Source: Candidatus Kaiserbacteria bacterium
Lineage (GTDB): Bacteria > Patescibacteriota > Minisyncoccia > Phycocordibacterales > UBA2100
Reading direction: 5' to 3'
Assembly (NCBI GenBank): GCA_963767115.1
Contig: CAVYCR010000003.1
Span: 175,377 to 237,224, forward strand
Length of the DNA stretch: 61,848 bases
Shown: positions 1 to 61,848 of the stretch, one piece after another
How the letters are laid out: every line of letters begins with the position of its first letter
Position numbering within the stretch: the stretch's first letter is position 1
Translations under genes and position numbers: made by a program
The notes under the pieces: generated by a model
The model's input: the letters and a program-made list of their open reading frames with translations, nothing else
Told to the model about the DNA's origin: nothing
Database searches by the model: none

Positions 1-554
1 ATGAGTGGGCCGATGCAAACGGCGATCTCGGGCCCGTCTATGGCAAACAATGGCGGGCATGGGAAGGAGCTGACGGGAAGGTTTACGACCAGATTGCTTG
101 GCTCCTTGCCGAGATCAAGCGTAATCCCAATTCTCGGCGACTCATCGTATCGGCCTGGAACGTACCTGATGTCGAACGCGCCAAACTACCGCCGTGTCAT
201 TGTCTCTTCCAGTTCTACGTCGCCGATGGACGGCTTTCGTGCCAACTCTACCAACGATCGGCAGATCTTTTCCTCGGCGTGCCGTTCAACATCGCGAGCT
301 ATGCGCTCTTAACACATCTCATTGCACGCGAATGTGGACTTGAAGCTGGCGACTTTGTACACACCTTCGGTGATGTGCATCTCTACAGAAACCACGAGTC
401 GCAGGCGCGCGAACAGCTTTCGCGACAACCGCGGCAGCTGCCAGAATTACGGTTGTCGATGCCCGAAGGCGGATTGTTCGATATTAGATTCGAGGATATT
501 GCCTTCGAGGGTTATAATCCCTGGCCTGTGATCAAGGCTCCCGTCGCAGTCTGA
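1..554 (+). CDS. thyA: Thymidylate synthase ThyA, 5'-truncated at window edge
   Basis: Frame 3 is open from nt 3: [20 protein letters not shown]...[12 protein letters not shown]...[12 protein letters not shown]...[23 protein letters not shown]. This is the canonical ThyA core. ORF-track entry 279..554 is only its Met-initiated tail. Confidence 0.95.
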
Positions 555-564
555 GCACTTCGAG

Positions 565-598
565 ACCCCGAGTCAAAACGACTCGGGGTTTCCTTTTT
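565..598 (+). terminator. Intrinsic terminator after thyA
   Basis: ACCCCGAGT (565-573) pairs with ACTCGGGGT (581-589), followed by TTCCTTTTT. Confidence 0.7.
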
Positions 599-645
599 GG
601 CCAAAATTCTGTACTGTATCGCGGGAACATTCACAGGAGTGGATC

Positions 646-1743
646 ATGAGCAGGACAGGAGTACTACCTTCGCAAACCTTGCGTCATCTTATAGAGATCG
701 GCGTGATTAACGACATCGACCCGATGCAGCACGTAAAACCAGCTTCGATCGACCTGCCGTTGACGGAAATAGCGTTTCGCCTCGACCGTACCTTCCAACT
801 CCGGGAGGGAGAAAAGGTGCGCGCCGCGATCGAGCGCTGTAACGGACGGCCGCATGATCTGCGGCATCCATTGGAACTCAATATTCCGTACGTGATCAAA
901 GTCGCCGGTACACACCATCTGCTTCCAAACATGTATGGGTATATCAACCCGAAGTCTTCGGTCGGCAGGCTCAATTTGTTTTGCCGCGTGGTCGCTGATG
1001 GCGTCGAAATGTACGACGCACTTACGCCGGAAGGCTGGAACGGCGAGATATGGGTGCTCGCAAAGGCGCGAAGCTTCCCGATCCTACTATCGCCCGGTCA
1101 AGCATTGTCACAACTCCGTCTCTTCGATGGAAAGACGTTTCTCGACCAGACTGACATGAATATCGCCATTCGCGAGTACGGTCTCATCTTCGACAAAAAA
1201 GGCGATCGTATACCCGTTCGACAACATGCGGGATCGTTGTTGCTAACCCTCCACGTAGAAGAAGGGGCGACAGGCTGGGAATGCAGAGGAGCGCACAAAG
1301 TCCTCGACTATGGGAAGTTCGGTAGCAGAGGACACTATGACGCGGAAGATTTTTTCGAGCCCGTCAAGGTCCGCGATGGATGGTTTGAGGCACGCGAGGG
1401 ATGCTTTTACATCCTTACGACGCGCGAATGGTGTGTAGTGCCACCGGACTTCTCGGCGGAACTGCGACCTATCGATCCTCGCATCGGGGACCTGCGCAAT
1501 CATGCTGCAGGGTTTATCGATCCTGGTTGGGGTTGGGGGAAGCAAGGAGAAGGCCGCGGACGTCCTATAACGCTCGAGGTGACACCTTTCGAAGGTTGTG
1601 AATTCTTCAATGGTCGAATCATCGCGCGCATGCGTTATGAGCATATGCGCGAGACTCCGGATACGCTTTATGACGACGCGGGTTCGAATTATACGGCTCA
1701 AGACGGTCCTCAATTGAGCAAGCACTTCATCAAGCCGGACTGA
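646..1743 (+). CDS. dcd: 2'-deoxycytidine 5'-triphosphate deaminase, long (~365 aa) DCD-family form
   Basis: 365 aa. The N-terminus (GVLPSQTLRHLIE...PASIDLPL), NPKSSVGRLNLFCRVV, FYILTTRE...VPPDFSAEL, HAAGFIDPGWG and the C-terminal SNYTAQDGPQLSKHF match my recollection of the long alphaproteobacterial-type DCD family. It lies between thyA and tmk. Confidence 0.8.
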   Translation: MSRTGVLPSQTLRHLIEIGVINDIDPMQHVKPASIDLPLTEIAFRLDRTFQLREGEKVRAAIERCNGRPHDLRHPLELNIPYVIKVAGTHHLLPNMYGYINPKSSVGRLNLFCRVVADGVEMYDALTPEGWNGEIWVLAKARSFPILLSPGQALSQLRLFDGKTFLDQTDMNIAIREYGLIFDKKGDRIPVRQHAGSLLLTLHVEEGATGWECRGAHKVLDYGKFGSRGHYDAEDFFEPVKVRDGWFEAREGCFYILTTREWCVVPPDFSAELRPIDPRIGDLRNHAAGFIDPGWGWGKQGEGRGRPITLEVTPFEGCEFFNGRIIARMRYEHMRETPDTLYDDAGSNYTAQDGPQLSKHFIKPD

Positions 1744-1747
1744 CACC

Positions 1748-1781
1748 ACCGCGGGCGAACATTTCGCCCGCGGTTTTCTTT
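1748..1781 (+). terminator. Intrinsic terminator after dcd
   Basis: ACCGCGGGCGAA / TTCGCCCGCGGT 12-bp stem with a short loop, then TTTCTTT. Confidence 0.7.
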
Positions 1782-1842
1782 ACAATCAAGCATAATTGAG
1801 AGAATATATGATCGGACATTGGACTCGTGAAGGAGACGCTTG

Positions 1843-2466
1843 ATGCGAGGCACGTGGCTCGTACTCGATGGCGGTGAAGGTGCAGGCAAAAGTACTGTCT
1901 GCAGACGCGCAAAAGTAATTCTAGAAGGATCAGGAAGGTATGTGATTAGTACGCGGGAACCTGGTGGTTCGCCATTTGCGGAGAAGATTCGGACGCTAAT
2001 ACTCTCGAACGACGCGGCGCACGCCGACGCAGAGACGCTCTTCGGGCTCTTCTGGTCAGCGCGACGCGATCATCTTGTTACTACGATCAAGCCCGCATTC
2101 GAAAACGGAGCACTAGTGCTTTGCGATCGCTTCGATTCATCAACGTTTGCGTATCAGATTGCCGCACAAGAACAACGCCAACTCACTGATCTTTTTTGGA
2201 GAATGCGAACGCATTATCTTGGTGATATATCGCCAGATTTGTACGTCATTTTCGACATTGATCCTCGTATAGGATTGTCGCGTGTTGAAAGACGAAAGGC
2301 CGATGAGAGGAACCATTTGGACGCGCGTGATCTGGATTTCCATAATCGCGTCCGTGCTGGCTTTCTTGAATTTGCCGGATCGGTCATTCACACAGTCATT
2401 GACGCGAGCAAGGGTCACGAGGAGGTGCTCGCTGACTTTATGAAAATCAATATACTCGGGAGATAG
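1843..2466 (+). CDS. tmk: Thymidylate kinase
   Basis: LVLDGGEGAGKST P-loop, REPGGSPFAEKIR, DRFDSSTFAYQ. ATG 1843 lies 7 nt after AGGAG (1831-1835). The ORF track starts 3 nt earlier at TTG. Confidence 0.93.
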   Translation: MRGTWLVLDGGEGAGKSTVCRRAKVILEGSGRYVISTREPGGSPFAEKIRTLILSNDAAHADAETLFGLFWSARRDHLVTTIKPAFENGALVLCDRFDSSTFAYQIAAQEQRQLTDLFWRMRTHYLGDISPDLYVIFDIDPRIGLSRVERRKADERNHLDARDLDFHNRVRAGFLEFAGSVIHTVIDASKGHEEVLADFMKINILGR

Positions 2467-2473
2467 AAAGCCT

Positions 2474-2508
2474 CCGCCTCGAATCACATTCGGGGCGGTT
2501 TTCTTTTT
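2474..2508 (+). terminator. Intrinsic terminator after tmk
   Basis: CCGCCTCGAAT / ATTCGGGGCGG stem (one G-U pair), loop CAC, then TTTTCTTTTT. Confidence 0.65.
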
Positions 2509-2525
2509 GTGATAAAGTGCCCTTC

Positions 2526-3792
2526 ATGGATTACGAGCATATCAGGCGGCAGGACCTCGAGGTATTTACAGCGCTCGAAGGCGAGGAGACGCGCGAGGCG
2601 GAGGGTCTGGAATTGATACCTTCGGAAAACTATGTGTCACGTGCCGTCCGCGAGGCCAATAGCTCGATCTTCACCAACAAATATTCTGAAGGCTATCCGG
2701 GCAAGCGCTACTACGGCGGCCAGATGTTTACCGATCAGGTCGAGACTATTGCAATAGAGCGTGCCAAAGAGCTCTTCGGCGCCAAGTATGCCAATGTGCA
2801 GCCGCATGCGGGAGCAATGGCCAATATCGCGACCTATTTCGCGCTCCTGGAGCCGGCCGACACGATCCTCGGTATGGATCTCTCGCACGGCGGGCATCTC
2901 ACCCATGGTCATCCCGTCACGTACATTTCCAAGATTTTCAATTTCGTCCGTTACAAGATGAGCGACGTCGAGACTGGTGCGATCGATTACGATGCAATGC
3001 GTGCGACTGCTCGCGAAGTAAAGCCAAAGATTTTGTTGGCCGGATTCTCAGCGTATCCGCGCGAGCTCGATTATCAAAAGATTGCTGACATCGCGCACGA
3101 GATCGGCGCGGTCGCCGTGATGGATGCGGCTCACATCGCCGGCTTGATCGCCGGCAAGGCGTCGAAGAATCCATTTGATTACGGATTCGACGTGATGACC
3201 ACGACCACGCACAAGACGCTGCGCGGTCCGCGCGGCGGCATGAGCCTTGTGCGCGAGAGCGAGGAGCTTGCCAAGAAGATTGACAAGGCGGTCTTCCCCG
3301 GCCTGCAAGGCGGCCCCTTGATGAACACCATCGCGGCAAAAGCAGTGTGCTTCGGCGAGGCATTGCATCCGTCGTTTCAAACGTATGCGGCACAGGTCCT
3401 CAAGAACGCGAAAGCAATGGAAGCAGTCTTTCATAGAGAAGACGTGCGTATGATCACCGGCGGCACCGACAACCACCTTCTGCTCGTCGACGTCTTTGCA
3501 AGCTTCGGTATCGGCGGCAAGGAAGCCGAGACGGTGCTCAATGATGTGGGTATTACGCTCAACAAAAACGTCATCGCCGACGATGCGCGGCCGCCTGTCG
3601 ATCCTTCCGGCATCCGCTTCGGCACGCCCGCGGTAACGACACGCGGATTTACGGAGAAAGAATCAGCACGCGTCGCCGAGCTCATGATCGAAGTGCTTCG
3701 CAATCACGCACGATCCCGAAAAGCATCGCGATGCACGGGACGAAGTTCGAGATCTCGCACAACGCTTCCCGATCCTGGAATCATTCGTATAA
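2526..3792 (+). CDS. glyA: Serine hydroxymethyltransferase with an apparent 1-nt frameshift near 3708-3711
   Basis: LELIPSENYVS, YSEGYPGKRYYGG, TTTTHKTLRGPRGG. After ...EVLRNH the listed frame gives a nonsense tail (ARSRKASRCTGRSS...). The +1 frame instead reads DPEKHRDARDEVRDLAQRFPILESFV and stops at TAA 3790-3792, a typical GlyA C-terminus. Confidence 0.9.
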
Positions 3793-3820
3793 AATGTTTC
3801 TCAGGGTATAATTGATCGCT

Positions 3821-4432
3821 ATGCACGCACTCGCGCCGCAGTTCGGACTCATACACCTTGTAACGGCAGTCGGTTATCCGGGCTTATTTATAGCCATATT
3901 TCTGGAGAGTGGCGTCTTCTTCGGTTTCTTCCTACCCGGCTCTTCGATGCTCTTTACCGCGGGCATACTCGCCTCGACGGGGCTTTTCGACGTCTGGATA
4001 CTTATCCCTTTGATGGCGCTCGCGGCAGCGCTCGGCGACAGCGCTGGATATTGGTTCGGCCATCAAGTCGGCGTATCTTTTTTCTTCCGCAAGGATTCGC
4101 GCTTCTTCAAGCACGAATATCTCGAGCGCGCCAAGGATTTTTATGACCGTCATGGCGTGCTTGCAGTGATCCTCGCGCGTTTCGTCCCCGTAATACGCAC
4201 CTTCGCGCCAATCATAGCGGGCATCGTCGCCATGCGCTACCGACTCTTTCTTGCTTATAACATCGCCGGAGCGCTGCTCTGGGCGGCGGGCATCACCTTC
4301 CTCGGCTACTATCTCGGGCGCAAGCTCCCCTTCATCGACCATTACATCACGCCTATAGTCATCATTGTGATCATCATAAGCATGGTGCCGCTCGTGTGGG
4401 AGTTGCGGAAACCAAAAAGTGAACGCGCGTAG
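3821..4432 (+). CDS. DedA/SNARE-associated family membrane protein
   Basis: FLESGVFFGFFLPGSSMLFTAG, GDSAGYWFG, ARFVPVIRTFAPIIAG motifs and multiple TM segments. ATG 3821 is preferred over TTG 3812. Confidence 0.85.
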   Translation: MHALAPQFGLIHLVTAVGYPGLFIAIFLESGVFFGFFLPGSSMLFTAGILASTGLFDVWILIPLMALAAALGDSAGYWFGHQVGVSFFFRKDSRFFKHEYLERAKDFYDRHGVLAVILARFVPVIRTFAPIIAGIVAMRYRLFLAYNIAGALLWAAGITFLGYYLGRKLPFIDHYITPIVIIVIIISMVPLVWELRKPKSERA

Positions 4433-4595
4433 CGCCGCCCCAGCCATAAGGTTTTGCGAACCTCGCGCAGCAGATAGAACATTCCCACGTCATACAGTAG
4501 TGGAAAACAAACCGCCTTCACGGCGGTTTGTTTTGAGGGTCGTCACATGACTAATTGCGGTATGTTCGCAAAACCTTATGGCTGGGGCGGCGCTA
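4430..4595. repeat. 166-bp element closed by a perfect 32-bp inverted repeat
   Basis: TAGCGCCGCCCCAGCCATAAGGTTTTGCGAAC (4430-4461) is the exact reverse complement of 4564-4595. The left arm contains the DedA stop codon. It lies between convergent genes. Confidence 0.9.
4504..4534. terminator. Bidirectional intrinsic terminator nested inside the 4430-4595 element
   Basis: AAAACAAACCGCC - TTCAC - GGCGGTTTGTTTT: a 13-bp stem with an A-tract and a T-tract on either side. Confidence 0.75.
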
Positions 4596-4602
4596 CTTAC
4601 TA

Positions 4603-5421
4603 CTACTGTTTTTGACTAAGTCGAGCGATACCGCCGTACAACCCCCCTTCGTCATGGAGCGATGAATGCGCAATCTCGGGCGGCTCAGGGAATTTCTTGA
4701 GAAGCTCTGCAAGATGCGTACGTACGAGGTCGACAGAGATACCTATCTCGTTAAACATCGAACCGCCGAGCACGATGCGCTGCGGTGACCAATGCAATAT
4801 CGTGTTGTGGAGACCGAGTGCGGTAATCTTCGCGAGCTCTTCCCAAACCACCGAGCCCTTCTCGATCTCATACGGCTTCTTGCCGTATTGCGTCTCGACG
4901 GCAGAGCCCGATACGAGATCTTCCAGATCGACAAGGTCGTGGTCGGTCGAGAGATACTGGCCGCCGATCTCGAAGCCGTACGTCGACGTGTCGATCTTCC
5001 CTTCGACGATGCGCACGCCGTTCACACCCGTCGAGACAGTCATGTACGCAACGATCGAGGCGTCTTTGCCGGCGCCATAATGCGCTTCGCCAAGGCCGAC
5101 GAGCGCCGTGTCGTTTTCAATGACGACAGTGGTCTGGAGTGCCGCTTCGATATCGGCGGCAAGATCGTGCGACACCCATTGCGCCAGATGCTGCGACCTC
5201 ATGATCGTACGGCTGCCGCTCTTGAACACGCCGGGGAAACCGATCGCAATGCTCTCAGGCCGGTCGCTCCCGCACAGTGCGCGGGCTGCCGCGACAAATT
5301 GCTCGACACCCTTCTGATACTCCTGCGGCGTCGCCATGATCGACGGTTCGCCAAACGTCTTCAAATCATCGCTTCGCGCGATGCGCATCTTGGTACCTCC
5401 GATGTCTGCGACGATATGCAT
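4603..5421 (-). CDS. ROK-family sugar kinase (glucokinase-like)
   Basis: MHIVADIGGTKMRIA N-terminal ATP motif and ENDTALVGLGEAHYGAG. Confidence 0.85.
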   Translation of the reverse strand: MHIVADIGGTKMRIARSDDLKTFGEPSIMATPQEYQKGVEQFVAAARALCGSDRPESIAIGFPGVFKSGSRTIMRSQHLAQWVSHDLAADIEAALQTTVVIENDTALVGLGEAHYGAGKDASIVAYMTVSTGVNGVRIVEGKIDTSTYGFEIGGQYLSTDHDLVDLEDLVSGSAVETQYGKKPYEIEKGSVVWEELAKITALGLHNTILHWSPQRIVLGGSMFNEIGISVDLVRTHLAELLKKFPEPPEIAHSSLHDEGGLYGGIARLSQKQ

Positions 5422-5446
5422 ATAATGAGCTGGTAGCTTGTAGTGA

Positions 5447-6028
5447 CTAGCTTGTAGGAAATACGGGGATTCCGTTAAAATCCTTCGTGCTGATTTCTTT
5501 GTAACGAGGGTTGGGGACGAGAGCCGGCGCGCCGTCTTTCTCTACGCAATAATATGCGAATCCGTGCATTTCTTTCACTTTCGAATAATCCGCATGCCCG
5601 GGCATCGATGCCGAATCATTTACGCCTTCGACCGGAGAGTCGTCTACCATGACGAGCCAAGTAGTGCCCGTATTGATCATTAAATGCCCGTAACCCGGCG
5701 GCATATACACGCTATCCCCCGCCTTCACTCGTATCGCTTTGAATTCTTCGACGACGTCTGCCTGCGTAGGGTCGGCAAGCTTCTGCTGCAGTACCACACC
5801 AACGCCTGCGGCAAACCAGTACGTCTCGTCGAGGTTGCCGATGTGATAATGGCCGTACGTCTTGATATATTCGCCGCCTACGGTACCCGTCTCGAGCACT
5901 GTGACGTTGCGCTTGTCTTTGCCGCCGCGGATCATGTAATAGTGGATCGCCGGCCCTGAGGCCTCCGGATCCATCAAGACCTCGCGCATGTTTTCGTGAG
6001 TTCGTGCCGCGTACGGTTCAAATGCCAT
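5447..6028 (-). CDS. Cupin-type (archaeal-type) glucose-6-phosphate isomerase
   Basis: TYGHYHIGNLDETYW and YMPPGYGHLMINTG fit the cupin-PGI metal-binding signatures. About 190 aa. Confidence 0.75.
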   Translation of the reverse strand: MAFEPYAARTHENMREVLMDPEASGPAIHYYMIRGGKDKRNVTVLETGTVGGEYIKTYGHYHIGNLDETYWFAAGVGVVLQQKLADPTQADVVEEFKAIRVKAGDSVYMPPGYGHLMINTGTTWLVMVDDSPVEGVNDSASMPGHADYSKVKEMHGFAYYCVEKDGAPALVPNPRYKEISTKDFNGIPVFPTS

Positions 6029-6048
6029 ATGGGTGGATTATACCACTC

Positions 6049-8031
6049 TCATGAAGGATCCTTTTTCTCGGCGCCAAGCTCGCGCATCTTTTCGAGATAT
6101 TTCAAAACGCCGCTCACATACCCTGCGTGCGTCCAGGTAAGCGGCGTCGCACCCACCTGCATGCCATCATTGGGATTGACCTGCTCGGAGAGCGCTCCTG
6201 AGGGCTGCGCGTGCCGCGCGACCCAGGAAAATATTTCCCGGACACGGTCGAGGTCGGCCTTGGTCTTCGCCTTCGCCGTGAGATATTCGCCGTACCAGAG
6301 CGTGGTAATGACCCAGGGGTTGCCCGTCGCAGGGCTCTCAATGCGAAAATAATCGTCGTTCTGAAAACGCGCAATGCCACCAGCGGTGACACCCTGGCTC
6401 AGTTCGCGGACACTCCGCTCCCACGCATGCACAAGTTTCTCATCGCTCGACGGAAGCACTCCGAAAGCAAATACGCCGTAAGCGCTCGAGATGTCGATAG
6501 TCTTGTCGAAGGTCAATGATCCATCGAGACCGCGGTCGATACTGTTAATAAATAGAGAGGCCTTCTCATCCCACAGATATTTGAGTATTCCTTCGCGGAT
6601 CTCACCGGCCACATGCCGATACCGCGTCTCATGCTTGTGCTTGCCGAGTATGCTGGAAAGATCGGCGGCAGCTATCAAAGCGCCATACACCGCGCACGCC
6701 GTATAGGTAAAGGTACCGCGCTTGCGCTCCCACAAATCGTACGAGGCTTTTGGCAGCTTGGTTTCCGGATCACGGTACGCGATCATGAAATCCGCCGCCT
6801 TTTCTACGAGCACGCCGAAGACGCTCTCGATGAACTCTAGGTCACGGCTCTTGATGTAGTGTTCGCACAGCGCTATCACGACGATCGCGGTCTCGTCTTC
6901 CTGTATCGGCAGCTGCGGCATGCCATCCTTGATCCACGGGTGCCATGAGGAGCCGAAGGATTTGTCAGGGAGAAACTTATGCAAGTAATATCCTTCGGGC
7001 GAGATCGTGCTACGGCAAAACTCGAAGAACCGGCGCGCGACGTTGGTATCGCCCGCACTATTGAGCGCAAGCGCAGTGTATGCCGCATCGCGCGGCCAGA
7101 CGTAGCAATACGTGTCGTAGCCGTATTGCAACATATCGGAGTCAACCGAGGCGACGATACCGCCGTCGACATCGACCGCGGCGCGCACATACATAAGCGA
7201 GCGCTTGAAAAGCGCGATGTGTTCGCTCGTAAGGTCCATGAAATTCCACGGGTATGCGTTGAGCCATGCGCGCCAGAAGTCGCTCGCCGTGCGCAAGAGG
7301 TGCGCAGGCGTCTTCTTGAGCACGTATGCGTTGAGCGCATGAGCATCGTCGATCGACTGCGCGGCGGCGAGCCAATACCACGCTTCGTGCGATTGTCCGG
7401 GCGCATAAGATGCATAGAGGCCGATCACAGAATCGGCAGGTCCGTGCTCGATGGGGTTTTTGCTCAGCACCCCATCGTCGGCATCACGATGTGTCCCCTC
7501 TTGGCCGTTGAAGCCCGTGCGTCCCGTCGCATAATCGTCGAAGGGCCTACCATCGAGCGTCGCCGAGATGAGGAATACTCGATGACCCTTGTAGTGAATG
7601 ATCGAGTGCGATGCCGGATCGAAGAAGGCCGTGTCGCCGCCGTGCGCCTTGTAGATCTCGAATTGATGGCCGAAATACAGCTTGATCTCACGCTCCTGAT
7701 CGGACTTATTGGTGACAGTGACCTTGCGCACGAAGACCGGGCGCTCGTTATAGACGATGTCGCTGAATGAGAGCTCGACGCGCAGTCGAGAGTTCTTGGC
7801 AGTGATGGCGCTTGCAAGCGCCTCCGCTTCGCATGAGACGGAGATCTCCCACGAAGGATCGCTTTCGAGCCAGCTGATCTGCCCGTCGACCCACACGCCG
7901 ACCCTGTGCACATAATGCCCGCGCACATGATCTTCGGAGCCGACATGTGGATAATACAAGTCACGCACCTCCCCATAGCGATCAAGCGCCACGGCAAGTT
8001 CCCCATTCGAAAGAACGATCGAGCGGGACAT
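6049..8031 (-). CDS. Glycoside hydrolase family 15 (glucoamylase/glucodextranase-like)
   Basis: WPRDAAYTALAL, EDETAIVVIAL and DLWERKRGTFTYTACAVYGAL are GH15 catalytic-domain style. Start moved to ATG 8031 (MSRSIVLSNGELAV...) because the listed N-terminal extension runs through a REP palindrome. Confidence 0.85.
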   Translation of the reverse strand: MSRSIVLSNGELAVALDRYGEVRDLYYPHVGSEDHVRGHYVHRVGVWVDGQISWLESDPSWEISVSCEAEALASAITAKNSRLRVELSFSDIVYNERPVFVRKVTVTNKSDQEREIKLYFGHQFEIYKAHGGDTAFFDPASHSIIHYKGHRVFLISATLDGRPFDDYATGRTGFNGQEGTHRDADDGVLSKNPIEHGPADSVIGLYASYAPGQSHEAWYWLAAAQSIDDAHALNAYVLKKTPAHLLRTASDFWRAWLNAYPWNFMDLTSEHIALFKRSLMYVRAAVDVDGGIVASVDSDMLQYGYDTYCYVWPRDAAYTALALNSAGDTNVARRFFEFCRSTISPEGYYLHKFLPDKSFGSSWHPWIKDGMPQLPIQEDETAIVVIALCEHYIKSRDLEFIESVFGVLVEKAADFMIAYRDPETKLPKASYDLWERKRGTFTYTACAVYGALIAAADLSSILGKHKHETRYRHVAGEIREGILKYLWDEKASLFINSIDRGLDGSLTFDKTIDISSAYGVFAFGVLPSSDEKLVHAWERSVRELSQGVTAGGIARFQNDDYFRIESPATGNPWVITTLWYGEYLTAKAKTKADLDRVREIFSWVARHAQPSGALSEQVNPNDGMQVGATPLTWTHAGYVSGVLKYLEKMRELGAEKKDPS

Positions 8032-8079
8032 AGATGGAGTAATTATACACGTAAAAAGATCGACCCTGAGACAAACCTT

Positions 8080-8201
8080 GAGAAAAACAGTTTCTCTCAT
8101 ATAGATGTGGGTAAAAGTCCAACTCTCCAAGAATTGTGCGGTGTATACTTATTCATATGAACGCATCGGGGTCGCGTTGCGTGAGAGAAACTGTTTCTCT
8201 C
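8080..8201. repeat. Two REP-like palindromes upstream of the RAYT gene
   Basis: GAGAAAAACAGTTTCTCTC (8080-8098) and GAGAGAAACTGTTTCTCTC (8183-8201). The central base is A in one and T in the other, so the two copies are in opposite orientation. Confidence 0.85.
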
Positions 8202-8203
8202 AT

Positions 8204-8911
8204 ATGAGAATCCAACCTTACGGCATTGGTTCTGTTTTGCATATCGTCAAGCGCGGTGCGCGCGGGATGGAAATCGTGCGCGATGAAGCCGACCGAAGAA
8301 GATTCATGAATGCGCTGTATATACTGAACGAGGAATTCAGGAGCGACAATTGGGAGCGGGAAATTTCTTCAATCCCTATCGGTGCTCGCCCTGCATATTG
8401 GCCGGAGCGCAAACCACTTACTGACGTGCTCGGATGGACACTTCTTCCGAATCATCTCCACCTCCTACTTCGAGTCCGTGAAGAGCAGGAAAAAGGCGTG
8501 ACGGAATTCATGCAAAAGCTGTTTCGAAGCATGACAGGAAACTTCAATGAAAAATATGGCGAGCGCGGCAGTATATTCCAAGGACCCTACAAAAGCAGGA
8601 CGGTTGATACGGATGAGTATCTGCGATACGTCGTTCCCTATGTGATGGTTAAGAACGCGTTCGAGATGTATCCCAGTGGCCGAGAGAAGGCTCTCGAGGA
8701 TTTCGATGAGGCATGGGAATGGGCTGCGCAATACCCGTATACAAGCCTAAGTCACTATATGAGAGAAACAGTTTCTCACATTATACCCACGCCGAATGTA
8801 ATCCATGAATTATTTCCTACCCAAAAGGACTTCAGGCAGGCCTCACTAGATATGCTTGAAGCGTATATGGAAAAGCGCGATGACTTGCGCTATCTGCAAT
8901 TAGAAGATTGA
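8204..8911 (+). CDS. REP-associated tyrosine transposase (RAYT, IS200/IS605-like Y1 HUH transposase)
   Basis: HUH motif LLPNHLHLLLRV and catalytic-Tyr region IFQGPYKSRTV. About 235 aa from ATG 8204. Flanked by cognate palindromes. Confidence 0.85.
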   Translation: MRIQPYGIGSVLHIVKRGARGMEIVRDEADRRRFMNALYILNEEFRSDNWEREISSIPIGARPAYWPERKPLTDVLGWTLLPNHLHLLLRVREEQEKGVTEFMQKLFRSMTGNFNEKYGERGSIFQGPYKSRTVDTDEYLRYVVPYVMVKNAFEMYPSGREKALEDFDEAWEWAAQYPYTSLSHYMRETVSHIIPTPNVIHELFPTQKDFRQASLDMLEAYMEKRDDLRYLQLED

Positions 8912-8929
8912 GAGAAACAGTTTCTCTCA
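8761..8929. repeat. Two further copies of the same REP palindrome (one inside the RAYT CDS, one at its stop)
   Basis: GAGAGAAACAGTTTCTCAC (8761-8779, inside the CDS) and GAGAGAAACAGTTTCTCTC (8911-8929, starting at the last base of the TGA stop 8909-8911). Confidence 0.85.
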
Positions 8930-8985
8930 TTTCAATGATTACATCATCTATATTGCGACAGGTCAATATTTATTTATTTTGTGGC

Positions 8986-10182
8986 TCACTTCTTGAGTTT
9001 TTCAACTCTCAATTTAAGATCCGAAAGTGCATTCATATACGCGATGTAGGCGTCGTAGGGTGATTCGTACGGCGAGAAATAGGAATGGACGTCGCCATCG
9101 TTGCTCCATTTGGTGCACATATAGTAGAAGTGGTCTGAGGTCTGCAGTCGGCGCCAGTCTTCAAGGATCTTGTGGTCGTTGGCCATGAGGACGTCGCTCT
9201 CGATGCCGTAGACTGCCTCGATCGCAGCGCGCTGCATGGGGTTCCCCGTCCAGGCCGTGAGGTCGCGGTCGGTGTCGGCCCAGGTGACGACGTGCGGCAT
9301 ATCGACTTCGCCTTTGGCGTCGTAGGCATGCGCGACTTCGCTCGGAGTCATGAACTTGATCCCCGGGTTCTTCCCGACTTCTTCAGGGAGCTTCTCGAGG
9401 AAATGAAAAATGCCGGTGTCTTCCCACTGATGCTCGCCGAAGGTCTCGTAGTCCATGAAGAGATTGACGGTGTCACCCTCGGCTTCGCCGAGCCAGCGGC
9501 CGAACTTCTCGGCGGTGAGCGGCCATTCGCCCCAGTCGCGCGAAGAAAAGCGGAACGCGACATCGTCGGAGAGCCGATAATTCTTGAGAAGGAGCTTCAC
9601 ATTGGAGGCTCCTGTCGGGCGATAGACGTAGTTGGGGCTGCGCCATCCAAGAATCGGATCCCAACCCTCGGCGAGTATCGCATCGTAGCCGTTCTTGTCA
9701 GCCCAATGAGCCAAATCATTTCTATATGAGAGTTCGGTGTTGCGAAAAGAGCGCGGCCATACGCCGAAAAGCCGACGGATCAGCTCGCGGTGCTTGCCAA
9801 CCTGGCGTTCAAACTCGGCCGGCGAATAGAAAAAAGAGAGCGAGTGATAATACGTCTCACCCAAGACTTCTGCTTGGCCTGTATCGATCACCTTGCGGAA
9901 AAGATCGATAGTCTCGGGACTGTAGCGCTCGAGCTGCTCAAGCGCGATGCCGGAGAAGGAATAGGAGACGCGCATCTGCGGATGCCGGCGCAGGAGCTCG
10001 AGGATGAGTGAAGTCGCGGGGATGTAGGATTTGCGCGCGACCTTCTCGAGGATGCGGCGGTTATTAAGGTCGGACTCGCTGCGGTCGTTGAAATATTCAG
10101 CGTCATTGCCAATGTCAAAAACGCGATACCGCTTCACGCGGTAGGGCTGATGGACTTGGAAATAGAAACACAAGGCTTTCAT
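8986..10182 (-). CDS. Glycoside hydrolase family 57 (alpha-amylase/branching-enzyme-like)
   Basis: N-terminal MKALCFYFQVHQPYRVKRY, FMDYETFGEHQWE, and about 400 aa are typical of GH57. Confidence 0.8.
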   Translation of the reverse strand: MKALCFYFQVHQPYRVKRYRVFDIGNDAEYFNDRSESDLNNRRILEKVARKSYIPATSLILELLRRHPQMRVSYSFSGIALEQLERYSPETIDLFRKVIDTGQAEVLGETYYHSLSFFYSPAEFERQVGKHRELIRRLFGVWPRSFRNTELSYRNDLAHWADKNGYDAILAEGWDPILGWRSPNYVYRPTGASNVKLLLKNYRLSDDVAFRFSSRDWGEWPLTAEKFGRWLGEAEGDTVNLFMDYETFGEHQWEDTGIFHFLEKLPEEVGKNPGIKFMTPSEVAHAYDAKGEVDMPHVVTWADTDRDLTAWTGNPMQRAAIEAVYGIESDVLMANDHKILEDWRRLQTSDHFYYMCTKWSNDGDVHSYFSPYESPYDAYIAYMNALSDLKLRVEKLKK

Positions 10183-10208
10183 AGTCGTTCTATTCTACTA
10201 CATTCTTA

Positions 10209-11429
10209 TCATGCATGAGCAACTTCTTTCAGTATCCCATCGACTTTCTGCGCGGCCTGTGCCCAGGTGATCATCTGCGCCTCAGTGAGCCCGTGCATGG
10301 AGAGCGTCTCGCGCAGGCCCGGGTAGCCGACGATAGAGAGGATTTGGTTGGCCATCTCGTCGACGTCCCAGAAGTCGGTCTTGAGGGCGTGCTGCACGAC
10401 CTCGGAGACGCCGGACTGCTTGGAGATAAGCACGGGCGTGCCGAGCCGCATCGCCTCGAGCGGCGTGATGCCGAACGGCTCGGAAACCGACGGCATCATA
10501 AAGAGGTCGGCGGCAGCATAGACCTCATGGCGCTCTTCGCCTTGGAGGAAGCCGGTGAAGAGCAGGTGGTCGCCGACGCCGAGCTTGGCTGCAAGCTCCA
10601 TCACGGAGCGTTCCATATCGCCGGAGCCCGAGAGCACGAACATCACCTTGGGGTTGCGCTCGATCACGCGCTTGGCCGCGCGAACGAAATAATCCGGACC
10701 TTTCTGGAGCGTGATACGCCCGAGGAAAAGTACGATCGAATACCCCTGCGCCTTGAGATGACGCAAGCGCGGCAGCATTACGCCGCCTTTGGGCGCGGTC
10801 GTGTCATCTATGCCGTTGTGCACTACACGCACCTTGCCCTCGGGAATCCCGTACTTGTTGACGATGATGTTCTTGGTGAGCTGCGAGACAGCGATCACCA
10901 CGTCGGCCGCTTCCATACCCTCTTTCTCGATCTCATACACGTCCTGGTTGATGCCGGAAGCATCGGCGCCGCCGCAACGATCGAACTCCGTCGCGTGCAC
11001 ATGCGCGATCAGGGGCTTCCCTGAGACGCGCTTGGCCTCGATACCCGCCAGAAATGAGAGCCAGTCGTGCGCATAGATCACGTCAAAATCTTCTTCCTGC
11101 GCAATTAGGCCTCCCATGCGACCATACCGCTGCACCTCGCCGAGAAGATCGTTGCCGTAGATGCCGTCGAGCGCGCGCCCGCGTCGATAGGTGCCGTCAG
11201 TCATGTATGCAGTGAGCGGCGAATTGACCGCGCGTACGCTCACCGCGCTGCTGTCAGCAAAGACGATGCGTGCCCAAGGACTTTTGATGTCGAGCTTCTT
11301 GGGCATGACGAACGTAATAGCGAGGTCGCGCTCGGAGAGCGCGCGAGTAAGGCCGAGGCATGCCACGCCCAATCCCCCGCTATTAAAAGGCGGGAACTCC
11401 CATCCAAACATAAGTATTCGCTGCTTCAT
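10209..11429 (-). CDS. GT4-type glycosyltransferase, glycogen/starch-synthase-like
   Basis: MKQRILMFGWEFPPFNSGGLGVA, YAHDWLS, HATEFDR, and SVSEPFGITPLEAM (E-x7-E region). The start is ambiguous (ATG 11429, 11459 or 11471). The listed extension to 11621 crosses a structured repeat. Confidence 0.8.
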   Translation of the reverse strand: MKQRILMFGWEFPPFNSGGLGVACLGLTRALSERDLAITFVMPKKLDIKSPWARIVFADSSAVSVRAVNSPLTAYMTDGTYRRGRALDGIYGNDLLGEVQRYGRMGGLIAQEEDFDVIYAHDWLSFLAGIEAKRVSGKPLIAHVHATEFDRCGGADASGINQDVYEIEKEGMEAADVVIAVSQLTKNIIVNKYGIPEGKVRVVHNGIDDTTAPKGGVMLPRLRHLKAQGYSIVLFLGRITLQKGPDYFVRAAKRVIERNPKVMFVLSGSGDMERSVMELAAKLGVGDHLLFTGFLQGEERHEVYAAADLFMMPSVSEPFGITPLEAMRLGTPVLISKQSGVSEVVQHALKTDFWDVDEMANQILSIVGYPGLRETLSMHGLTEAQMITWAQAAQKVDGILKEVAHA

Positions 11430-11520
11430 TGTGGAGAAATCGGAAAACCCCGAGGCCATTTTAGCATTCATTACAGGCCTTGTTTGGTAGAGACGGTGTA
11501 TAAGTCCGAGCTTATTCTGG

Positions 11521-11705
11521 TGTGCGTATTTTGCCGTCGCTCTCTGGGCGAGCACGCCCAGGGCTCGGACTCGGCGCCGCCGTTCCTTACAGGAACAGTA
11601 CACCTTTTGAGATAGTTTCATCGCAGGTTCGAAACTATCTCAAAAGGTCTTGCGGATGCTCATGCATTCGCATCCTCACCTGCGAAGACGGCAAAACACG
11701 CATAC
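11521..11705. repeat. 185-bp multi-hairpin element closed by an imperfect 17-bp inverted repeat
   Basis: Outer arms are GTGCGTATTTTGCCGTC (11521-11537) and GACGGCAAAACACGCAT (11686-11702). Inside are four stems: 11543-11560 (7 bp), 11581-11595 (5 bp), 11601-11647 (18 bp, perfect) and 11653-11674 (6 bp). It lies in a divergent intergenic region. Confidence 0.8.
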
Positions 11706-11731
11706 CCGAATAGGCTCTCTCGTGCGAGGTT

Positions 11732-12508
11732 ATGTGGTATCCTCCACTGATGAAATGTCCGAAAGCAGCGCTTTTTGACCTCGACGACACGCTTGCCGAG
11801 AGCTTCCAGCCACCGTCCCCTGAGATGATTGAGCGCCTTGGGAAGGTGCTCGCGCTGATGCCGGTGGCCATACTCTCGGCAGCAAGCTATGAGCGCATCC
11901 ATGACCAGATCGCCGCGGCGCTCCCGCCAGATGCCCATAGGGAGCGCTTCTATATCTTCCCCAATAGCTCCGCGCAATGCTTCGTCTATGCGGGAAGCGA
12001 CTGGCAACGCGCTTACGACTTCACTCTGACGAGCGAAGATCGCACGCTGATTACTCAAGCCATCGAAGACTCGATCAAGGAGACAGACATCATCGACCCT
12101 GCTTCGCCCTACCCATACCAGATCGTCGACCGCGGCGTGCAGGTCGCCTTCGCGGCGCTCGGCTTCGATGCGCCGCGCGAGGCGAAGGCCGTCTGGGATC
12201 CCCTCAAGGAGAAACGCAAGCGGCTCAAGACAGCCATCGAGCGGCGCATCCCGCAGTTTGACGTGCTGATCGGCGGCATGACCACGATCGACGTCACGCC
12301 CAAAGGCGTCGACAAAGCCTACGGCGTGTGCTGGCTCGCTGAGCATCTCTCTTTCAAGACAGGCGAGATGCTTTTTGTCGGCGATGCGCTCTACGAAGAC
12401 GGCAACGACTTCGTCGTCATCCCGACCGGCGTCAAGACGCGTTCTGTCCTCGGTCCCGCCGAGACCTTGACCGTGATCGACGAACTCCTCGCAAGCTGCA
12501 GCGCCTAA
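11732..12508 (+). CDS. HAD-superfamily hydrolase, subfamily IIB-like (sugar-phosphate phosphatase)
   Basis: ALFDLDDTLA (DxD motif I), IDVTPKGVDKAYG and LFVGDALYEDGNDF (motif IV). The start may be ATG 11750. Confidence 0.75.
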   Translation: MWYPPLMKCPKAALFDLDDTLAESFQPPSPEMIERLGKVLALMPVAILSAASYERIHDQIAAALPPDAHRERFYIFPNSSAQCFVYAGSDWQRAYDFTLTSEDRTLITQAIEDSIKETDIIDPASPYPYQIVDRGVQVAFAALGFDAPREAKAVWDPLKEKRKRLKTAIERRIPQFDVLIGGMTTIDVTPKGVDKAYGVCWLAEHLSFKTGEMLFVGDALYEDGNDFVVIPTGVKTRSVLGPAETLTVIDELLASCSA

Positions 12509-13038
12509 CGCGTCACACAGATCGCACTACTACTCGCGATCGCCGATTCTTTGCCTTCCGGCGCGCAGACAGTGATGCGACCGTTCGCATCCTGAGCGAT
12601 TGTATATTTCGTATCGTACGTCGTACATGCTGCGTTGCCCGCGTCGCAGGTATTGGTACCGTCGGTCGGATCATACGGTAATTCAGGCATATATGTCGGC
12701 ACGAGACACGGGCGAAGATTCGCTACTATACCGGAAATCTCAGTCGAAGTGGCCGATAAGACCGGGTATGCGGAGCACGTGAACAGACCTTTGTTGTCGG
12801 CGATATTTTGCCCGATCGCATCGAGTATCGCGTCGACATTGCTCGTGCGCTGGCTCTCGCGCGCCTCGGCGAATTGGCGCGCCGGGTTGATCGCAACGAT
12901 CACGATCGCCGCAAGTATCGCGATGATACCGATCACGATCAAGATTTCTATTAAGGTGAACCCCCGACCTCTTTGAAACTTCGCCCCTCGTCTCGCACGA
13001 GACGAGTGCGCTGACCTCTGTGTGGTAACGGACCCCAT
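12505..13038 (-). CDS. Type IV pilin / T2SS-G-like major pilin
   Basis: Prepilin leader ending ...RGRG followed by FTLIEILIVIGIIAILAAIVIVAINP. It is the last gene of the pilus operon. Confidence 0.85.
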   Translation of the reverse strand: MGSVTTQRSAHSSRARRGAKFQRGRGFTLIEILIVIGIIAILAAIVIVAINPARQFAEARESQRTSNVDAILDAIGQNIADNKGLFTCSAYPVLSATSTEISGIVANLRPCLVPTYMPELPYDPTDGTNTCDAGNAACTTYDTKYTIAQDANGRITVCAPEGKESAIASSSAICVTR

Positions 13039-13115
13039 AACGTTACATTATTTAACTGCTAATATTCGGATCGTATCATCAGCACATCGATCTCACCCAA
13101 GATATCCCCTTTTTC

Positions 13116-13140
13116 ATTGCAGAGGTCAGACCTCTGCAAT
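13116..13140. repeat. Palindrome ATTGCAGAGGTCAGACCTCTGCAAT (family copy 1)
   Basis: Perfect 12+1+12 palindrome between two pilin genes. Related copies lie at 18480, 18534 and 20552. Confidence 0.9.
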
Positions 13141-13161
13141 GAGAACTACTATTTATTACTA

Positions 13162-13563
13162 TCAGGGCGACTCGGTCCATGAAATGATTTTGATCTCCTG
13201 CGAGAGTGCGACAGTAGTACTGATCGACGCGAATGAGTCTTGTGATGATGCGGAAGCGACAATGGTCGCGTCGGGGAGCGCGTACGTCACACTTTCGATA
13301 ACACACTGGTGCGTCGCATCTATCGCGACAACTTGATCGCTGGGATGGTACGCGCCCAGACTCGATGATGCCGCAAGAGTATCAAGTGCGACGTACATAC
13401 ACGAGCGTGCAAGCGCGAGTGCCTGTTGCCGTTCCATATCTCCAAGCCCATCGAAGCGTGCATAGAAGCTCGCAAAAGAAACGCTCGCCATCAGAGCTAT
13501 GAGAATCGCCGATACGATGACCGCCGTCATAAGTGCTACGAAGCCCCGTTGTCTATACTTCAT
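13162..13563 (-). CDS. Pilin-like minor component (PilX/GspK-like N-terminus)
   Basis: MKYRQRGFVALMTAVIVSAILIAL hydrophobic N-terminal helix. Its ATGA overlaps the upstream gene. Confidence 0.6.
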   Translation of the reverse strand: MKYRQRGFVALMTAVIVSAILIALMASVSFASFYARFDGLGDMERQQALALARSCMYVALDTLAASSSLGAYHPSDQVVAIDATHQCVIESVTYALPDATIVASASSQDSFASISTTVALSQEIKIISWTESP

Positions 13564-14060
13564 AGGCCGTGATGTATGAGTACAAGTGCAAAGAAATTTC
13601 GCGCAAGCGCCTTACCTTCGGTGGTGGTTGATACGAGTGTGAAGGTTATCGAGACGGACTGAGGAGAGCTGTTGGTATATACAGTAGTGAAGGTGAGGTC
13701 GTCGACTGAGGTATTTGAATTATTAAGTGCCTCAGGCTGCGTATCTGTCGATTGGATTTCCATGTCCCCGTTTGCACTAAATACCTGCATCGATCCGCCA
13801 TCGATATTTGAGAGTACGAGGCGCGAGCTTGCTCCTGCAGAGTTTTGTACAGACGATGCTTGGTCGATCGACCATTCTATTTTATCGATGAGAAAATCCC
13901 CTTCTTCCTGCATCATGGCCGTAGCTTGATTATGTACACTTGATTCTTCTAGCGCATACACGCCACTCAAAGCTCCTGCAAAGATTATCGCGTATAAGCC
14001 AAGGTAGACGAGAACCTCGATCAGAGTAAATCCGCTTTCTCTGCGCCGCGTCATACTCAT
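13560..14060 (-). CDS. Prepilin-type N-terminal cleavage/methylation domain protein (minor pilin)
   Basis: RRESGFTLIEVLVYLGLYAIIFAG. Start set at ATG 14060, which forms an ATGA overlap with the stop of the upstream gene. Confidence 0.8.
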   Translation of the reverse strand: MSMTRRRESGFTLIEVLVYLGLYAIIFAGALSGVYALEESSVHNQATAMMQEEGDFLIDKIEWSIDQASSVQNSAGASSRLVLSNIDGGSMQVFSANGDMEIQSTDTQPEALNNSNTSVDDLTFTTVYTNSSPQSVSITFTLVSTTTEGKALARNFFALVLIHHGL

Positions 14061-15577
14061 GAGCCGGGGCCGATGATCGATACGGAGCCGTTGGAGCCTG
14101 CGTAGAAATAATTGCCTTCGCAATCGAGCACCGTGCCTGTCGCGGGAATAGTGGTCGCATTGGTATATGGGACGAGTGTCGTGGTGTTTGAAGCGTCGAG
14201 TATCTGCAGCTGCTGCGAGGTGGATGTGAGCGCAAAGAGGAGCGAATCGCGCGCGAATTCACCGACTACGCTCGAGCCCGCGACATATGCCGACACGAGC
14301 GACGGTACGGAGGGCTTCGAGACGTCGAGTGTGTAGATCTCGGGTGAGCCGGTCGCATAGGTAAGGCCGAGGTAGAGCTCTAAGCCGCGCTGATAGACGC
14401 TTTCGCCATCGCCCCATCCTGAAGCCGAGACCACGTTGTAGGAGCCGGCGAGTATCGGCGCGGAAGGGTTCGAAACGTCGAGGATCACGAGCTCGTCGCT
14501 TTTGCGGTCGGTGGCGAGATATGCGTACGAGCCGCGCACCGAGATAGCAGAGACGCCGGCGCCCACGGAATATCCTCCGGCCCACTGCGGATTGGTCGAA
14601 CTGCTGACATCGATAATGTCAAACTCGGGCCCTGTAGCGCTCTTGGTGAGGCCAAGATATACGTACCCCTTGCTGTACGCGATGCTCTTGCCGACGGCTT
14701 GCCCGGAAGAGCCGGTGACATATGGCGCGGTCGAGGTTGGCAGTTCGTAATTGAACGGCGCAGGCATAGACGCCGGGTTGGCAACACTGAGTATCTGGAG
14801 CTGCGCACAACTCGCTGAGCCGCTCTTGCAGGTGCGAAAATCGGCGGTATGCGGATTGGCGAGATAGGCATACTTGCCAGCAACTACAATAGCAGCCGTA
14901 CCATCAATAGAAGCAGTGTTGGTATCGATGCTGCCGAGATATCGCGCGCTAGGCGGATGCGTCACATCAAAGGTGAAGAAAGAATCGTTGGATTTGAGAC
15001 TCGTGCTCGCGTCACCGACATAGAGAATCCCGTGATAGGCGTCGAGCGCTACGACGGGGTTGGAGGAAGAAAAGCTATGTCCGATCGGTACCGTAAGCGG
15101 TAATAAGTCTCCGACGACGAACGTGTGCAATGTACTTATCGGCGTCTTCCAATTGCCATTCAAGGCAGTATCGCAAGTATCAAGCGTATTGGGATCTTCG
15201 TAATCGCTCACCAGCTCACTCAATGAGACCTCTCTCATGAGACCGAGCTCAGGCCACGAGGCATCTACTTCCACCTCTTTGGTCGCGTAGGGATCATTGG
15301 GCCAGTCTCGAATCGTCGCCGATGTCTCCACGATGCCGTCGCTCGTGGAAGCAATAGTATCGACTAGGCGGAAATCTTGCTGTGCGTTTGATTCTTCTCG
15401 CGATAGAAGTATTTGCGCTTGGGCGAGTGCATCCTCAGATGTTCTTGACTGACCGAGAAAAGACTGATCGCCAAACGAAACAAGTACTACCGAAGAGAGA
15501 GCGACAAGCATAATAGAAACCGCGATCAGGATTTCAACGAGCGAAAATCCCTTTTGACCTTTAAATGTACTTTGCAT
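14057..15577 (-). CDS. Prepilin N-terminus fused to an LVIVD-repeat beta-propeller-like domain (candidate pilus tip/adhesin)
   Basis: N-terminus is KGQKGFSLVEILIAVSIMLVAL. It is followed by at least 5 repeats of the YAYLA...LxILDVSNPSxP type, e.g. GSYAYLATDRKSDELVILDVSNPSAPILAGSY, GKYAYLANP...LQILSVANPASM and EIYTLDVSKPSVPSLVSAY. Confidence 0.75.
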   Translation of the reverse strand: MQSTFKGQKGFSLVEILIAVSIMLVALSSVVLVSFGDQSFLGQSRTSEDALAQAQILLSREESNAQQDFRLVDTIASTSDGIVETSATIRDWPNDPYATKEVEVDASWPELGLMREVSLSELVSDYEDPNTLDTCDTALNGNWKTPISTLHTFVVGDLLPLTVPIGHSFSSSNPVVALDAYHGILYVGDASTSLKSNDSFFTFDVTHPPSARYLGSIDTNTASIDGTAAIVVAGKYAYLANPHTADFRTCKSGSASCAQLQILSVANPASMPAPFNYELPTSTAPYVTGSSGQAVGKSIAYSKGYVYLGLTKSATGPEFDIIDVSSSTNPQWAGGYSVGAGVSAISVRGSYAYLATDRKSDELVILDVSNPSAPILAGSYNVVSASGWGDGESVYQRGLELYLGLTYATGSPEIYTLDVSKPSVPSLVSAYVAGSSVVGEFARDSLLFALTSTSQQLQILDASNTTTLVPYTNATTIPATGTVLDCEGNYFYAGSNGSVSIIGPGS

Positions 15578-15591
15578 ATCAATTATTGCTC

Positions 15592-16035
15592 CTATTTATT
15601 ACCCCAGGTGATCTGCCCCTGATCACTGATCGTGATTTTTGTATCAGCCAAGATAATACTGCCAGGATTCAGGTCATCGCCAGAAAATGGCTCAAAAACG
15701 ACTTCTGTAAGGCCGCTTGGCGGCTCGCGCGGATCAGCATCAAATACCTCGTCTTCAGTGGTCACGCGCGCATCGTAGCTTTCTCCTTCAAAGAAAATGT
15801 ACTGCCCGTTTTGTATCTTGACGCCGTGCGCCATCGCAGTGCTACAGGTGGCACCGTCGCACATGCCGTTCATCGCCTCGGCGCGCGCATGTTGCAGCAA
15901 GGCGACAAGAGTATCGCTGTCAGAACCGGATAGATATTGTTGATAGGAATCAAGGCCATCACAAAGCGCAATGCCGGCCAAAAGACTCGCGAGCGCGAGG
16001 ACGACGAGTATTTCGATGAGGGTAAACCCGCGCAT
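15592..16035 (-). CDS. Prepilin-type minor pilin (GspH/FimT-like size)
   Basis: MRGFTLIEILVVLALASLLAGIAL. Confidence 0.8.
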   Translation of the reverse strand: MRGFTLIEILVVLALASLLAGIALCDGLDSYQQYLSGSDSDTLVALLQHARAEAMNGMCDGATCSTAMAHGVKIQNGQYIFFEGESYDARVTTEDEVFDADPREPPSGLTEVVFEPFSGDDLNPGSIILADTKITISDQGQITWGNK

Positions 16036-16045
16036 ATGACTTGAT

Positions 16046-17122
16046 TCAATGCGGCGTGAGGTTCTGCGTGATGCCGTAGACCGGCGCGATGATCGATATC
16101 GCTATGAATCCGACGATGACACCCATCACGAGCATGAGGATCGGCTCGAGAAGTGTCGTGAGGTTGCGCGAGAGGTCGTTGATTTCTTCTTCGTACACCT
16201 CAGAGAGATAGCTAAAACTTACCGCAAGATTCCCCGTCTCTTCACCAGCGCGCAGCATCTGACCGTACAGCGGCGGGAAGAGTCCGCTCTTTTCCATCGC
16301 CGCTGAAATACGCTCACCGCGTGCGGCATACTGCGCCATCTCAAGAAGTACCCTGCGATACGCGAGATTGCCCATGCTCTCAGCGGTAATCTCGAGCGCG
16401 TGCACGATGCCGGTCTCGGTGCGCAGGAGTAGCCCGAGCGTTCTCGAAAGATTCGCAAGGTTGTAGGCGCGAGTGAGCGTCCCGAGCACCGGCAAACGCA
16501 AGACGAATGCATCGCGCACTGCAGCCACGCGTTCGATGCGCAACACAAAGACAGCAATGATACTGATGACAACGAGCGCCACCAAGAGAAGCAGTCCGTC
16601 ATGTAAGAGGAAATCAGAAAGTGCGATCAGGATACGCGTGGAGAGCGGGAGCTGGTGCTTGAAGCTCTTAAAGACCGGAAGGATCTTGGGGAAGATATAC
16701 GTGGTGAGCGCTGTCGATATCCCAAAAGTAGCGCATATGATGATCAGCGGATACAAGAGCGCGCCGATCATTTTCTTTTTGAGGGCCTGTTTTTTCTTGA
16801 GCTCATCGGCGAGGTATTCGAGGCTCTGTTGCAATGAACTTGAGCTCTCTCCTATCTTTACGATCGTTACGGGAAACGGGCCGAATACACCACAACTACT
16901 CAGTGCCACAGAGAGCGATTTGCCGTCTGCAATATCTCTGTGGAGACGCCGTACGATATATGAGCCCGAGCGCGAATTGGCGCCGGTGTCGAGCATCGAG
17001 AGCGCCGAGAGGAGCGGCACGCCGGAGCGCAGGATCATAGCGAGACGCTTCGCCAAGTGCGACTGCTCTTGCGCGCCGAAGTGCAGGAGACGCGGCTTCG
17101 TATGTGTCGGCGGTTCACTCAT
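16046..17122 (-). CDS. pilC: Type IV pilus platform protein PilC / GspF family
   Basis: Two GspF-like repeats (LAMILRSGVPLLSAL...; LGLLLRTETGIVHALEI...) and TM segments. ATG 17122 overlaps the pilB stop by 8 nt. The listed extension to 17263 lies inside pilB. Confidence 0.88.
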   Translation of the reverse strand: MSEPPTHTKPRLLHFGAQEQSHLAKRLAMILRSGVPLLSALSMLDTGANSRSGSYIVRRLHRDIADGKSLSVALSSCGVFGPFPVTIVKIGESSSSLQQSLEYLADELKKKQALKKKMIGALLYPLIIICATFGISTALTTYIFPKILPVFKSFKHQLPLSTRILIALSDFLLHDGLLLLVALVVISIIAVFVLRIERVAAVRDAFVLRLPVLGTLTRAYNLANLSRTLGLLLRTETGIVHALEITAESMGNLAYRRVLLEMAQYAARGERISAAMEKSGLFPPLYGQMLRAGEETGNLAVSFSYLSEVYEEEINDLSRNLTTLLEPILMLVMGVIVGFIAISIIAPVYGITQNLTPH

Positions 17123-18419
17123 ATCGCAGGCGTAATACCTCTTCGACCGTCGTGATCCCCTCGCGTGCCTTGTGTATCGCATCGGCGTTGATCGATACCA
17201 TGCCGTTCTGTAGTGCGAGAGCGCGCAGATCGCCACCCGAAATCTTTTCCATAATCGCAGCACGTAGCTTGTCGTCGATCTCGATCACCTCGTGCACTCC
17301 CGCCCTGCCGCGATAGCCCGTACCACCACAGCTCGCGCAGCCTTCGCCGCGGAAGAAGCGCATCGGTGCTTCGTCTGGCTCGTAGAAATGCACTTGGAGA
17401 TGAGTGCGCAGCGCTGCCCCAGGCTCGTATTCCCTCTTGCACGCATCGCAAATCTTGCGCACAAGCCTTTGCCCTATGACGAGCGAGAGAGTCGATGCGA
17501 TCAAGTACGCTTCGACACCCATGTCGAGGAGCCGCACGATAGTCGAGGGCGCGTCGTTGGTGTGCAGTGTCGAGAGCAGCAAATGCCCGGTGAGTGCCGT
17601 GTGTATTGCGAGCCCGGCCGTCTCTTCATCGCGGATCTCACCGACCATGATGATGTCGGGGTCTTGGCGCAAGAGACTCCGCAGGCCCGAGCCGAAGGAG
17701 AGGCCTGTTTTCGGATTGATCTGAACCTGCCGCACGCCGTCGATGGAGTACTCGATCGGGTCCTCAAGCGTCACGATGGAAATATCGCGGGCGTTCAGTC
17801 CCTTGACCAGCGAGTAGAGCGTGGTCGTCTTGCCGGAGCCAGTCGGGCCGGTCGCAAGGATCATCCCATGCGGCCGGGCAATGGCACGCGTGATCTTCTC
17901 GCGATTGCTCGGTGCGAAAGAGAGCGCATCGAGCGATAATTCTGCGGCACTGCCCGCAAGCAGGCGCAGCACGGCGTTCTCCCCATAGTACGTCGGCGCG
18001 ATTGAGACGCGTATGTCGATCGATGTGCCTTCGCTCTGAGCGAAGCGGAATCTGCCGTCTTGGGCTGCGTAATGCTCGTCGGTGCGCAGCCCTGCGAGGA
18101 TCTTGATGCGTGCGATCAGCTCTTCGTGGATGGCAAGCGGCAGCGAGTGCGCCTCTTGCAAAAGCCCGTCGATACGCAGCCGCACCACGATCGCACCCTG
18201 TCGCGGGTCGAGATGGATATCGGATGCGCGCGCCGCATGTGCATGCTCGATCAGGAGATCGAGCAGCTTTATGATGGAACGACGAGAACGCAGATACATG
18301 TCATCCGAACCTTCGGCATCATTCGTATGCACATCGACAATAGTCGGCGCTGCAGACCACTCTCCCCTATACCGCGCCAACGAAGGCGGCAAAAACCGAT
18401 CTAGACCCCGTAGATCCAT
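17115..18419 (-). CDS. pilB: Type IV pilus assembly ATPase PilB / GspE family
   Basis: Walker A ATGPTGSGKTTTLYS, Asp box, Walker B IIMVGEIRD, His box, and a C-terminal CxxC...CxxC tetracysteine (CDACKRE...CASCGGTG). Confidence 0.93.
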   Translation of the reverse strand: MDLRGLDRFLPPSLARYRGEWSAAPTIVDVHTNDAEGSDDMYLRSRRSIIKLLDLLIEHAHAARASDIHLDPRQGAIVVRLRIDGLLQEAHSLPLAIHEELIARIKILAGLRTDEHYAAQDGRFRFAQSEGTSIDIRVSIAPTYYGENAVLRLLAGSAAELSLDALSFAPSNREKITRAIARPHGMILATGPTGSGKTTTLYSLVKGLNARDISIVTLEDPIEYSIDGVRQVQINPKTGLSFGSGLRSLLRQDPDIIMVGEIRDEETAGLAIHTALTGHLLLSTLHTNDAPSTIVRLLDMGVEAYLIASTLSLVIGQRLVRKICDACKREYEPGAALRTHLQVHFYEPDEAPMRFFRGEGCASCGGTGYRGRAGVHEVIEIDDKLRAAIMEKISGGDLRALALQNGMVSINADAIHKAREGITTVEEVLRLRYE

Positions 18420-18479
18420 CCAAGTATCATAAGCGAGTCACACCCGACGTAACGGCACATTTCCCCATATTTCCAAGCC

Positions 18480-18554
18480 GCAGAGGTCAGACCTCTGCAA
18501 TGGCGGCATTTTCTCGAGGGCAAGCAACGGTTTTGCAGAGGTCTGACCTCTGCA
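18480..18554. repeat. Inverted pair of GCAGAGGTC(A/T)GACCTCTGC palindromes (family copies 2 and 3)
   Basis: 18480-18498 (central A) and 18534-18554 (central T, so opposite orientation) are 35 nt apart, between the pilB start and tRNA-Ser. Confidence 0.9.
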
Positions 18555-18616
18555 GTTATTTGTAGTAATTCTGGCAAATTGAGCGCACTGGCAAAAGGTA
18601 GTATCCTCGCACATAC

Positions 18617-18705
18617 GGAGAGATGGATGAGTGGTTTAAATCAACAGTTTACTAAACTGTCGGCCCTTCAAAGGCCCGCGAGTTCGAATCTCGCTCTCTC
18701 CGCCA
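18617..18705 (+). tRNA. tRNA-Ser, class II, anticodon ACT as read (18651-18653), CCA encoded
   Basis: GGAGAGA acceptor paired with TCTCTCC, 3-bp D stem, anticodon stem ACAGT/ACTGT with loop TTACTAA, long variable arm CGGCCCTTCAAAGGCCCG, T arm CGAGTTCGAATCTCG, discriminator G. Confidence 0.85.
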
Positions 18706-18771
18706 TAAGTATTTAGTATCGGACGTATACGGACGCCTATGACTCCGATATGATGCGGACACCTGACGCGT

Positions 18772-19455
18772 CTAGGTTATAAGTTTTGCAGTGTGTAATA
18801 CGAGCTCGTGCATGCTATCAATTACCTTTTTTGAAGGTGGTAGAAGGAGCTGTAAGTCAGTACACCCAAGAAGGATATGCTCGGTTCCGGCTTTACATGG
18901 CAGCGAAGCCAGAAACTCCACATCTTCTTTCGTAGTGCCGAACGACAACGCTCTTTGGATAAGAGCGTCAAGCCTTATTTGCTCCGCTTTACTCGGCAGA
19001 CTGATTTTTACTCCACTTTTTTTGAGAGCAATCTGGTAGAGTTTGGTTTGTAATGTCCGGCTCGTGGCGAGAAGTAAAACTTTCCGCCATTTCCGCCGCT
19101 TTACTTCTGTAGATGCGATCTCGATTAAATTTGGAATAGGAACAGAAACCATCTTTGTCAGGATGGGGTGGAATTCGTGCACGGTGTTGCAGGGTATAAC
19201 GATAAAGTCGACACCTGCCCGAACGAGCCGCCGTGCGCCTTTGTCGAGCTCTTCCAAGTAGTGGCCCGTATGTTTGCCACTCGCAATGTATTCACGTTCC
19301 TTTCGCCGGTTCAGCGGTAAACTCCAAATAGCAATAGGCGGGCGTCGGACTCGTTGTGCCGTTTTTATTAGATCCAGGTAGAACTCTGAAGTCGTTTCCG
19401 GTCCTAATCCTCCGAGTACTCCTACAACTTTCTTATTTTTGGTTATGGTTTTCAT
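18772..19455 (-). CDS. Aspartate/glutamate racemase family protein
   Basis: VGVLGGLGPETTSEFY, IVIPCNTVHEF and ILLGCTDLQLL show the two catalytic Cys motifs of Asp/Glu racemases. Confidence 0.85.
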   Translation of the reverse strand: MKTITKNKKVVGVLGGLGPETTSEFYLDLIKTAQRVRRPPIAIWSLPLNRRKEREYIASGKHTGHYLEELDKGARRLVRAGVDFIVIPCNTVHEFHPILTKMVSVPIPNLIEIASTEVKRRKWRKVLLLATSRTLQTKLYQIALKKSGVKISLPSKAEQIRLDALIQRALSFGTTKEDVEFLASLPCKAGTEHILLGCTDLQLLLPPSKKVIDSMHELVLHTAKLIT

Positions 19456-19700
19456 ATTTTTAGTTACAAAAAATCCGCCTTGCAGAAGGCGGTTCTTTTA
19501 GTTTGCGTATGCAATAAGAATTACCGCGACCTCTGCGAGGAAGGAATCGCGTAATAATAGCTTGATGTCTGTACGGTTTCGGAATTCATAAACACGACCA
19601 TATTGTACCAGAATCGGCTCGTTCGTCAATCTAGCTAGCCCTATGCGGACGCCTCGTCAGAATATTGAAAACGTCGCCGGAAAACGCTTGTGGAGCCTAG

Positions 19701-19766
19701 CTGGGAAAGTTCGAATCCCGGAGGCCCCGCCATAAGTTTTTAGTATCGGACGTATGCGGACGGCTA
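19701..19766 (+). repeat. tRNA 3'-end remnant plus duplicated downstream flank
   Basis: AGTTCGAATC + ...CCGCCA, then CGCCATAAGTTTTTAGTATCGGACGTATGCGGACGGCTA (19728-19766). That flank matches 18701-18739 at 36 of 39 positions. There is no matching 5' acceptor strand upstream, and the T loop would be 11 nt. Confidence 0.7.
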
Positions 19767-19834
19767 CCCCTACGATGCGTCGCAGAGGGCTTTAAATACC
19801 CTGTAAATAAAGGGTTTTTGCTCCCTCCACACAC

Positions 19835-19863
19835 TTGACAATATGTGTGTAATATGATACAAT
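19835..19863 (+). promoter_or_regulatory. Near-consensus sigma70-type promoter
   Basis: TTGACA (19835-19840), a 17-nt spacer, then TACAAT (19858-19863). About 140 nt upstream of the 20008 CDS. Confidence 0.55.
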
Positions 19864-20007
19864 CTGAGCCAGATTAAATGTAATACTTTGAAAGGTGTTG
19901 CTCGGTAGCGATTTGGTTGTAAATGTTTATTTTTCTTACTAAATCGCTGCCGAGACGGTAGCCACTTAAGGGTAGCCTTGAGTGTTTCCTGAGACAGGAG
20001 ATGTGTT

Positions 20008-20376
20008 GTGAGCAAGGACAAGATTTTTCTCAGCAAGTCGGTCAGTTTCGCAATCGAGATGGTTCGCGCTTCTCTGCCTCAAACCCCCACAAAGGTTCGC
20101 CTCGCTGGACTGTGGATGCAGATGAACATGGGCACTCGCGTTCTCGGTAACGAAGAGCGAGGCCGTCGCCTCGTTTCGCTCGCGATTCTCATTCATCCCG
20201 GTATCAACATTAACGCCGAATGTGCACTCAATTGCATTGACGGCAAATGGACATCGGGTGATGTGGAGATTTGCCTGTTCGACCACACCAACTGCTACAA
20301 CGAAAACACCAAACGCTGGAAGTTTCGCTGCAAACTCAATATCAAAGGACAGCTCGACGTTCAGCCAATCAAATAA
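20008..20376 (+). CDS. Hypothetical protein (122 aa)
   Basis: GTG start 7 nt after AGGAG (19996-20000). Consensus promoter upstream and a hairpin plus T-run (ACCCGCC...GGCGGGTTTTACTTTT, ~20403-20440) downstream. I recognise no family. Confidence 0.55.
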   Translation: MSKDKIFLSKSVSFAIEMVRASLPQTPTKVRLAGLWMQMNMGTRVLGNEERGRRLVSLAILIHPGININAECALNCIDGKWTSGDVEICLFDHTNCYNENTKRWKFRCKLNIKGQLDVQPIK

Positions 20377-20549
20377 CGAGGACTGAGCAGACCCACTGCT
20401 TACCCGCCATGTCGCAAGACCTCGGCGGGTTTTACTTTTCAAAAAATGACTCCTGCTGTCGAGGGCTCGGCAAAGCCTCTGAAAAGAGGCTAAAATATCC
20501 TTATGGGGCTTGGAGCAATGGGTGCTAACTGCAGACGGCCCCCTTATTT

Positions 20550-20570
20550 TACAGAGGTCAGACCTCTGCA
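20550..20570. repeat. Palindrome TACAGAGGTCAGACCTCTGCA (family copy 4)
   Basis: Core CAGAGGTCAGACCTCTG at 20552-20568, just downstream of the ABC ATPase gene. Confidence 0.85.
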
Positions 20571-20586
20571 GTGATACGTTTGGAAA

Positions 20587-21297
20587 CTATTTGAAAAACT
20601 CGCGGCGGATGTGCGAGACGTCGTGCATGAAGCTTTCCGCTTGTTCGCGGCGCGGGTACGGGAGGTCTATCTTGAAGATACTGTCGATCGTGCCGTCTCT
20701 GAAGAGGATCACGCGGTCGGCCAAGGAGACCGCTTCTTCAATGAGATGCGAGACCATGACGATCGTCTTCTTGGTCTCGCGCCAGATCTTGATCAGGTCG
20801 TCGTGGAGCTCGGCGGTCGTCTTCGCGTCGAGCGCTGAGAAGGGCTCGTCGAGAAGCAGCACGACCGGGTCGACGGCAAGCGCGCGGGCGATGCCGACGC
20901 GCTGCCGCTGTCCACCGGAGAGATCGGCGGGAAATTTGGCGCGGAAGTCAAACATGTTCACTGTGCGCAGCTGTTGGTCGACGATACGCATGATTGTCTC
21001 TTCATGCATGCTCGTGCCGCGCAGGCCGAAGGCGACGTTCTCATACACCGTGAGCCACGGCAGAAGCGCGCCGAGCTGGAAGCTCATCGCGACCTTCTCA
21101 GGCCGCTTCACCTTCCCTGCCGTCGCCTCTTCTAGCCCCGCGATGAGTTTGAGCACCGTCGTCTTGCCGCCACCCGAGGCGCCGATGAGACAGACGAATT
21201 CGCCCTGCGCGACAGTAAAAGACACGTCGTGGATCGCGGGCTTGAGCTCGTGCGGGTAGGTCTTGCCCACCCCTGTAAAGTCGATTACCGGTTGCAT
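20587..21297 (-). CDS. ABC transporter ATP-binding protein (nitrate/sulfonate/taurine-type)
   Basis: Walker A GASGGGKTT, signature LSGGQRQRVGIARAL, Walker B VLLLDEPFSALD. Confidence 0.9.
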   Translation of the reverse strand: MQPVIDFTGVGKTYPHELKPAIHDVSFTVAQGEFVCLIGASGGGKTTVLKLIAGLEEATAGKVKRPEKVAMSFQLGALLPWLTVYENVAFGLRGTSMHEETIMRIVDQQLRTVNMFDFRAKFPADLSGGQRQRVGIARALAVDPVVLLLDEPFSALDAKTTAELHDDLIKIWRETKKTIVMVSHLIEEAVSLADRVILFRDGTIDSIFKIDLPYPRREQAESFMHDVSHIRREFFK

Positions 21298-21298
21298 A

Positions 21299-22156
21299 TT
21301 ATTCGAAGCGGAATTTCTGCGAGTAGCGCAGAAGATGTTGCCACACGAAGAGGTTGGTGAGTCCGATGATGACGACCATCACGAGCACCGCTTCTATGAA
21401 TACTGTGTTTTGCGCGTTGGCGGCTGCGTCGACCAGAATCGATCCGACGCCGAAGAGGTCTTGCGCTGAAGTACCGCCTGGGATGTAGGTATGCAAGACT
21501 TCCGCGACGATGATGAGATTCCAGCCTTGCGCGACGGCAAGTATCGAGCCTGTCACAAGCTGCGGGACGAGTGCCGGCAAAATGATGCGCCGCACATACG
21601 GTATCCCGCGCACACCGAAGACCTGCGCCGCATTAATGATGTCGGCCGGGATGAGCTTGAGGCCGCCGACGAGCGTGAAGACGATGTTCCAGAGCATCGC
21701 GAGGAAGAGCATGAAGACCGCCGCGCCGTTGAGGAAGCCGAAGTTGACGAAAAGTATGATGATGACCGGAAAGAGCGCGAGGATCGGCACTGATTCGAGA
21801 ATATCAAAGATCGGAAGCAAGATTGATTCGACCGTCGTGTTGGTCGTCACATAGATCGAGAGCGGGATCGCAACCACGACGGCGAGCACATAGGCTATTA
21901 CGAGGCGCATGCAGGTATAGAGCGCCGCCAAGAGCACCGTCTGGAAAGAGACCGGCGTGCCGGAGGGTGTCGCAAGGAGCGGGTAGAAATTGACCAGCGC
22001 GTAGACGATAGCGACGATCGCGAGCGGGCCCAAGACTAGTGTGTAGAGCCGCTGGCTCATCGAGACCGGATAGCTCACCATGAAGTGGTGCGACACATGA
22101 TGCACATGACGCGAGTGCTGACGCATACGCACAGTATAGCGCGATTTCAATTGCAC
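21299..22156 (-). CDS. ABC transporter permease (binding-protein-dependent transport family)
   Basis: Six or more TM segments and an EAA-like loop (AAQVFGVRGIPYVRRIILPALVP). Immediately upstream of the ATPase gene. The true start may be internal. Confidence 0.8.
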   Translation of the reverse strand: MQLKSRYTVRMRQHSRHVHHVSHHFMVSYPVSMSQRLYTLVLGPLAIVAIVYALVNFYPLLATPSGTPVSFQTVLLAALYTCMRLVIAYVLAVVVAIPLSIYVTTNTTVESILLPIFDILESVPILALFPVIIILFVNFGFLNGAAVFMLFLAMLWNIVFTLVGGLKLIPADIINAAQVFGVRGIPYVRRIILPALVPQLVTGSILAVAQGWNLIIVAEVLHTYIPGGTSAQDLFGVGSILVDAAANAQNTVFIEAVLVMVVIIGLTNLFVWQHLLRYSQKFRFE

Positions 22157-22178
22157 TTTCGCCTGCTATACTGCTCCC

Positions 22179-23842
22179 ATGTCGCTACGCGACGACCTTA
22201 AGGCACTTATCAAGGGGGACGTTGTGGATGACTCCGCCACGCTTACTACCTACAGTCGCGACACGAGCATCTTCTCCCGCACGCCGAAGGTTGTCGCCTT
22301 CCCCAAGGACGCTGACGACGTCTCAGCCATCATTACCTACGTGCGCAAAGCGCGTGATGGCGGCATGGCGATATCGCTTGCCGCGCGTTCTGCCGGCACC
22401 GACATGACCGGCGGCGACCTCACCGACGGCGTCTCGGTAGTCTTCACCAAGTACATGAACCATCTTGGCGAGATCGCGCAAGAGACAGCCACAGCCGAGC
22501 CCGGCGTCTACTATCGCGACTTCGAGAAAGCGACACTCAAGCAAGCGCGGCAAGATCATGCCGAGCTACCCTGCTTCGCGCGAGCTGTGCGCGATCGGCG
22601 GCATGGTCTCCAACAATTCCGGCGGCGAGCTCACGCTGCGCTACGGCAAGACCAACCAGTACGTGCGCGAGCTCGACGTCGTGCTCTCCGACGGTTCACG
22701 CACGACCCTCAAAGCGCTCTCGACCGGCGAACTCTGGCAGAAGGAATCGCAAAAAGATTTCGAGGGCGAGATCTACCGCAAGATGCACACGCTTCTCGAG
22801 CGAGAACGCGAAAGAGATCGAAGCCGCGCGCCCGACACGTGACCAAGAATTCCGCAGGCTACGCGCTCTGGAACGTGATGGACAACGAGAAAGGCACCTT
22901 CGACCTCACGCAGCTCATCGTCGGCTCGCAAGGCACGCTCGCGATCGTGACACAAGCGAAGCTCGGACTCGTGAAGACTGAAAGCGCATCGCGCGATGCT
23001 CGTCGTCTTCCTCTCCGACATCGAGATACTTGCCCGAGATCGTGCATCGCGTGCTGCAATTCGACCCCGAGAGCTTCGAGTAGCTACGACGACCAGACCT
23101 TCAAGCTCGCGGTGCGCTTCATCCCGCAGATCATTTCGCAGTTCGGCTTCGTGCAGATGATCAAGCTCGGCTTCGCCTTCATCCCCGAGATGTGGATGGC
23201 GCTGACGGGCGGCATTCCCAAGCTCGTCCTCATGGCGGAATTTGCAGAAGACACTGCAGGAGGAAGCGCTCGAGAAGGCGCACACGGCGCGAGTATCGCT
23301 CGAGGGCATGGCCGTGACGACCAAAATCGCGCAAGAGCGAGACTGAATCGGCCAAATACTGGACCATCCGCCGCGAGAGCTTCTCGCTTGCTGCGCAAAA
23401 ATCTCAAAGGCCTCTATGCATCGCCATTCATCGACGACATCGTCGTGCATCCGGACGATTATCCGCAATTCTTGCCTGAGCTCAACGCGATCCTCTTGCA
23501 GCATCACTTGCTCTACACGATCGCCGGGCACATCGGCGACGCCAATTTCCACATCATTCCGCTGATGGATCTCTGGCAAGCCCGAGCGCACGCGCCGAGA
23601 TACTCGAGCTGCAGCCCAAGGTCTACGAGCTCGTCGCCAAATACAAGGGCTCGACCACCGGCGAGCACAACGACGGCATCATCCGCACACCGTACCTACC
23701 GCTCATGTATCGGCGAGAAAATGATGCGAACTCTTTGCCGAGGTAAAGAAGATTTTCGACCCGCTTGAATATCTTAAATCCCGGCAAAAAAGTCGGCGGC
23801 ACCGTCGAGGACATCGAGCGGAGTATGATCAAGAAGATGTAA
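22179..23842 (+). pseudogene. FAD-binding (GlcD/D-lactate dehydrogenase-like) oxidase, disrupted by more than 10 frameshifts
   Basis: Recognisable segments alternate among all three frames. Examples: VVAFPKDADDVSAII (frame 3), GKIMPSYPASRELCAIGGMVSNNSGGELTLRYGKTNQYVRELDVVLSDG (frame 1), KNSAGYALWNV...LIVGSQGTLAIVTQAKL (frame 3), PEIVHRVLQFDPESFE, EILELQPKVYELVAKYKGSTTGEHNDGIIRTPYLPLMY, ELFAEVKKIFDPL, and NILNPGKKVGG...KKM* ending at 23842. Confidence 0.8.
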
Positions 23843-23864
23843 TGTTCGTGACTACTATCATATA

Positions 23865-23893
23865 TTGACATGATTATTATTAGATGGTATTAT
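23865..23893 (+). promoter_or_regulatory. Sigma70-type promoter
   Basis: TTGACA (23865-23870), a 17-nt spacer, then TATTAT (23888-23893). GGAGG at 23912-23916 precedes ATG 23923. Confidence 0.5.
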
Positions 23894-23922
23894 GCCTGCG
23901 TGTTCTGCAATGGAGGCTTAAG

Positions 23923-24189
23923 ATGAGATCGCTCTTTATTATTGCGTTAGTCGCACTACTTATCAATCTTTCCAGCTCCTTCGCGGAAGAAGAGCTGTGT
24001 TGGACCGGACCAAATGGACGCGAGTGCGTCCCGGCACATGGCGCGGCAGGAGCAGCCGGAATAGTTCGCCCTCCCGTGGATGTGGGGACTTACAAAGGAC
24101 CTGATCTTCCCAGCTGCAAAAAGGGATCTCCGGGTTGGAATGCTAATACTTCAGGATGTGACGGACCTCCGGGGTCACCTAGCGACTGA
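23923..24189 (+). CDS. Small secreted Cys-containing protein (88 aa)
   Basis: Signal peptide MRSLFIIALVALLINLSSSFA, good SD, and a hairpin plus T-run downstream (~24220-24252). Confidence 0.6.
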   Translation: MRSLFIIALVALLINLSSSFAEEELCWTGPNGRECVPAHGAAGAAGIVRPPVDVGTYKGPDLPSCKKGSPGWNANTSGCDGPPGSPSD

Positions 24190-24382
24190 TCAACCAAGCC
24201 GTTTCATGAAACGGCGGCAAGCGACTGGATTCGTTCCGGTCGCTTTCTTTTTAATTGTTACCGAGGTACCGAGGTCCGACCTCGACCACATGCTGGATAT
24301 TTTGGCGATTGAATTCTGTCGAGGTTAAACCTCGACGTTCTTTAGCCGAAATTTAGGTTTGGAGGCATGGCCTGCGAATTTT

Positions 24383-25642
24383 TTAGCCCAACGAGTTGAA
24401 CATCTGCTCCGCAATGCGGTCGGCAGTGAGGGCTGTCTCGGAGCCAGTGTCGAGGTTCTTGAGAGTATAGCGGCCGGTGTCGCGCTCTTGGGCGCCCACG
24501 GCGATCACGAACGGTATTTTCATTTTGTCGGCCTGGCGGATCTGATCGCCGATGCGCTTGCCTGAGAAATTTACCGCGACCGCAACGTCTTCTTGACGCA
24601 AGTCTTGGGCGAGGCGCAGTGCGTGGCTCATCGCATCGTGGTCGACGACGCAGATCATGAGCTCTGTGGCTGGCGCGTATTCGGGCAAGAGCTTGTGGCT
24701 CTCGAGGAAGTCGCGCGCAGTCGCATCGCCCATGGCGAATCCTGCTGCAGGAATCGCGCTTCCTCCGAACATACTCAGGAGATTGTCGTAGCGACCGCCG
24801 CCCATGAGCGAGCGGCGATTCTCAGGAGATACATCGAAGACTTCGAAGACCATTCCGGTATAGTAATCAAATCCGCGCGTGATCTTGGTGTCGACGATCA
24901 TGTTGGCCACACCCATCTGCTGCAGGAGCATACGCAACTCTTCGAGGTACGCAGTAGAGGTCGTACGGTCGATGCGGTCAGTGAGCGCTTTGGCCGCTTC
25001 TTTATCCCCCAGCAATTCGGCAACCTTGGCATCGAAGTCATCGGCCTTCTCGCGCCGATCCAAGAGGCGCGTGATCTCCGCGCGCAGGTCTTCGGCAATA
25101 TTCATTTCGTTGTAGATGTCCTCAAGGATGCGGCGGTCGGAGACGCGGATCTCGAAATCGTGATCCTGTGCGCCGAGCGATTTCATGAGAGCGTAGGCCA
25201 TCGCGACGATCTCAGCGTCGGCCTCGATGCCACCAGTGCCGACGATGTCGGCGTTGAGCTGCCAGAACTCTCGTAAACGACCACGCTGCGGCCTTTCATA
25301 ACGAAAGAAGTTTTGCACCGAATACCAGCGCACAGGGAGCGGCAACTCACGATTCTTCGCGGCGATCATGCGCGCGACAGTCGGCGTCATCTCGGGGCGC
25401 AGCGTGACCTCGCGGTCTCCACGGTCGGTGAAGGTGTAGGTCTGCTCGTTGACGATCTCTTCGGAGGTCTTGGCGCGGTACATCTCGGCACTCTCGAGGA
25501 TCGAGGCGTTGTATTCCTCATAGCCGAAGAGCTCGCAGACGCGTTCCCAATGCTCGAAGATATAGCGCTGCACGTATTGGTCCTCAGGGTAAAAATCACG
25601 TACCCCTTTGTAGGGCTCCGTCGACAATGAGTCTCGCTTCAT
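24383..25642 (-). CDS. hisS: Histidyl-tRNA synthetase
   Basis: GVRDFYPED, class II motifs (RYERPQRGRLREFWQ; GGGRYD) and a C-terminal anticodon-binding domain. Start set at ATG 25642 (MKRDSLSTEPYKG...). The listed 74-aa extension looks non-coding. Confidence 0.92.
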   Translation of the reverse strand: MKRDSLSTEPYKGVRDFYPEDQYVQRYIFEHWERVCELFGYEEYNASILESAEMYRAKTSEEIVNEQTYTFTDRGDREVTLRPEMTPTVARMIAAKNRELPLPVRWYSVQNFFRYERPQRGRLREFWQLNADIVGTGGIEADAEIVAMAYALMKSLGAQDHDFEIRVSDRRILEDIYNEMNIAEDLRAEITRLLDRREKADDFDAKVAELLGDKEAAKALTDRIDRTTSTAYLEELRMLLQQMGVANMIVDTKITRGFDYYTGMVFEVFDVSPENRRSLMGGGRYDNLLSMFGGSAIPAAGFAMGDATARDFLESHKLLPEYAPATELMICVVDHDAMSHALRLAQDLRQEDVAVAVNFSGKRIGDQIRQADKMKIPFVIAVGAQERDTGRYTLKNLDTGSETALTADRIAEQMFNSLG

Positions 25643-25676
25643 AAACCTATTATGCCTGTGGTATACTCTCCTGTCC

Positions 25677-26138
25677 ATGAAGAGCAAAACAAAACCAGTT
25701 ATGAAAACCGACGTGAAAAATAACGGAGCCTCGGGAGATAAGCGGTTCACCGTGCGCCGCACGCCCGGCCGCGGCATGGGACTCTTTACCAACGTGCCCT
25801 TCAAGCGCGGCGATTTCGTCATCGAATACACCGGCGAGAAAATCCCGACCAAGGTGGCTGACACCTTGGAGACGCGCTATCTCTTCGAGATCGACGAGAA
25901 TTGGACGATCGACGGCAAGGAGCGCGGCAATATCGCGCGATACATCAATCATTCGTGCGGTCCCAATTGCGAATCTGAGATCACCGACGACGACCGCATC
26001 GTGATCAACGCTATAAAGGCCATCAAGCCCGGCGAAGAGCTTACGTATGATTACGGCGACGAATATTTCGACGAATTCTTGCGCCCCGAAGGCTGTCGTT
26101 GTGGTTCACCCAAGTGCAAGGCACCTGCCAAGAAGTAG
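25677..26138 (+). CDS. SET-domain protein (putative protein-lysine methyltransferase)
   Basis: RGMGLFTNVPFKRGDFVIEYTGEKI, NIARYINHSCGPNCE, ELTYDYG and a post-SET CRCGSPKC. Confidence 0.85.
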   Translation: MKSKTKPVMKTDVKNNGASGDKRFTVRRTPGRGMGLFTNVPFKRGDFVIEYTGEKIPTKVADTLETRYLFEIDENWTIDGKERGNIARYINHSCGPNCESEITDDDRIVINAIKAIKPGEELTYDYGDEYFDEFLRPEGCRCGSPKCKAPAKK

Positions 26139-26143
26139 CCGAT

Positions 26144-26265
26144 TGGCCCCGGAAAGGGATTCTTAATTTTTACGACCGAGGACCGAACCCGCAGACGCGC
26201 TTGCGCGTCGTGAGGGCGCTTGCGTCCCGCAGGGCGTAAAAATTAAGAATCCCTTTCCGGGGCCA
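26144..26265. repeat. 122-bp element closed by a perfect 31-bp inverted repeat
   Basis: TGGCCCCGGAAAGGGATTCTTAATTTTTACG (26144-26174) is the exact reverse complement of 26235-26265, with a 60-nt GC-rich spacer. It lies between the SET and VIT genes. Confidence 0.9.
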
Positions 26266-26287
26266 TCGAAATGCTATAATTAAGCAT

Positions 26288-26791
26288 ATGGACAATGCCT
26301 ATCGCCCGTCCGAAGGAGGCCGTTCGGATATATCATTCCTGCTTCAAGTCGTGCAGCCGGGCCTTGCCGGCCTTATGGACGGCTCGGTCTCAACGCTCGC
26401 ACCGATCTTCGCGGCGGCCTTCGCTACACATAGCTCGCACACCACTTTCCTCATCGGCCTCTCGGCGGCAGTCGGCGCCGGCATCTCAATGGCCTTCGCC
26501 GAAGCACTCTCCGACAGCGGCGAGGAGACCGGCCGTGGGCACCCGATGCGCCGCGGAGCGATCATCGGCTCAATGACCTTCGTCGGCGGCATCTTTCACA
26601 CACTGCCCTTCCTCATCACCAATATCACTTCCGCGCTCACGCTCGCCTACCTCATCGTCGGCATCGAGCTCATCACGATCGCGTACCTGCGCCAGCATTT
26701 CTTCAAGATGCGCTTCTGGCTCTCTATCGTGCAAGTAGTCGTCGGCGGCCTACTCGTCGTCGGCGCAGGTCTTCTCATCGGTGCCTCGTAG
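26288..26791 (+). CDS. VIT1/CCC1-family (iron/manganese transporter-like) membrane protein
   Basis: GLMDGSVSTLAPIFAAA, GAGISMAFAEALSDSGE and C-terminal TM helices. Confidence 0.75.
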   Translation: MDNAYRPSEGGRSDISFLLQVVQPGLAGLMDGSVSTLAPIFAAAFATHSSHTTFLIGLSAAVGAGISMAFAEALSDSGEETGRGHPMRRGAIIGSMTFVGGIFHTLPFLITNITSALTLAYLIVGIELITIAYLRQHFFKMRFWLSIVQVVVGGLLVVGAGLLIGAS

Positions 26792-26796
26792 AGACG

Positions 26797-26916
26797 TTGG
26801 ACGAACCGGAAGATTTTGTCGTTTTGGGGTCTTTGCAGCGCGGCGGCGCGAAACAGAGTTCTTTTCTAGCAAGAAAAGAACGACCCCAAAAGGGCAAAAT
26901 CTTCCGGTTCGTCCAA
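26797..26916 (+). repeat. Nested long-hairpin element, copy A (shares a 33-nt core with 43294-43421)
   Basis: A 22-bp outer stem (26797-26818 / 26895-26916) plus a 10-bp inner stem (TTTTGGGGTC / GACCCCAAAA). Core GGGGTCTTTGCAGCGCGGCGGCGCGAAACAGAG at 26826-26858. Inner 9-bp hairpin GTTCTTTTC-TAGCAA-GAAAAGAAC. Confidence 0.9.
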
Positions 26917-26956
26917 ATATTTTTACCTGCAAAATTTTGTGATAAAATCTCCTCTC

Positions 26957-27535
26957 ATGCGCGTGATCACCTTCGACATCGAAACGGCCAATTGGATCAC
27001 CGACACAGGCAGCAACGATCCCGCGGATCTTACGATCGCGATCGTTTGTACTCACGACTCGGAGACCGGCGAATACTCGAGTTATTTGGAAAACGAATTA
27101 CCGAAACTCTGGCCCGTCATCGAGCGCGCCGACGCGCTCCTCGGTTACAACTCCGATCATTTCGATATTCCCCTTCTCAACAAATACTATCCGGGCGACC
27201 TCACCAAGATCAAAAGCATCGACCTCATGAAGGAAGTACACGCAGTGCTCGGCCGCCGGCTCAAGCTCGACGCGCTTGCCGAAGGCACGCTCTCCGACAA
27301 GAAGCTCGACGGCAAGGGTGGACAGTCCGTCGTGTGGTGGCGCAACGGCGAGGTGGAAAAGGTGCGCGAATACTGCATCAAGGACGTCGAGCTCACACGC
27401 AAGCTCTTCGACTACGCGCTAAAAAACAACTCGCTCAAGTACAAAGAGCTCGGGCAGACACGCGAGATCAAGCTTGATACGCGAGAATGGATGCAGCCCC
27501 AGAGCGCACCGATGACCTTCTCGATGGGGTTTTAA
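26957..27535 (+). CDS. RNase H-fold 3'-5' exonuclease-like protein
   Basis: MRVITFDIETA (ExoI DxE), LGYNSDHFDIPLL (ExoII) and YCIKDVELT (ExoIII Yx3D). Confidence 0.7.
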   Translation: MRVITFDIETANWITDTGSNDPADLTIAIVCTHDSETGEYSSYLENELPKLWPVIERADALLGYNSDHFDIPLLNKYYPGDLTKIKSIDLMKEVHAVLGRRLKLDALAEGTLSDKKLDGKGGQSVVWWRNGEVEKVREYCIKDVELTRKLFDYALKNNSLKYKELGQTREIKLDTREWMQPQSAPMTFSMGF

Positions 27536-27573
27536 AAGCCTCGCACGCGTGCTAAAGTAGTGCAGACAAAATT

Positions 27574-27649
27574 GCTTGGGTAGCTCAGTTGGTAGAGCAT
27601 TCCCCTGAAGAGGGAAGGGTCGCCGGTTCGATCCCGGCCCCAAGCACCA
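27574..27649 (+). tRNA. tRNA-Phe (GAA), CCA encoded
   Basis: GCTTGGG/CCCAAGC acceptor, TAGCTCAGTTGGTAGAGCA D arm, anticodon loop CTGAAGA, GGTTCGATCCC T arm. Confidence 0.95.
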
Positions 27650-27652
27650 AAA

Positions 27653-27988
27653 TTACGGTTGAGTCGAAGTAGCGGTAGTAGAAGACAGGTGCAAGGCGCT
27701 CTTGAATTGCTCTTCGAGCGTTTGCATCGTGTTTTCAAAGCTCACAAATTTGGTCTGTGCACTCGAAGAGACTCCCTGGGCACGATTGAGCGCATTGAGG
27801 AGACTGTCGACATCGGAGCTGATATAGGTCATATAAAACCAGATCGGCGCGGCGAAGAGTACTGCATAGACGATAAATTTGAGGAAGCCGAGCAGGAAGG
27901 CGTTGCGCCGCTGCCGGTGGATCATGTCGTTGGTCTCGCGCGTGAGGCGCAGGATCTCTTGGAGCATTTTCGTATTGTTAGGATCCAT
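27653..27988 (-). CDS. Small membrane protein, hypothetical
   Basis: 111 aa with one central TM (FLLGFLKFIVYAVLFAAPIWFYM). Coding potential is plausible. I recognise no family. Confidence 0.5.
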   Translation of the reverse strand: MDPNNTKMLQEILRLTRETNDMIHRQRRNAFLLGFLKFIVYAVLFAAPIWFYMTYISSDVDSLLNALNRAQGVSSSAQTKFVSFENTMQTLEEQFKSALHLSSTTATSTQP

Positions 27989-28177
27989 ATGACAATTATA
28001 CTGTATAAAATCCCGATAATTTACATAGGATTGAATAATCTAGGCGACTTCATGATCACATTGCGGACTTTTGACAAAAATTATAATTATGCTAATATAT
28101 CTAACGGAGCATTTGTGACGTGATGTTGCAAATGTGTTCCTAGGTCGGGCGTGATGCTCGTCTGAAAATGCGGCGTG

Positions 28178-28621
28178 ATGTCGCACGGAGCCAGTACGAT
28201 GACACACTCAAATGTTGACGCTATCTACGCCGAGTATCCGTTTCTTTCGAAGTTATGGACTCGCAATGACGTCTGTGATGCAAAGGTGCGGCGATGGGAC
28301 AACGACTTTCTTCAACTCTGCACAACCAACGTTTATCTGCTTGATGAGCACGGTGAAGTAATAGTAAAACCGAATCGCTTTCTGTATGAACTTGCCAAAG
28401 TAATCCTCTATGCATTGATTCTGCGAAGGGTCGGTGAATCGGTGGATGATATGCTCAAAGGCCTCGGTGACGAAAAACTGCGCCGAGTAAATTACGCAGT
28501 GACTTTTTATTCAGGTGAAGGGACTATCACTTTATGGAAAATCCCTAAAGGCCATAAAAACGCTGCTGAATGGCTCGGGTCAAACTGTGCAAAAGCTCGT
28601 GCTACATTTTGTCAACAATAA
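28178..28621 (+). CDS. Hypothetical protein (147 aa)
   Basis: ORF preceded by TTGACA (28070-28075), a 16-nt spacer, and TAATAT (28092-28097). Followed by terminator 28647-28671. Confidence 0.5.
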   Translation: MSHGASTMTHSNVDAIYAEYPFLSKLWTRNDVCDAKVRRWDNDFLQLCTTNVYLLDEHGEVIVKPNRFLYELAKVILYALILRRVGESVDDMLKGLGDEKLRRVNYAVTFYSGEGTITLWKIPKGHKNAAEWLGSNCAKARATFCQQ

Positions 28622-28646
28622 TAATCGATTCGTAAAATTTCCTGAT

Positions 28647-28671
28647 CCCGCCATTGTATGGCGGGTTTTTT
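28647..28671 (+). terminator. Intrinsic terminator
   Basis: CCCGCC-ATTGTAT-GGCGGG followed by TTTTTT. Confidence 0.75.
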
Positions 28672-28787
28672 CATTTATTTCACTAGAGGGTGCCCTCTCA
28701 CGGTAGCGCACCCACCAGGTGAGGCAACACAATGGTTTTCCGGCGACCTTCAATCGTGTGTCGCCGAGGCCTCACGGTCACCTGCAA

Positions 28788-29150
28788 AATGGGACAAATG
28801 GGACACTACATGCGTGTACTGGAAAGTGTCCCGTTTTCTGAGTTCCAGCAAGCACCGTAAGGATATCTGAGCAATTTCAAGAGCGAGATGAGTGCCCTGT
28901 CCGATGTCCCACGGATGCGAACTGAAAAATGGACAAATCGGACACAGAAATCGGACGTGTGACTGTCCGATTTCTTGAGTGGAATGTTACAAATGTTACA
29001 TCTTTTTGGCATTTTCCGGGATGTAACATTAGGGGCAAAACCGAACAAACCGAACACGAAAACACGGGTTCGGGGTGTCCGATTTCTGTTCGCAAATGAG
29101 ACCAATGAGACCTATTTGGGCACTTTTCGGGGTCTCATTATCAATGCTCC
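28788..29150. repeat. ORF-free array of five hairpin modules (tandem 9-mer pair plus a downstream inverted copy); four modules are exactly 56 bp apart
   Basis: 9-mer pairs: AATGGGACA x2 (28788), AATGGACA/AATCGGACA (28928), AATGTTACA x2 (28983), AACCGAACA x2 (29039), AATGAGACC x2 (29095). Matching inverted copies: GTGTCCC (28826), GTCCGATTTCT (28965), GATGTAACATT (29020), GTTCGG (29068), GGTCTCATT (29131). Confidence 0.85.
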
Positions 29151-29229
29151 CGAGGCAAATGATATAAAATGTAACGCCAAAATGGGATTTTAGAGACGTT
29201 GCATTCCGAGACGTATGCTTGATCTTCGA

Positions 29230-30492
29230 TCAGCCCGGACAGGAAGGTTCGTATTGCTTGTCTTCAAATTTTATCCACCTTCCGAGGGGATCCTGCCAGA
29301 GAAATACTGGGTGGCTCTTAACGAAAGATTCCGGTAGCGAAGAAGTGGCGCTGTAGTCAAAATAGAACTGGGTATAGGCGTTGCGTAGAAGAGGAGAATT
29401 AGGATCGGCAGGTTCATAGACAGTATCTCCTGTAGAAGTTTTACCAGTTGCCACCAAGTCGCTCATGCTTATTCCTTGTTGCACGGATACAAAGTCGATG
29501 GGCTCTCCACAACTATCGGCTGTTGCGTCGTACGGAGCGTAACTTTTTGTATTGGCCGTTCCGTCGTTCCATGTGATTGCTGGTATTGATGTGGAGGCAT
29601 CGTAAAACGGTATTTCGATGCTATATATACGCATGGTGCCGTTGGGAGCGATTGCAAAATACCCATTCGTAGGCACAGTATTTGCGTTGATGCCAGAAAT
29701 ATCTGTATATACCTGCCCAATACCTGCTGCTGAAAATACAGGCTTCATCTCCGAAGCGTAATTCGCAAAAAATGGGCTGCTATATTCCTGTGCGATACCG
29801 TTAAAGTGCGTATTAGTACCTTGAAGTGTAAAGTCACCCTGCCCATACGCGAAATTGTCGGGGAATAACAGACTCGGTATAGTCAAATTCAAATCCGCAG
29901 TAAACTTCGAAGTATCGAGATAAAAGGGATCATCCGAATTATTTTCTAAAAATACCAGACCGCCGGTCTGCTGTTGAATAAAGTAATATACCGCACTGCC
30001 CCAACCAATGGAGTAATTCCATCCGGCTCCACTGGTAGGCGTTACCATAATCAACATGCCCCCAGCATATTGGCCAGAATTTATCACGCCCACCTTCCAA
30101 TAATTTGCTTGAACGACCAAATCGTTCGGATGACCGTATTTGGTATCCTGGGCTGTTCCATGTACAAACAAATCTAAATCCGTCATTTGTTGGGGGGAAT
30201 TCCAAATAATATCTCCTACAGTTGTGGTCGCAGAGCCCTGAACGCTGACCAAGGCGGAGGTAGACGCCGTTGTAGTCGAAGAAGTCGTCGAGTTGTTGCT
30301 GGATATATTTGTGCCCAAAGTCACCATCGGGATGACATGCAGCCTGTATGCAAAAACGCTTGCTGTTGCGAGAGCGATCATTATCACAAATATGGAAACC
30401 GCGATCAGAAGTCCTCTGTGGTTTTTTGTTGGTGTAGATGGCGAAGCCATCGGTGGCTGCGTCAGATTTTGCTGTTCTTGTGAAGGCGGCAT
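29230..30492 (-). CDS. Membrane-anchored extracellular protein, unknown function (420 aa)
   Basis: N-terminal TM (GLLIAVSIFVIMIALATASVFAY), then a Ser/Thr-rich linker and a large beta-rich-looking domain. I recognise no family. Confidence 0.6.
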   Translation of the reverse strand: MPPSQEQQNLTQPPMASPSTPTKNHRGLLIAVSIFVIMIALATASVFAYRLHVIPMVTLGTNISSNNSTTSSTTTASTSALVSVQGSATTTVGDIIWNSPQQMTDLDLFVHGTAQDTKYGHPNDLVVQANYWKVGVINSGQYAGGMLIMVTPTSGAGWNYSIGWGSAVYYFIQQQTGGLVFLENNSDDPFYLDTSKFTADLNLTIPSLLFPDNFAYGQGDFTLQGTNTHFNGIAQEYSSPFFANYASEMKPVFSAAGIGQVYTDISGINANTVPTNGYFAIAPNGTMRIYSIEIPFYDASTSIPAITWNDGTANTKSYAPYDATADSCGEPIDFVSVQQGISMSDLVATGKTSTGDTVYEPADPNSPLLRNAYTQFYFDYSATSSLPESFVKSHPVFLWQDPLGRWIKFEDKQYEPSCPG

Positions 30493-30628
30493 AGATGCCC
30501 TAAGTGTAGCAGTTTCAAGGCATTTCTGAACTCGGTTACCAACAGCTTGCCAACTGAAGGCTCCTGGACTCCCAGCCCCATTGCGTCATCCCTGTACCTG
30601 TCGAATTAGTCAGGTAACAAGATGAAAT

Positions 30629-31963
30629 ATGGAAGCACATATAGCAGAAGGGTTGGCACAGATGGGTGTCGCCGCGCCCGAAGAGCAGAAAGTGGTCGAT
30701 ATCAAGTATTGTTTGTACGCACGCAAGAGCACCGAGGATGACGAGCATCAGGCGCTCAGTATTGAGTCGCAGATCAAGGAGATGGCTGCGCTCGCGGCGA
30801 GAGAAAAGTTGGATGTGGTTGAAGTGCGCTCGGAGAAGCACTCGGCTAAGGCCGCAGGTCAGCGACCAGTGTTCCAACAATTACTGGCAGACGTGCGTGA
30901 GGGAAAGTTCAACGGCATCCTTACCTGGGCACCTGACAGGTTGAGTAGAAATGGAGGCGACCTCGGCGTGTTGGTCGATCTCATGGACCAAAAATCGTTG
31001 GTCGAAATCAGAACGTACACGCAGAAATTTACCAATAATCCCAATGAAAAGTTTCTGCTGATGATACTCGGCAGCCAAGCTAAACTTGAAAACGACAACA
31101 AAAGCCTCAACGTAAAGCGCGGATTGAAGGCTCGCGCTGAGATGGGACTCTGGCCCGGCATCGCGCCGACAGGATATCTCAATGACAATCGGAGCGATCA
31201 CAAATGCGAAATCCTTGTCGATCCGATTCGCTCGTCGGTAGTGAAGCAGATATTCGAAAAGGTTGGGCGCGACCGGATGAGCGGTAGAAAAGTGTACGCA
31301 TGGTTGAAATATGAAATCCGATTTACCCATCGCTCCAGCAAACCGCTTAGTTTGAGCAATGTGTATAACGTACTCAAAAATCCCTTCTACTGCGGTATGT
31401 TCGAATATCCGCGCGGGGGTGGTCAGTGGTACACCGGCAAGCACACGCCACTCATCACCAAAGAGCTCTTCCAGCTGGTGCAGGAAAAAATTGCAGAGGA
31501 GAATCGGCCCAAGAAGAAGTTCCAGGACTTCACCTTCACCAAGCTCATGACGTGCGGATACTGCGGTTCCGGTATCACCGCGCAGGAAAAGTCCAAAACC
31601 ATCAAATCAGATGGCTCCGTACGTTGGTATATCTACTACAGCTGCGACAAGTTCAAAGATCACCACTGCAAGAATCCGTTCATTCGCGAGGACAATTTGG
31701 TCATGCTACTGCTCGAACTGATTGATCAGATCTCAATCGATGAAATCGGGGCGCGGCATCTCATCGAGCTGGAGGTACAGCGATACAACCAGCTGCGAGC
31801 CGCGATGGGTCATACCGATAAAGACAAGGCGAGAGATATGGACGTGAGAAAATATGCAAAATACCTCTTGCAGCACGGCGCATCAACAGAAAAGCGTGAA
31901 TTGTTGCAGCATCTCCGCAACCGTATCGTGATGAAAGACAAGAAAATATTTCTCGAAAGTTGA
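30629..31963 (+). CDS. Large serine recombinase (resolvase/invertase catalytic domain + recombinase domain + zinc ribbon)
   Basis: [22 protein letters not shown] (catalytic Ser region), [12 protein letters not shown], a central recombinase domain, CGYCGSGIT...[12 protein letters not shown] zinc ribbon, and a coiled-coil tail. Confidence 0.88.
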
Positions 31964-32083
31964 CCGACACGAAAACGTCGAGCGATTTGCTCGGCGTTTT
32001 CGCGTCTCGACCCCTCTCGGTTGCGAACCGGCCTCGATGAGTTTTGAGGCCTCATGGACGCATGAATGGGCTGCTGACTGCTG

Positions 32084-32155
32084 TGCCCGCGGTAGGAATC
32101 GAACCTACATCTATCCCTTAGGACGGGAGTGCTCTATCCATTGAGCTACGAGGGC
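32084..32155 (-). tRNA. tRNA-Arg (CCT), no encoded CCA, with non-canonical pairs
   Basis: Reverse complement is GCCCTCGTAGCTCAATGGATAGAGCACTCCCGTCCTAAGGGATAGATGTAGGTTCGATTCCTACCGCGGGCA. Anticodon loop GTCCTAA. There is a T5-C68 mismatch in the acceptor stem and C27-T43 in the anticodon stem. Confidence 0.75.
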
Positions 32156-32227
32156 TATAAAACCGCAGCGCAAAACAGCGCATATGCAGCTTAGCATATG
32201 CGCTGTTGCCCCTGAAGGTGCAGCCAC

Positions 32228-32476
32228 TTAGGCAATCGCGAGCAATTTGCGGAGCTTCAGCTCGTCGAAGCCGAGGACGAACTCGTCGCCGACGTAGATC
32301 TGCGGGACGCCCATGTTGCCGCTCTTCTCGATCATGTGCTGGCGCTCGGTAGCGTTTGCGGCTACATCGACGTCGGTAAAGGCGACATGGTGCTCGGTGA
32401 AGAAATCCTTCGCCGCGTGGCAGAAGTGGCATGAAGGGGTCGAATAAATGGTGACCTGCGGTTGTGAAGTAGGCAT
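32228..32476 (-). CDS. Glutaredoxin/NrdH-like thioredoxin-fold protein
   Basis: 82 aa, VTIYSTPSCHFCHAAKDFF (CxxC) and GVPQIYVGDEFVLGFD. Confidence 0.85.
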   Translation of the reverse strand: MPTSQPQVTIYSTPSCHFCHAAKDFFTEHHVAFTDVDVAANATERQHMIEKSGNMGVPQIYVGDEFVLGFDELKLRKLLAIA

Positions 32477-32578
32477 AGTATGTAGTGCTTTATATTGTAA
32501 AGTGCCATCATTATAGCACAGGCGCTAGAAACGCAAGCTTCACTTCCCAATCATACGGGCGCTGGTATACTTTGCCTC

Positions 32579-33217
32579 ATGAAAATCACGAAACTGGGCC
32601 ATTGCTGCCTGCTCTTACAAAACGACGGCGTAACCATCATGACCGACCCGGGCAATTACTCGATCGAGGCGCAAGAAAGCCAGATCGGCATCGACCTCAT
32701 CGTCATTACCCACGAACACCAAGACCATTTCCATATCGATTCGGTCAAGAAGTTGCTCGGTACCAATCCGCAGGCCGTGGTGGTGACCAACAGCGCGGTC
32801 GGCAAACTTCTCGAAGCACAAGGTATTGCCGCGACCATCGTCGGCGACGGACAGAGCGCGGAGGTCAAAGGCGTGAAGATAGAAGGCTTCGGCAAGGAGC
32901 ACGCACGGATCTACGCCGATATGGGCAACGTCGAGAACACCGGTTATCTACTCAATGAGAAATTCTACTTCCCTGGCGACAACTTCCATCAACCCGGCAA
33001 ACCGGTCGACATTCTCGCACTCCCCGTCGCGGGCCCGTGGCTCAAGGTCAGCGAGACGATCGACTTCGCCAAAGCAGTCAAGGCACGCGTGGCCTTCGGC
33101 GTACACGACGCCATGATCATCCCCGCCTTCAGACCGTTCGTCGGCATGTTGATGAAAAGCTTCGTGCCCGATACGGAATATGTCTCGCTCCAAGACGGCG
33201 AAAACCGGGAATTGTAA
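32579..33217 (+). CDS. MBL-fold metallo-hydrolase
   Basis: ITHEHQDHFH (HxHxDH motif), 212 aa. Confidence 0.8.
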   Translation: MKITKLGHCCLLLQNDGVTIMTDPGNYSIEAQESQIGIDLIVITHEHQDHFHIDSVKKLLGTNPQAVVVTNSAVGKLLEAQGIAATIVGDGQSAEVKGVKIEGFGKEHARIYADMGNVENTGYLLNEKFYFPGDNFHQPGKPVDILALPVAGPWLKVSETIDFAKAVKARVAFGVHDAMIIPAFRPFVGMLMKSFVPDTEYVSLQDGENREL

Positions 33218-33285
33218 AACATTGACTATCTGTTAAATACGGGTTATAAATGATTTAGGAGTATGGGACTCCCGAGGAGTTCGTT

Positions 33286-33702
33286 ATGGGTGTCGCGAGG
33301 AAGACAATCCCTGTCACTATCTTGGAATTATTGCTTACGGAAACGATTCTGAGAGACGCAAGCCCGGGAGAGACGCTTTTTGTCTTGGCCGCAAAACCTG
33401 CGCGCTTCATAGATTTCTGCAGCATACAGTGCGGCGGCGACCCAAACCAGCTTGCGGTCCTCCGTAGAAGTGAGCAGGAATGGCTTGTTTCAGTCCCCTC
33501 TCTGCGCGCTTTCATAGAGCAAACCGCCGATATTGTCGTCAGTGATTTCGACGAAAAATATTATTTAAGCCGTTACGAGGATGTTGCCTCCGCAGTCCGT
33601 AGGCGGCAACCCAAGTCCGGGTTGGCACATTACTGTATGCATGGTTTTTGGGAGGGTCGCGTTTACAAGGACGGTGGTACAAGCTGGATGGAATCGCCGT
33701 AA
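33286..33702 (+). CDS. Hypothetical protein (138 aa)
   Basis: Open frame with plausible composition. C-terminal FDEKYYLSRYEDVA...SGLAHYCMHGFWEGR resembles a widespread short motif, but I cannot assign a family. Confidence 0.45.
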   Translation: MGVARKTIPVTILELLLTETILRDASPGETLFVLAAKPARFIDFCSIQCGGDPNQLAVLRRSEQEWLVSVPSLRAFIEQTADIVVSDFDEKYYLSRYEDVASAVRRRQPKSGLAHYCMHGFWEGRVYKDGGTSWMESP

Positions 33703-33761
33703 GCTGTCCTGACAGCACGTGAGCAAGACCGCGCATGAGAATGCGCGGTTTTATTTTCAAT

Positions 33762-34058
33762 TTAGCGGCACATCTGATGGGTATCGACCCATTGTGCTTG
33801 GGCCGGGACAACTACATTTTTTATAATGATATTGAATGATTTGGGGACGTTTGGCTCGGTAAAAGGAGTGCTGTTTTCAATCTCAACATCTCCCGCGTTG
33901 TATGCCGAACAGTTGGTACCGTTGAAGCAAATATTGGCGAGCCCAGTGCCATTGATACTGTCATCAAGCTCGTTAACCACGACCGGCTTTCCTGCTTCGA
34001 AGAGATCAATGCCTTTCCCAAATAAGTTTGCGGTGAAAGCGCCTCCCTGGTAATTCAT
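33762..34058 (-). CDS. Hypothetical protein (98 aa)
   Basis: ORF only. No recognisable motifs or signals. Confidence 0.3.
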   Translation of the reverse strand: MNYQGGAFTANLFGKGIDLFEAGKPVVVNELDDSINGTGLANICFNGTNCSAYNAGDVEIENSTPFTEPNVPKSFNIIIKNVVVPAQAQWVDTHQMCR

Positions 34059-34284
34059 CGAGGATTACGCCATCGGCATTTGATCGTGTTCAGACCCGCT
34101 GTACATTTCGTGACCGCGCATGCAGTGGGCGCTTGCATTTTCCCAATCTCATAGTATAATTTCACGTAGATTACAAGGGACTTTGAAATTAGTGTGCCTT
34201 GGCAGAAAGCGCTTATTTACGGAGCCTTTTCTGCTACGGCACACTCGCATCCGCGACTGTGCTTTGTTAGCAAGGAGAACTCTG

Positions 34285-34938
34285 ATGGCAATCATCGGAA
34301 ATCTGCCGGGCGAGCGCTTGGCGGGTCTTGCTGCCGACACCTTCCACAAGGTTCAGCACGGAATCATCACCCTCGACGAATGGGCGTTGTTCAATCAGCG
34401 CAAGAACCCGTTCAGCTTCGAGCGCAATGAGCACGGCCACATCACCGTGACCGTGACCGGCCTCGACCTTTTGGGAGCGCAAGAAATCGCGCGACTCGAA
34501 GCGGCAGGATATCGCCTGAGCGATTGGTCGAAGTCTTGTCTCTTGAGCACGAAGCCGGACAGCTACGACGCCAACCATCGGCTCGTTGCTGGCCAGGTGT
34601 ATAAGATCGCGCTCATGCCGGGCAAAGAGATCGAACGTGACTCCGACCGCACGACCGAAAACCTTCGGAAGCGCGGAATTGAGCACTACGGCTACGGCAA
34701 GCCGCTTGCAGGCATCGTCCCGCGCATTCGCGAGGCGGTATCCGACAAACAGCTTGAGGAGATGGGCATCTGGTACGCCGCCGCGCTTCACGATCCGATC
34801 AAGGATTCTGACGGCGCTCCGGACGTGCTCAATGCGTATCGCTGTGGCGATGGTCGGTGGCTCGACGCGCGTTGGGGCAAGCCCGGCAATCAGTGGTTTG
34901 GCAATAGCGCGTTCGCGTTCCCCGTCCCGCAAGTTTGA
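34285..34938 (+). CDS. DGR target (variable) protein; the C-terminal 43 codons are the variable region
   Basis: ATG 34285 lies 7 nt after AAGGAG (34272-34277). The C-terminus ...DSDGAPDVLNAYRCGDGRWLDARWGKPGNQWFGNSAFAFPVPQV is the VR copy of the downstream template repeat. Confidence 0.85.
   Translation: MAIIGNLPGERLAGLAADTFHKVQHGIITLDEWALFNQRKNPFSFERNEHGHITVTVTGLDLLGAQEIARLEAAGYRLSDWSKSCLLSTKPDSYDANHRLVAGQVYKIALMPGKEIERDSDRTTENLRKRGIEHYGYGKPLAGIVPRIREAVSDKQLEEMGIWYAAALHDPIKDSDGAPDVLNAYRCGDGRWLDARWGKPGNQWFGNSAFAFPVPQV
34806..34932 (+). repeat. DGR variable region (VR)
   Basis: 127 nt, gap-free alignment to 35264-35390. 13 mismatches, all where TR has A. Confidence 0.9.
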
Positions 34939-34988
34939 ACTTAGGGCTTTGTACCTTGGGTCTCCTTTGACCCTTTGCACTTTGTCCT

Positions 34989-35021
34989 CGGCTCCGCAAT
35001 AAAATGCGGAGCCGATTTTTT
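34989..35021 (+). terminator. Hairpin plus T-run downstream of VR (terminator, possibly the DGR target-site hairpin)
   Basis: CGGCTCCGCA-ATAAAA-TGCGGAGCCG (10-bp stem) followed by ATTTTTT, 57 nt after the end of VR. Confidence 0.7.
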
Positions 35022-35263
35022 GTTACAATACGAAAGGTAGTAGGTGAATACGCGGGTGATCAAGGTTGCTCGCTACCGAACCCAGTATCCGTACGTTGAG
35101 AACATTTGCGATCACGGTTTCAAATGGAGGGCGTACGCAGACACTTCAAAAATTGAAGATACTTGGTGTGGAGTGCTGGAGCATTTAAGATGCCGAATAA
35201 GATACAGCTTGGAGATCGGCGCAAGCCTTCGATGAGCAGTGACATGGATGGCACTCCACACGT

Positions 35264-35390
35264 TTCTGACGGCGATCCGAACGTGCTCAATGCGAATCGC
35301 AATGACGATGGTCGGTGGCTCAACGCGAATTGGGACAAGCCCGGCAATCAGTGGAATGACAATAGCGCGTTCGCGTTCCCCGTCCCGCAA
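35264..35390 (+). repeat. DGR template region (TR)
   Basis: Non-coding copy of VR, rich in AAY/GAY codons in the VR frame (SDGDPNVLNANRNDDGRWLNANWDKPGNQWNDNSAFAFPVPQ). Confidence 0.9.
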
Positions 35391-35396
35391 CTCTCT

Positions 35397-35759
35397 TCAT
35401 TTCTCGCCCCGCTTCACAGCGGGGTTGAGTTTTGCAAGATGTCCCTGCCATCCACCGAGCATCTTACCCACCTTGTCCATTTTCTCGGAAAGTGTGATGT
35501 ACTGTTTCGCATCGATCGATGCTGTCTCCCAGAGGATCATCAACAGCAGTTTCAGTGTATCTACTTTCCGCGTTGCAAGCCGTACATACGGCACCTTTTC
35601 CTCGTGCGAGAGAAACGCCGCGGCAGAGACTGCTTCCATCGTTTCTATATACAAACCATCAATCCGTACACCAAGCGAGTACCGATGCACTTTCGGAATG
35701 ATAGAGTGGTACTCATGCCACAACAAATAAGCTTGTTTGACGTGATCCAAAAGAGGCAA
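35397..35759 (-). CDS. avd: Avd-like accessory variability determinant (four-helix-bundle / 23S rRNA IVS protein family)
   Basis: 120 aa, helical. KAYLLWHEY..., SLGVRIDGLYIETMEAV and KMDKVGKMLGGWQGHL fit the Avd/IVS family style. TTG start. It is on the strand opposite TR and RT. Confidence 0.8.
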   Translation of the reverse strand: MPLLDHVKQAYLLWHEYHSIIPKVHRYSLGVRIDGLYIETMEAVSAAAFLSHEEKVPYVRLATRKVDTLKLLLMILWETASIDAKQYITLSEKMDKVGKMLGGWQGHLAKLNPAVKRGEK

Positions 35760-35833
35760 AACCGTGCGGGGGGGGTAGAGTTCATAGAATTGTTTTTACT
35801 CATACCTACGAGGCTATCATATCGGTCGAAAAT

Positions 35834-36778
35834 TTGCTCGCCGCATGGCAAGAGTTCATTCGTGGCAAGCGCAAGAAAGCAGACGTGCAGGACTTCCAAT
35901 ATCGCCTGATTGACAACATCTTCACGCTCCATCGAGAATTGAAGAATAAAACGTATCGCCACGGCGCGTACGAAGCGTTCAAGATCAACGACCCAAAACC
36001 GCGTGATATCCACAAAGCGACAGTGCGCGATCGTCTCGTACATCATGCGATCTACCGGAAACTCTATCCATCATTCGACACCACATTCACTGATGATTCG
36101 TACTCGTGCCGAAGACACAAGGGTACGCACAAAGCGATGAGCCAGTTTCGCGCCTTTGCATATCAAGCAAGTAAAAATCACAAGCACACGGTTTGGATAC
36201 TCAAGTGTGATATTCGGAAATTCTTCGCATCGATAGATCAAGCGATCCTGCTCGATATTGTTGCTCGTTACATTCCAGAAAAGGGCATCAACGCGCTCAT
36301 CGCGGAAGTGGTCGGCAGTTTCCATTCAACGGAACCCGGCAGAGGCCTCCCGCTCGGCAACCTCACCTCGCAACTCCTCGTCAATATCTACATGAACGAG
36401 TTTGACCAATTCGTAAAACACAAGCTCAGGGCAAGATATTATGTGCGGTACGCGGATGACTTCGTTTTCATGAGCACTGATCGAGTGTGGCTTGAAGGAT
36501 TGATTCCATGTATCGCACAGTTTCTCGACGAACACCTCACGCTTTCGCTCCATCCCGACAAAGTCTCGATTGCCACACTTGCATCAGGTGTTGATTTCTT
36601 GGGTTGGGTGCACTTCCCGGATCACCGCGTATTGCGCACCTCGACGAAGCAACGAATGCTCAAACGCGTTCGGGGATTAGAAGAGGAGAGCCCGACCGTA
36701 CAATCGTATCTCGGAATGCTGCGGCATGGGAATACGCACATACTGTCTCAACTGGTGTTGGAACGGGGGCGCATGTAA
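35834..36778 (+). CDS. DGR-type reverse transcriptase
   Basis: RT motifs: KPRDIHKATVRDRLVHH, ILKCDIRKFFASID, LPLGNLTSQLLVNIYMNEFD (DGR-clade GxxxSQ), YVRYADDFVFM, and LGWV thumb. The listed start is TTG 35834. RT-like residues (HTYEAIISVENL) continue upstream without a canonical start. Confidence 0.9.
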   Translation: MLAAWQEFIRGKRKKADVQDFQYRLIDNIFTLHRELKNKTYRHGAYEAFKINDPKPRDIHKATVRDRLVHHAIYRKLYPSFDTTFTDDSYSCRRHKGTHKAMSQFRAFAYQASKNHKHTVWILKCDIRKFFASIDQAILLDIVARYIPEKGINALIAEVVGSFHSTEPGRGLPLGNLTSQLLVNIYMNEFDQFVKHKLRARYYVRYADDFVFMSTDRVWLEGLIPCIAQFLDEHLTLSLHPDKVSIATLASGVDFLGWVHFPDHRVLRTSTKQRMLKRVRGLEEESPTVQSYLGMLRHGNTHILSQLVLERGRM

Positions 36779-36909
36779 CCAGCTATCCCCTCGCCCATTC
36801 TCTCTGCATCCCCTCATTCGCCATAATTATCTCCCTCCGCCGATCAAGCTCCGAAGGTATCCTGATTCTGAATATGAATGGGGTGGTTTCACCGATTGTG
36901 GGACAGCCA

Positions 36910-37677
36910 CTAGATAGCAAGTGCCTCTCCGTCCCATGGCGCGCAACTATCAGAGACGGTGGCTTGTATGGGAGCTGTAGCGGGTTCGACAACTGGTGTA
37001 TTGCAATCCTCTGTCGGACCGCAGGGTGCAGCAGTTACACTAGAGCTTATGGTATTGAAAAAGGTTTGAAGGTCGTTTGCGAGCTTATTACCTAGGTTGT
37101 CGGACGACAAAAAATGATAGGAATACTGCAGGCCGTCTGTCGCGATATCAAGGGTCGTCTCATAACCATCCGGCACTGGAAGTCCATCACTTTGTATTGT
37201 CGCCAAATTGTATCGAGATAAGATATTTTCGAGAGATTGCATTTGCGCATTATTCAATGTCGTTGTTGCATTGCCATTTCCGCGAGGACTCCAATAGGAA
37301 TATACCAACACATTGCCTTGTAGATCGTAGCCAGTCCCGCCTTCGAGGCCCTGACTAAAGCCAAGTTCTATCTCAAGGGAAGTTTGTTGTGGGGCCAAAT
37401 CTGATGTGTTGTTTTTCGGGATTATGGGAGCAGTGGAAGATGCGGTTTGATTAGTGGCAGTAGGACATGCAGCAAACGCGCAATCGGGCCCCGTACGGCT
37501 GACGTAGCTGCCGTCGGGACATTGCTTCGCCTCTTGTGTGCAGGCTTGCTTTACCGGATACGCATCACAATCGGTGCCAACACATGTAGTCAAATTCTCA
37601 TTTTCATAGTGCCAAACAGCGTACCCTCCACCTATTACAACCACTGCAACTACCCCCACGATAATTTTATATTTCAT
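36910..37677 (-). CDS. Membrane-anchored Cys-rich extracellular protein, hypothetical
   Basis: N-terminal TM (KIIVGVVAVVVIGGGYAVW) and multiple Cys pairs. I recognise no family. Confidence 0.55.
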   Translation of the reverse strand: MKYKIIVGVVAVVVIGGGYAVWHYENENLTTCVGTDCDAYPVKQACTQEAKQCPDGSYVSRTGPDCAFAACPTATNQTASSTAPIIPKNNTSDLAPQQTSLEIELGFSQGLEGGTGYDLQGNVLVYSYWSPRGNGNATTTLNNAQMQSLENILSRYNLATIQSDGLPVPDGYETTLDIATDGLQYSYHFLSSDNLGNKLANDLQTFFNTISSSVTAAPCGPTEDCNTPVVEPATAPIQATVSDSCAPWDGEALAI

Positions 37678-37759
37678 GGCTTTGTTGAGGCTGGCTTTGA
37701 CCCATATGTGCCAGCATAGGTTGGATACCGTAAGTGTACCAGTTTATGAAGAAGGCAAT

Positions 37760-38503
37760 CTATCTATCCACAAACGGTTCAAGGTCGGCCTTATGGCGGT
37801 CGGTCAGCGAAATTGTACGATCCGAGTCACTCTTGCCGAGTGTTTTCAACACTGCCAGGTCGTTACTCCATGATGTACCGTCCCACCACTCAAGTGGCGC
37901 GAAGTTGGTCTTGTAGAGCGCTTTCTCACCGTAGAGGGTACCGAGATAATAATGGGAAAGGCCGCGGGATCGTGCTTCGCGCAGACAATCGAGCATGAGC
38001 CAGAGACCAAATGATGATTTGTCGTACTCTTCAGCATACGCAGAAAACCAGAAGTGCCCCATCGAACCTTCAGCAACTTCGATGATCGCAGCTATAGTTC
38101 GATTGACTTTACTGTATGAAATGATCGAGGGTGGTAAACCGGAGTCTAAAATCAAATCGAGTCGTTCGGCGGGCATTACCGATCCGTGTCGGCGTACGAA
38201 ATATTCGAGAAATAATGTACGAATATCGTCAGATGCGATACCGATGATCTCTCGAGAAAACATGGCGTCGAATTTCTTGGCGATGCGGCGATTCTCGCTA
38301 TCGAGGTCGAACCTCGACAAATCGATACGCGCGCTTCGCGCCATATAGAAAAGATTGCGCACGTCTTTGGCGCCCGAGTAAGGCAAATACCCGCGATCAT
38401 ATATTTCATTCAAGGTATCCCCTTTCTCGCGCTCGCAATAATTCGCATACCCAAACGTGTACGAATCGTAATTGTGCACGAGCTCGGCCGAAAAGATTCT
38501 CAT
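37760..38503 (-). CDS. Aminoacyl-tRNA--protein transferase, ATE/Bpt-like
   Basis: The C-terminal part HYYLGTLYGEKALYKTNFAPLEWWDGTSW resembles the ATE_C motif (YLGY...YK..F.P.E...G.W). Start set at ATG 38503, because the listed N-terminal extension runs through tRNA-Gly. Confidence 0.65.
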   Translation of the reverse strand: MRIFSAELVHNYDSYTFGYANYCEREKGDTLNEIYDRGYLPYSGAKDVRNLFYMARSARIDLSRFDLDSENRRIAKKFDAMFSREIIGIASDDIRTLFLEYFVRRHGSVMPAERLDLILDSGLPPSIISYSKVNRTIAAIIEVAEGSMGHFWFSAYAEEYDKSSFGLWLMLDCLREARSRGLSHYYLGTLYGEKALYKTNFAPLEWWDGTSWSNDLAVLKTLGKSDSDRTISLTDRHKADLEPFVDR

Positions 38504-38504
38504 G

Positions 38505-38575
38505 TGCGGGATACGGGAATCGAACCCGTGTCTAATGCTTGGGAAGCACTTGTTCTGCCATTTAACTAATCCCGC
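38505..38575 (-). tRNA. tRNA-Gly (CCC), no encoded CCA
   Basis: Reverse complement is GCGGGATTAGTTAAATGGCAGAACAAGTGCTTCCCAAGCATTAGACACGGGTTCGATTCCCGTATCCCGCA. Acceptor GCGGGAT/ATCCCGC, anticodon loop TTCCCAA. Confidence 0.85.
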
Positions 38576-38714
38576 CTTCGGTCCGTCGGAGCGGACCTTC
38601 GGCTTGGCTATGCCCGCTAAAGTACGCCTGAGCGTACTTTCGTGTAATGAATCCGCGGAAAGTCCGCGGAGGCGACTATAGCTTGCAAATAAATGTAACA
38701 AAATTATTGTCTAG

Positions 38715-39092
38715 CTACCACCACGGGAAGGTGTTGTGCAGCCATGCTTGGAAAGGCGTCGATGAAGCTTGCACTGGAGTGGTACTTGCCGGCTCGACGA
38801 TCATTACCTCTTGCTCGCCTGGCGCACCCATGTTGTACTGCTCGCGCAGCGCCGCTTCCTTGCCCTCTTCGGTCTGCAGGTTGGCAATATCGGCGTTCAT
38901 TTGGTCTTCCCGTGTGACCAAGCCGGCAAGCTGCGATTGCGCCTCCACATTGAGCTCTTTGGACTCTTGGTCCTTCTGGTAGATGCCCCAGACGCCTATC
39001 GACAAGAGGACGACCACCGCAAAAAGCGACGCGATCCACACGCGCCGCATGAAGATCCTCACAGGGTCGTTCCTTCCCTTCGCTGTAGCCAT
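38715..39092 (-). CDS. Septum formation initiator (FtsB/DivIC-like)
   Basis: N-terminal TM, a coiled coil, and EAALREQYNMGAPGEQEVMIV, the typical FtsB/DivIC C-terminal motif. Confidence 0.7.
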   Translation of the reverse strand: MATAKGRNDPVRIFMRRVWIASLFAVVVLLSIGVWGIYQKDQESKELNVEAQSQLAGLVTREDQMNADIANLQTEEGKEAALREQYNMGAPGEQEVMIVEPASTTPVQASSTPFQAWLHNTFPWW

Positions 39093-39120
39093 GCGGTATA
39101 GTATAGCAACTTCGAATTAT

Positions 39121-39252
39121 ATGAGTTTCCTTTTTCACAAGAAAACCCGCAGGGTCGCCAACGCGGTCTGGAGCGTGATCGCCGTACTGGTCACACTCGG
39201 CATGGTGGTCTTCTTTGCGCCAGGGCTTTCGACATGGCTGACGAGCCTCTAG
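39121..39252 (+). CDS. Small membrane protein (43 aa), hypothetical
   Basis: MSFLFHKKTRRVANAVWSVIAVLVTLGMVVFFAPGLSTWLTSL has a single TM. Divergent from the ftsB-like gene. Support is weak. Confidence 0.35.
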   Translation: MSFLFHKKTRRVANAVWSVIAVLVTLGMVVFFAPGLSTWLTSL

Positions 39253-39256
39253 GTTC

Positions 39257-41143
39257 CTAGCTTTCGCGGATCACTTTCAGGAAAACGTCCTGGGGGATTT
39301 CAACCGAACCGGTGCCGCGCTCGAGCATCTTTTTCTTGCCGCGCTTCTGCTTGTCGAGGAGCTTGTTCTTGCGTGTGACGTCGCCGCCATAGAGGTATCC
39401 GGTCACGTCTTTGCGCATCGCTGAGAGGCGCCGGGATGCGATGATGCGGCCGTTGGCCTTCGCTTGGATCTTGAGCTCGAAGAGCTGGCGCGGCAGGAGC
39501 TTTTCCAATTTCTCAACCATCGTTTCCGCTTCTTGCTGGATGCGCCGGTGCGAGACGATGCGGGCAAAGGCTGGTACCGGCTCTTCCGCTACAAGCACGT
39601 CGAGGCGCACGACGTCAGCATCCTTGAGCTCCGTTATCTCGTAGGAGAGCGAGGCATAACCGCTCGAGACGCTCTTGAGCCTGTCAAAGAAACCACGCAT
39701 CAGCTCGCGCAGCGGCATCTCAGCCGAGATCTGCATCTTGCCGTCGGCAAGGGACTCGGTCGCTCCGACGACTGCTTCGTGGTCATAGAGGAGCTGTGAT
39801 ATGCCGCCGATGTATTCAGGTGGAGTAATGAGCGCAACCTTGGTCCACAGCTCGCGCACGCGCTTGGCGGTACCATCATCTGGGAAACGCGCGGGAGCGT
39901 AAATCTCTTCGACTTCGTCATTGAGATACGTGACCTCATAGACAGTCGTCGGCATCGTCACGACAAGCTCCATGCCAAACTCGCGCTTCAAGCGCTCGAT
40001 AATGATCTCGAGATGGAGCATGCCCAAGAATCCGCAACGGAAACCTTTGCCCATCACGCCGGAGGATTCTTCTTCGTAGGAGAGCGACGAGTCAGAGAGC
40101 CGCAGGCGATCAAGCGATTGGCGCAAGACCGGCAGATCGTCTTGGGATTCGGGATAGACCGAGGCCCAAATGACGGGCGTCGGCGAAAGGTATCCGGAAA
40201 GCGCAGGTGCATTATTGCGCACTGAAGTAACCGTCTCGCCGACGCTTGCGATCCCAGGCTTTTTGATGCCGGTCACGATATAGCCGATCTCGCCTTCGTG
40301 TAATTCAGCGCACGGCTTCTCCTCGGGAGAGAGCACGCCGATCTCGAGAGCGGTGAAATCCGCACCGGCCTCGACGAAGCGTAGCGCGTCACCTTTCTTG
40401 ATCGTGCCGCCAAAGACGCGCATATAGACGATCACGCCGCGGTGGTCGGAATAGCCGAAGTCGAAGACGAGTGCTTGCACGCCTTTGCCGGCATCGCTCG
40501 GCGGCGGCACGAGCTCGACGATCGCGTTTAGGACCTCGGCGACACCTTCACCCGTCTTGCCTGAAGCACCGAAGATATCTGATTCGTCGCAACCGAGAAG
40601 TAGTGCAAGCTCGCTTTTGATATCGTCGACCCGTGCATGCGGCGCGTCGATCTTGGAGACGACGGGGATGATCACGAGCCCGAGCTCGCGCGCGATCCCG
40701 AGCACCGAGAGTGTCTGTGCCTCGACGCCTTGCGTCGCATCGACGAGCAAGAGCACGCCTTCGACCGCCGAGAGCGCACGTGAGACCTCATACGAAAAGT
40801 CGACATGCCCAGGCGTATCTATAAGATTCAATGTGTAGAGGCCCGGAATCGCCGCATTTTTTTCGCGCTTCCGCCTGTCGTTCGGGTCGCGAAAAAAACG
40901 CGACGCTTCCGGGCCGCCCCCGTCTGGATATTCCCATTGCATCCGTACTGGCTGCATCTTGATCGTGATGCCACGTTCACGCTCGAGGTCCATGCGATCG
41001 AGGACCTGCGCTTGCATGTGCCGCGGCTCGATCGTGCCGGTGAGCTCGAGCATGCGGTCAGCAAGGGTCGACTTGCCGTGGTCGATGTGCGCAATAATGC
41101 TGAAATTCCTGATGTTTTTCATAAGCCTGTCTCGTAGCGACAC
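39257..41143 (-). CDS. lepA: Translation elongation factor 4 (LepA) with an insertion in the G domain
   Basis: NFSIIAHIDHGKSTLADR, DTPGHVDF, NKID-type region and a LepA C-terminal domain. About 22-24 extra residues (GGGPEASRFFRDPNDRRKREKNAAIPG) sit before the DTPGH motif. Confidence 0.93.
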   Translation of the reverse strand: MSLRDRLMKNIRNFSIIAHIDHGKSTLADRMLELTGTIEPRHMQAQVLDRMDLERERGITIKMQPVRMQWEYPDGGGPEASRFFRDPNDRRKREKNAAIPGLYTLNLIDTPGHVDFSYEVSRALSAVEGVLLLVDATQGVEAQTLSVLGIARELGLVIIPVVSKIDAPHARVDDIKSELALLLGCDESDIFGASGKTGEGVAEVLNAIVELVPPPSDAGKGVQALVFDFGYSDHRGVIVYMRVFGGTIKKGDALRFVEAGADFTALEIGVLSPEEKPCAELHEGEIGYIVTGIKKPGIASVGETVTSVRNNAPALSGYLSPTPVIWASVYPESQDDLPVLRQSLDRLRLSDSSLSYEEESSGVMGKGFRCGFLGMLHLEIIIERLKREFGMELVVTMPTTVYEVTYLNDEVEEIYAPARFPDDGTAKRVRELWTKVALITPPEYIGGISQLLYDHEAVVGATESLADGKMQISAEMPLRELMRGFFDRLKSVSSGYASLSYEITELKDADVVRLDVLVAEEPVPAFARIVSHRRIQQEAETMVEKLEKLLPRQLFELKIQAKANGRIIASRRLSAMRKDVTGYLYGGDVTRKNKLLDKQKRGKKKMLERGTGSVEIPQDVFLKVIRES

Positions 41144-41180
41144 AGTCGCTTTACGGGATCAATCTAGCATTTTTATGGCC

Positions 41181-42866
41181 TTAAGACGAGACATCGTGCG
41201 GCTCGACCGCCACGTCTCCCGGCATATCTTTGAAGCGGCGGCGCAGCGACGTGATCGCCTCCGCAAGCTCAGGGTTCTTGAGGAGCCACAATATCGAGCC
41301 AGTCACGGCAAGACCGATCATCCCCGCGACCGCGCTTTGGAAAAATACCGCAACCGCGGTATCGATCTGCGCGTTGGTGCCCGAGACCGAGAGGAGTCCA
41401 TAGGTCACCGAGGCACCGATGACAGCTGCAGAAAAACTTTCAAACGATAGTCGTACAAGCCCTTTGCTCACTATCGCGAAATCGCGCATGAAGAAGATGG
41501 CCGTCACGATGAATTCCATGATCGAGCCAAGCGCGTACCCGAGGGCTAGCATCAAGACTGCAGTGCCCGGCACATCGTCGACGCGCAGGAGTGATTCGAT
41601 AAAATCACGGAAGAAGAGGTCTGTGTGGAAAAACCACAGGAGTGCGAGACCTGATCCGATGGAGACGAGTACATCGGCGCAACCGAAATAAAAGGGCTTT
41701 CTGGTATTGCCGCTCGCGTAGTAGACGCGATCCATTACGAGGATGAGTGATTGTGCGGCAAGCGAGAGGATGAAGAGCGCGAGCGAAGCAGCGGTGAGGC
41801 GCGTGTCGGTCCAGTCGAACTGCCCGGCCCCGAGAATGACGCGTACGATCTGCGCGCGCAGCACGATCATAAAGATGGTCGCGGGCACCGACCAGAAGAT
41901 AATGTGTCGCAAAGCCGCTTCGACATAGCCGAGGAATTCCTTCTGTGCGCCTTGCGCATGCAAGCGCGCGAGTGTCGGGAAAGCGGCAACCGAATACGAA
42001 ATGCCGATGATCGTGAGCGGCACCGACTGGAGGTTGTACGCGAAGGTAAAGATCGCGATCGATCCTGTTGCAAGCACGGAGGCCATCGCAGTGAGCGCAA
42101 GCAGGGCGATCTGGGTGGAAGCGAGCGCGAGCGTGCGCGGTACCGAGAGCATGAGCACTTCGCGCACTCCTTTGAGTAATTTCAAGAGCGGCATGCGCGC
42201 CTCGGTCTTCTCAGCAAGGAAAAAGGGCAGCTGCACACCCATATGCAAGAAGGCACCGAAGACCACGCCGAAGCCGAGACCCGCGATCCCCCACATCGGG
42301 TACAAGACCAGTGCGCCAAAGATTATGCCGAAGTTGTACAGAAGCGGCGAAACGGAATACAGTATAAACCGATGTCGAAGCTGCGTGAGCGAAGCGACAG
42401 TGTTCGACGCACCAAGAAATATCGGCTGCAAAAGCAAGATGCGCATCAAGAGAACGAGCTGTGCCCCAGAGGCACCATGCGCAAGCCCGGGAGCTATCAG
42501 TGGTGCCAGAAGCGGGGCCACTATATACACTGCCATCGCAACGATCGTCATGCCTGCAAAGAATACGAGCATGATCCCGCGCAAGAAAGCGATCATGAGG
42601 CCTTCTTTCTCTTCCTCAAACCGCGAGAGGATCGGCAGAAGCGCATAGAGAGAGAAGAGCGATGCGACTGTCGCGAAGAGAAAGTCCGGCACACGAAACG
42701 CCGCATAATAGAGGTCGAGCGTATGCCCTGCGCCGAAGCTCGCAGCGAGCAGGCGGTCGCGGATGATGCCGGTGAGTTGCGAGAGAAAAGAGAAAGCAGC
42801 GAGCAAATACGCCGCCTGGTGCATGCCGCGCGTCTCGCGCGAAAGGAATTTGAGCGGGCTGATCAT
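41181..42866 (-). CDS. murJ: Lipid II flippase MurJ (MviN family)
   Basis: 561 aa, about 14 TM. N-terminal ...IIRDRLLAASFGAGHTLDLYYAAFRVPDFLF is typical of MurJ. Confidence 0.88.
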   Translation of the reverse strand: MISPLKFLSRETRGMHQAAYLLAAFSFLSQLTGIIRDRLLAASFGAGHTLDLYYAAFRVPDFLFATVASLFSLYALLPILSRFEEEKEGLMIAFLRGIMLVFFAGMTIVAMAVYIVAPLLAPLIAPGLAHGASGAQLVLLMRILLLQPIFLGASNTVASLTQLRHRFILYSVSPLLYNFGIIFGALVLYPMWGIAGLGFGVVFGAFLHMGVQLPFFLAEKTEARMPLLKLLKGVREVLMLSVPRTLALASTQIALLALTAMASVLATGSIAIFTFAYNLQSVPLTIIGISYSVAAFPTLARLHAQGAQKEFLGYVEAALRHIIFWSVPATIFMIVLRAQIVRVILGAGQFDWTDTRLTAASLALFILSLAAQSLILVMDRVYYASGNTRKPFYFGCADVLVSIGSGLALLWFFHTDLFFRDFIESLLRVDDVPGTAVLMLALGYALGSIMEFIVTAIFFMRDFAIVSKGLVRLSFESFSAAVIGASVTYGLLSVSGTNAQIDTAVAVFFQSAVAGMIGLAVTGSILWLLKNPELAEAITSLRRRFKDMPGDVAVEPHDVSS

Positions 42867-42892
42867 AATTTTCGTTTACTGTATCATATTGC

Positions 42893-42918
42893 AAAAGAGC
42901 CCGATTAAGGGCTCTTTT
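42893..42918. terminator. Bidirectional hairpin between murJ and rnpB
   Basis: AAAAGAGCCC-GATTAA-GGGCTCTTTT. Confidence 0.7.
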
Positions 42919-42921
42919 GTG

Positions 42922-43256
42922 CCTACACCATAAGCCGGATTCTGTGCTGAATTTAATCAGGGCAGTCATATATCTGGGATCGTTGTTACCAACAACCTCA
43001 AGCGGCTCTCTTGTTACCACGCGTGGTTGCAACAAGCACGGCCTTGCACGCAAGTAGGAATTTTGCCGTTGCACCTCCATGTCGCCATGGAGTTCATCCG
43101 CCGAAGGCGGAGCTCTCGCCTCTCGGCTTGAGCGTTTCTGTTCGCATCCCTGGGATTACCCCGACGGGTGTTACCCGCTACCGTTCTCCACTTTTGTGGG
43201 CGTGTCCGGACTTTCCTCTCCTCGATCACTCTCGGAGCGACTGCTTGGCGCAGAAA
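42922..43256 (-). ncRNA. rnpB: RNase P RNA (bacterial type)
   Basis: The minus strand reads ...GAGGAGAGGAAAGUCCGGACACGCC... (universal GGAAAGUCCGG P4 strand) and, near the 3' end, ...CACAGAAUCCGGCUUAUGG... (the ACAGAAnCCGGCUUA P4/P1 strand). Length is ~335 nt. Ends are approximate. Confidence 0.85.
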
Positions 43257-43293
43257 ATTATTATACCAACATTGTCACAAACGTAAAGCGCCG

Positions 43294-43421
43294 GTAGCGC
43301 AGGGGTTCCGAAATGGTTTTCGGGGTCGGGATTTTCTTGCTAGCCAAGTAAATAATTTGGCCCTCTGTTTCGCGCCGCCGCGCTGCAAAGACCCCGAAAA
43401 CCATTTCGGAACCTGCGCTAC
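43294..43421 (-). repeat. Nested long-hairpin element, copy B (reverse orientation relative to copy A)
   Basis: Arms 43294-43327 and 43390-43421 pair at 32 positions with a GG bulge. 43363-43395 is the exact reverse complement of the 33-nt core at 26826-26858. CTAGCAAGAAAA is also shared. The right arm contains the stop codon of the DUF192 gene. Confidence 0.9.
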
Positions 43422-44035
43422 TGCGTCGCCTGGAAGGCGATCGAATCCCCGATTTTCCATCCGTGCTGCGCCGCATAATTCGCGGGTACTTCGAGCACAT
43501 AGCGCGCCGGCGAGGTCGGGACGAAGTTTTCGGGGTAGGTATCCGGCGAGACATTCTGCGCCATGTATACTATCTGTCCGCTCGCCGAGATCCAGATCAT
43601 GTCGATCGAGAAATGCATGTCTTTCATCCAGAAAGCTTCCTTGGAGTCGGTCTGAAAGACGAAGAGCATGCCCGTATCCCTCGGCAATCCGGAGCGATCG
43701 CCAAGCCCGAGCTGTTGCAAGTACGGTGTGTCGGCGATGAGTACGGTCAGTTGCTGCCCGTCGATGACAACAGTGCTTGTCTGATAGCTCGGTAGCTGTG
43801 TCTGCGAAGCCTGCTGATTTGAAGTTTGCGGTGATGGAGTGGCTGGTGTTGGTTCACCGCTCTGCACGACCGTCAATGACGACGGCGGTGTCTGAGAGTT
43901 TGAGCTTGGTGAATTGGATGGGCTGATGTCGTGCATATACCAGACATAGAAGCCTATCGATATAAGGGCACACAAGAGAACAATGCCGCCGCCAATGAGA
44001 TACCGTTTCGTACTGCTACCTGAAGATGACGACAT
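43418..44035 (-). CDS. DUF192-family protein with N-terminal membrane anchor
   Basis: GLGDRSGLPRDTGMLFVF...FWMKDMHFSIDMIWI...YVLEVPANYA matches the DUF192 (COG1430) pattern as I recall it. Confidence 0.7.
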   Translation of the reverse strand: MSSSSGSSTKRYLIGGGIVLLCALISIGFYVWYMHDISPSNSPSSNSQTPPSSLTVVQSGEPTPATPSPQTSNQQASQTQLPSYQTSTVVIDGQQLTVLIADTPYLQQLGLGDRSGLPRDTGMLFVFQTDSKEAFWMKDMHFSIDMIWISASGQIVYMAQNVSPDTYPENFVPTSPARYVLEVPANYAAQHGWKIGDSIAFQATQ

Positions 44036-44043
44036 GACGCCTA

Positions 44044-44601
44044 TTATTGCACAGGCATTGTGAAATGAATGCTCTGCTGGGTGTTTAGCAACTCGATAGT
44101 GACGGTGCCAACATCTGTCGCGTTTTCAAACTTGAGCGATTCGGGAATCGTCATAGAGGCGCCCGGCTGGAGCGAAATCGAATTACGGTCGAGGACGTCT
44201 TGCTCGCCGTTTTGCCAGAGCACGTAGACCTTGTATGGATATGAGGTCACGGCGGTCCCGTTATTGGTCACGACAAAAGAGAACGGCACGATCTCTCCGG
44301 TCGTTACCGACTTGGGGATAGCAAGCGGAGTGCCGAGCGTGATCTCGCCTGATGCTTCTGTGGTAGCGGGCTGTGCTTGCGTCGGAGTCGGTTGTACTTG
44401 CGCATCAAGCGACGTGCCAGAAGTATCGTTTATCGGCGCGGCAATGGAAACGGTGCTCGGGGCACCAGACGAGGGCGACGGCATAAGCGCCTCGAAGGAG
44501 GCACGATTGAAATACGCCACAAAAGGCGCCGCGATGATAAGCATGACAAAAACCGGCATGCGGATCGCGTCGACAAATTTCTGAAATTCGCTCGTCCCCA
44601 T
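44044..44601 (-). CDS. Membrane-anchored hypothetical protein
   Basis: Start set at ATG 44601 (MGTSEFQKFVDAIRMPVFVMLIIAAPFVAYF...). TM anchor plus a beta-rich C-terminal domain. Confidence 0.5.
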   Translation of the reverse strand: MGTSEFQKFVDAIRMPVFVMLIIAAPFVAYFNRASFEALMPSPSSGAPSTVSIAAPINDTSGTSLDAQVQPTPTQAQPATTEASGEITLGTPLAIPKSVTTGEIVPFSFVVTNNGTAVTSYPYKVYVLWQNGEQDVLDRNSISLQPGASMTIPESLKFENATDVGTVTIELLNTQQSIHFTMPVQ

Positions 44602-44715
44602 AACGCCAGCATCATACGCTTTTCCTGCTCGAAATCCAGCCGTCCGAGGTTTTGCCGCGCAGACATATAGTGATACTCTTGGCGGCAGTTTCGTACAATA
44701 AAATAGGAGCCTGCA

Positions 44716-45087
44716 ATGACAGGGTACATACGCGAAGTAGTGAGACGTGCACCCAACTACGAACTCATACTCATCCAGTGGCCGGCGGGCTCGATCACGC
44801 CAATCCATGACCACGGCGCTCTGAAGGGTGTCCGCATGGAAGGAGAAGTGATCATACTCGAGGGCGAGCTTGAAGAAACCTACTTCAACAAGGATGGAAA
44901 TCTCGTGACACGTATTCTGAGCGCCGACATGCGTGTGTCAATCAACGATGCCACGATACACGTGGTGAGAAATAGCGGTGAAAGAGACGCGCTCGCGGTA
45001 CACATCTTCCGTTACCCGGACAAGCAATTCGAGCGGCCAAACATGGAAGATTTCATGACCACTTTCGACGCATGGCCCTTCCCATGA
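44716..45087 (+). CDS. Cupin-domain protein (cysteine-dioxygenase-like fold)
   Basis: WPAGSITPIHDHG and IHVVRNSGE cupin motifs. Terminator GCGCGACGGCG...TTTTTTT follows at ~45102-45140. Confidence 0.6.
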   Translation: MTGYIREVVRRAPNYELILIQWPAGSITPIHDHGALKGVRMEGEVIILEGELEETYFNKDGNLVTRILSADMRVSINDATIHVVRNSGERDALAVHIFRYPDKQFERPNMEDFMTTFDAWPFP

Positions 45088-45206
45088 CAAACACTCTCGC
45101 AAGCACCGCCGTCGCGCCCTCAGGCGCGACGGCGATCTTTTTTTAATGTTTTATTCTGTGCCCTAAAATATAGTTATAGTATCTTCTGTGTTAGGATGCA
45201 CTATAT

Positions 45207-45824
45207 ATGTCATACGATAGCCTCGCGCCCAAAGAAACAATTACGAAGACAATTGCCTCACTCTCAGAGCGCGGGCACTTGCCTGAGCTCGTCGAGACAC
45301 GCACCGAAGCCCTCGCACGCATAAAAGAACTCATCCCCGCCGGCGCATCACTGATGAAGGGCTCGTCCCGCACTTTGGAAGAAATTGGCCTCGTTGAATA
45401 CCTCAAAGCTGGCACGCACGGCTGGAACAATCTTCAGGATGCCATCGTGGCCGAGAAGGATCCCGCAAAACAGACACTCCTTCGCAAGCAAGCCGCACTC
45501 TCAGACTTCTATATCGGCAGCGCGCATGCGGTCGCTGAGACCGGAGAGATCATTGTCGCTTCCGGCTCCGGGAGCCAGCTCCCGCACCTCGCCTTCACCT
45601 CGCAGAACCTCATCCTCGTGGTAGGAGCGCAGAAAATAACTCCCAACGAGGCCACGGCGATGGCGCGCCTCAAAGAGCACGTCTTCCCGCTGGAAGACGC
45701 TCGGATGAAAGAGGTCGGCATGGGCGGCAGCTCCCTCTCAAAAGTACTTACTATCTACAAAGAACCAGCATTCCTCGGGCGCAAATCTCACATCATCTTC
45801 GTGAACGAGAAGCTTGGGTTCTAG
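45207..45824 (+). CDS. LUD-domain protein (LutC/YkgG-like)
   Basis: GSAHAVAETGEIIVASGSGSQL...LILVVGAQKI fits the LUD/DUF162 pattern. Confidence 0.65.
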   Translation: MSYDSLAPKETITKTIASLSERGHLPELVETRTEALARIKELIPAGASLMKGSSRTLEEIGLVEYLKAGTHGWNNLQDAIVAEKDPAKQTLLRKQAALSDFYIGSAHAVAETGEIIVASGSGSQLPHLAFTSQNLILVVGAQKITPNEATAMARLKEHVFPLEDARMKEVGMGGSSLSKVLTIYKEPAFLGRKSHIIFVNEKLGF

Positions 45825-45862
45825 GTGAAATTTGATTCCTGTGCTCCGGTGTCAGACGATCC

Positions 45863-45875
45863 CGTGCCAGGCACG
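45863..45875. repeat. Palindrome CGTGCCAGGCACG flanking the second RAYT gene
   Basis: Perfect 6+1+6 palindrome, 68 nt beyond the 3' end of the RAYT gene. Confidence 0.8.
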
Positions 45876-45942
45876 CAGAAACAGGCGTTTCCATGTTGTA
45901 ATATACGTGTTGTTCTTTCCGTCTCAATACCTCTCCATCCGA

Positions 45943-46530
45943 TTACAATGATAGACTCTTCGTAAGTGCATTGCGCAACATCATGAGTTCTTCGGCAGGT
46001 TCAGGCGTATTAATCCACGCTTGGTAGTCCGCAGGCAAATCTACAGGCATTTCTGCAAGCAATGAGTCTTCTTGAAAGTTTCCGTTGATCCGACGATAGG
46101 CGCTTCCCCATCGCCATTCCTCCGGCCGCAAAGTAAGCTTTGCACGTACCGGGTTGCGCTCGATATACTTCAGGACCGTCAAGAAATATCTGTCGTTCTC
46201 GACAAGAAACGACTTGTAACGATCTTGGTATATATGTCCTTCGCCGATCGTATTTGTGCCTGCACGCACGCGATGCGCATGTGTGGAGCAGAGCCATTGC
46301 ATGGATCGAGATATATCTTTGTCGCGAAGCGGAAAGAGTTGCAGATGCCAATGGTTGGGCATCAGCACGTACGAAAGAATGCGCATATCGAAGAGTTCTT
46401 TCATCTCGATGAGCAACAACTCAAATTCTTTATACTCTTGTGCCGTATGGAAAAGCGTTATGCGACCATTTGCACGGTTGATGACGTGGTACACGCAATC
46501 GCCGATATCGATACGGGGACCCCTACCCAT
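45943..46530 (-). CDS. Second REP-associated tyrosine transposase (RAYT, Y1 HUH family)
   Basis: HUH motif VLMPNHWHLQLF and catalytic Tyr IYQDRYKSFLV. Start set at ATG 46530 (MGRGPRIDIG...). Confidence 0.85.
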   Translation of the reverse strand: MGRGPRIDIGDCVYHVINRANGRITLFHTAQEYKEFELLLIEMKELFDMRILSYVLMPNHWHLQLFPLRDKDISRSMQWLCSTHAHRVRAGTNTIGEGHIYQDRYKSFLVENDRYFLTVLKYIERNPVRAKLTLRPEEWRWGSAYRRINGNFQEDSLLAEMPVDLPADYQAWINTPEPAEELMMLRNALTKSLSL

Positions 46531-46566
46531 ATACTTTGCATTATGACATGGTTTTGGCGACTCCCG

Positions 46567-46579
46567 CGTGCCTGGCACG
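46567..46579. repeat. Palindrome CGTGCCTGGCACG, the partner of 45863-45875 with the central base inverted
   Basis: Same arms as 45863-45875, with central T instead of A, so opposite orientation. It lies 37 nt upstream of the RAYT start. Confidence 0.8.
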
Positions 46580-46647
46580 TTGATTCTGAGCCTTCGACAG
46601 CAAAGGTAAATTACCCTAATACATACAAAGTCTTTCCTTTGGCAATT

Positions 46648-47304
46648 TTATAAACTTCTCAGACGTGCAAGATCCGCAACAGAGAGTGGATCCTTATATA
46701 GCTCATTGACTAGCCATAAGCCACTTTCGCGAATCTTTTCTTTTGGCGAGTAGTTACCAAGCCAGCCTATCGACGATTGACACTCATCGCAACGTGAAAG
46801 CGTCGAGATTATCTTCGATTCTAGCGACAACCGTTCCTCCTTGGTGTCGACACGCACAAAAACAAAGCTGAAAGCTTCGCGCATGTAGGCACTTACCCGC
46901 TTCTCTATTTCGATCTGCTTAATCAAATCGACCAAATGCATATGCGCTTTTTTGGCAGCAGCAGACGTCAGATCCAACTCCCATACAGTGAGATAGGGAT
47001 CTTGTGCCTTGGTCAACAATGCGCGACCGATATTTTTGCGAAAGACGCTACGATCTTTATTTTCAAGGACAAAGTGTTGTCGTAGACGGGATGGTAATTG
47101 GCCCGCGCCGGTATGCGTGCCTACGCGCACGATTCGGTCGCTTGTCGTGATCTCGCTCAAGGAAATCTCATGCGCCGTCTCGCCCTCTTCAAACAAAAGG
47201 TAGATACCATCGGTCGGAATTTCTTTTCCATCAAACGGGAATCGGTATCTCTTCAATGAGCGTGCCCACTCATGTAGCTGATGGCAGTTATTTTGCGATT
47301 GCAT
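46648..47304 (-). CDS. GIY-YIG-like nuclease-domain protein
   Basis: DGIYLLFEEGE...RIVRVGTHTGAGQLPSRLRQHF resembles a GIY...Y/VG...R nuclease core. A C-terminal Cys pair (CDECQ) is present. Overlaps the upstream gene by 17 nt. Confidence 0.55.
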   Translation of the reverse strand: MQSQNNCHQLHEWARSLKRYRFPFDGKEIPTDGIYLLFEEGETAHEISLSEITTSDRIVRVGTHTGAGQLPSRLRQHFVLENKDRSVFRKNIGRALLTKAQDPYLTVWELDLTSAAAKKAHMHLVDLIKQIEIEKRVSAYMREAFSFVFVRVDTKEERLSLESKIISTLSRCDECQSSIGWLGNYSPKEKIRESGLWLVNELYKDPLSVADLARLRSL

Positions 47305-47704
47305 GTTTTAAAAAGGCGAGCTGTTCGCCGATACGAAAACCCTGCATTGGCACGGAGATATTTTTGAAATGGGGCGTCAGATACTTGCGATACCGCTCTC
47401 CCGCCAAAAACATTGCCTTGTCGTTTACGAAATCTACTTTATCCCTGAGTTGCTCCAACACCCCTGCGGCCCAGATCCGTACATCCTTGTCTGCCATCGT
47501 GTTAAGTGTCTGTTCGTAGGGTTCTATTGCATCATTCAAGCTCAAAAGACCGTACTTAGCTGACATGATGTAAATTACATCCGGCTTGAGTGATTTTGCA
47601 TACGCAAGATTCTTCTTAAACAGATCGCTAATATATAACTCCTCTGCTCGCGTCTTGTGGTTTCTCTTTTTACTGACGCAAGAGATAAAAACTACTTTTC
47701 TCAT
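47288..47704 (-). CDS. DUF6884-like protein (assignment from memory)
   Basis: MRKVVFISCVSKKRNHKTRAEELYISDLFKKNLAYAK...IYIMSAKYGLLSLNDAIEPYEQTL matches my recollection of the DUF6884 pattern (SC...K...A..LY.S.LF...YA....ILSAKHGL....IEPYD.TL). Start at ATG 47704 or 47713. Confidence 0.5.
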   Translation of the reverse strand: MRKVVFISCVSKKRNHKTRAEELYISDLFKKNLAYAKSLKPDVIYIMSAKYGLLSLNDAIEPYEQTLNTMADKDVRIWAAGVLEQLRDKVDFVNDKAMFLAGERYRKYLTPHFKNISVPMQGFRIGEQLAFLKHAIAK

Positions 47705-47991
47705 GGCGGGCATCCAACGTTTCGAACTTTGTACATCAAGCCCCACAAGGGTATTTTGGCGATAAATCCTCATCGAATCTGAGGTGTCAGCATAGGGATG
47801 CGCTATCAGCGAAATCCCCACAAATCCCAATTTTGAGCAATTTGTGTAGTAATAAGAAGGGTTAAAATAGTGAGCTTTATAGGGAATATATCGAAAAACA
47901 GGGAGATAGACTTATTTTCAAAATGCGGATTTTATTCAGGGCCTTTTTAGATATCTTTTACAATGCCTTCATTTTGTTCTAGCATCAAGGG

Positions 47992-48840
47992 ATGTCATCG
48001 CCTTACTCGGTTCACCTCTACCTACCCGATGGGTCGCCTGAGGGTGTTTTGTTGATGACGAAGGATAACTGGAACGGAACATTAGTCTCGTGCCCAAGAA
48101 GTCTCATAACGAACAGAAAAAGCCTTGCGGAATTTCATCGTCCCGGGATATACATTTTGCTCGGAGCAAAAGACGAGGTTGTCCAGCGTATCTACATCGG
48201 CGAAGGAGATCCGACTATTGATCGACTGATTGATCATAATGCAAAAAAGGATTTCTGGACGAAAGTCGTGTGCTGTACGACTACGATTGACCATGGATTA
48301 CATAAAGCAGAGATACAGTATCTTGAATCCCGATTATGCAAAATCGCGGACGATCTTAAGATCGCGGATTTACAGAATGGAAACACTCCGCAGCTCCCAA
48401 CGCTATCGGAACCCGAAATTGCGCGAGCGGAATCCTTCCTCGCCACCTTCCTGGAACTTGCCCCACTAATGGGTATCGATGCTTTCGAAAAGCCCCGTGT
48501 CGAGCCCACCGAAACAAATAGCTTGTTTATCAAAAACGGACGTGTATCTGCTGAGGGGTATGTAACTGCACAAGGATTCCTGGTAAAGAAAGGGTCTGAA
48601 GCAACGAAGACCGATACGCCCTCACTTCTATCATCGAGCAAAAAGTTACGGAATCACTTGATTGATCATAATGTTTTGATTGCAAAGGGAGAACAACTGG
48701 TTTTTTCACAAGATTATATGTTTCGAGCACCCTCTCCTGCCGCCGAGGTAGTGTTAGGGCGTAGCGAAAACGGACGTCGCGTATGGAAGGACAAAGACGG
48801 CAAAACACTCGCTGAATTACAGGGAGAAATGAAGCAGTAA
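47992..48840 (+). CDS. GIY-YIG nuclease domain fused to a DUF4357-like C-terminal domain
   Basis: N-terminal PGIYILLGAKDE...QRIYIGEGD...R. C-terminal ...YVTAQGFLVKKGSEA...FSQDYMFRAPSPAAEVVLGRSENGRRVWK matches the DUF4357 style as I recall it. Confidence 0.6.
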   Translation: MSSPYSVHLYLPDGSPEGVLLMTKDNWNGTLVSCPRSLITNRKSLAEFHRPGIYILLGAKDEVVQRIYIGEGDPTIDRLIDHNAKKDFWTKVVCCTTTIDHGLHKAEIQYLESRLCKIADDLKIADLQNGNTPQLPTLSEPEIARAESFLATFLELAPLMGIDAFEKPRVEPTETNSLFIKNGRVSAEGYVTAQGFLVKKGSEATKTDTPSLLSSSKKLRNHLIDHNVLIAKGEQLVFSQDYMFRAPSPAAEVVLGRSENGRRVWKDKDGKTLAELQGEMKQ

Positions 48841-48844
48841 AATT

Positions 48845-49888
48845 TCACTCCGCCGCAACGCCGTCTAATAATCTGTTCAGTCGCCCCATTGTCCCCAGAA
48901 CATCACCGGTCGAAAGCTCGAGGCGCAAGACTTTTGCCATTAGTCGCTCGGTAAGTCGGATAATTAGTCCCATTTCTTCGTTCAATACATTTTCGGGTCT
49001 AATGCCAAAGTGGACGAGCCGATTTCTTCCGCGCGTCATGCGCTCGATTGAATGGCGCGCATCTTCGGTCATCTGCACCTCAAAATATCGAGAGAGTACA
49101 TATGTAATTTTCTCTGTCCCGCCCGTATTACGTATTTGATAGTCAGAGAGCGTTCCCTGATTGTGCAGAGCAAAAAGGTGCTCCCAGATAGTCCAGCAGA
49201 GAATAAAAGCAGGCTCGATTCCTTGCTGTTGCATTGCTTGCCGGAAGAGAAAAAGACAGTAGCCGTCGCCATATTCGCGTCGCCAGTCCTCCGAAGAGAT
49301 TGTGAGTAATATTTGATTGACGGTCTTCTCAAGTCCAGCATCAAAGTGTTCGTAATCGAAAAGTGGAACGCCGCGTATTTCGTCTTCGGTCAGGATAGCT
49401 CCGGTACGGATATTCCTGTATTTATCCTCGACGAGAGCCGCCAGACGAAAATCGCCACCATAAAAATGCTCGCGCGGATCTGGTCTCAATACACGAGCTT
49501 GCTCCGCTTCGGCAATAGCGAACACATTGCGTCCGGTAAAAAGCGAAAGGAGCAACAAAATGTCTTGTAGGCGCGTGACTACAGTATCGGCCTCCCACGG
49601 CAGTATTGACGGTTGTTCACGCTCTGGAAAGGCCGCGATTGCCGTGCGTTGATGCGATCCGGTATTCGGTGGCACATTGAATTCATAGGTCACATCGATC
49701 CTATGCTGCAATCCGAGCAATGCAGTCTCGTAACCTTCTACACGCAAAAAACGGTATCCGTCGATATCGAGCGTACGGACATATGCAGGAAATTCGAGGT
49801 TATAAACACATGTAGGGCGCATAGGTAAAAATGTAGTCCGTAGCGGCAGTTTAAATATTTGACGCATCATCCATATCCAGATCCCCAT
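48845..49888 (-). CDS. Hypothetical protein with a C-terminal HEPN-like Rx4H motif
   Basis: RMTRGRNRLVHFG contains R-N-R-L-V-H (Rx4H) in a helical C-terminal region. The N-terminal domain is unknown. The start is uncertain (49888, 49867 or 49822). Confidence 0.45.
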   Translation of the reverse strand: MGIWIWMMRQIFKLPLRTTFLPMRPTCVYNLEFPAYVRTLDIDGYRFLRVEGYETALLGLQHRIDVTYEFNVPPNTGSHQRTAIAAFPEREQPSILPWEADTVVTRLQDILLLLSLFTGRNVFAIAEAEQARVLRPDPREHFYGGDFRLAALVEDKYRNIRTGAILTEDEIRGVPLFDYEHFDAGLEKTVNQILLTISSEDWRREYGDGYCLFLFRQAMQQQGIEPAFILCWTIWEHLFALHNQGTLSDYQIRNTGGTEKITYVLSRYFEVQMTEDARHSIERMTRGRNRLVHFGIRPENVLNEEMGLIIRLTERLMAKVLRLELSTGDVLGTMGRLNRLLDGVAAE

Positions 49889-49994
49889 CAGAGACTAGTT
49901 GCTGTATCTCTGAATCCAGCGCCTCAAAATCCTGAATCTGGTCAGGTTCGATAACCCCATCCTTCACCAGTTCAAGTATTTCATCGGGATCCAT
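49851..49994 (-). CDS. Small, strongly acidic ORF (47 aa), not in the ORF track
   Basis: MDPDEILELVKDGVIEPDQIQDFEALDSEIQQLVSDGDLDMDDASNI has 17 D/E against 1 K. It sits immediately upstream of, and overlaps, the 5' end of the HEPN-like ORF. Confidence 0.4.
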   Translation of the reverse strand: MDPDEILELVKDGVIEPDQIQDFEALDSEIQQLVSDGDLDMDDASNI

Positions 49995-50013
49995 AAATTT
50001 ATATAATTATCGT

Positions 50014-51552
50014 TTACAAGCACAAATCCCGAAGGTGGTTCCAGATCGCATACATAGCGTAAGTATCTAGACCACAATATTCCTTCAGATTCTTTGCAAT
50101 TTCTTTCTTCTCTTCGAGTGAGGTTGTTGGGGCAATCATGTGCCACCACTCATTCGATGCTTGGCCACCTTCGTGGATCTCAAGAGTGGAATACGAAAGT
50201 TCAGGAGCCAGCACCGGTAGCACCTTCTTTATGGATGTACGACCCCTAAAACCGTGGTGGATGTAGTGCTGTGCGAGAAAGACTTTCTCAAGATCAGACA
50301 TGGCGCGATTAAACTCCTCAAAGAACGCCGCGTGATGCGGTAGTCGCTGCGCAATGTTCGCGTTTATAAAGGTTTTTTCAAAAGTCTCATGCCAAACAAT
50401 TACCGACCCCCCGGCGTATACTTCTTTTAACTTTAGGGCTACGGCTTCAGATGGGTCTGAAAACTCCTCGTGCAAAAACTCTACGTGTTCGAGCTTTCCA
50501 TTTGGTTCACGGAGGACATGCAAAGAGAATTGAAACGGAATAAATTTATACGGGCTGTATCCATTAAAAGCTGGGATTGCCGGTGCGTAAGCTTCGTAAT
50601 CGAAAAAATAGAGTGGGAACTTTAAAGAATCGAGAAATTCTGCTATCGCAGTAGTGTCTATCTCTGGCCTTTGTCGTTGATGAGCACGCACTTGGCTAGT
50701 TTGTTTCTCCGAAAGCTCGTGCAATTCAGGGTCGACTTCATCGAGCGTAAAAATTTTCTGTTCAACTAAATTCTGAAGTTTGGTCTTATGAATGCGAGAG
50801 ATATCGTGAACCGAATATTCAGGAACATGGGAGTTGGAATATTGAAAAGTGGTGCAGTGATTACGGCGAGTACCATAGACGCAGTCGCAACCTCCCGATG
50901 GTTCTGTTCCTCGGTTCAAATACTCTCGTGCAGCCTCCATCTTTGGTTCTATCTCTGGTATACGTCCTTCAACTGCCTCCATAACATCATCTATAGCGAA
51001 CAAGGCTTTAATATCGAGATCACCCGCACGAACATATTCCTTGTTTAGGTGTACTAAGTAAGGCCGACCAAGCGGCACATGAGCACGTCTCATAACTGAA
51101 ACCTGAAAGGCAAGATCAGTGACATGATCACGCTCTTTTTGATCGAGCTTCATCGAGTTGGTTCCTTTCACCTCGTAAAGATCCCACAGGTTAGTCTCAA
51201 AATTCCATTTCAATGCGTCATTACGGACAATAAACCCATCTGCGATGAATGTTGCCTGGAAAATAACGGGCGTATGTTCAGCCATAAGTCGTCTTGTATC
51301 TTCGACCGCATGCTCACCCGTAGTAGAAACTTCGATACCGCCAGTGAACAGGTTATGTGCATATGACTCAACCTCGTTCCCTTGCTCCATCAAATGCAAG
51401 TCAAACTCAGATGGTTGAAACTGTCCCTGCAACTCTGGCTTATGCATCTTCAACCGGTATTGGGGTGCAAACCTAAAATGCCGCAGGCCTCCGCAAGAGT
51501 TATGATTTCGTCTTTTTTTGTGTCGGTCATATCTGAATTCCTGACTTACCAC
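50014..51552 (-). CDS. PD-(D/E)xK nuclease N-terminal domain + DUF2779-like protein
   Basis: WDLYEVKGT (D...ExK), Cys cluster GGCDCVYGTRRNHC, then FPLYFFDYEAYAPAIPAFNGYSPYKFIPFQFSLH ... SIKKVLPVLAP ... YCGLDTYAMY, the DUF2779 pattern as I recall it. GTG start. Confidence 0.7.
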   Translation of the reverse strand: MVSQEFRYDRHKKRRNHNSCGGLRHFRFAPQYRLKMHKPELQGQFQPSEFDLHLMEQGNEVESYAHNLFTGGIEVSTTGEHAVEDTRRLMAEHTPVIFQATFIADGFIVRNDALKWNFETNLWDLYEVKGTNSMKLDQKERDHVTDLAFQVSVMRRAHVPLGRPYLVHLNKEYVRAGDLDIKALFAIDDVMEAVEGRIPEIEPKMEAAREYLNRGTEPSGGCDCVYGTRRNHCTTFQYSNSHVPEYSVHDISRIHKTKLQNLVEQKIFTLDEVDPELHELSEKQTSQVRAHQRQRPEIDTTAIAEFLDSLKFPLYFFDYEAYAPAIPAFNGYSPYKFIPFQFSLHVLREPNGKLEHVEFLHEEFSDPSEAVALKLKEVYAGGSVIVWHETFEKTFINANIAQRLPHHAAFFEEFNRAMSDLEKVFLAQHYIHHGFRGRTSIKKVLPVLAPELSYSTLEIHEGGQASNEWWHMIAPTTSLEEKKEIAKNLKEYCGLDTYAMYAIWNHLRDLCL

Positions 51553-51909
51553 AAGTTTACACTGTTTTTTGGAGTAAATAAAGGGCTTTTAGTTACCAAC
51601 ACCTTGAGCCTTCGGCACACTCTAGACTCCTTCGGTAATTGGTGGCATTCCTTCGAGGACGCGCCCAATTCATCACAATATCTTCGATTGAAAAAGGGCC
51701 AAATTGGCGTACATTAAAGACATATGCGCACCCAAAAAACGACTGACAAAACTGAACCATTTCATTCTTTCGCACGAGGAGTGGAAACACTAATTTTGAT
51801 AACCAGCGTCGATTTCGTATACACGCTCAACGGCGCCAACGGCCAGACCATGACTAGCTACGTGACGTCCACCCTGCGCCGGCGACGCAGCCTTCGTAAA
51901 TAAACTTTG

Positions 51910-53040
51910 ATGTTCAGCCAGCAACTTCAATTTCGCTCGACATTCCGCCTGCGACGCCGTGGCATCGCGCGCTGGTGATGGTTTTGTTCGTGCTCGCAAT
52001 CACGGCCGTGCTCGGAGCCGCGATGCTCAGCAGCAGCTCGCTTCAATCGGACGTCAGCGCGACGACGGTCAAATCCGCCGAGGCCGACGCCCTGGCCGAA
52101 TCCGGCGTGCAGATCGCCGAATATTATCTCGCCCATCCCGCCGACAAGCCCGTCGGCTGGCCCAGTTTTTCTTTCACGCCGACCCAATTGCCCAAAGGCT
52201 CGGTCGCCGTGAGCGTCAGCGGAAGCAATCCCTACGTCATCACCTCAACTGCCAACGATTCGACGGATGCCACCGGCGCCATCTCGCGCCATCTCCAGCA
52301 CGGTCGCCGTGAACAGCCAATATGACATCAACGCCGCCCTCACGGCCAACACCGCGATCGCGCTCTCCAGCAAGGTCGCGCTGACGATCAACTCCGTGGC
52401 GCTGGCGGATGTGATCAGCACCGGAACGGTTTCCGGCGCCGCCTCCTTTTCGGTCGACGCCAACTCCGCGACCGGCGGACCCACCGTCGCCAACGTCAAC
52501 ACTTATCAAACCTACACGCTCCCCAGCGGCCAAACCGGAACGGCCCAGAAAATTAGCGGAAATCTCACGATCTCTTCCGCGTCGAGCCTGCCCACGCCGC
52601 TGGCCACGAATCCCGGCGACGTCTATTACGTCTCTGGCAACATCACCTTCAGCCTGGCCGCCGCCACGACTTTCACCGGCACCCTGATCTCCACCGGCAA
52701 CATCGTGCTGAACACCAGCAGCAAAACGCCGACCATCAATCCCGTGACAGGGCTGCCAGCCATCGTCGCGCTGGGCAAATTCACCGCCAACGCCGCCGCC
52801 ACTGGCCTCACGACCAACGGCGTGGTCTTCCTCGGCACCGGCCTGGGCACAACCAACGGAAACACAACCCTGACGCTGCTCATCAACGGCGCCCTGCTGA
52901 TCGACACCGCCGGCATGACGAGCACCTTCGTTGCCCACCTGACCGTCAATTACAATCTGTCCAGCGCCGGCGCCGTCCCAGCATTGAGCACCGTCAACCA
53001 GACGCCCGTGAGCGTCACCGTCACCCAATGGACTGATTGA
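51910..53040 (+). pseudogene. Pseudopilin/PilX-like protein with a long Thr/Asn/Gly-rich beta-helix-like domain; two frameshifts
   Basis: ATG 51910 gives MFSQQLQFRSTFRLRRRGIA. A +2 shift follows in a GC repeat (~51967-51972), then LVMVLFVLAITAVLGAAML... A +10 shift (tandem GCCATCTC duplication, 52278-52297) follows, then ISSTVAVNSQYD...VTVTQWTD* ending at 53040. Confidence 0.65.
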
Positions 53041-53061
53041 TCGCGGGGTCGGCATTTGTAG

Positions 53062-53078
53062 GGTGGGCATTGCCCACC
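53062..53078. repeat. Palindrome GGTGGGCA-T-TGCCCACC (second copy at 60969-60988)
   Basis: Preceded by GTAGG in both copies. The 60969-60988 copy has a 4-nt centre (TACC). Confidence 0.8.
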
Positions 53079-53106
53079 ATCCACGCTGTCAAAACAGGAG
53101 ATCGTT

Positions 53107-53364
53107 ATGAACTTGAAATTCCCATCAGCATCCAACATGCTCGCGATCGTAATTGTCTTGCAGATTCTCATCCTCGCAACGCTCTGGTGCGGCGGTCCGC
53201 TGCAATCGGCCCGAGCACAAATCCCGGATGCCGGCGCCCAGCGCGACGAACAGATCAACCAGGCCAAGCAAACCAACCTGAAGCTCGACACGCTCATCGG
53301 CATTCTTGAGGGCGGCAAACTTCAGATCGAGATCGCCAAGCCCGATGATTCCAAAGGCGGGTGA
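53107..53364 (+). CDS. Small membrane-anchored protein, hypothetical
   Basis: 85 aa with one TM (MLAIVIVLQILILATLW). Intact ORF. Confidence 0.5.
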   Translation: MNLKFPSASNMLAIVIVLQILILATLWCGGPLQSARAQIPDAGAQRDEQINQAKQTNLKLDTLIGILEGGKLQIEIAKPDDSKGG

Positions 53365-53398
53365 ATTCTGTGGCTGCATCGGCGTGAACGCCAATGTT

Positions 53399-53517
53399 CC
53401 CTCTCCATGTACTCAGGGAGAGGGTCAGGGTGAGGGTTCTTCGATTTCGCAGCAACTGTTCGACTGCAGCAAAAATACACCCTCACCCCCGCCCTCTCCC
53501 TGAGTACATGGAGAGGG
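53399..53517. repeat. 119-bp imperfect inverted repeat built from CCCTCTCC...GGGAGAGGG sub-palindromes
   Basis: CCCTCTCCATGTACTCAGGGAGAGGGTCAGGGTGAGGGT (53399-53437) against 53479-53517, with about 3 mismatches. Confidence 0.85.
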
Positions 53518-53548
53518 AGTAAATCGGCTCGAAAGGGTTCCTGTAACG

Positions 53549-54102
53549 ATGAATCGCGTGGGTTCAATTTCACTTCGATCGCGAACGGCGTTCACGCTCG
53601 TGGAGATTCTCTGCGTGATCGTCCTCTTGGCGATCGTCGCGGCGATCGTGCTGCCCGGCGCCGCTTCCGCCGACGAATCCGGCGTCGCCGCATCGGCCGC
53701 GCGAACGCTGATGGCCGATCTTCTTTACGCACAGAGCCGGGCCATCTCCACCCACGCGTGCCACTACGTCGTCTTCGATTCGACCAACGACAGCTACAGC
53801 GTGCAATTTTGCAGCGGGGCGTCGGCCCTTCCCGTGACCGACCCGGAAACCAGCCAGCCGATGAACAGTTCCAATAACCTCACCCGCCTCGGCGGCGCCA
53901 CGATCACGCAGTTCAACGTCGGCCCCAACGCGGGCATCGTCTTTGACGCCATGGGCATTCCGTATGCCTATTCTCCAACCACGCTCACTCCCGCGCTCTA
54001 CGAGGGGCTGCTCGAGCACGCCGGGCACGATCACGGTCAACGGCGCACACCAAGTTGACGATCACCATCGACAACGACAACGGCGCCATGACCGTCCAAT
54101 AA
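53549..54102 (+). pseudogene. GspH/FimT-like pseudopilin, C-terminus needs 2 frameshift corrections
   Basis: Prepilin motif RTAFTLVEILCVIVLLAIVAAI. The C-terminus is split over three frames (...LYEGLLEHAG / GTITVNGA / HTKLTITIDNDNGAMTVQ*). Confidence 0.7.
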
Positions 54103-54239
54103 AACTCCTCGATTGCTTCGGTTCAGGCGCGCTCTGTTTATGCCGAATTTACCGACAGAGGCCTGCGCACTCCGCGGCTCGCGTTCTTGAAATGGACTGA
54201 AAGCAGCCAAAACGGCGGCGTTCGGACCGACATCGCATC

Positions 54240-55619
54240 ATGTTTGGAAAACGTGAAAAACATCAGCCGCTCGCCCTGGACCTGGGCTATGACAGCGTGA
54301 AGCTGCTGCAATTGCAGGTCGCCGGTGGAAGGCTTTCCGCAAAAGCGGCATTCCGCGCACTGCGCTAATCCCGGCGATGCCTATCTGCCCGCCGCCCTCG
54401 ATCTGGCGAAAAATCTCGTCCGCCAGCACGGGCTTGCCGGAAGTCCATGCGTCGCCTGTTTGCCGCGCCACATCGTTCACACCAAAAATCTGCGTCTGCC
54501 GGTGATGCCGGCTTCGGAGCTTACCGCCGCCGTGCAGTTTGAAGCCGTCAATCTTTTTCCCTTCGACACCGAGCAGGCGACCGTGCAGTACCTTGCCGCC
54601 GGCGAGGTTCGCCATGGCGCCGACGTGCGGCAGGAAGTCATCGTCTTCGCCGCCAAAAATGAGGAAGTCGACCAGTTCGTCGATCAGCTTCATCGCATCG
54701 GCCTCGTGCCAGTGTCGCTGGACGTCGAGCCCGTTGCGCCTCTTCCGATCGATCGAACGCTTCGTTCGCCGTCGCGAGGATGAGCAGGAAGTCAGCGTGC
54801 TGGTCGATGTCGGCGCCCAGCGCAGCCAGGTGGTGATCGGCAAGGGTCGCGAGCTGAGCTTCTTCAAGTCCATTGAAGTCGGTGGTCAGCGCTTGAATGC
54901 CGCCGTCAGCCGCAAGCTGGGCATCAGCGTCGAGGAAGCCCGTTCACTGCGAAAACGCCTCTACGCGGAAAACATTTCCGAAGCCGACACGGCGATCGAT
55001 GAGTCCACCCGCCGCGACGCAGTGCGCCAAGCCGTGCTCGACGCGACGCGCAGCACCATCGAAGAACTGGCTCGCGAAATCGCTTTGTGCCTTGGATATG
55101 ACTTCCGTCACGTTCCGCGGCCATCGGCCATAGCGCGTTCGATTGCTCGGCGGCGAAGCGCACGACACGCACTTACTCTCCGTGCTTCAGAGCACTTTGC
55201 CAGTCCCCGTCGAAGCCGGCCGGCCGCTGTTCAATGTCGATCTTTCAGCGGCGAAAATCGTCGCCACTCAAAGCCAGAACAGCGAATGGGCCACCGCATT
55301 CGGACTGGCGTTGCGAAAGACGGAGGGAACCTTTAGTCCGATGGACGGCACGCCAAGGCCGCCGGGAACCTGGCAGCCGGCGTCCAAGGCCGGCCAACCG
55401 CCGGCCGCCGCCCCCGCGCCATCGCCGAGCGTCGCCGCACCGCCAGTATCCACTGAACAGACGTCCCCAACCTCGCCGCGCGGCGCCCTGATCGATCTCC
55501 ATCAACTCATCCCGCAGCATGGCGCTGCCCCGATCGAACCCCAGGTCGGCTCGATCGAAGCCGGCAGCGCAAGAGGCTCTGAATTATCCACCGCCAAATC
55601 GGAGGCCGCCCATGCGTGA
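54240..55619 (+). pseudogene. pilM: PilM-like actin-fold pilus assembly ATPase; 3 frameshifts plus an in-frame TAG
   Basis: MFGKREKHQPLALDLGYDSVKLLQL..., then ANPGDAYLP...FAAKNEEVDQFV...LDVEPVA, then LFRSIERF...VLVDVGAQRSQVVIG...EELAREIALCLGY, then SVTFRGHRP-TAG(55131)-RVRLLGGEAHDTHLL..., then a Pro/Ala-rich tail. Confidence 0.8.
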
Positions 55620-56228
55620 ACTTGAATTCCTCCCGAGATGGTATCCCGGCATGGTACGTCGCCGCCGCGCGTTGATCCTGCAAGTCTGGGCCGCCGCCGC
55701 GCTGGCGCTGGGCCTGTCGATTCAATCGGCCATCGGACATCACGCGCTACGCAACGCCCAGACCAGCCTCAGCGGATTGCAGCAGAAACTCTCGCAGACC
55801 GATGACGATCTGCTCCGCCTCGGCGAGCAGCGCGCCCTTCGATCGCAGTTGCAGCAGCAGAACGAAGTGATCGCGCGCCTCGGCCCGCACGTCCCGGCAG
55901 CGCCATTGATGGCGGCGCTGGCCGAAGACATGCCCCCGCAAACCGCGCTGCTCGACCTCACGCTCAACCAGATCGAAAAGACTCGTCCCGCCTCCGCGCT
56001 GGCGACCGCACGCGGCGACGCCAACGCCGCCGTCGATCGACGCCTCAGCGTCACGCTCACCGGCGTGGCGCCCTCCGACATGGAGCTGGCGAATTTTCTC
56101 GATCGCCTCAACTCGCTCCCCTGCGTGCAGGATATCGCCATGGCCTACGCCAAGGATCGCGACAGGCCGGGCATCTGATGCGCGAATTCTCCATCAACTT
56201 CTGGATCGACTTAAGCGGAGACAATTAA
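55612..56228 (+). pseudogene. pilN: PilN-like protein, one frameshift near 56165
   Basis: MRELEFLPRWYP...RRRALILQVWAAAALALGL (TM) followed by a coiled coil. The C-terminus HLMREFSINFWIDLSGDN* is in another frame. The ATG overlaps the pilM stop. Confidence 0.7.
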
Positions 56229-56277
56229 TCGACCGTCAACGAATCGATTTAACTCCTGCAAATTGCCCGTGAATGTA

Positions 56278-56857
56278 ATGGCCACCGCGAACATCAAAAC
56301 TTCGATCGAGATGTACAAGCGAATGCAGATCGTGATCGGTCTGTCGATGCTCGCCGCCGCGCTGAGCTTCTACTTTCTCGACAGCCGTCCCGGCGTCGCC
56401 CGCATGGCCGCCCTTGGCGACGCCATTCGCGGCAAACAGGAAGAGCTGAACCTCAACGTCGCCCAGGCCAACAACCTTCCCGCAGTCGCCGCAGAAGTTG
56501 CCAAGCTCAAAAATCGGCTCGCCGATTCCAAGCGAGTGCCCAATGGCGCCGAGCTCGGCGAATTCATCCGCGACATCAATACGCTGTCCCAGGAAGCGCA
56601 GCTTCACAAGCAGCGTGTCACGCGCGGCACGGTGCTTCACCAGGGATCTCTATTGCACCCAGCCCATCACGATCGAGTTTGAAGGCGATTTTCTCAACGC
56701 GTTCACCTTCATCCGCGAGCTGGAAAACATGAGCCGGCTCACGCGCATCGACTCGCTGGCGATCCATCAGGTCGACAATTCCAGCGGCCAGGTCAGCGTG
56801 CAGCTCGTCATGGACATTTATTACCGGGAGGATCCGACATGGATTCCCCAGCCATAA
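56278..56857 (+). pseudogene. pilO: PilO-like protein, one frameshift near 56620-56640
   Basis: TM (QIVIGLSMLAAALSFYF), a coiled coil, then PITIEFEGDFLNAFTFIRELENMSRLTRIDSLAI... in a second frame. Confidence 0.7.
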
Positions 56858-57442
56858 ACCAATATGCCGATGCGCTGGCCAAGGCTTGGCGGGCGGATCC
56901 CAAGCGATCCTGGACGCTTCTGGCGCTCTGCGGCGTGCTCGCGATCGTGGTGGGGCGGCTCGCCTTGCATCAATCGCCAAGCACCGCCTCCGCCGCCGCG
57001 CCTCCGGCGCAGCGACCTGGCGGATCGGCAATCGGGCCAAGCCCAGGCCGCGTCTCCACGCCCTTCGGTCGCCCAGTGGGCCAATCAGAAATACAGTGTT
57101 CCCGAGCACAACCTCTTCGTGCCCCGGCTTGAATACTTCCCGCTGGCTGACGGAAATTTATCGGACGACTCCTCCGACGCCGATGCCGCCGCCAAGGCAA
57201 AGTCGGAGCAGGCGGCGGCCGATGAAAAGAAAGAGCGGCAGAAATTAGCGGACCAGCTTCAATCCGAAGCCGCTTCGCTTGAGCTCGAAACCACCATGAT
57301 GGGCCCCACGCCCCGTGCCATGATCAGCGGCGCCTTGGTGGGCGAGGGCGATATGGTCTCCGATTTCCGCGTGGTGAAAATCACCCAGCGTTTCGTGATC
57401 CTGGAAAGCCAGGGCGTGCAGATCGAATTGAAGATGAATTGA
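56839..57442 (+). pseudogene. PilP-like small pilus assembly protein, one frameshift near 57040
   Basis: N-terminal TM (WTLLALCGVLAIVVG), then in another frame ...MISGALVGEGDMVSDFRVVKITQRFVILESQGVQIELKMN*. Confidence 0.55.
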
Positions 57443-57529
57443 AGTTGCAATGAAATGAATCGGCGATCAATTCGCCACAGGTATCGGCCTCGCCGCTGAG
57501 TCGGTTGGCCGATTGCCGGAGGAATTGTT

Positions 57530-59656
57530 ATGACGACATCGAAAAAGGCCAGGGCCTTTCTTTTTTTGGCCGCGGTGTCCGTTTATTCCGGTCATGCGGT
57601 TTCCATCGTCGGCAACGATTCGGCCGCCTATGCCGATGCTCCGGCCGCCGTTGACGCGCCCGCGCCCCCAATCGCTGCGCCGACACCTACAGCCGAAGCC
57701 GTAACGCCAGCGCCAGCCGAAGCCCCCACCGCGCCCGCCACGCAAAACTCCGCCGGTTGGACCCCGCCCAACGATCTCATCGTCGTCGGCCCCAAGGCGC
57801 CCGCGGCCCACATCGTGATGGCCGACAACGGCGCCATCGCCAACCTGAATATCGCAAAAGCAACCGATATGGAAGATGTCCTCCGCTGCATCGCCCAGGT
57901 GACGCATCTGAACATCATCCCCGTCGCCGACGCCCACGGCATCGTCCCCGCGATGGACCTCTACAACGTTACCATCCCCGAAGCCCTCGCCGCCGTGCTG
58001 CACACGAACGATTTGGAGTATCGCCAGGTCGGCAACCTCTATTACATCTATAGCCAGAAGCAGTTGGCCGCCCTCGAAAAGCAGCGGCTGACGACGCAGG
58101 TCTTCACGCTCTATTACACGCCCGCCGACAACGCCGCCGAAATGATCAAGCCCGCGCTGTCAGCCGACGCCCAGGTGAAAGTCAGCAAGGCCGCCATCAC
58201 CGGCATCGACACCGAATCCACCGAAGGCGCCAGCAGCACCACCGGCGGCGGCGGCACCACCGACACCGGCGGAAATTCCCACGCCACGCAAGACATGATC
58301 GTCGTCAACGACTATCCGGAAAATCTCGAAGCCGTCGCCAAAATCATCAAGCAGATCGATCACCGCCCGCAGCAGATTCTGCTCGAAGCCACGATCCTGC
58401 AAGCCACGCTCACCGACGACAACGAAATGGGCGTCGATTTCAGCGTGCTCGGCGGCGTGAATCTCTCCAGCATCGCGCAGGCCCCCTATGCCGCCGGCGC
58501 CTCCGCATCCAACGGCAGCCTCACCAACACCACCGGCACAGCCTCCTCCAGCGCCTCCGGCGCCACCACTGCCGCCCCCGGCGGCACGACCAATTACACC
58601 GCCGCCAACACCGGCTTCACCCAGAACGTCACCCCCGGCGGCCTTCAACTCGGCATCGTCTACGACAATCTCGCCGTCTTCGTCCGCGCCATCGAGCAGG
58701 TCACCAACACTGTCATCCTCGCCAACCCCAAAGTGCTCGCCTGGACAAACAAGAAGGCGAAGTCCTCGTCGGCCGCGAAGACGGATATTTGACGACGACC
58801 GTCACCCAGACGTCGCAAACCCAAACCGTCGCCTTCAACGACACCGGCACCAAACTAGTCTTCCGACCCTTCATCGCCGCCGACGGCTACATCCGCATGG
58901 AGATACCACCCCGAAGACTCCACCGGCGGCACGACGACTCAGGCCAACAACGTCATCCCCTTCAAGGTCACGACGCAGGTCACCAGCAACGTCATGGTCA
59001 AGGACGGCAACACCATCGTCATCGGCGGCCTGTTCCGCGACGACACCCAGACCTCCCGCTCCCAGGTCCCCGTCCTCGGAAACATCCCCTGGCTCGGCAC
59101 GTTATTCCGCTCGCAGGTCGACACGACAACTCGCCAGGAAATCATCATCCTGCTCACCCCGCACATCATCAAAGATGACTCGGCCTACAGCAATCTCTCC
59201 GAAGATCAGCTTAAAGAAGCCGAGAAACTCCGTGTCGGCGTGCGCGAAGGCATGATGTTCTTTGGCCGCGAGCGCCTCGCCGACTCCTCCTACGAAGAAG
59301 CCGTCGCCGAAATGCGCAAGCAAAACCCCGACGTGAACAAAGCCCTCTGGCATCTCGATCTCGCGATCGATCTGAATCCCCAGTTCGTCGAAGCCATCGC
59401 CATGCGTGAACGCCTGACCGGCCAGATCGTCACCGACCCGGACTTCAGCTCCATCCGAAGCTTCGTCCGAAAATCGATCCTCGAAGACGTAACGCCAACA
59501 GATGCCGATGTTCTAGACCCAGGAACATTGCCCGGCCAGCCCGCTTCGCCGACGCAAGCAGCAATCCGTCGCGACCCCGTCCTCGGCCACAACCGAACCG
59601 AGCGACCGGCGCTCCACCGCGTCCGGCAACTAACACGAACCAAAAAAACCCCATGA
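57530..59656 (+). pseudogene. pilQ: Secretin (PilQ/GspD family), two compensating frameshifts (~58742 and ~58908)
   Basis: Signal peptide, N-domains, then the secretin core: ILLEATILQATLTDDNEMGVDF..., ANPKVLA|LDKQEGEVLVGREDGYL...FRPFIAADGYIRMEI|HPEDSTGG...VKDGNTIVIGGLFRD...VPVLGNIPWLGTLFR...EIIILLTPHII. Confidence 0.85.
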
Positions 59657-60908
59657 AAACACCTAAAAAATCATTCTCATCAATCGCCGCCCTCGGCCTG
59701 ACCGCCCTAGCCCTCGCCGGCTGCGCCTCCACCTCGAAGCCGAATCCACCTTCGGCCAAAGAACTCGGCGCCCAGCAGTGGAATGCCACCCGCGCCTCAG
59801 TCCTCCTGACGCTGGCTAAAGATCAATACAACCACGGCAACTTCGACAAGTGCAAGCAGACAATCGATCAAGCCGAGCGCCTCGATCCCAGGAGCGATGC
59901 CATTTCCGTCCTGAGCGCCCAGCTAGCCATCGAGCAGGGCGACATGGACATCGCCGAGCACGAGCTTTCCGAGGCTCGCACCAACAACCCCAAAAACGCG
60001 CAAGCGTTTTATTTAAGCGGCGTCGTCTACCAGGCTGGGACCAACCCCAGCGCGCCTATGAAATGTACACGCAAGCCGCCACGCTCGACTCCACGCAACT
60101 CGCCTACATCATGGCCTGCGCCGAGATGCTCGTGTCGATCGACCGCGCCCCCGAAGCCCTAGCGTTATTGCAGGACAAGGTCTCCCAATTCGAAAACAGT
60201 GCAGTCTTATGTGACGCCGTAGGAATGCTCTTATCCCAACAACATCGCGACGCCGAGGCGATAGACATGCTCCAGCGCGCCACCATCCTGGCGCCCGATG
60301 ACAAAGGCATTAGAGAGCACTACGCCCTGGAGCTTCTGCGACTCCACAACTATCCCGAAGCCGCCGACCAACTCCATCGCCTCCTCTCGCCGCCGGCCCC
60401 CGATCCCTACAATCTCCCCGACCCCACCGAGGTCGCGAAGTCCGATCCCTACGCAACCCGCGCAGACCTCTGGCTGGCCCTAGGCCAATGCCAGATGGAG
60501 ATGCACGACCCACACACGCCGAGCAAAGCTTCGAATCCGCCGTCAGTTTAGACGCCAACAACCCCGCCGCCTGGCGCACCCTGGCAAATCCGCTCTAATG
60601 AATAACGACGCAAAATGCCGCCTGCAAGTCCGCCGACCGCGCCTTGGCCCTGAACCCCCAGGACCCCGAAACGCTGCTCTTCAGCGGCTACGTAAATCTA
60701 AAAACCAACAAACCCCAGCAAGCGTTAATCAACTTCGCCGCCGCCAGCAAGCTCGATCCGAAGGACACGCTGACTCTCTGCATGATGGGCTACGCCTTAG
60801 AGCGAATGAACCAACCCCAGCGCAACAGAGTATTACGCCGAGGCTCTAAAACTCTCCCCGAATGACGACCTGGCCAAAACCCTGATGAACGACGCGCGGA
60901 AGATGTAA
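59653..60908 (+). pseudogene. TPR-repeat lipoprotein (PilF/PilW-like), at least 5 frameshifts
   Basis: Lipobox LALAGCAS. TPR-like helices are spread over all three frames, ending ...LSPNDDLAKTLMNDARKM* at 60908. The ATGA overlaps the secretin stop. Confidence 0.65.
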
Positions 60909-61068
60909 TTGCGACGCCGGGCCACTCTTCGCGTATACCATCGGATTCGCGACATCATCTTCCCGTAGGGTGGGCATACCTGCCCACCAACGACTCATGA
61001 TTGCGCTCGACGCTGGTCCACGGCTCAATGGATCGGTGCGATCCAGACAAAATGCGAAAGCCGGGCAT

Positions 61069-61432
61069 ATGCAAAACGACGATGCCCCCATCGAATTAGC
61101 ATACGGACAACGCCCACGCCGTCGCTTGGTCTTCACCCCATTGATCGTGGCCGTCGCGCACTTCGCCGTCACGGCGTTGTTGTGGCGGCACAGTTTCGAT
61201 CGGTTCGATGACCAACCTGGTGAGCGCGATCGGAAATTCTTCATACCATGCTCCAGCCCCCACTCCCGTTGATCGCATGATTGACTTTGTGGTCAATGGT
61301 CTGATGTTTCCGATTTCCGAGTTAAGGCTCGATCTGAATCCCTACGCCGTCATCGCGCTGAACAGCTTATGCTGGGCTTTCTTCGGCTGGTGCGCTATCC
61401 AAATCTTTCAACGCGCGAAAGTGAAAAAGTGA
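61069..61432 (+). pseudogene. Small membrane protein, one frameshift near 61240
   Basis: MQNDDAPIELAYGQRPRRRLVFTPLIVAVAHFAVTALLW... continues in another frame as ...MIDFVVNGLMFPISELRLDLNPYAVIALNSLCWAFFGWCAIQIF... Confidence 0.4.
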
Positions 61433-61526
61433 CATCCAGGCATCAATGGTATTTGTCGACAGATGCCCCCTTTTCCGTTTCCTTCAATAGCCGGAGGCTA
61501 ACAGCCTCCGGTCCCGGACCCTCCCG

Positions 61527-61848
61527 TCAACCGGAATTTCGATACTCCGCAAAGCCATAATACTTTGGCCGCAAATCCAGCCGGACATGCGACCAAGGCA
61601 CGCCCATTCCCGCCGTGCTTAGCCAGACTGGTTTCGTATCCAGCCGCTCCTCCATCGCTTGTCCGACCGCAATCCAAAGCTCATTTGCCTGCGCGGAGGA
61701 TGCTTCGCGGGCACCGATAGGGGGACTTTCTTTTCCGTCACCAGGGGGATAAGAGGTCACCTCGAGACGAAAAGAGCGAGACGAAAGAGAAGTGACCTGC
61801 TCTATGCTCGACCAGCAGAAAGGGCTGCTGATTTCCCGCCTATACCGA
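61527..61848 (-). CDS. Hypothetical protein, 5' end beyond the window
   Basis: The minus-strand frame is open from the window edge to TGA 61527-61529 (...VTSYPPGDGKESPPIG...WLSTAGMGVPWSHVRLDLRPKYYGFAEYRNSG*). I recognise no family. Confidence 0.4.
   Translation of the reverse strand, partial: RYRREISSPFCWSSIEQVTSLSSRSFRLEVTSYPPGDGKESPPIGAREASSAQANELWIAVGQAMEERLDTKPVWLSTAGMGVPWSHVRLDLRPKYYGFAEYRNSG

Follow-up and report, generated by a model that had tools for sequence, protein, structure and literature searches.

Two long intergenic hairpins in the 61,848-nt stretch of DNA analysed here (referred to as the window) have an identical core and outer arms that are unrelated in sequence but nonetheless self-complementary. 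This combination raises the question of what kind of element they represent, as a first-pass annotation had taken it to argue against a transposing MITE, whose terminal repeats would be the conserved part, and to favour a structured RNA or DNA element. Both hairpins were found where that annotation had placed them, and their features are as follows:

26797..26916, + strand: copy A, the whole 120-nt foldback element (fold, covariance model R1)
26797..26818, + strand: A, 5′ outer arm TTGGACGAACCGGAAGATTTTG, lineage-specific, with a perfect reverse complement at 26895-26916
26895..26916, + strand: A, 3′ outer arm; arm and P1 pair at 33/35 positions
26822..26831, + strand: A, 5′ strand of P1, TTTTGGGGTC, with its partner GACCCCAAAA at 26882-26891
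26832..26857, + strand: A, asymmetric conserved centre TTTG-CA-GCGC(GGCG)GCGC-GAAA-CAGA (P1b, internal loop, P2 hairpin)
26858..26881, + strand: A, P3 hairpin GTTCTTTTCT-AGCA-AGAAAAGAAC, 10 bp with an AGCA loop
43294..43421, - strand: copy B, the whole 128-nt foldback element (fold, covariance model R1)
43401..43421, - strand: B, 5′ outer arm GTAGCGCAGGTTCCGAAATGG, including the DUF192 stop codon TAG (43418-43420)
43294..43316, - strand: B, 3′ outer arm CCATTTCGGAACCCCTGCGCTAC, with a 2-nt bulge
43317..43400, - strand: B, P1 enclosing the centre; TTTTCGGGGTC (43390-43400) pairs with GACCCCGAAAA (43317-43327)
43364..43389, - strand: B, asymmetric conserved centre, identical to that of A
43328..43363, - strand: B, P3 region, disrupted (alignment; R1 score 79 vs 96 bits)

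As had been reported, the window contains exactly two instances of the 33-nt core GGGGTCTTTGCAGCGCGGCGGCGCGAAACAGAG, at 26826-26858 (+) and 43363-43395 (-), and 0 occurrences are expected by chance even when 3 mismatches are allowed (100 shuffles). Beyond the core, A and B have in common the block CTAGCAAGAAAA, which is specific to the lineage of the window, and the inner stem TTTT(C)GGGGTC / GACCCC(G)AAAA, in which an extra C in one arm of copy B is indeed answered by an extra G in the other. The outer arms of A and B are mutually unrelated, and in the window each matches only its own partner, which is perfect in A and carries the 2-nt bulge in B. Folding yielded -80.0 kcal/mol for copy A (z = -12.6) and -73.6 kcal/mol for copy B (z = -9.7), with 0/200 shuffles equalling the value in either case. 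Scored with covariance model R1, which was built from 11 copies, copy A reached 95.7 bits on the + strand and 16.3 bits on the - strand, and copy B 79.4 bits. A and B were the only members that R1 detected in the window, which amounts to just two copies in 62 kb of this genome.

The fold of the element contains a three-way junction with 0 unpaired junction bases. In P1, GGTC/GACC is invariant among the canonical copies, with covariation further out, and P1b (TTTG/CAGA), which carries a conserved U.G pair, leads via an asymmetric internal loop (CA opposite GAAA) to the 4-bp GC hairpin P2. Copy B has a small unrelated hairpin (CCAAATTATTTACTTGG) in place of the 5′ strand of P3.

The DUF192 and exonuclease homologues place the window in the Patescibacteria, of the Paceibacteria/Kaiserbacteria type. 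A degenerate scan of the GTDB species genomes revealed the element in only two of them, "Uncultured bacterium A14_bin-1224" and Ca. Kaiserbacteria bog_1339, and a second scan anchored on another part of the element returned the same set; 17/28 and about 8/17 matches of the degenerate genome scans were discarded as chance matches in unrelated taxa. Exact scans of GTDB genomes and viral contigs, with the core or with the core plus CTAGCAAGAAAA, gave 0 matches. Among JGI metagenome contigs, a 22-mer of the core recovered 5 true elements (L004 and L006, on one 482-kb contig, and L016, L018 and L020), the remaining 20 matches being chance ones in G+C-rich coding DNA. A14_bin-1224, which is related to the window genome (its locus L050 has DUF192, rnpB, MurJ and LepA in the same order), had at least 11 full copies, spread over seven loci, in the parts that were examined, along with no fewer than 7 partial ones, and 2 copies each were present in the window, in contig Ga0210057_1000014 and in bog_1339. 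R1, a model of the kind that the first-pass annotation had proposed, detected A and B and additionally picked up two divergent members, L020:5005-5090 and L034:3697-3778. Words of the core were also present in Logan assemblies of pond, peat, soil, permafrost, rhizosphere, freshwater and small-particle ("viral") metagenomes, the A14 type being present in pond samples (runs X2-X7). The match of most of these Logan contigs to an A14 copy was limited to the stretch from GGTC to GACC, beyond which their flanks were mutually complementary, yet unrelated from contig to contig.

In A14_bin-1224 and Ga0210057_1000014, the repeated unit was the entire 120-bp hairpin, arms included, with terminal inverted repeats of ~30 bp in the full A14 copies. 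Immediately outside the hairpin lay 8-bp direct repeats that differed by site (TATTACGA, TATATCTT, TGCGTATC, CTCTTGTC, GAGATGTG and others). Such a target-site duplication (TSD) was perfect (8/8) at a fixed offset for 9/11 copies (A14, L004/L006) and matched at 7/8 for the other 2, compared to 1/121 matches among non-cognate flank pairs, and a third lineage with a TSD, TAGGATA(T), was found on a contig from runs X14/X15. A14 moreover contained truncated left halves, one copy that had landed in the tip of an older one, and one copy adjoining a right-half remnant. An origin of the arms from target DNA or pre-existing palindromes was rejected, as the TSDs are located beyond the arms and no arm sequence recurs elsewhere in the window. 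A search by tips and half-elements through ~85 kb of A14 sequence and through the window revealed only truncated copies, and no autonomous IS or transposase whose ends match those of the element.

The tips of the element often read ..CGTATCCCC. A sequence near the DnaA-box consensus (TTATCCACA / TGTGGATAA) recurred in or beside the duplicated target (L004, L006, L018, L031, L034, L047, L052, L064 and L067), and these DnaA-box-like flanks resemble the TATCC(C/A)C tip of the element itself. Flanks like TTATCCAC, or tip-like sequence, may reflect a target preference; a reading of the flanks as DnaA boxes or an origin was rejected, the contexts being ordinary intergenic regions.

In the window, no flanking direct repeat above about 4-5 nt was found at A or B, and neither has the TATCCCC tip, so that their own mobility is argued from homology with the rest of the family. 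Because flanking direct repeats of prokaryotic MITEs fade in older copies (PMC10969869), the missing TSDs fit old copies. In the case of A, whose length equals that of the 120-bp TSD-bounded copies in A14_bin-1224, the missing TSD also fits a recombinant joint, since this copy lies at a gene-order breakpoint when the window is compared with relatives L070 and L071. The order in these relatives is VIT1-SET(-)-HisRS(+)-exonuclease, while that of the window is HisRS(-), SET(+), a 122-nt hairpin (26144-26265), VIT1, copy A and the exonuclease. The region 24386-26957 of the window has thereby undergone a local rearrangement relative to L070 and L071, with long hairpin elements at 2/3 of the junctions.

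Copy A begins 5 nt past the VIT1 stop codon (TAG 26789-26791), ahead of an RNase_H_2-type exonuclease gene (ATG 26957), and copy B overlaps the DUF192 stop codon ahead of the rnpB promoter and gene (42916-43256, -). The description of hairpins right after a stop codon and co-oriented with the flanking genes therefore stands for A and B, but it does not extend to the family: among the other lineages, the orientation relative to co-directional neighbours was mixed (~3 same and ~6 opposite, by crude gene calls), and by the same calls some copies sit between divergent or convergent genes. Copy B was missing from the DUF192-rnpB spacer of three relatives (L001, L002 and L071, with a DUF192 identity of 61-70% to the window), in which the rnpB promoter follows almost directly after the DUF192 stop codon. 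The element-free spacer of the closest relative (L001:1108-1190) contains GGAGGTCCGACC...GACCTTGCAGAGAGG, a loose likeness to joined P1 strands and the core TTGCAG/AGAGG that may be chance or an old footprint; this spacer gave no score with R1. In A14_bin-1224, L050:617-797 holds a full MITE plus right-half remnant directly 3′ of the DUF192 gene. This A14 copy has the opposite orientation and different arms compared to copy B, with ~4.7 kb inserted before rnpB, and the two are read as independent insertions rather than as common descent.

Other genomes thus display intergenic insertion, 8-bp target duplication, double-digit copy number, truncated and nested remnants, and presence/absence at orthologous sites, and the family as a whole has the size, non-coding nature, terminal inverted repeats, TSDs and dispersed and degenerate copies of a MITE. 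The earlier argument against a transposing MITE is not supported, in view of the whole hairpin being the repeated unit, of the site-specific 8-bp TSDs, of the truncated and nested copies, and of the absence of B in three relatives. A and B are therefore quite probably two copies of a ~120-bp non-coding foldback transposable element (MITE) circulating in Patescibacteria of the Paceibacteria/Kaiserbacteria type.

The observation behind that argument, namely a conserved core with changing yet paired arms, proved true of every further lineage found. Between eight lineages, the mean identity of the arms outside P1 was 0.55, against 0.52 +/- 0.06 after shuffling, whereas the 31-32-nt centre was 0.94-1.00 identical. 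For the core the value was 0.97, of which 20-22 bases are fixed by ascertainment, as the elements were collected with core search patterns; the remaining core identity is real, as is evident from the differently anchored scan and the Logan contigs. Arms and P1 paired at 28-33 of about 35 positions in every lineage, the additional copies thus keeping the outer pairing, and 90% of cells were paired, compared to 77-79% in shuffles and 31-55% with slid partners. Changes on both sides were seen for 12/16 pairs of the arms and for 10/10 pairs of P3 across the family, with AGCA, AGTA, AGAA or AGCT as the P3 loop. In P2, 2/5 pairs had changed in a compensatory manner in L034:3697-3778, and L020:5005-5090 had gained a G-C pair by insertion; for P1b, support was limited to a possible shift in L020. 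A second alignment (A3) was fitted to the model and is hence biased toward the proposed structure. Because transposons are expected to have paired inverted repeats for DNA-level reasons, P2 and P3 are the informative helices. The compensatory changes in these inner helices uphold the part of the earlier reading that saw a structured element, and a fold in single-stranded RNA or DNA is plausible, although that structure no longer speaks against a MITE. The pattern observed here is the reverse of what would be expected from a plain MITE, namely ends that are conserved around a freely varying interior, and to that extent speaks against such a model.

The window contains several further repeats. 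Four other long intergenic hairpins, at 26144-26265 (122 nt), 53398-53518 (121 nt), 4429-4596 (168 nt) and 40840-40915 (76 nt), have arms of 28-41 nt and interiors unrelated to the MITE family, the 122- and 121-nt ones being MITE-sized. Those at 26144-26265, 53398-53518 and 40840-40915 (fold z of -9.4, -12.9 and -4.9) were rejected as members, R1 giving generic-hairpin scores on both strands, and 4429-4596 was absent from the R1 matches in the window; its tip, GTAGCGC...GCGCTAC, is common with copy B. These four hairpins may belong to other foldback element families. A 23-nt palindrome, TGCAGAGGTC(A/T)GACCTCTGCA, occurs in four copies (13115-13143, 18476-18504, 18531-18559 and 20547-20575), two of them just upstream of tRNA-Ser, and represents a REP-like family whose GGTC/GACC and TTGCAGAGG segments faintly echo the centre of the MITE. 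The tRNA-Ser 3′ end and ~45 nt downstream of it are repeated (81%) 1 kb further on (18681-18749 and 19708-19776), bracketing an Asp/Glu racemase gene with no second tRNA called, and could be an att-like duplication left by integration. Finally, a 127-nt direct repeat (34806-34932 and 35264-35390, 90% identical and 458 nt apart) lies in or beside ORFs without a Pfam match.

Two RAYT-like genes were also noted. At 45943-46578 (-), the window encodes a Y1 (HUH) transposase that is intact, bears HWH and YIERNP motifs and matches Pfam Y1_Tnp (8.5e-16) and, below the cutoff, NCBIfam REP_Tyr_transpos (REP-associated tyrosine transposase, 4e-17). It is flanked on both sides, in inverted orientation, by the palindrome CGTGCC(A/T)GGCACG (45863-45875 and 46567-46579), which is a RAYT-plus-REP arrangement. 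The ORF at 8105-8911 (+) has no Pfam match but resembles the RAYT-like protein encoded in A14 at L067:5030-5728 (32% identity, tblastn 2e-17), and four copies of the 21-nt palindrome TGAGAGAAACAGTTTCTCTCA surround it (8078, 8181, 8759 and 8908), so that ORF and palindromes may form a second, divergent RAYT module.

As the main alternative, the centre may be a functional RNA cargo. Extended to the entire element, this reading would have a structured RNA on the + strand (an sRNA, a 3′-UTR processing or stability module, or a new small ribozyme) that serves either host or element, with the long variable stem as its closing or processing helix and with mobility being secondary, which we consider distinctly unlikely. 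Such an RNA would fit the near-invariant junction with covarying P2 and P3, the conserved U.G pair in P1b, the co-orientation of A and B with their upstream gene, and the more stable folding of the + strand than of the - strand in 11/11 lineages, which is mostly owing to the shared centre. The mismatches in the arms, however, showed no strand bias (8 G.U vs 5 A.C), no promoter was predicted for the elements, and the mixed orientations and positions between divergent genes described above argue against it as well. A full element was present on one 164-nt contig of a soil metatranscriptome (run X9), but at a depth of 2.8 this contig may be DNA carry-over; two sister metatranscriptomes of the same study contained no element, and none of the RNA runs searched contained the window type. 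The core, for which a known IS end or Rfam family had initially been considered, matched no Rfam 15 family at the gathering score, ribozymes included (hammerhead, twister, twister-sister, pistol, hatchet and HDV-like), and relaxing the threshold to E <= 10 added nothing beyond generic miRNA models of long hairpins and a chance match to manA-II; no IS was found in the sequence examined either. Comparison by hand with the hammerhead (both strands), hairpin-ribozyme loops, the kink-turn and the Tn3 inverted repeat gave short coincidences only.

The presence of RAYT-like genes in the same genomes (the two in the window and L067:5030-5728 in A14) could in turn suggest that A and B are REPIN-like elements moved by such Y1 (HUH) enzymes. 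Recognition of a single-stranded DNA hairpin shape by RAYTs would explain the freely changing arms, and the long hairpin-forming intergenic repeats of REP/REPIN systems are similar to those seen here. GTAG is moreover the conserved head of REPs, and both copy B and hairpin 4429-4596 start with GTAGCGC and end with GCGCTAC, but GTAG is lacking from copy A and from most other lineages. In REPINs, the REP ends are kept while the spacer varies, and the repeat flanks the RAYT gene, whereas each RAYT-like gene here is flanked by a palindrome of its own (CGTGCCWGGCACG, TGAGAGAAACAGTTTCTCTCA or, in A14, TACCAAGGACGGTCCTTGGTA) and none by this element. Since, in addition, Y1 transposases of the IS200/IS605 type and REPs are not known to make a target duplication whereas this family makes one of 8 bp, we consider the RAYT-like proteins unlinked to the element, and a REPIN-like nature very unlikely; the NCBIfam score of 62.5 against a cutoff of 80 points in the same direction. 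Even less credible is a role of the hairpins as intrinsic terminators or insulators for the genes upstream, in which case they would be unusually long and would have an inner module in common by happenstance. Both copies start at a stop codon, ATATTTTTA follows copy A, and the P3 hairpin of the - strand followed by TCTGTTTC scores as terminator-like, but no U-tract follows the stem in B or in the A14 copies, and a G+C-rich stem with a direct U-tract on the transcribed strand was not found. The element further occurs in either orientation and between divergent genes, its TSDs and copy-number bursts are foreign to terminators, and L001, L002 and L071 lack it at the same spacer. Integron attC sites resemble the element in being imperfect hairpins right after a stop codon that keep their fold rather than their sequence over part of their length. 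This candidate was rejected because the conservation pattern is reversed, attC sites keeping their outer R″/L″-L′/R′ boxes while their centre varies, and neither an integrase among the neighbours examined nor a cassette array was found; attC recombination is also not known to leave 8-bp duplications. The element belongs neither with REP/REPINs, intrinsic terminators or attC sites nor to any Rfam family.

Among described mobile elements, the Correia elements (CREE) of Neisseria are likewise ~100-200 bp long and non-coding, with terminal inverted repeats, a target-site duplication and many intergenic copies, including copies between a gene and the next promoter. Correia elements, however, duplicate TA instead of 8 bp, their inverted repeats are conserved whereas the arms of this family are at chance identity between lineages around a nearly invariant asymmetric centre, and they have no sequence similarity to the family found here, whose host phylum is Patescibacteria. 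The ERIC/IRU sequences of enterobacteria are similarly imperfect palindromes (about 127 bp) in intergenic or 3′ positions. ERICs are conserved over most of their length within the family, their central inverted repeat is described as well conserved, and no invariant asymmetric three-way junction has been described for them, by which description they are set apart. A full-text literature search found no paper describing MITEs of Candidate-phyla-radiation bacteria. We regard the element as a new family of MITEs, atypical in its conserved and structured centre: unlike in described MITEs, it is this asymmetric centre that is conserved, and not the terminal repeats.

The mobile unit of this MITE is the entire hairpin, in which short tips are followed by a ~15-20 bp arm that is lineage-specific yet self-complementary, and then by a semi-conserved inner stem (TTTTnGGGGTC / GACCCCnAAAA) that leads to a three-way junction built from the nearly invariant TTTG-CA-GCGC-loop-GCGC-GAAA-CAGA domain and a covarying hairpin with an AGCA loop. 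Its movement would need a trans-acting enzyme making 8-bp staggered cuts. A and B would be older insertions that are probably immobile, given their lack of a TSD and of the TATCCCC tip and the broken P3 of B, and the position of A at the joint of a local rearrangement would account for its missing TSD. With modest confidence, we suggest that selection keeps the centre for a single-stranded DNA or RNA fold on which the element itself depends in order to be moved or copied, the likeliest role of this fold being that of a cis-acting handle for mobilisation, with pairing being all that is required of the arms.

As for the host, any transcript crossing the element would contain a ~50-bp hairpin, a likely RNase III target or transcription barrier in read-through from the upstream gene to the next promoter. 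In Correia RNA the whole element forms a long hairpin that RNase III cuts at the inverted repeats, MITE transcripts more generally form stable stem-loops that are cut by RNase III or RNase E, and ERIC/IRU sequences alter mRNA decay in an orientation-dependent manner (PMC10969869). By analogy with Correia and ERIC, the effect of this element would likely run via an RNase III cut or exposed RNase E sites.

A bolder reading, to which we assign a minor chance, is that the fold of the invariant three-way-junction centre is functional and makes the element a new kind of hairpin-dependent mobile element. The centre would then be either a structure-specific handle or a small catalytic or protein-binding RNA hitch-hiking on a MITE. 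If it is a handle, an enzyme could move any long hairpin bearing the centre, leaving the arm sequence free, and under both of these possibilities selection would act on the centre and on pairing rather than on the sequence of the terminal repeats. The genomes of Candidate-phyla-radiation bacteria are very small, and the element family occurs widely in metagenomes from peat, soil, pond and freshwater. Found at gene-order breakpoints and between genes and promoters, the family is a practical marker of genome plasticity and strain variation. Its reversed conservation makes it a clean natural experiment on the requirements for the persistence of a non-autonomous element, and if the centre is a recognition fold or an RNA with an activity of its own, it would represent a new mechanism.

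Follow-up and report, generated by a model that had tools for sequence, protein, structure and literature searches.

An array of typed direct and inverted 9-mers in the predicted attachment arm of a serine-recombinase island and its relatives in CPR bacteria

We analyzed a non-coding array of short direct and inverted repeats in a 61.8-kb stretch of DNA, hereafter the window. Judged by sequence comparison with a related island, it makes up the repeat-rich left (P') arm of a predicted integrative island of ~3.4 kb (window ~28689-32088), putatively mobilized by a large serine recombinase (LSR; 30629-31963) and inserted at the 3' end of a tRNA-Arg(CCT) gene. Our favored, though still tentative, explanation is that the array is a set of DNA-level recognition sites in the attachment arm of this LSR island, most likely bound by the LSR and serving an accessory or docking role.

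The array and its island

The array lies in the gap between two convergent genes, whose stop codons are at 28621 (forward-strand gene) and 29230 (reverse-strand gene). As a preliminary description of this DNA had claimed, the gap is non-coding, its ORFs being short, overlapping and no longer than 99 aa. The five modules reported there are real, all lie within 28788-29139 on the forward strand, and each consists of a tandem 9-mer, a spacer of 17-21 nt and an inverted 9-mer. They are the only modules of such design that an architecture detector found in the window: the detector scored 14 positions, all in the array region, whereas 30 Markov shuffles averaged 0.47, and the modules are thus in excess of chance. 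A small ORF (MxQMxH...) starting in the 9-mers was considered and rejected, as its frame is not conserved, in-frame stops occur at some loci and the spacer length is variable.

The leftmost module, M1 (28788-28835, GGGACA type), has AATGGGACA twice at 28788-28805, a 21-nt spacer and TGTCCCGTT at 28827-28835; it also occurs in a related island, L169, with identical 9-mers and an unrelated loop. M2 (28927-28972, TGGACA/CGGACA type) combines AAATGGACA/AATCGGACA at 28927-28944 with TGTCCGATT at 28964-28972; its spacer holds an additional AATCGGAC, and its 9-mers are identical in L169 and at a further locus, L120. All three copies are perfect in M3 (28983-29030, GTTACA type), where AATGTTACA stands twice at 28983-29000 and TGTAACATT at 29022-29030, and the identical perfect triple is found in 43 metagenome loci. 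M4 (29039-29092, CGAACA type) carries AACCGAACA twice at 29039-29056 and GTTCGG at 29068. The final module, M5 (29095-29139), is of the GAGACC type and thus a terminal GAGAC-type module, with AATGAGACC twice at 29095-29112 and GGTCTCATT at 29131-29139; its orthologue in L120 has GAGACA twice together with TGTCTC, so that all three copies have changed in concert. As the preliminary description had held, the modules are homologous units that agree internally and differ from one another in their 9-mers. In M4, the position at the canonical distance (29076-29084) is taken by an inverted copy of the M2 type, TGTCCGATT, flanked by GTTCGG and TGTTCG. This hybrid arrangement is repeated in L169, while L120 has a matching TGTTCGGTT instead.

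The second 9-mers of M2-M5 start at 28936, 28992, 29048 and 29104, exactly 56 bp apart, and adjacent modules in this part of the array are separated by 8-nt spacers only. The 56-bp periodicity that had been described is restricted to these four modules and does not extend to M1, 139 bp upstream of M2. The recurrences of TGTCCGAT/ATCGGACA were found as claimed. Single 9-mer-like remnants (AAAATGTAAC, AAAATGGGA and AGAGAC) lie at 29166-29200 on the forward strand, between the array and the cargo gene.

The limits of the island were drawn from L169, which lies at a tRNA-Val and whose LSR is 89% identical. Homology between the window and L169 begins at GGTGCCC (28688) and ends at ...CTGCTGTGC (32087), which places the island at ~28689-32088, whereas the flanks, the cargo and the target tRNA (Arg vs. 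Val) all differ. The suspected link of the array to a small mobile element with an adjacent serine recombinase is supported. A GTGCCC direct repeat is present at both ends on the forward strand, at 28689-28694, the putative attL crossover core, and at 32083-32088. The last host sequence before the island is the intrinsic terminator (28647-28665, forward strand; 8-bp stem with 6 GC pairs and a T-run) of the upstream host gene (28199-28621), and homology to L169 begins only beyond it. At the other end, the tRNA-Arg(CCT) gene, the predicted integration target, occupies 32083-32155 on the reverse strand, its 3'-terminal GGGCAC forming the right GTGCCC repeat on the forward strand. Crossover within M1 or within the tRNA T-loop was also considered, and both were dropped for the GTGCCC junction after the comparison with L169. 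On excision, the circular junction of the island would join 32088 to 28689, and the empty site would read ...CACTAGAGG-GTGCCC-GCGGTAGG...

Within the island, the array is located 95-450 bp inside the left end, followed downstream by the cargo gene and then the LSR gene. Between the left end and M1 lies a conserved 5' domain (28689-28787, forward strand; nhmmer profile and 50-sequence alignment), in which a stretch resembling a tRNA 3' end (GGTGCCCTCTCACGGTAGCGCACC) is accompanied by a spacer of the (A/G)TAAGG..TTTT kind and, ~20 nt before M1, by a second GGTC box (CACGGTCACC). A tRNA, tmRNA or tRNA-like gene over this domain was rejected, since ARAGORN found none and neither acceptor pairing nor a conserved fold was seen. 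A partial second copy of the domain (GTAAGG ... TGTCCGATGTCCCA ... GGATGCG) fills 28836-28926 on the forward strand and aligns, with M1, to L169rc 545-788. The right arm ("copy B"; 32008-32082, forward strand) repeats the 5' domain in direct orientation and in shortened form (CTCTCGGTTGCGAACC ... GAGGCCTCATGGACGCATG AATGGGCTG); it ends at the tRNA gene and matches L169 at 83% identity as far as ...CTGCTGTGC, beyond which the two run into different tRNAs.

The LSR (444 aa; 30629-31963, forward strand) matches the Pfam families Resolvase, Recombinase and Zn_ribbon_recom as well as the phrog_95 integrase (E = 7e-70), while the IS607 TnpA and YneB models gave weak sub-threshold matches only. Over nearly its full length, it is 48-66% identical to module-adjacent LSRs in 17 genome and 19 metagenome loci. 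The gene is preceded by a conserved leader (30544-30628, forward strand; GGTTACCAAC ... ATTGCGTCAT ... ATG), the boxes of which recur upstream of homologous LSRs in L023, L046, L098 and L169; with L169, homology over LSR and leader runs from 30546 to 31958. We discarded the array as a recombinase promoter or operator, because the LSR keeps its own conserved leader even when cargo separates the gene from the array. Directly after the LSR stop codon there is a long, terminator-like inverted repeat (31965-32009, forward strand).

The cargo gene (29230-30492, reverse strand) converges on the array and encodes a 420-aa protein with an N-terminal membrane anchor and a Ser/Thr-rich linker. This protein had no family match and one distant homologue, in an unrelated context, and the cargo is variable, L169 having unrelated DNA in its place. 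Linkage of the array to the 420-aa or 140-aa neighbors was rejected, since they have few homologues, in unrelated contexts and without arrays; so was a leader or riboswitch of the upstream minus-strand gene, such genes being unrelated across loci. The gene content of the island comprises a secreted protein and the recombinase only, with no replication or capsid-related genes. Pfam was run on the ORFs of window 24383-33702.

Related units at island and prophage junctions

The array belongs to a recurring unit, in which a stretch like a tRNA 3' end and a conserved spacer are combined with one to six modules of the form AATGNNACA-AATGNNACA, ~20 nt, TGTNNCATT. Combining a pattern scan with a profile, we located the same unit, with its module architecture kept, at no fewer than 76 loci in genomes and 43 in metagenomes, most of them in Patescibacteria. 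The genome pattern scan gave at least 119 loci, compared to ~4 expected by arithmetic from 21 fixed bases in 596 Gb. An nhmmer profile built from 17 CPR units matches 76 of the at least 119 pattern loci listed, as well as window 28695-28837 (E = 7e-8). A metagenome pattern joining M3 and M4 had no matches, and blastn against phage or plasmid records showed no similarity. We found no description of the module design in full-text literature searches, and its occurrence at the ends of CPR islands and prophages appears to be undescribed. The preliminary description likewise knew of no element class with this design, but the element is widespread in CPR bacteria and not unique to one genome.

These units occupy junctions between host and prophage or between host and island, and at the 76 genome loci they take the position at the element's end that the array has in the window. 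On the module side lie genes for a ParB-methylase, a small-terminase-like protein, a large-terminase-like protein (assigned from sequence motifs; Pfam gave no match), an S24 repressor or an LSR, and on the other side lie host genes. An LSR is present at 21 of the 133 loci of the first set and at 24 of the 43 metagenome loci, the latter having been found by DNA pattern alone; at 19 of these 43, an LSR of the window family follows downstream with the same orientation, at a distance of 111-4889 bp. Across the family, the spacer between the inverted 9-mers is most often 20-21 nt, and about 37 of 53 arrays end in a GAGAC-type module. Small LSR elements commonly have arrays of several types, and most prophage units share a single type, GAGACA, across several phyla.

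How the modules may be read

We then asked what is conserved in the modules. Positions 1-4 and 7-8 of the 9-mer are near-invariant, and five of the nine stem pairs never vary, while two to three covary above shuffles. The 9-mers are about identical in the window, L120 and L169, but loops and spacers diverge. Among 88 arm mismatches, 52 (59%) are non-wobble, with neither wobble bias nor strand bias. Together, these results argue that the constraint acts on sequence and not on pairing alone, and we infer that proteins recognize the 9-mers sequence-specifically in double-stranded DNA and that the repeats do not serve as RNA stems. The three copies within a module agree in 117 of 185 cases, against a shuffled mean of 18; position 9 (A, C or T) switches jointly in all three copies, and direct and inverted copies show 7-8 double-change cells, against 1.3 in shuffles. 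The flanks AATG..ACA are common to all modules, whereas the NN between them varies from module to module, each module conserving its own. The types make up a small, recurring, fixed alphabet, as opposed to free covariation.

The most likely binder, we suggest, is the LSR itself, as it is the sole protein common to the minimal islands. In each module, the inner direct and the inverted copy would put the 9-bp motif some 11-19 bp from the center on each side, with the extra tandem copy providing a second register 9 bp further out. The 9-bp zinc-ribbon-domain (ZD) motif of serine integrases is found at bp 11-19 in attB and at bp 16-24 in attP (PMC3783163), and the module thus matches the attB motif position, a match of geometry alone that does not show binding. 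Since the junction lies ~95 bp from M1, the modules are not the crossover site; they would be accessory or docking sites beside it, loading extra recombinase dimers and so controlling synapsis or directionality, or else letting related islands stack in tandem. The module type (NN) would then be an address common to its three copies. A precedent is the IS607-family TnpA, a serine recombinase able to use many subterminal repeats (PMC6188088), whereas serine integrases have been described as requiring only 40-50-bp sites and no auxiliary DNA, which counts against such a role (PMC3783163). Other points also speak against it. It is implausible that a single recombinase reads five or six NN types per array, yet each type is conserved; the three-copy identity within a module is not accounted for by LSR binding alone; the joint change at position 9 fits nucleic-acid pairing or type-specific trans proteins better than a single binder; and the tandem side of the module points toward the host and away from the island interior, the opposite of a simple P-type half-site. 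The strict identity of direct and inverted copies and the small conserved alphabet of types would be explained if the modules were read by nucleic-acid pairing instead of protein specificity, with folded ssDNA or RNA as programmable LSR address tags (cf. attC, bridge RNA). We regard this as a long shot, but an array would in that case specify a number of orthogonal addresses for integration or docking.

Pairing would also be at work if the modules were simply a folded nucleic acid, that is, transcript hairpins insulating the att site from the convergent cargo/lysogeny operon or a processed multi-hairpin RNA, in which the duplicated arm would offer two alternative pairings. The array region does fold far better than shuffles on both strands (z = -5.1 and -5.9), though such scores are expected from any set of inverted repeats, and the concordance of direct and inverted copies and the joint changes at position 9 would suit a stem. 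So would the convergent gene end 0-50 nt from a module at many loci, the A-run/T-run flanks reminiscent of bidirectional terminators and the GC-rich, terminator-like hairpins formed by variants with 12-nt spacers. We nevertheless consider a folded element unlikely. Rfam searches at gathering and E-value thresholds, covering the window and 18 loci, gave only a chance miRNA match (E = 0.87), and the only conserved structure in 42 homologous units, on both strands, was the module inverted repeat. The invariant stem positions, the fixed alphabet and the mostly non-wobble mismatches without strand bias described above point the same way. Simple scans found no promoter-like site in the array, and a terminator scan of it flagged only a small sub-hairpin inside M4. 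An intrinsic terminator has a GC-rich stem, a 3-8-nt loop and a U-tract, for which module spacers of 17-21 nt (~20 nt in the family) are atypical; the host uses canonical terminators, and a tandem second arm would be needless. The multi-hairpin ncRNA first put forward as a candidate is thus disfavored.

A different kind of protein reader is conceivable, with modules serving as sites for trans-acting proteins of co-resident prophages of the same family: a small terminase (pac-like sites), a CI/LexA-like repressor (operators) or an excisionase-like factor. There would be one type per phage lineage, and small islands would carry a panel of types to exploit or sense helpers, as satellites do. In keeping with this, the same unit marks the left end of prophages encoding the ParB-methylase, TerS-like and TerL-like proteins and S24 repressors; the mini-islands keep the modules without those genes, and arrays of several types are common in small LSR elements. 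A small recurring alphabet with agreement within modules is, moreover, what lineage-specific DNA-binding proteins would produce. However, the GAGACA type carried by most prophage units across several phyla leaves little diversity of specificity among the putative helpers, the packaging operon of L103 comes with a promoter of its own and with another repeat, TTTCCTAAC, a cognate protein was not found, and the island has none of the replication or capsid-related genes usual in satellites; on balance, we find such helpers improbable. An iteron-based replication origin or partition site of the excised circular island, another candidate of the preliminary description, would account for tandem and inverted short repeats around an A/T-rich 20-nt spacer in several sets side by side, like initiator-specific iteron sets. 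It is hardly credible here, for minimal islands encode no initiator, ParA/ParB or helicase, the 9-mers are unlike the DnaA box, and the repeats differ between modules of one element. Among the three candidates originally offered, a family of related binding sites or recombinase accessory sites is the best fit.

Comparison with known systems and a border signature

Like the att sites of serine integrases (phiC31, Bxb1, A118/LI), the array adjoins an LSR gene and short direct repeats at a tRNA 3' end flank the island; each module is also a ~38-48-bp imperfect palindrome with its 9-bp motif ~11-19 bp from the center, as is the ZD motif of attB (PMC3783163). In those sites, however, strand exchange takes place at the center of the 40-50 bp, so that host/element junctions fall inside the site and not ~95 bp away, whereas the modules here number from one to six, each having a tandem copy in addition and a differing central dinucleotide.

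Accessory-site arrays of serine recombinases are known from res of Tn3/gamma-delta resolvase and from Sin. Packing of several short direct and inverted repeats beside a crossover site at the element end is common to our array, res and the accessory repeats of IS607 (PMC6188088). The res and IS607 systems repeat one motif and use a small resolvase or IS607 TnpA, in contrast to modules that each carry their own NN and a 444-aa LSR with Recombinase and zinc-ribbon domains. A possible resemblance of the 9-mers to the gamma-delta resolvase half-site consensus was not counted as evidence.

The attP arms of tyrosine integrases (lambda P'1-P'3, X1-X2) carry arm-type and Xis sites, and they share with the array tandem direct repeats, a spacing of ~9-11 bp, a distance of tens to hundreds of bp from the core and proximity to a tRNA-type att site; the minimal islands, by contrast, have neither a tyrosine integrase nor Xis, and their motifs are type-specific with an inverted partner. 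Integron attC sites, with RYYYAAC/GTTRRRY boxes, are recombined by the IntI integrase, and cassettes lie between them. They too form arrays of ~50-60-bp sites with conserved outer triplets, a variable self-complementary center and structure-like concordance, but the island has no IntI, no cassettes between modules and AATG..ACA as boxes, and a tandem second arm is not a feature of attC. In geminivirus and rolling-circle origins, which have initiator-specific iteron sets, two tandem repeats and one inverted repeat share a core that varies by lineage and agrees within the set; unlike them, the island has several different sets and lacks a Rep gene and a nonanucleotide hairpin. Module arms that vary between units and a partly conserved spacer set the array apart from CRISPR, in which an unchanging repeat alternates with variable spacers of similar length, and no cas-like families were present in the Pfam-scanned ORFs of window 24383-33702. 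ToxI-like repeats of type III toxin-antitoxin systems, which are nearly identical tandem units ahead of a gene for an endoribonuclease toxin, are likewise different, as the units here differ in their arms and no toxin-like family is found among the neighbors.

Serine integrases are valued for genome engineering for their short sites and independence of auxiliary DNA. In the large and phylogenetically wide family of LSR islands and prophages described here, the attachment arm always comes with a conserved typed module, often of several types in small elements, which suggests a further level, as yet undescribed for LSRs, at which sites are recognized, directionality is controlled or elements are stacked in tandem. 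If the module types are orthogonal addresses, they would provide a ready-made set of specific docking sites. The signature AATGNNACA x2 - N20 - TGTNNCATT by a tRNA-3'-like stretch is a practical marker for locating the borders of prophages and islands, along with their defence-type cargo, in CPR genomes, whose mobile elements are hard to delimit. Some non-CPR pattern matches were set apart from the family: those in Lachnospiraceae belong to a conserved coding stretch, those in Dehalococcoidia to a repeated AATGTCACA element in one genome, and L130 to an iteron-rich intergenic region of a phage contig, while the Paludibacteraceae matches are sites with three direct copies, N17 and two inverted copies.

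Module array in the window

The array lies in a gap bounded by the stop codons of a plus-strand gene (28621) and a convergent minus-strand gene (29230), and the gap contains only short overlapping ORFs (≤99 aa), as expected from the preliminary description of an ORF-poor interval between convergent genes. Tandem Repeats Finder and a repeat finder recovered five modules with direct and inverted 9-mer copies at the places first described: M1 (AATGGGACA twice, 28788-28805; inverted TGTCCCGTT, 28827-28835), M2 (AAATGGACA/AATCGGACA, 28927-28944; inverted TGTCCGATT, 28964-28972), M3 (AATGTTACA twice, 28983-29000; inverted TGTAACATT, 29022-29030), M4 (AACCGAACA twice, 29039-29056; GTTCGG at 29068 and an M2-type TGTCCGATT at 29076-29084), and M5 (AATGAGACC twice, 29095-29112; inverted GGTCTCATT, 29131-29139). 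A detector written for "tandem 9-mer then inverted copy" agreed with the five modules first described, scoring 14 positions in the array region compared to a mean of 0.47 in Markov-shuffled controls, and it found no such design elsewhere in the 61.8-kb window. The second 9-mer copies of M2-M5 begin exactly 56 bp apart, confirming the step reported for the last four modules, and M1 stands apart, 139 bp upstream of M2. At 28836-28926, part of the 5' domain (the conserved stretch before M1, 28689-28787) is repeated, after which M2-M5 form a contiguous block.

Within M4, the inverted copy (window 29076-29084; ~845-853 on the reverse complement of L169, another module-carrying locus) is of the CGGACA type and the direct copies are of the CGAACA type; the two arm differences would pair as G-U or G-T on the minus strand. 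The M4 counterpart in locus L120 has a matching inverted copy, TGTTCGGTT.

A conserved arm of a serine-recombinase island

The large serine recombinase (LSR; 30629-31963, plus strand) is 89% identical to that of L169. Homology between the two loci begins at GGTGCCC(T/C)CTCACGGTAGCGCACC (window 28688), takes in the 5' domain and modules, is then broken by unrelated cargo, picks up again 83 bp upstream of the LSR gene, and stops at ...GGGCTGCTGACTGCTGTGC (window 32087); the flanks outside are unrelated, and on the right the window continues into tRNA-Arg(CCT) and L169 into tRNA-Val(CAC). Since GTGCCC also stands, in the window, at both ends of the homology (28689-28694 and 32083-32088, the second copy being the tRNA 3' terminus), these limits define an island of ~3.4 kb. 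From left to right, it comprises the GTGCCC core, the 5' domain, M1, the partial 5' domain, M2-M5, a 420-aa cargo gene on the minus strand, the LSR leader, the LSR, a terminator-like hairpin, a shortened direct 5'-domain copy (32008-32082), the second core, and the tRNA. The same plan was observed at tRNA-Arg or tRNA-Ser in three further loci (L026, L106, and L111), tandem-stacked islands included. In L026 (700-5305), the first of two tandem islands consists of modules, cargo, LSR, and tRNA-Arg(TCT), and the second brings another 5' domain with modules and then a second tRNA-Arg(TCT) copy.

To assess how widely the unit (a 5' domain plus one or more modules) occurs, a one-genome-per-species collection was scanned with the pattern AATGNNACAAATGNNACA-N12-26-TGTNNCATT, without imposing agreement of the variable pair NN. 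Among the matches listed there were >119 loci, compared to a chance expectation of ~4 (arithmetic from 21 fixed bases, 15 gap lengths, 596 Gb, and both strands) or up to ~25 if all DNA were AT-rich; most of these listed matches came from Patescibacteria/CPR MAGs, and AATGAGACA was their most frequent 9-mer. The window, too, belongs to a member of this group, its HisRS being 62-74% identical to those of Kaiserbacteria/Paceibacterota MAGs. Three boxes stand at fixed distances from the module in the pattern-scan loci, GGTCGGGG at about -20, (A/G)TAAGG at about -67, and GGTCTAGAACC at about -95, and beyond GGTCTAGAACC lies a tRNA-3'-end-like stretch on the other strand (T-loop, T-stem, acceptor, and often CCA). 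The unit is widespread: an nhmmer profile from 17 units matched 76 of the listed genome loci. It also matched window 28695-28837 (E = 7e-8), spanning the 5' domain and M1, so the window array opens with a canonical unit. The full CPR-type unit, sometimes with an LSR, also occurred in MAGs labeled Gammaproteobacteria, Bdellovibrionales, or Rhizobiaceae (L015, L020, L030, L044, L046, L058, L070, L071, L075, and L093), which suggests mis-binned or mislabeled contigs.

When the ORFs on both sides of 76 units were clustered, mobile-element/prophage genes lay on the module side and ordinary host genes on the opposite side; the unit therefore marks the border between host and element, and its modules fall within the element. 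Module-side genes comprised ParB-N/DNA-methylase fusions (9 loci), a small-terminase-like protein, S24/LexA-type repressors, type I restriction subunits, LSRs, and a large-terminase-like protein assigned from sequence motifs, Pfam giving no match. Varied defense-like cargo genes converge on the module. Read by eye, some of these genes appear to encode reverse transcriptases and others NERD-, OLD-, or Fic-like proteins. The left ends of islands look like defense-gene hot spots. Directly after the module, L037 and L117 carry convergent genes for putative YxDD-motif reverse transcriptases (retron- or defense-type), and other convergent cargo was judged NERD-, OLD-, Fic-, or UvrD-like.

LSRs homologous to that of the window were found near modules in 21 of the 133 loci of the first set, near-full-length matches being 48-66% identical. 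A second, independent scan, using the DNA of a GTTACA-type module only, returned 43 metagenome loci; 24 encoded an LSR, and in 19 of those 24 a window-family LSR followed the module in the same orientation, at a distance of 111-4889 bp. The smallest elements consist of unit, modules, LSR leader, and LSR in that order, with no other content, while the window, L026, and L033 have a convergent cargo gene between the modules and the LSR leader. In a minimal element (L139 and L142), a single GTTACA-type module stands 111 bp upstream of an LSR 49% identical to that of the window.

Together, these results show that the array is a conserved, repeat-rich arm of the LSR island, an integrative element whose attachment arm bears repeats. 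The array, which begins 95 bp and ends 450 bp from the left end of the island, belongs to that arm and is not the crossover site. The interpretation first put forward is partly supported, its closest candidate being recombinase accessory sites, here in a small mobile element. As an LSR-mobilized element integrated at the 3' end of a tRNA, the island is of an ordinary kind. Its arm is not: serine integrases are described as requiring no more than 40-50-bp sites, without auxiliary DNA (PMC3783163). Full-text searches turned up no account of this module or of attachment arms of CPR LSRs, and the typed three-copy modules could prove more novel.

Constraint on the 9-mers and candidate binders

Across 158 distinct modules, in which the finder fixed 9-mer positions 1 and 8, positions 2-4, 7, and 9 (free or loosely fixed by the finder) were near-invariant and variation was concentrated at positions 5-6. 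A small set of types recurs (GAGACA, GTTACA, GGGACA, CGGACA, CGAACA, GGAACA, and a few others), with a GAGAC-type terminal module in ~37 of 53 arrays. Start-to-start spacing has its mode at 53-58 bp, and module order is permutable, L169 having an M4/M5-like pair ahead of M2/M3. The 9-mers hardly change among the window, L120 (80.6% identical to the window over 217 bp), and L169, whereas spacers and inter-module linkers have strongly diverged. The variable positions were identical in all three copies in 117 of 185 cases, a count somewhat inflated because some of these had been chosen for carrying a perfect GTTACA triple, compared to a mean of 18 and a maximum of 30 in shuffles. Where the direct copies differ from each other, the inverted copy more often equals the inner one (49 cases) than the outer one (17). 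In 42 aligned units, either pairing register had 7-8 double-change cells, compared to 1.3 in shuffles, although 5 of 9 pairs never vary.

A multi-hairpin ncRNA had been among the initial candidates, and the module pattern had been ascribed to selection on structure or on a family of related binding sites. The array and related loci had no match in Rfam, simple scans found no promoter-like site in the array, and folding the 42 homologous units with RNAalifold predicted no conserved structure beyond the module hairpin on either strand. Moreover, stem positions are constrained in sequence beyond pairing alone. Inner and inverted copies mismatch at 88 positions; G-U pairs would form at 22 of these on the plus strand and at 14 on the minus strand, and the other 52 are non-wobble, a split near random expectation. 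The ncRNA was thus not borne out and a structured-RNA reading of the modules is not supported by these sequence comparisons; of the two forms of selection, that on related binding sites fits best.

We infer that the 9-mers are sequence-specific recognition sites on duplex DNA, with the LSR as the likeliest binder, because it is the only protein common to the minimal elements. The 20-21-nt spacer places the inner and inverted 9-mers at about bp 11-19 on either side of the center, and in a serine-integrase attB site a 9-bp zinc-ribbon-domain motif lies at about bp 11-19 from the center (PMC3783163), a placement that the module geometry fits. The tandem copy would supply one more register, offset outward by 9 bp. 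Among serine recombinases, several dimers are loaded onto repeats near the crossover at resolvase res sites and by Sin. IS607-family TnpA is a further example (PMC6188088). Given these precedents and the attB-like geometry, we propose that the modules may be accessory or docking sites beside the crossover, where they might control synapsis or directionality or, alternatively, permit tandem stacking of related islands.

The LSR-binding model has a weak point, in that five different NN types are hardly readable by one recombinase. Two rivals therefore stay alive. The modules might be read by type-specific proteins that related prophages supply in trans, a satellite-like arrangement, or they might be recognized through nucleic-acid pairing. 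The strict identity of the three copies would suit some role of pairing, as would the concerted change of position 9 (most loci have ACA/TGT, the window ACC/GGT, and L051 and L138 ACT/AGT) and the convergent genes that, in many loci, end within a few nucleotides of a module.

Similar repeats and neighboring features

The T-loop/T-stem of the target tRNAs reads AATCGAACC on the plus strand (window 32098-32106; tRNA genes in L026 and L106) and is alike at 7 of 9 positions to the M2 and M4 9-mers (AATCGGACA and AACCGAACA); the motif of the modules may come from a tRNA T-arm or imitate one. Repeats of other kinds were also observed. In L103 (2900-3060, minus strand), four TTTCCTAAC copies, a repeat system separate from the modules, are followed by a consensus TTGACA-N17-TATAAT promoter before a TerS-like/TerL operon of a CPR prophage. 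A different, ~240-bp multi-copy element, with modules of the form AATGTCACA twice, N12, TGTGACATT, occupies at least three places in one Dehalococcoidia chromosome (L005, L029, and L107), its copies 89-92% identical. Sets of 9-mers in the same style occur outside CPR in Paludibacteraceae (L019 and L108: AATGCAACA three times, N17, TGTTGCATT twice) and on viral contigs (L130 and L132), and in a phage intergenic region AATGTTACA recurs many times, in both orientations.

tRNA-Phe(GAA) (27574-27649) is directly followed by two orphan plus-strand genes (27659-28123 and 28199-28621) with no family match and very few homologues; the stretch 27574-28621, immediately left of the LSR island, may be another small islet, likewise sited at the 3' end of a tRNA. 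Elsewhere in the window, tRNA-Ser, tRNA-Arg, and tRNA-Gly lie at 18617, 32083, and 38504, a class A bacterial RNase P RNA at 42916-43256 (minus strand; 114.9 bits), and, beside HisRS in this small CPR genome, a SET-domain protein at 25677-26138 (Pfam E = 5e-26).

Follow-up and report, generated by a model that had tools for sequence, protein, structure and literature searches.

The question raised by this locus is whether it carries a complete diversity-generating retroelement (DGR), as the original prediction held, with adenine-specific variation directed into the C-terminus of a target protein, and to which kind of DGR it would then belong. The window, by which we mean the whole stretch of 61,848 nucleotides that was analysed, also contains RNase P, four tRNAs and LepA, the last of these 82% identical to that of Kaiserbacteria/Paceibacterota genomes (MAGs), a cellular and patescibacterial context. 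We conclude, with a probability of about 94%, that positions 34150-36778 form a complete chromosomal DGR of a lineage restricted to the Patescibacteria (CPR). Each part that defines a DGR, and on which the original prediction depended, was present: a TR and a VR that differ at adenines only, a DGR-type reverse transcriptase (RT), a VR in the 3' end of the target gene and an accessory Avd.

The target gene and the two repeats were located as follows.

34285..34938, + strand: target (variable protein) gene, an open reading frame of 217 aa with a Shine-Dalgarno sequence, AAGGAG, at 34272-34277
34806..34932, + strand: VR, 127 nt, ungapped against the TR, 13 of 13 mismatches at TR adenines
35264..35390, + strand: TR, intergenic, with 30 adenines

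The repeats aligned at an offset of 458. A base-by-base recount gave the same 13 differences as originally listed, with C, G, T, T, G, G, G, C, G, G, T, T and G in the VR and none at a non-A position of the TR. With 30 A in the 127 nt of the TR, the chance that 13 randomly placed mismatches would all fall on an A is 6.3e-10 (hypergeometric), and the A-bias proposed for this pair was borne out by this calculation. Ten TR codons were affected in the VR frame (GAT, AAC, AAT, AAT, GAC, AAC, AAT, GAC, AAT and GAC), six AAY and four GAY as had been claimed, and all 13 changed adenines occupied codon position 1 or 2. The VR had been described as the last 43 codons of the gene. This holds to within one codon: the first base of the VR is the third of codon 174, and at its other end only the last codon (V217, followed by TGA) is left out, so that the VR covers codons 174-216 of 217. 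The identity between VR and TR broke sharply at both ends. The final 31 nt were identical and GC-rich, with an abrupt end of the identity at that point, and are a possible IMH/IMH* boundary element. The sole GC-rich hairpin 3' of the VR began 56 nt downstream and was terminator-like, with a T run; in Wu 2018 (PMC5758913), hairpin/cruciform repeats downstream of the VR are reported for only 34% of DGRs. A blastn search with the TR as query found no second VR in the 61.8-kb window.

An ordinary segmental duplication, diverging by chance beside an unrelated RT, would also produce a repeat, and the mere existence of the repeat is the only observation in its favour. This reading is already refuted, and its probability is close to nil: all 13 differences lie on one base type of one copy (P=6e-10), the A-only bias recurs independently in at least nine relatives, and the TR copy, which is non-coding, lies within a conserved structured RNA. 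Nine fully read relatives share with the window the layout target(+)-TR(+)-avd(-)-RT(+); the informative ones among them showed 12-22 mismatches each, at adenines only.

The reverse transcriptase was found downstream of the TR.

~35780..36778 (conserved frame), + strand: RT gene, RVT_1 E=9e-23, PDB 8ub7 E=1.2e-41

The best match among solved structures was the Bordetella phage DGR RT (8ub7), and group II intron and retron RTs matched at approximately 1e-20, which is 21 orders of magnitude worse. By BLASTP, the protein was collinear with BPP-1 Brt and 31% identical over 318 aa (E=5e-49). The motifs GLPLGNLTSQ and YADD were invariant in the relatives, and the sequence elements on which the DGR-type assignment had been based (LPLGNLTSQ, YADD and KMDKVGKMLGGWQGHL) were all present in the window. 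It could be argued that the RT comes from a group II intron, a retron or a defence RT system, and the best NCBIfam match was indeed group_II_RT_mat. However, this match reached only 146.6 bits against a cut-off of 300, and NCBIfam apparently holds no DGR RT model. The profile matches favour the BPP-1 DGR RT (1e-41 versus 1e-20), and the grouping with group II intron or retron RTs that would have contradicted the original prediction was not seen in these matches. Rfam detected no intron or retron RNA, the GxxxSQ motif agrees with the IGSLTSQ of bRT, and both Avd and the TR/VR pair adjoin the gene. An origin outside the DGRs is refuted for practical purposes and appears very improbable.

Between the TR and the RT gene, a third component was read on the opposite strand.

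35397..35759, - strand: avd, 120 aa, bAvd E=2.3e-8, DivGenRetAVD E=5.6e-13

The scores for Pfam bAvd and NCBIfam DivGenRetAVD were both below the curated cut-offs. The Avd proteins of 15 of 15 relatives matched bAvd (best 3e-16), and a direct hhalign comparison linked the window protein to BPP-1 Avd (E=5.5e-4). These results uphold the Avd-type gene that had been proposed. The Avd profile gave no match to PDB sequences. The gene was on the minus strand in all 85 related RT loci that were read, and its final codons are antisense to a stem-loop of the DGR RNA described below.

The region around the TR appeared to encode a structured RNA, with the following elements.

35021..35029, + strand: extended -10 element TGnTACAAT, conserved in relatives, putative promoter of the TR-containing RNA
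35036..35263, + strand: structured 5' domain of the DGR RNA, approximately 230 nt, upstream of the TR, supported by covariation
35151..35159, + strand: 5' strand of a TR-bracketing duplex, AATTGAAGA, pairing with 35394-35402
35394..35402, + strand: 3' strand of the TR-bracketing duplex, TCTTCATTT, which includes the stop codon of avd (opposite strand)
35403..35434, + strand: stem-loop of approximately 9 bp followed by a U-rich tract, just 3' of the TR (terminator scan)

A box resembling TG-n-TA-n-n-n-T was present at the equivalent site in nine of nine close relatives, with slightly variable spacing, and the T, A and T of the -10 hexamer were invariant in 37 loci. The structured 5' domain was found by nhmmer upstream of the TR in approximately 95 loci. 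For the whole aligned RNA, composed of the 5' domain and the 3' stem-loop, RNAalifold predicted 65 pairs, 51 of them with compensatory changes. When the TR-bracketing duplex was considered together with this structure, 94.7% of the cells were paired and the covariation score was 0.547, versus 0.257 in shuffles (0 of 500) and approximately 0.12 with the partners slid. The duplex taken separately had 89% of its cells paired and 12 compensatory cells, and none of 500 shuffles was as good. The stem-loop after the TR was found in approximately 75 loci, with compensatory changes in eight of its nine pairs. The minimum free energy of the window RNA corresponded to z=-1.97, and its helices were the same as those predicted from the alignment. 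A search of Rfam returned no family for the DGR RNA, at gathering or at E<=1, and a match to c-di-GMP-I-GGC (E=0.33, wrong strand) was dismissed. A local hairpin CTTC/GAAG, considered as an alternative to the long-range duplex, had no covariation support. A candidate tertiary pairing between CCAGTATC and GATACTTGG was dropped as uninformative because both strands were almost invariant. The 63-codon open reading frame at 35044-35235 and the others lying over the TR were not retained as genes; they gave no Pfam match, and the region is a covarying RNA.

A 9-bp stem-loop just downstream of the TR has been reported for 207 DGRs (bioRxiv 10.1101/2023.10.23.563531), and the stem-loop at 35403..35434 agrees with it. 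The duplex and the stem-loop of the window correspond to the cPRT-stop duplex and the Avd-binding stem-loop of other DGRs described in the same work, and are the two elements by which a DGR RNA is defined there. The stem-loop of the window is a putative Avd-binding element and/or a putative terminator of the DGR RNA. Altogether the DGR RNA looks like a separate transcript of approximately 400 nt, whose ends, promoter and priming site we infer from these elements. The resulting model joins a promoter and a 5' scaffold to a duplex that brackets the TR and to an Avd-type stem-loop overlapping the avd stop. It could guide the reconstitution of a non-Bordetella DGR and would illustrate how far the RT-Avd-RNA particle can be rearranged.

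The family to which this cassette belongs is large. RT relatives were present in at least 588 species genomes, all of them labelled Patescibacteria or unclassified. Among target proteins at least 90% identical to each other, from natural populations, the variable positions lay in the VR in 20 of 20, 13 of 13, 13 of 14 and 13 of 14 cases. Across the family, the VR codons that have a TR adenine as their first or second base had an entropy of 2.46 bits, versus 0.81 for the other VR codons, a concentration on TR-adenine codons with p=2.7e-6. As near-identical targets differ almost only at TR-adenine codons, the DGR family must be active.

The activity of the window copy is a separate matter, and the start of its RT gene bears on it. 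The conserved N-terminal residues are encoded from approximately 35780. From the upstream stop to the TTG at 35834 the frame contains no ATG, GTG or TTG, and this TTG itself falls inside a conserved N-terminal motif. An in-frame ATT is present at 35789. A GTG at 35764 precedes a run of eight G (see below), which at this length leaves the GTG out of the RT frame; a run of seven or ten G would put this GTG in frame. The window genome could then hold a genuine DGR that is now switched off or decaying, its VR differences recording past homing only. The missing canonical start and the out-of-frame GTG are in line with such a state, as are the broken RT of one relative (L001) and the fact that only 13 of the 30 TR adenines differ. 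Against it, the RT reading frame continues for 332 codons without a stop and retains every catalytic motif; avd and the TR are intact as well, as are the RNA helices and promoter box. The proportion of 13 in 30 is within the range seen in relatives. Moreover, 26 of 68 related loci likewise have no canonical RT start, which speaks for translation being started in an unusual but conserved manner and not for decay. We consider an inactivated copy unlikely, at odds of about one to three, and retain the reading of a complete DGR.

The run of G at the junction between the divergent avd and RT genes was the next feature of interest.

35768..35775, + strand: run of eight G (G8) separating the divergently oriented avd and RT genes

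It is the sole run of seven or more G or C in the 61.8-kb window. A tract of at least seven G was present in approximately 80 of 91 related loci, with lengths from 7 to 14. In three of four strains, the length of the tract varied among contigs that were otherwise 99.8-100% identical, the pairs of lengths being 8/11, 9/10 and 9/11. Several simple explanations were rejected. A role as a Shine-Dalgarno mimic does not fit the distance to the nearest start, which ranges from 4 to at least 21 nt (mode 13) and is both too long and too inconsistent. A location of the tract in the RT open reading frame after a start codon is not a general rule either; it was seen in only 12 of the 26 loci without a downstream start, with the start in frame in 3. 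Only approximately 14 of 62 loci fitted a model in which a -10 box and then a leaderless ATG come after the tract. Overall, the position of the tract relative to start codons was inconsistent across loci.

It is possible, and we propose it only tentatively, that the poly-G:C tract acts as a contingency switch in which slipped-strand changes of length would turn the expression of RT and/or Avd on and off. This hypothesis, if true, implies that targeted hypermutation is itself stochastically gated within Patescibacteria populations, and such a hypermutable tract between RT and avd would give organisms with tiny genomes a way of regulating a mutagenic enzyme. Among homopolymer contingency loci, poly-G tracts lie in the promoter of Neisseria porA (PMC3639595) or inside reading frames, such as those of hmbR/hpuAB (PMC3786947). 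As in the Neisseria loci, a long G:C homopolymer is located here at the 5' end or in the promoter region of a gene, and it is conserved as a tract with a length that varies between species and between near-identical strains. In contrast to the Neisseria loci, the tract of CPR DGRs is not consistently inside a reading frame, nor is its spacing from a start codon constant. The host, unlike Neisseria, is an uncultured Patescibacterium, and the switch would act on a mutagenic RT and its cofactor, a form of poly-G control for which no report was found in the literature searched.

The target gene is preceded and followed by elements of its own.

34155..34160, + strand: putative -10 box TATAAT of the target gene promoter, at the start of an upstream block conserved in relatives
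34193..34245, + strand: long hairpin in the 5' leader of the target gene, conserved in relatives and folding in the window
34988..35021, + strand: intrinsic terminator of the target gene, an 11-bp stem and a T run (terminator scan)

In an alignment of 14 loci, the leader hairpin had 21 predicted pairs, 11 of them with compensatory changes, and an imperfect inverted repeat was also present 5' of the target genes in relatives. In nine relatives the site of the terminator likewise carried a GC-rich hairpin with a T run after it; this element could also act as the hairpin/cruciform 3' of the VR. The target protein formed a singleton cluster and had 285 close homologues, all unnamed and from Paceibacterota/Parcubacteria, and the family comprised at least 1228 cluster representatives in a wider library. 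The protein gave no Pfam or NCBIfam match, no hydrophobic N-terminal or membrane segment was obvious by inspection, and neither sequence nor profile comparison linked it to Mtd or to any PDB chain.

The original prediction had proposed to look for a C-type-lectin-like fold in the modelled C-terminus. Two AlphaFold models were obtained with high confidence (pLDDT 88.6 and 96.9), and Foldseek found nothing with E<0.27 for them in PDB or BFVD. The top match of the core model, non-significant, was a C-type lectin-like domain, that of DEC205 (E=1.2, TMq 0.26), and rhodocetin came at rank 21 of the same list, also non-significant. A C-type lectin fold, not detected at significance in the predicted models, is not demonstrated by this comparison. 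The order of elements in the models, beta-alpha-alpha-beta...beta-beta-beta, is in our reading compatible with a very divergent form of it. A large target family with a confidently predicted structure to which nothing matched significantly bears on the view that the VRs of DGRs are always placed on C-type lectin folds.

We propose the following course of events for the active element. A separate RNA of approximately 400 nt would be transcribed from the conserved extended -10 box at 35021-35029, and would consist of the structured 5' domain of approximately 230 nt, the TR, the TR-bracketing duplex and the 9-bp stem-loop with its U tract. In the duplex, a sequence upstream of the TR would pair with the 9 nt just after it. 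By analogy with the RT-Avd-RNA particle of the Bordetella phage, RT and Avd would bind this RNA and copy the TR into cDNA, with random misincorporation opposite the TR adenines, and the cDNA would replace the VR. Homing could recode up to approximately 19 codons with an A at position 1 or 2, mostly AAY or GAY, which in the predicted structure sit in the C-terminal beta-strands of the small target protein.

The cassette resembles the DGR of BPP-1 (mtd-avd-TR-brt) in several respects. The RT is 31% identical over its full length and Avd is a homologue. The TR of approximately 130 nt is AAY-rich, and its differences from a C-terminal VR are confined to adenines. An RNA duplex joins sequences upstream and downstream of the TR, with a stem-loop just after the TR. 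Unlike BPP-1, the DGR of the window is located on the chromosome of a cellular genome and not in a phage, avd is inverted and placed between the TR and the RT gene, and a poly-G tract occupies the avd/RT junction. The bulk of the structured RNA (approximately 230 nt) lies upstream of the TR, and only approximately 45 nt follow the TR before the U tract, whereas BPP-1 has a spacer of 140 nt downstream of its TR. The target is not a tail fibre and has no similarity to Mtd. The departures from the textbook DGR would be a permuted RNA scaffold and a variable protein whose fold is not recognisably that of a C-type lectin.

The closest known systems are those of the CPR. A CPR-restricted DGR clade with domain-less targets has been described (clade 2, Roux et al. 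2021, PMC8144416), and the architecture B3 accounts for 90% of CPR DGRs according to Wu et al. 2018 (PMC5758913). The window shares with this lineage a patescibacterial host, a cellular and not viral location, and a target with no recognisable domain or obvious membrane segment. It also shares an order and orientation of avd and TR unlike those of the prototype. We infer from the text of PMC5758913 that the layout of the cassette is probably B3, with a VR of one of the types UVR1-6. No difference was seen that would exclude the cassette from the lineage. The DGR RNA, the target fold and the poly-G tract appear to be undescribed in the literature searched. As a DGR the cassette is of an ordinary and common CPR type that is already known (Roux 2021, PMC8144416; Wu 2018, PMC5758913), and its identification is confirmatory, as it enlarges by one a lineage of which hundreds of relatives are known. 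Its value comes from the comparative data, which reveal features of the CPR lineage as a whole.

A base-by-base recount bore out the original prediction for the variable repeat (VR) and the template repeat (TR): 34806-34932 can be aligned gaplessly to 35264-35390 (offset 458), and the 13 mismatches all have A in the TR, the downstream copy, none falling on another base. The VR bases at these sites are, exactly as listed there, C, G, T, T, G, G, G, C, G, G, T, T and G, and the ten affected TR codons, in the frame of the ORF 34285-34938, are GAT, AAC, AAT, AAT, GAC, AAC, AAT, GAC, AAT and GAC. With 30 A in the 127-nt TR, all 13 mismatch positions would fall on A by chance with P = 6.3e-10. The identity ended abruptly at both flanks, and no additional TR copy was found within the window. 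The surrounding cassette is organized as follows.

34285-34938, plus strand: target gene, containing the VR
34988-35015, followed by a T run: strong intrinsic terminator of the target gene (terminator scan)
35036-35263, plus strand: structured 5' domain of about 230 nt, upstream of the TR
35264-35390, plus strand: TR
35397-35759, minus strand: avd, a 120-aa ORF
35768-35775: G8 tract, separating the start of avd (35759 on the minus strand) from the RT gene
35780-36778, plus strand: reverse transcriptase (RT)

The RT frame matched RVT_1 (E=9e-23), and its best solved structure was 8ub7 (E=1.2e-41), compared to about 1e-20 for group II intron and retron RTs, which supports the predicted assignment to the type found in diversity-generating retroelements (DGRs). 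The 8ub7 chain, which shows IGSLTSQ and YMDD in the alignment, corresponds to the Brt gene of the Bordetella phage BPP-1 (annotated phage record); Brt was 31% identical to the window RT across 318 residues (E=5e-49, BLASTP). The LGNLTSQ and YADD motifs reported earlier were present and invariant in eight relatives. The gene called as Avd scored E=2.3e-8 with Pfam bAvd and E=5.6e-13 with NCBIfam DivGenRetAVD, in each case below the curated cut-off; bAvd was matched by all 15 Avd relatives, and a profile of these relatives aligned with BPP-1 Avd over the VGxxLGxW motif (E=5.5e-4). With an adenine-only TR/VR pair, a DGR-type RT and an Avd homologue, the cassette is a complete DGR, as had been proposed.

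The window is cellular DNA: it contains an RNase P RNA, four tRNAs and LepA, the latter up to 82% identical to proteins of Candidatus Kaiserbacteria and Paceibacterota genomes. ARAGORN called a tRNA-Ser (18617-18705) with the unusual anticodon ACT. From about 52000 to 61848 the GC content is 61-63%, compared to about 45-58% elsewhere, and the GC skew is strongly negative, reaching -0.25. The cassette is preceded, at a distance of 2.3 kb, by a large serine recombinase (30629-31963, CcrB/XisF-like, E=6e-39) that adjoins tRNA-Arg (32083-32155), which may be the sign of an integrated element.

At least 588 stretches from species-representative genomes contained relatives of the RT. The gene order in the loci read was always target (+), TR (+), avd (-), RT (+), avd had minus orientation in 85/85 related loci, and the neighbourhoods varied by genome (RecG/patatin, FtsK/RecA, type II secretion ATPase, NusG/UDG). 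The relatives' own TR/VR pairs showed 12-22 mismatches, essentially all on adenines. One contig (L009) carried two such pairs with adenine-only mismatches, corresponding to tandem cassettes, and one relative (L001/L002, 5566-6584) had a broken RT, split across two frames. No sister sequences of the window's exact strain were found. In four protein clusters at 90% identity, 20/20, 13/13, 13/14 and 13/14 of the variable positions were within the VR. Among 94 target homologues the mean entropy was 2.46 bits at codons where a TR adenine occupies position 1 or 2, and 0.81 bits at the other VR codons (Mann-Whitney p=2.7e-6). Variation is thus concentrated in the VR and on TR-adenine codons, and the target family is therefore under diversification in nature; we infer the same activity for the window's own copy. 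Many target homologues had neither RT nor avd in the flanks read (L006, L007, L012, L014, L016, L017, L019-L023, L204-L206) and may be orphan or trans-diversified targets. In L204-L206, from one strain, an RNase H gene (RNase_H/RVT_3) lies directly 3' of the target homologue.

The target protein had no Pfam or NCBIfam match. Its 285 close homologues (about 217 aa) are all unnamed and come from Paceibacterota/Parcubacteria; a profile search reached at least 1228 representatives of 50% clusters and delimited a conserved core at residues 42-217 approximately. The full-length model (pLDDT 88.6, pTM 0.76) and the core-only model, for which a more diverse alignment was used (pLDDT 96.9, pTM 0.91), had the same secondary structure. 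Foldseek searches of PDB and BFVD with these models gave nothing significant (best E 0.27-1.2, TM about 0.1-0.26), and no DGR variable protein was among the listed top 50 matches of any search. Within the non-significant list of the core model, the C-type lectin-like domain of DEC205 came first, and a C-type lectin from snake venom ranked 21. Profile comparison against PDB sequences and against Mtd, the BPP-1 target, found nothing. Roux et al. (PMC8144416) expected "novel C-Lec variants" among targets of the Patescibacteria (CPR), and Wu et al. (PMC5758913) left CPR VR classes unassigned. A conserved long hairpin (34193-34245; about 21 pairs, of which 11 show compensatory changes across 14 loci) was observed in the target gene's 5' leader, downstream of a TATAAT box (34155-60) and ahead of the Shine-Dalgarno sequence.

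The G8 tract is the sole G or C run of at least 7 in the window. About 80 of 91 related loci carry a run of 7-14 G (mode 9) at this place, the exceptions being mostly contigs cut off at the tract. The tract length varied within three of the four strains having several contigs from different samples (G8 versus G11; G9 versus G10; G9 versus G11 together with the loss of 2 nt at the edge of the tract), and in these three the tract region was the main or only indel site across 3-6 kb of 99.8-100% identical DNA. Homopolymer sequencing error could produce such differences, yet the tract occurs in assemblies from many projects and alleles are common to several contigs; we regard it as real and hypermutable. 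The hypothesis we find most attractive is that it acts as a contingency switch for RT/Avd expression. The RT of most clade members begins (M-S-R-I-Q-F-x-H) at an ATG 13-21 nt past the poly-G. In the window's subclade the poly-G is 9 nt closer, the ancestral ATG is gone and GTT 35780 occupies its position. No canonical start (ATG/GTG/TTG) precedes TTG 35834 in the RT frame (region 35738-35836), and this TTG falls inside the conserved IISVENLL motif; an ATT at 35789 is in frame, and G8 places GTG 35764 out of frame. A canonical in-frame start before IISVENLL was absent in 26 of 68 unique loci, where an NTG adjoining the poly-G was in frame in 3, out of frame in 9 (including the window) and absent in 14. 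A simple switch combining a start codon with an in-ORF repeat is thus not general, the adjacent NTG being in frame in three loci only. A Shine-Dalgarno-like role fits the spacing poorly, and a role as promoter spacer suits some loci only. No paper linking DGRs with homopolymer tracts was found.

Directly after the target terminator lies a putative extended -10 box (35021-35029, TGnTAnnnT-like), kept in 9/9 close relatives, with T, A and T invariant across 37 loci. The 5' domain that follows shows nucleotide-level conservation across about 95 loci in an nhmmer search (E as low as 1e-63), despite proteins only about 60-65% identical. The 63-aa ORF called there by ORF finders is spurious, the region being a covarying RNA domain. 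RNAalifold predicted 65 pairs over the whole aligned RNA, 51 with compensatory changes; together with a duplex bracketing the TR, the structure had 94.7% of cells paired and a covariation score of 0.547, compared to 0.257 for shuffles (0/500 reaching 0.547) and about 0.12 for slid partners. The window sequence folded alone gave the same helices (z=-1.97). The duplex pairs the nine bases AATTGAAGA (35151-35159) with TCTTCATTT (35394-35402), the latter beginning four bases past the TR end; its 12 compensatory cells were reached in 0/500 shuffles, and a competing local hairpin had none. Immediately 3' lies a conserved stem-loop of 9 bp (35403-35434, including a U-rich tail; 8/9 pairs covarying). 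The last 12 or so avd codons (35397-35434; tail ...LNPAVKRGEK) run antisense to this stem-loop and its U tract, and the conserved Avd tail KQNSP..GEK of the relatives may be dictated by the RNA element and not by protein function. No Rfam family matched this RNA.

The window DGR belongs to a CPR-restricted lineage that large surveys (PMC8144416, PMC5758913) have already catalogued; taken by itself it is hence of an already-known kind, and its degree of surprise is moderate to low. What deserves follow-up is lineage-wide and not particular to the window: the target fold that lacks a match, the G tract of hypervariable length and the permuted scaffold of the RNA. BPP-1 has its large scaffold in a 140-nt spacer that follows the TR; unlike BPP-1, the window cassette has only about 45 nt after the TR, and its large structured domain lies upstream.

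Follow-up and report, generated by a model that had tools for sequence, protein, structure and literature searches.

A CPR-type DGR of architecture B3 in Kaiserbacteria-like DNA, with a probable TR RNA unit of its own and a probable ATT start of the RT gene

The window analyzed here, a 61,848-nt stretch of DNA from a Candidatus Kaiserbacteria bacterium, carries a target gene, a VR and TR pair, an avd gene, and an RT gene. The target gene (34120..34938, plus strand) codes for 272 aa, has no family match in Pfam or NCBIfam, and contains the VR (34806..34932, plus strand) at its 3' end, 6 nt before its stop codon. The TR (35264..35390, plus strand) is 127 nt long and contains 30 adenines, 13 of which differ in the VR; in the gapless alignment of the two repeats (offset 458) all 13 mismatches are at TR adenines. 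Because the mismatches all correspond to A in the TR, the TR RNA is plus-sense, the same sense as the target and the RT, in agreement with the original prediction. In the final 31 nt, which are GC-rich and contain CCCCGTCCCGCAA, the VR is identical to the TR, and this segment appears to be the IMH-like element of the DGR. The RT gene (35789..36778, plus strand; 329 aa if counted from an ATT at 35789) encodes a protein that matches RVT_1 of Pfam with an E value of 9.7e-23 and has more than 8000 homologues, with LPLGNLTSQ and YADD invariant in the family alignment. Three features that mark a DGR are present: an adenine-specific TR/VR pair, a VR at the 3' end of the target, and an RT of the DGR clade (RVT_1 with the motifs [LIV]GxxxSQ and YxDD).

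The avd gene (35397..35759, minus strand, 120 aa from a TTG, predicted four-helix bundle) occupies the gap between the TR and the RT, which measures 443 nt up to a TTG at 35834. It had been proposed that this ORF is Avd-like and fills the gap, and both statements stand, with the limitation that the HMM matches are below the curated cut-offs: the NCBIfam model DivGenRetAVD (NF033474) matches the product with an E value of 5.6e-13 and 49.1 bits (cut-off 80), and the Pfam model bAvd (PF22296) with an E value of 2.3e-8 and 34.9 bits (cut-off 40). The sequence homologues among the matches listed (120 of 194) carry PF22296. Searches of the PDB by sequence, with the single sequence and with a profile, gave no Avd match for the product. 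The AlphaFold (AF2) model of the protein (pLDDT 91.7) consists of four long helices, and the best PDB match of this model in Foldseek is the Bordetella Avd 4DWL (TM 0.80-0.88), the top matches being Avd chains of 4DWL and 8UB7 (TM 0.75-0.88). Judging by the model, the minus-strand ORF is Avd-like, with the fold of the Bordetella Avd. The source annotation reduces the gene to an 80-aa version starting at an ATG. The start is most likely the TTG at 35759, which is the first Leu codon conserved in the family; in the survey of start codons, a canonical start codon for avd close to the conserved N-terminus was missing from 21 of 70 relatives. An upstream in-frame ATG, reached by reading through poly-C, was considered as an avd start and rejected: it is found in 8 of the 21 loci that have no local start, about the one-third expected by chance.

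The arrangement in which avd lies antisense between the TR and the RT was originally predicted to be unusual, a view that the catalogue of DGR architectures does not bear out. In the catalogue of Wu et al. 2018 (NAR 46:11, PMC5758913) this is a common class, architecture B3 or TR-(avd)-RT, to which 90% of CPR DGRs belong. The order found here (target with VR, TR, reverse-strand avd, RT) is that of B3, and the locus resembles B3 elements in gene order, in orientation, in the single upstream target with a 3' VR, and in its CPR host, with no difference in layout. A minus-strand avd abutting the RT was found by tblastn in 73 of 74 informative related loci. The relatives are Patescibacteria MAGs; nearly all RT-homologue loci retrieved have TR/VR pairs, and in about 47 related loci a distance of about 7 nt separates the TR end from the avd stop codon, and the VR lies about 450 nt upstream. 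The window sequence itself is absent from public sequencing runs (word share at most 0.12). Since the layout is already catalogued, the locus is one more CPR (B3) DGR. Its VR/TR pattern is A-specific, its Avd fold and RT family are those of a DGR, and its gene order and orientation are kept in nearly all relatives. Our main reading, to which we assign a probability of about 0.8, is that the locus is an ordinary CPR-type (Kaiserbacteria-like) DGR of architecture B3 with its own TR RNA unit and an RT that starts at ATT. The article by Wu et al. 2018 (PMC5758913) makes no mention of a poly-G tract, start codons, a TR-RNA promoter, a 5' domain, or a terminator, and its text has 0 occurrences of the terms promoter, spacer, or start codon.

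The avd TTG at 35759 and the RT TTG at 35834 diverge from a 74-nt region with a G8 run (35768..35775; C8 on the avd strand), the coordinates of which are confirmed. No other run of G or C in the window reaches 7 nt; from base composition about two G8 runs would be expected by chance in 62 kb. Of 81 related sequences, 70 have a G7-G14 run between avd and RT, and the distance from the end of the run to the ATG or ATT that follows is conserved, with the ATT at 35789 beginning 13 nt after the G8 run. The run is followed by a -10-like hexamer, TAGAGT (35776..35781, plus strand), 7 nt before the ATT; TAnnnT is found at this position in 30 of 70 loci. In the family, TAnnnT and a -35-like xTGGCA flank the poly-G tract, both of them weak consensus matches. 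In the window, GAGGCA (35753-58) could serve as the -35 element, separated from TAGAGT by a 17-nt spacer that includes the G-run. The poly-G tract is probably part of a divergent avd/RT control region of about 30 nt, where it would lie within the spacer of the RT promoter.

The G-run had also been viewed as SD-like. That it is an SD-like chance feature is not supported: it is a member of a family-wide poly-G tract, and the genes of the window largely have no SD motifs. It is improbable that the run is a strong Shine-Dalgarno-like ribosome binding site for the RT. It is true that five or more G can base-pair with the anti-SD CCUCC if one G-U pair is allowed, and that the run is upstream of the RT start in every locus. 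However, the 13-nt spacing exceeds the usual 5-9 nt, a tract of 8-14 G greatly exceeds the length of an SD, and its distance from the opposite-strand avd, for which it is poly-C, is just as short (7-9 nt). Furthermore, 20 of the 24 long window ORFs checked have no SD-like motif of the GGAG/GAGG type within 20 nt of their start, and in several of the ORFs a TAnnnT precedes the ATG by 6-9 nt.

The absence of an ATG start from both avd and RT is borne out. The RT frame is open from a stop at 35738..35740 and has no ATG, GTG, or TTG before 35834, where the source annotation starts the gene (314 aa). That RT-like residues are encoded upstream of this TTG is confirmed by the family alignment, in which six invariant residues (H21, Y23, I26, I27, S28, and N31) lie there. 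Among the relatives, the in-frame codon located 13 nt past the end of the G-run is ATG in 23 loci, ATT in 10, and GTG in one, and 7 of the 10 ATT loci, the window among them, have no canonical alternative. The RT start is most likely ATT 35789, homologous to the ATG of the family, and TTG 35834 is most likely not a start. The ATT at 35789 had been pointed out as an in-frame candidate, which stands, at a distance from the run of about 9 nt, which does not: the distance is 13 nt. Genes initiated at AUU exist, infC being an example, and the likeness to them is the ATT at the start position of an otherwise conserved ORF; the difference is that the context of the RT looks leaderless rather than SD-led and that no autoregulatory logic is known. 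The hexamer and the 7-nt spacer before the ATT look like the geometry of a leaderless mRNA. Since AUU should be an inefficient start codon on a leaderless mRNA, RT expression may be very low.

The same observations could mean that the RT gene is decaying, its ATG having mutated to ATT, and that the element is inactive. In favor of decay are the lack of a canonical RT start and the weakness of AUU as an initiator. We consider such decay quite unlikely, however, for the RT ORF is intact, with the YADD and LGNLTSQ motifs present, the 13 differences in the VR are all A-specific, and an ATT at the same position recurs, with intact ORFs, in at least three lineages (at least three places of the RT tree).

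The predicted TR RNA unit begins immediately past the target gene, which is followed by an intrinsic-terminator-like hairpin of 11 bp with a T-run (34988..35022, plus strand), found at the matching position in relatives. Just past this terminator lies an extended -10 motif, TGtTACAAT (35021..35029, plus strand), the predicted TR RNA promoter, at which the unit would begin; TGnTAnnnT is present about 240 nt upstream of the TR in 32 of 46 loci. The TR RNA would start around 35036. The region from there to the TR (35036..35263, plus strand) is predicted to form a structured 5' domain of about 230 nt with six covarying helices: P1 (35052-61/35064-73), P2 (35090-97/35130-37), P3 (35103-13/35116-26), P4 (35166-77/35250-61), P5 (35180-85/35190-94), and P6 (35207-15/35229-37). 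Compensatory changes in related loci were found for 40 of the 49 pairs of the domain, and 96% of cells are paired vs 36-49% in slid controls. The domain contains no ORF conserved across relatives; a 63-aa ORF (35044..35235) in the gap between VR and TR was rejected as a gene, the relatives conserving its nucleotides and no reading frame. When compared to Rfam, the TR RNA matched no family, the only hit being a chance match to c-di-GMP-I-GGC (E 0.54).

On its 3' side, the TR is followed by a conserved 15-nt linker, CUCUCUUCAUUUCUC (35391..35405, plus strand), the opposite strand of which includes the stop codon of avd. The segment UCUUCAUUU of the linker (35394-35402), together with the CAA that ends the TR (35388-90), pairs with an A-rich strand (35148-35165, plus strand) located just 5' of P4. 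The energies of this duplex sum to -303 for own partners vs -199.5 +/- 13 for swapped partners, and none of 5000 permutations reaches the observed value. Since the A-rich strand is next to P4 and its pairing partners are the linker and the 3' end of the TR, the TR would be looped out between two adjacent helices. The linker is followed by the hairpin GCCCCGCU-UCAC-AGCGGGGU with a U-rich tail (35406..35436, plus strand), which lies within avd codons ~108-118. The hairpin begins 15 nt after the TR and has an 8-bp stem and a tetraloop; 6 of 9 pairs show compensatory changes, and a terminator-like hairpin follows the TR in essentially all loci. It is probable that this hairpin is the terminator of the TR RNA. 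Compared with the family consensus (GUUUUGUUUU), the window has a weaker U-tract (UUGAGUUUUGC), which may allow a certain amount of read-through.

These features strongly indicate that the TR is in a separate RNA unit of about 400 nt and is not co-transcribed with the RT. The unit would consist of the structured domain, the TR, the linker, and the hairpin with its U-tract, in this order, and would end inside the last ~13 codons of avd, the only part of avd that it overlaps. No RNA sequencing runs were found for a related Hainich-type locus. According to the original prediction, a TR-spacer-RT transcript is antisense to avd; the terminator-like hairpin after the TR and the promoter and domain upstream of it point to a separate TR RNA instead, and such a transcript is unlikely. 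The chances are likewise poor that the TR, antisense avd, and RT form one transcript whose priming spacer is the reverse complement of avd. What speaks for a single transcript is that TR, antisense avd, and RT are on the plus strand, without a further gene between them, that in Bordetella TR and brt are adjacent, with the spacer 3' of the TR, and that the terminator tail of the window is imperfect. However, the conserved covarying hairpin and U-tract come directly 3' of the TR, the conservation past this hairpin is accounted for by avd codons (GGW motif), the covarying domain is upstream of the TR, as is the pairing partner of the TR 3' end, and a separate -10-like element for the RT follows the G-run.

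The DGR of Bordetella phage BPP-1 offers a comparison. There, a functional non-template spacer of 140 nt, which includes the priming adenosine, is located 3' of the TR and extends into brt (Handa et al. 2018, PMC6182149; bioRxiv 10.1101/2023.10.23.563531). The DGR RNA has an Avd-binding stem-loop after the TR, and its primer duplex adjoins a stop duplex (Handa et al., bioRxiv 10.1101/2023.10.23.563531). The two systems share adenine-specific transfer from TR to VR and an RT accompanied by an Avd four-helix bundle. In both, a stem-loop comes immediately 3' of the TR (that of Bordetella binds Avd, and the one of the window has the corresponding position), and a helix flanking the TR on its 5' side adjoins a helix at the TR 3' end. 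The Bordetella avd is upstream and co-oriented, whereas that of the window is inverted between TR and RT. Unlike in Bordetella, the covarying elements are 5' of the TR, the predicted RNA end is about 45 nt after the TR, and separate signals are predicted for the RT. A functional 3' spacer of the Bordetella type is not found: only the 15-nt linker and the hairpin with its U-tract follow the TR. We infer that the TR RNA may be a circular permutation of the Bordetella DGR-RNA topology, such that elements located 3' of the TR in Bordetella would lie 5' of the TR here; the similarity in priming would be one of topology only. With the elements placed 5' of the TR in this permuted order, the space 3' of the TR could hold the opposite-strand avd.

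The length of the poly-G tract differs by one unit in three sets of otherwise identical contigs (G9/G10, G11/G12, and G9/G10), differences that homopolymer assembly or sequencing errors could also produce. Two of 8 runs showed one extra G, and the poly-G is a place where contigs break; homopolymer error is again possible. There is no significant compensation between run length and the length of the avd-side flank (rho -0.18, p 0.16). Poly-G/C tracts in promoter spacers phase-vary in the case of porA and opc of Neisseria meningitidis and of the fim poly-C of Bordetella pertussis (PMC1891110, PMC5084427). The CPR tract resembles these in being an 8-14 nt G/C tract between a putative -35 and -10 and in the one-unit length difference between otherwise identical sequences. 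Unlike them, it is a candidate known from sequence comparison, is conserved across many CPR lineages in a mobile cassette, and is flanked by a divergent gene pair with no more than about 30 nt from start to start. Searches for poly-G, homopolymers, or phase variation in DGRs found no relevant literature.

A slippage switch could also operate at the level of translation, with the RT starting at a GTG (35764) and the G-run being read as Gly codons, out of frame with G8 and in frame with G7 or G10; for this very improbable scenario speak the G7 reading M-R-G-G-R-V-H-R-I-V-F-T-H..., which is in frame with the RT, the one-G variation between identical contigs, and the many database homologues annotated with MRGGG... 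N-termini (which arise because gene callers extend open frames), but the clade of the window has no conserved start before the run (the flanks being CCGCA, CGCAA, CTGTC, GCTTC, and others), the ORF would overlap the opposite-strand avd start, and the conserved feature is the 13-nt spacing from the run to the ATG or ATT. As part of a control region, the poly-G tract may tune or switch the expression of RT and/or avd. A combined proposal, in which a slippage-prone poly-G makes hypermutation phase-variable and CPR DGRs use a circularly permuted RNA with priming and stop elements 5' of the TR, is tentative, and we would sooner bet against it than for it.

The poly-G tract, the 5' domain, and the TR-RNA terminator were not found in Rfam or in the searchable literature, the coverage of which is incomplete. 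The features suggested at the level of the family are three: a poly-G tract (7-14 nt) at a fixed place between avd and RT, a covarying RNA domain of about 230 nt located 5' of the TR with a helix that would clamp the TR 3' end, and a putative TR-RNA terminator or stem-loop encoded opposite the C-terminal tail of Avd. It is because of these features that the source annotations of both genes (RT and Avd) are truncated. If confirmed, the three features would show how DGRs work with an inverted avd and would provide a defined RNA of about 400 nt with which a CPR DGR could be reconstituted in vitro, and the mutator may itself be under the control of a hypermutable switch.

The variable repeat (VR) of this diversity-generating retroelement (DGR) lies on the plus strand at 34806..34932, at the 3' end of the ORF 34120..34938, and the template repeat (TR) lies on the same strand at 35264..35390; their alignment, offset by 458 nt, is free of gaps and shows 13 mismatches, at every one of which the TR base is A. 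The avd ORF (35397..35759, minus strand, TTG start, 120 aa) is separated by a G8 run (35768..35775) from the plus-strand reverse transcriptase (RT) frame, which is open after the stop at 35738..35740, is matched by the RVT_1 profile, contains an in-frame ATT at 35789 and has TTG 35834 as its first ATG, GTG or TTG codon. Re-reading the region and listing its ORFs confirmed the coordinates of the original prediction, except that the ATT, placed there about 9 nt after the G-run, is actually 13 nt from it. The source annotation cuts both genes short (RT 314 aa, Avd 80 aa). The RT has more than 8000 homologues, the named ones belonging to Kaiserbacteria, Adlerbacteria, Minisyncoccota and other Patescibacteria. 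In profile searches the product of the minus-strand ORF scores below the curated cut-offs of both families that it hits, NCBIfam DivGenRetAVD (E 5.6e-13) and Pfam bAvd (2.3e-8), and sequence searches of the PDB gave no match for it; its AlphaFold model, computed from 30 homologues, consists of four long helices (pLDDT 91.7) and has two Avd chains of the Bordetella phage, 4DWL and 8UB7, as top PDB matches (TM 0.75-0.88). The fold match upholds the Avd-like nature of this ORF.

The location of an antisense avd between TR and RT had been considered unusual, but it is a common, catalogued arrangement: it corresponds to architecture B3, TR-(avd)-RT, in which the avd gene is reversed, as defined by Wu et al. 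2018 (PMC5758913), who assign 90% of their CPR set to it. We compared 80 genome loci encoding relatives of the window's RT (designated by L numbers), all from CPR-type MAGs. Of the 74 whose upstream DNA is long enough, 73 have a minus-strand avd homologue that directly adjoins RT. About 47 of these loci carry on the plus strand an A-donor repeat that ends a few nucleotides from the avd stop codon (most commonly 7 nt, as in the window), with a VR ~450 nt upstream. The window locus is thus a standard member of the B3 class, which is the norm for CPR DGRs. One Kaiserbacteria MAG (MFLL01) carries two DGRs of this type, L001 and L028, both with ATT at the RT start position and with nearly identical sequences after the G-run.

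Several features of the surrounding DNA deserve mention. A 444-aa ORF (30629..31963) with a serine-recombinase-like N-terminus lies next to tRNA-Arg(CCT) (32083..32155), ~2 kb upstream from the target gene of the DGR, and the two may mark a mobile-element boundary. A 313-aa TTG ORF (37760..38701, minus strand) overlaps tRNA-Gly(CCC) (38504..38575, minus strand), so its real start must be further downstream, and RNase P RNA is located at 42916..43256 (minus strand). At 52000..61848 the composition shifts sharply (~61% GC with strongly negative GC skew vs 45-58% GC elsewhere); the ORFs there resemble genes for prepilin, pilus assembly and secretin, with an apparent split in the secretin-like frame (57530..58792 and 58994..59656), and this part may have been acquired horizontally or result from a chimeric contig join.

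The gap between VR and TR (median 336 nt) contains the same order of elements in the relatives: short CTTTG-type repeats, the target-gene terminator, an extended -10 motif and a covarying region of ~230 nt. In the window, CTTTG/CTTGG-type direct repeats lie straight after VR (34933..34987, e.g., 34940-52 and 34973-85); their position is conserved in the relatives and they may be a recognition element flanking the IMH, the identical end segment of VR and TR. The predicted terminator of the target gene lies at 34988..35015 with a T-run (plus strand), and the extended -10 element TGTTACAAT (35021..35029, plus strand) matches TGnTAnnnT, which occurs ~240 nt before TR in 32 of 46 loci. For the ~230-nt region, which contains helices P1-P6, RNAalifold predicts 49 pairs in 24 loci, 40 of them with compensatory changes; 96% of the cells in the alignment pair vs 36-49% with partners slid, and 0 of 500 shuffles reach the observed values. 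No ORF is conserved in this region across the relatives, and Rfam contains no family matching it.

Directly past TR, essentially every locus has a conserved linker CTCTCTTCATTTCTC, a GC-rich hairpin of varying sequence and then GTTTTGTTTT. In the window, 35406..35425 with its tail is terminator-like by a consensus scan, and compensatory changes are present at 6 of the 9 stem pairs of this hairpin (30 loci). The element sits opposite the last ~13 avd codons: read in reverse complement, the hairpin and U-tract of the TR RNA encode the Avd tail (..KQNSP..GEK; 35400..35436, codons ~108-120). Since several relatives (L035, L043, L007, L079 and L049) have an earlier stop codon in this tail, it is the RNA element rather than the peptide that conservation at 35400..35436 suggests. 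A TR-spacer-RT transcript antisense to avd had been proposed; the covarying terminator-like hairpin past TR and the structured domain upstream argue against it, and a separate, 5'-structured TR RNA would largely settle the concern over a spacer antisense to avd.

An A-rich strand just 5' of helix P4 of the structured domain (35148..35165; AAAAAUUGAAGA-UAC-UUG) is complementary to the TR 3' end and linker, its plus-strand partner being CAA at 35388-90 and UCUUCAUUU at 35394-35402. The pairing is kept despite changed sequence: UACAG/CUGUA (L046), UAUUGG/CCAUA (L057), UAACA/UGUUA (L064) and CGAAGA/UCUUCG (L042), with UCG/CGA replacing UUG/CAA in L017 and L008. Over 41 loci, duplex energies sum to -303 kcal/mol with own partners vs -199.5 +/- 13 with swapped ones, and 0 of 5000 partner permutations reach -303 kcal/mol. 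As the 3' strand of P4 ends 2 nt before TR, covariation places TR in a predicted loop between the long-range helix and P4. In the RNP of the Bordetella DGR (Handa et al.), TR is followed by a stem-loop that binds Avd and then by the primer strand, which pairs with the TR 3' end; beside this pairing lies the 'cPRT stop', a duplex between the spacer and the stretch immediately 5' of TR. In the CPR RNA the same elements are neighbours in a different linear order, which would be primer-side strand, stop-duplex strand, two stem-loops, the other stop-duplex strand, TR, template-side strand, stem-loop and RNA end. From this topology we infer that the CPR RNA may be a circular permutation of the Bordetella DGR RNA. 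Read on the minus strand, the A-tract that is conserved before P4 (35148..35152) is a U-tract past the P4-P6 hairpins, so avd mRNA could run antisense through TR and end there; such an mRNA could then be complementary to the TR RNA.

The G8 run is the window's only G/C run of at least 7. Of 81 sequences, 70 have a G7-G14 run between avd and RT (one of 7, 12 of 8, 21 of 9, 18 of 10, 12 of 11, and two each of 12, 13 and 14), and this junction holds ~70 of the 80 G/C runs of at least 7 in 570 kb of related loci. The tract is not mentioned in Wu et al. or in full-text literature searches, whose coverage did not include Paul et al. 2017. Conservation across independent assemblies rules out that the tract itself arose as an artefact. 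In three sets of contigs that come from different samples and are otherwise identical, tract length varies by one G (G9 x5 vs G10 x2; G11 x4 vs G12 x1; G9 vs G10 x5), and the same locus in eight groundwater or soil runs has an extra G in two, with contigs breaking at the run; these length differences may stem from homopolymer sequencing error. Many public contigs start or stop at or a few nucleotides from the run (L019, L041, L050, L059, L066, L078, L091 and L092), and a C41 + C12 block beside the G12 of L004 (L004:637-791) is probably an assembly artefact.

The run had been proposed to be SD-like. SD-like (GGAG/GAGG-type) motifs within 20 nt of the start are absent at 20 of 24 long ORFs of the window, and several of these ORFs have TAnnnT 6-9 nt before ATG. 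The six bases after the run are TAnnnT in 30 of 70 loci, and in the commonest class exactly 7 nt separate this hexamer from the RT start codon. Given the scarcity of SD motifs and this spacing, a better reading than an SD is a putative -10 element whose mRNA has a short leader or none. If the first two avd codons, in reverse complement (xTGGCA; in the window, GAGGCA), are taken to supply a putative -35, the run falls within a spacer of 18.7 +/- 2.1 nt on average and of 17 nt in the window.

Both genes lack ATG starts in the window, as had been predicted. TTG 35834 cannot be the RT start because six residues invariant in a 29-sequence alignment (H21, Y23, I26, I27, S28 and N31) are encoded upstream of it. 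A start at GTG 35764, upstream of the run, is a minor rival: this codon is in the RT frame with G7 only, whereas the window has G8, and the relatives show no conserved start codon upstream of the run. The 'MRGGG...' N-termini annotated for database RT homologues are most simply explained as gene-caller extensions through the run. Aligning the relatives on the run gives, for the RT-frame codon 13 nt past it, 23 loci with ATG, 10 with ATT and one with GTG; other loci have an RT ATG at +8 to +19. Seven ATT loci (L001, L008, L028, L039, L049, L072 and the window) offer no canonical alternative and occupy at least three places in the RT tree, where the clade of the window includes ATT, ATG and GTG loci together with unresolved cases. 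As ATT loci retain the 13-nt distance despite a protein three residues shorter, the distance between run and RT start appears to be the constrained feature, and ATT 35789 is the best candidate start (329 aa).

On the avd side, the conserved N-terminus LP[VL]L.K.K.AY, which begins 7-9 nt past the poly-C in most loci, has TTG 35759 as the codon of its first residue. This first codon is TTG in 34 of 70 loci and another Leu codon (TTA, CTG, CTC, CTA or CTT) in 26. Of the 21 loci without a canonical avd start nearby, 8 have an in-frame upstream start through the poly-C, about the chance expectation. Judged by these counts, a non-ATG avd start would be a family trait. It is at the level of the family that the interest lies, in the poly-G tract, the non-canonical starts and the putatively permuted RNA.
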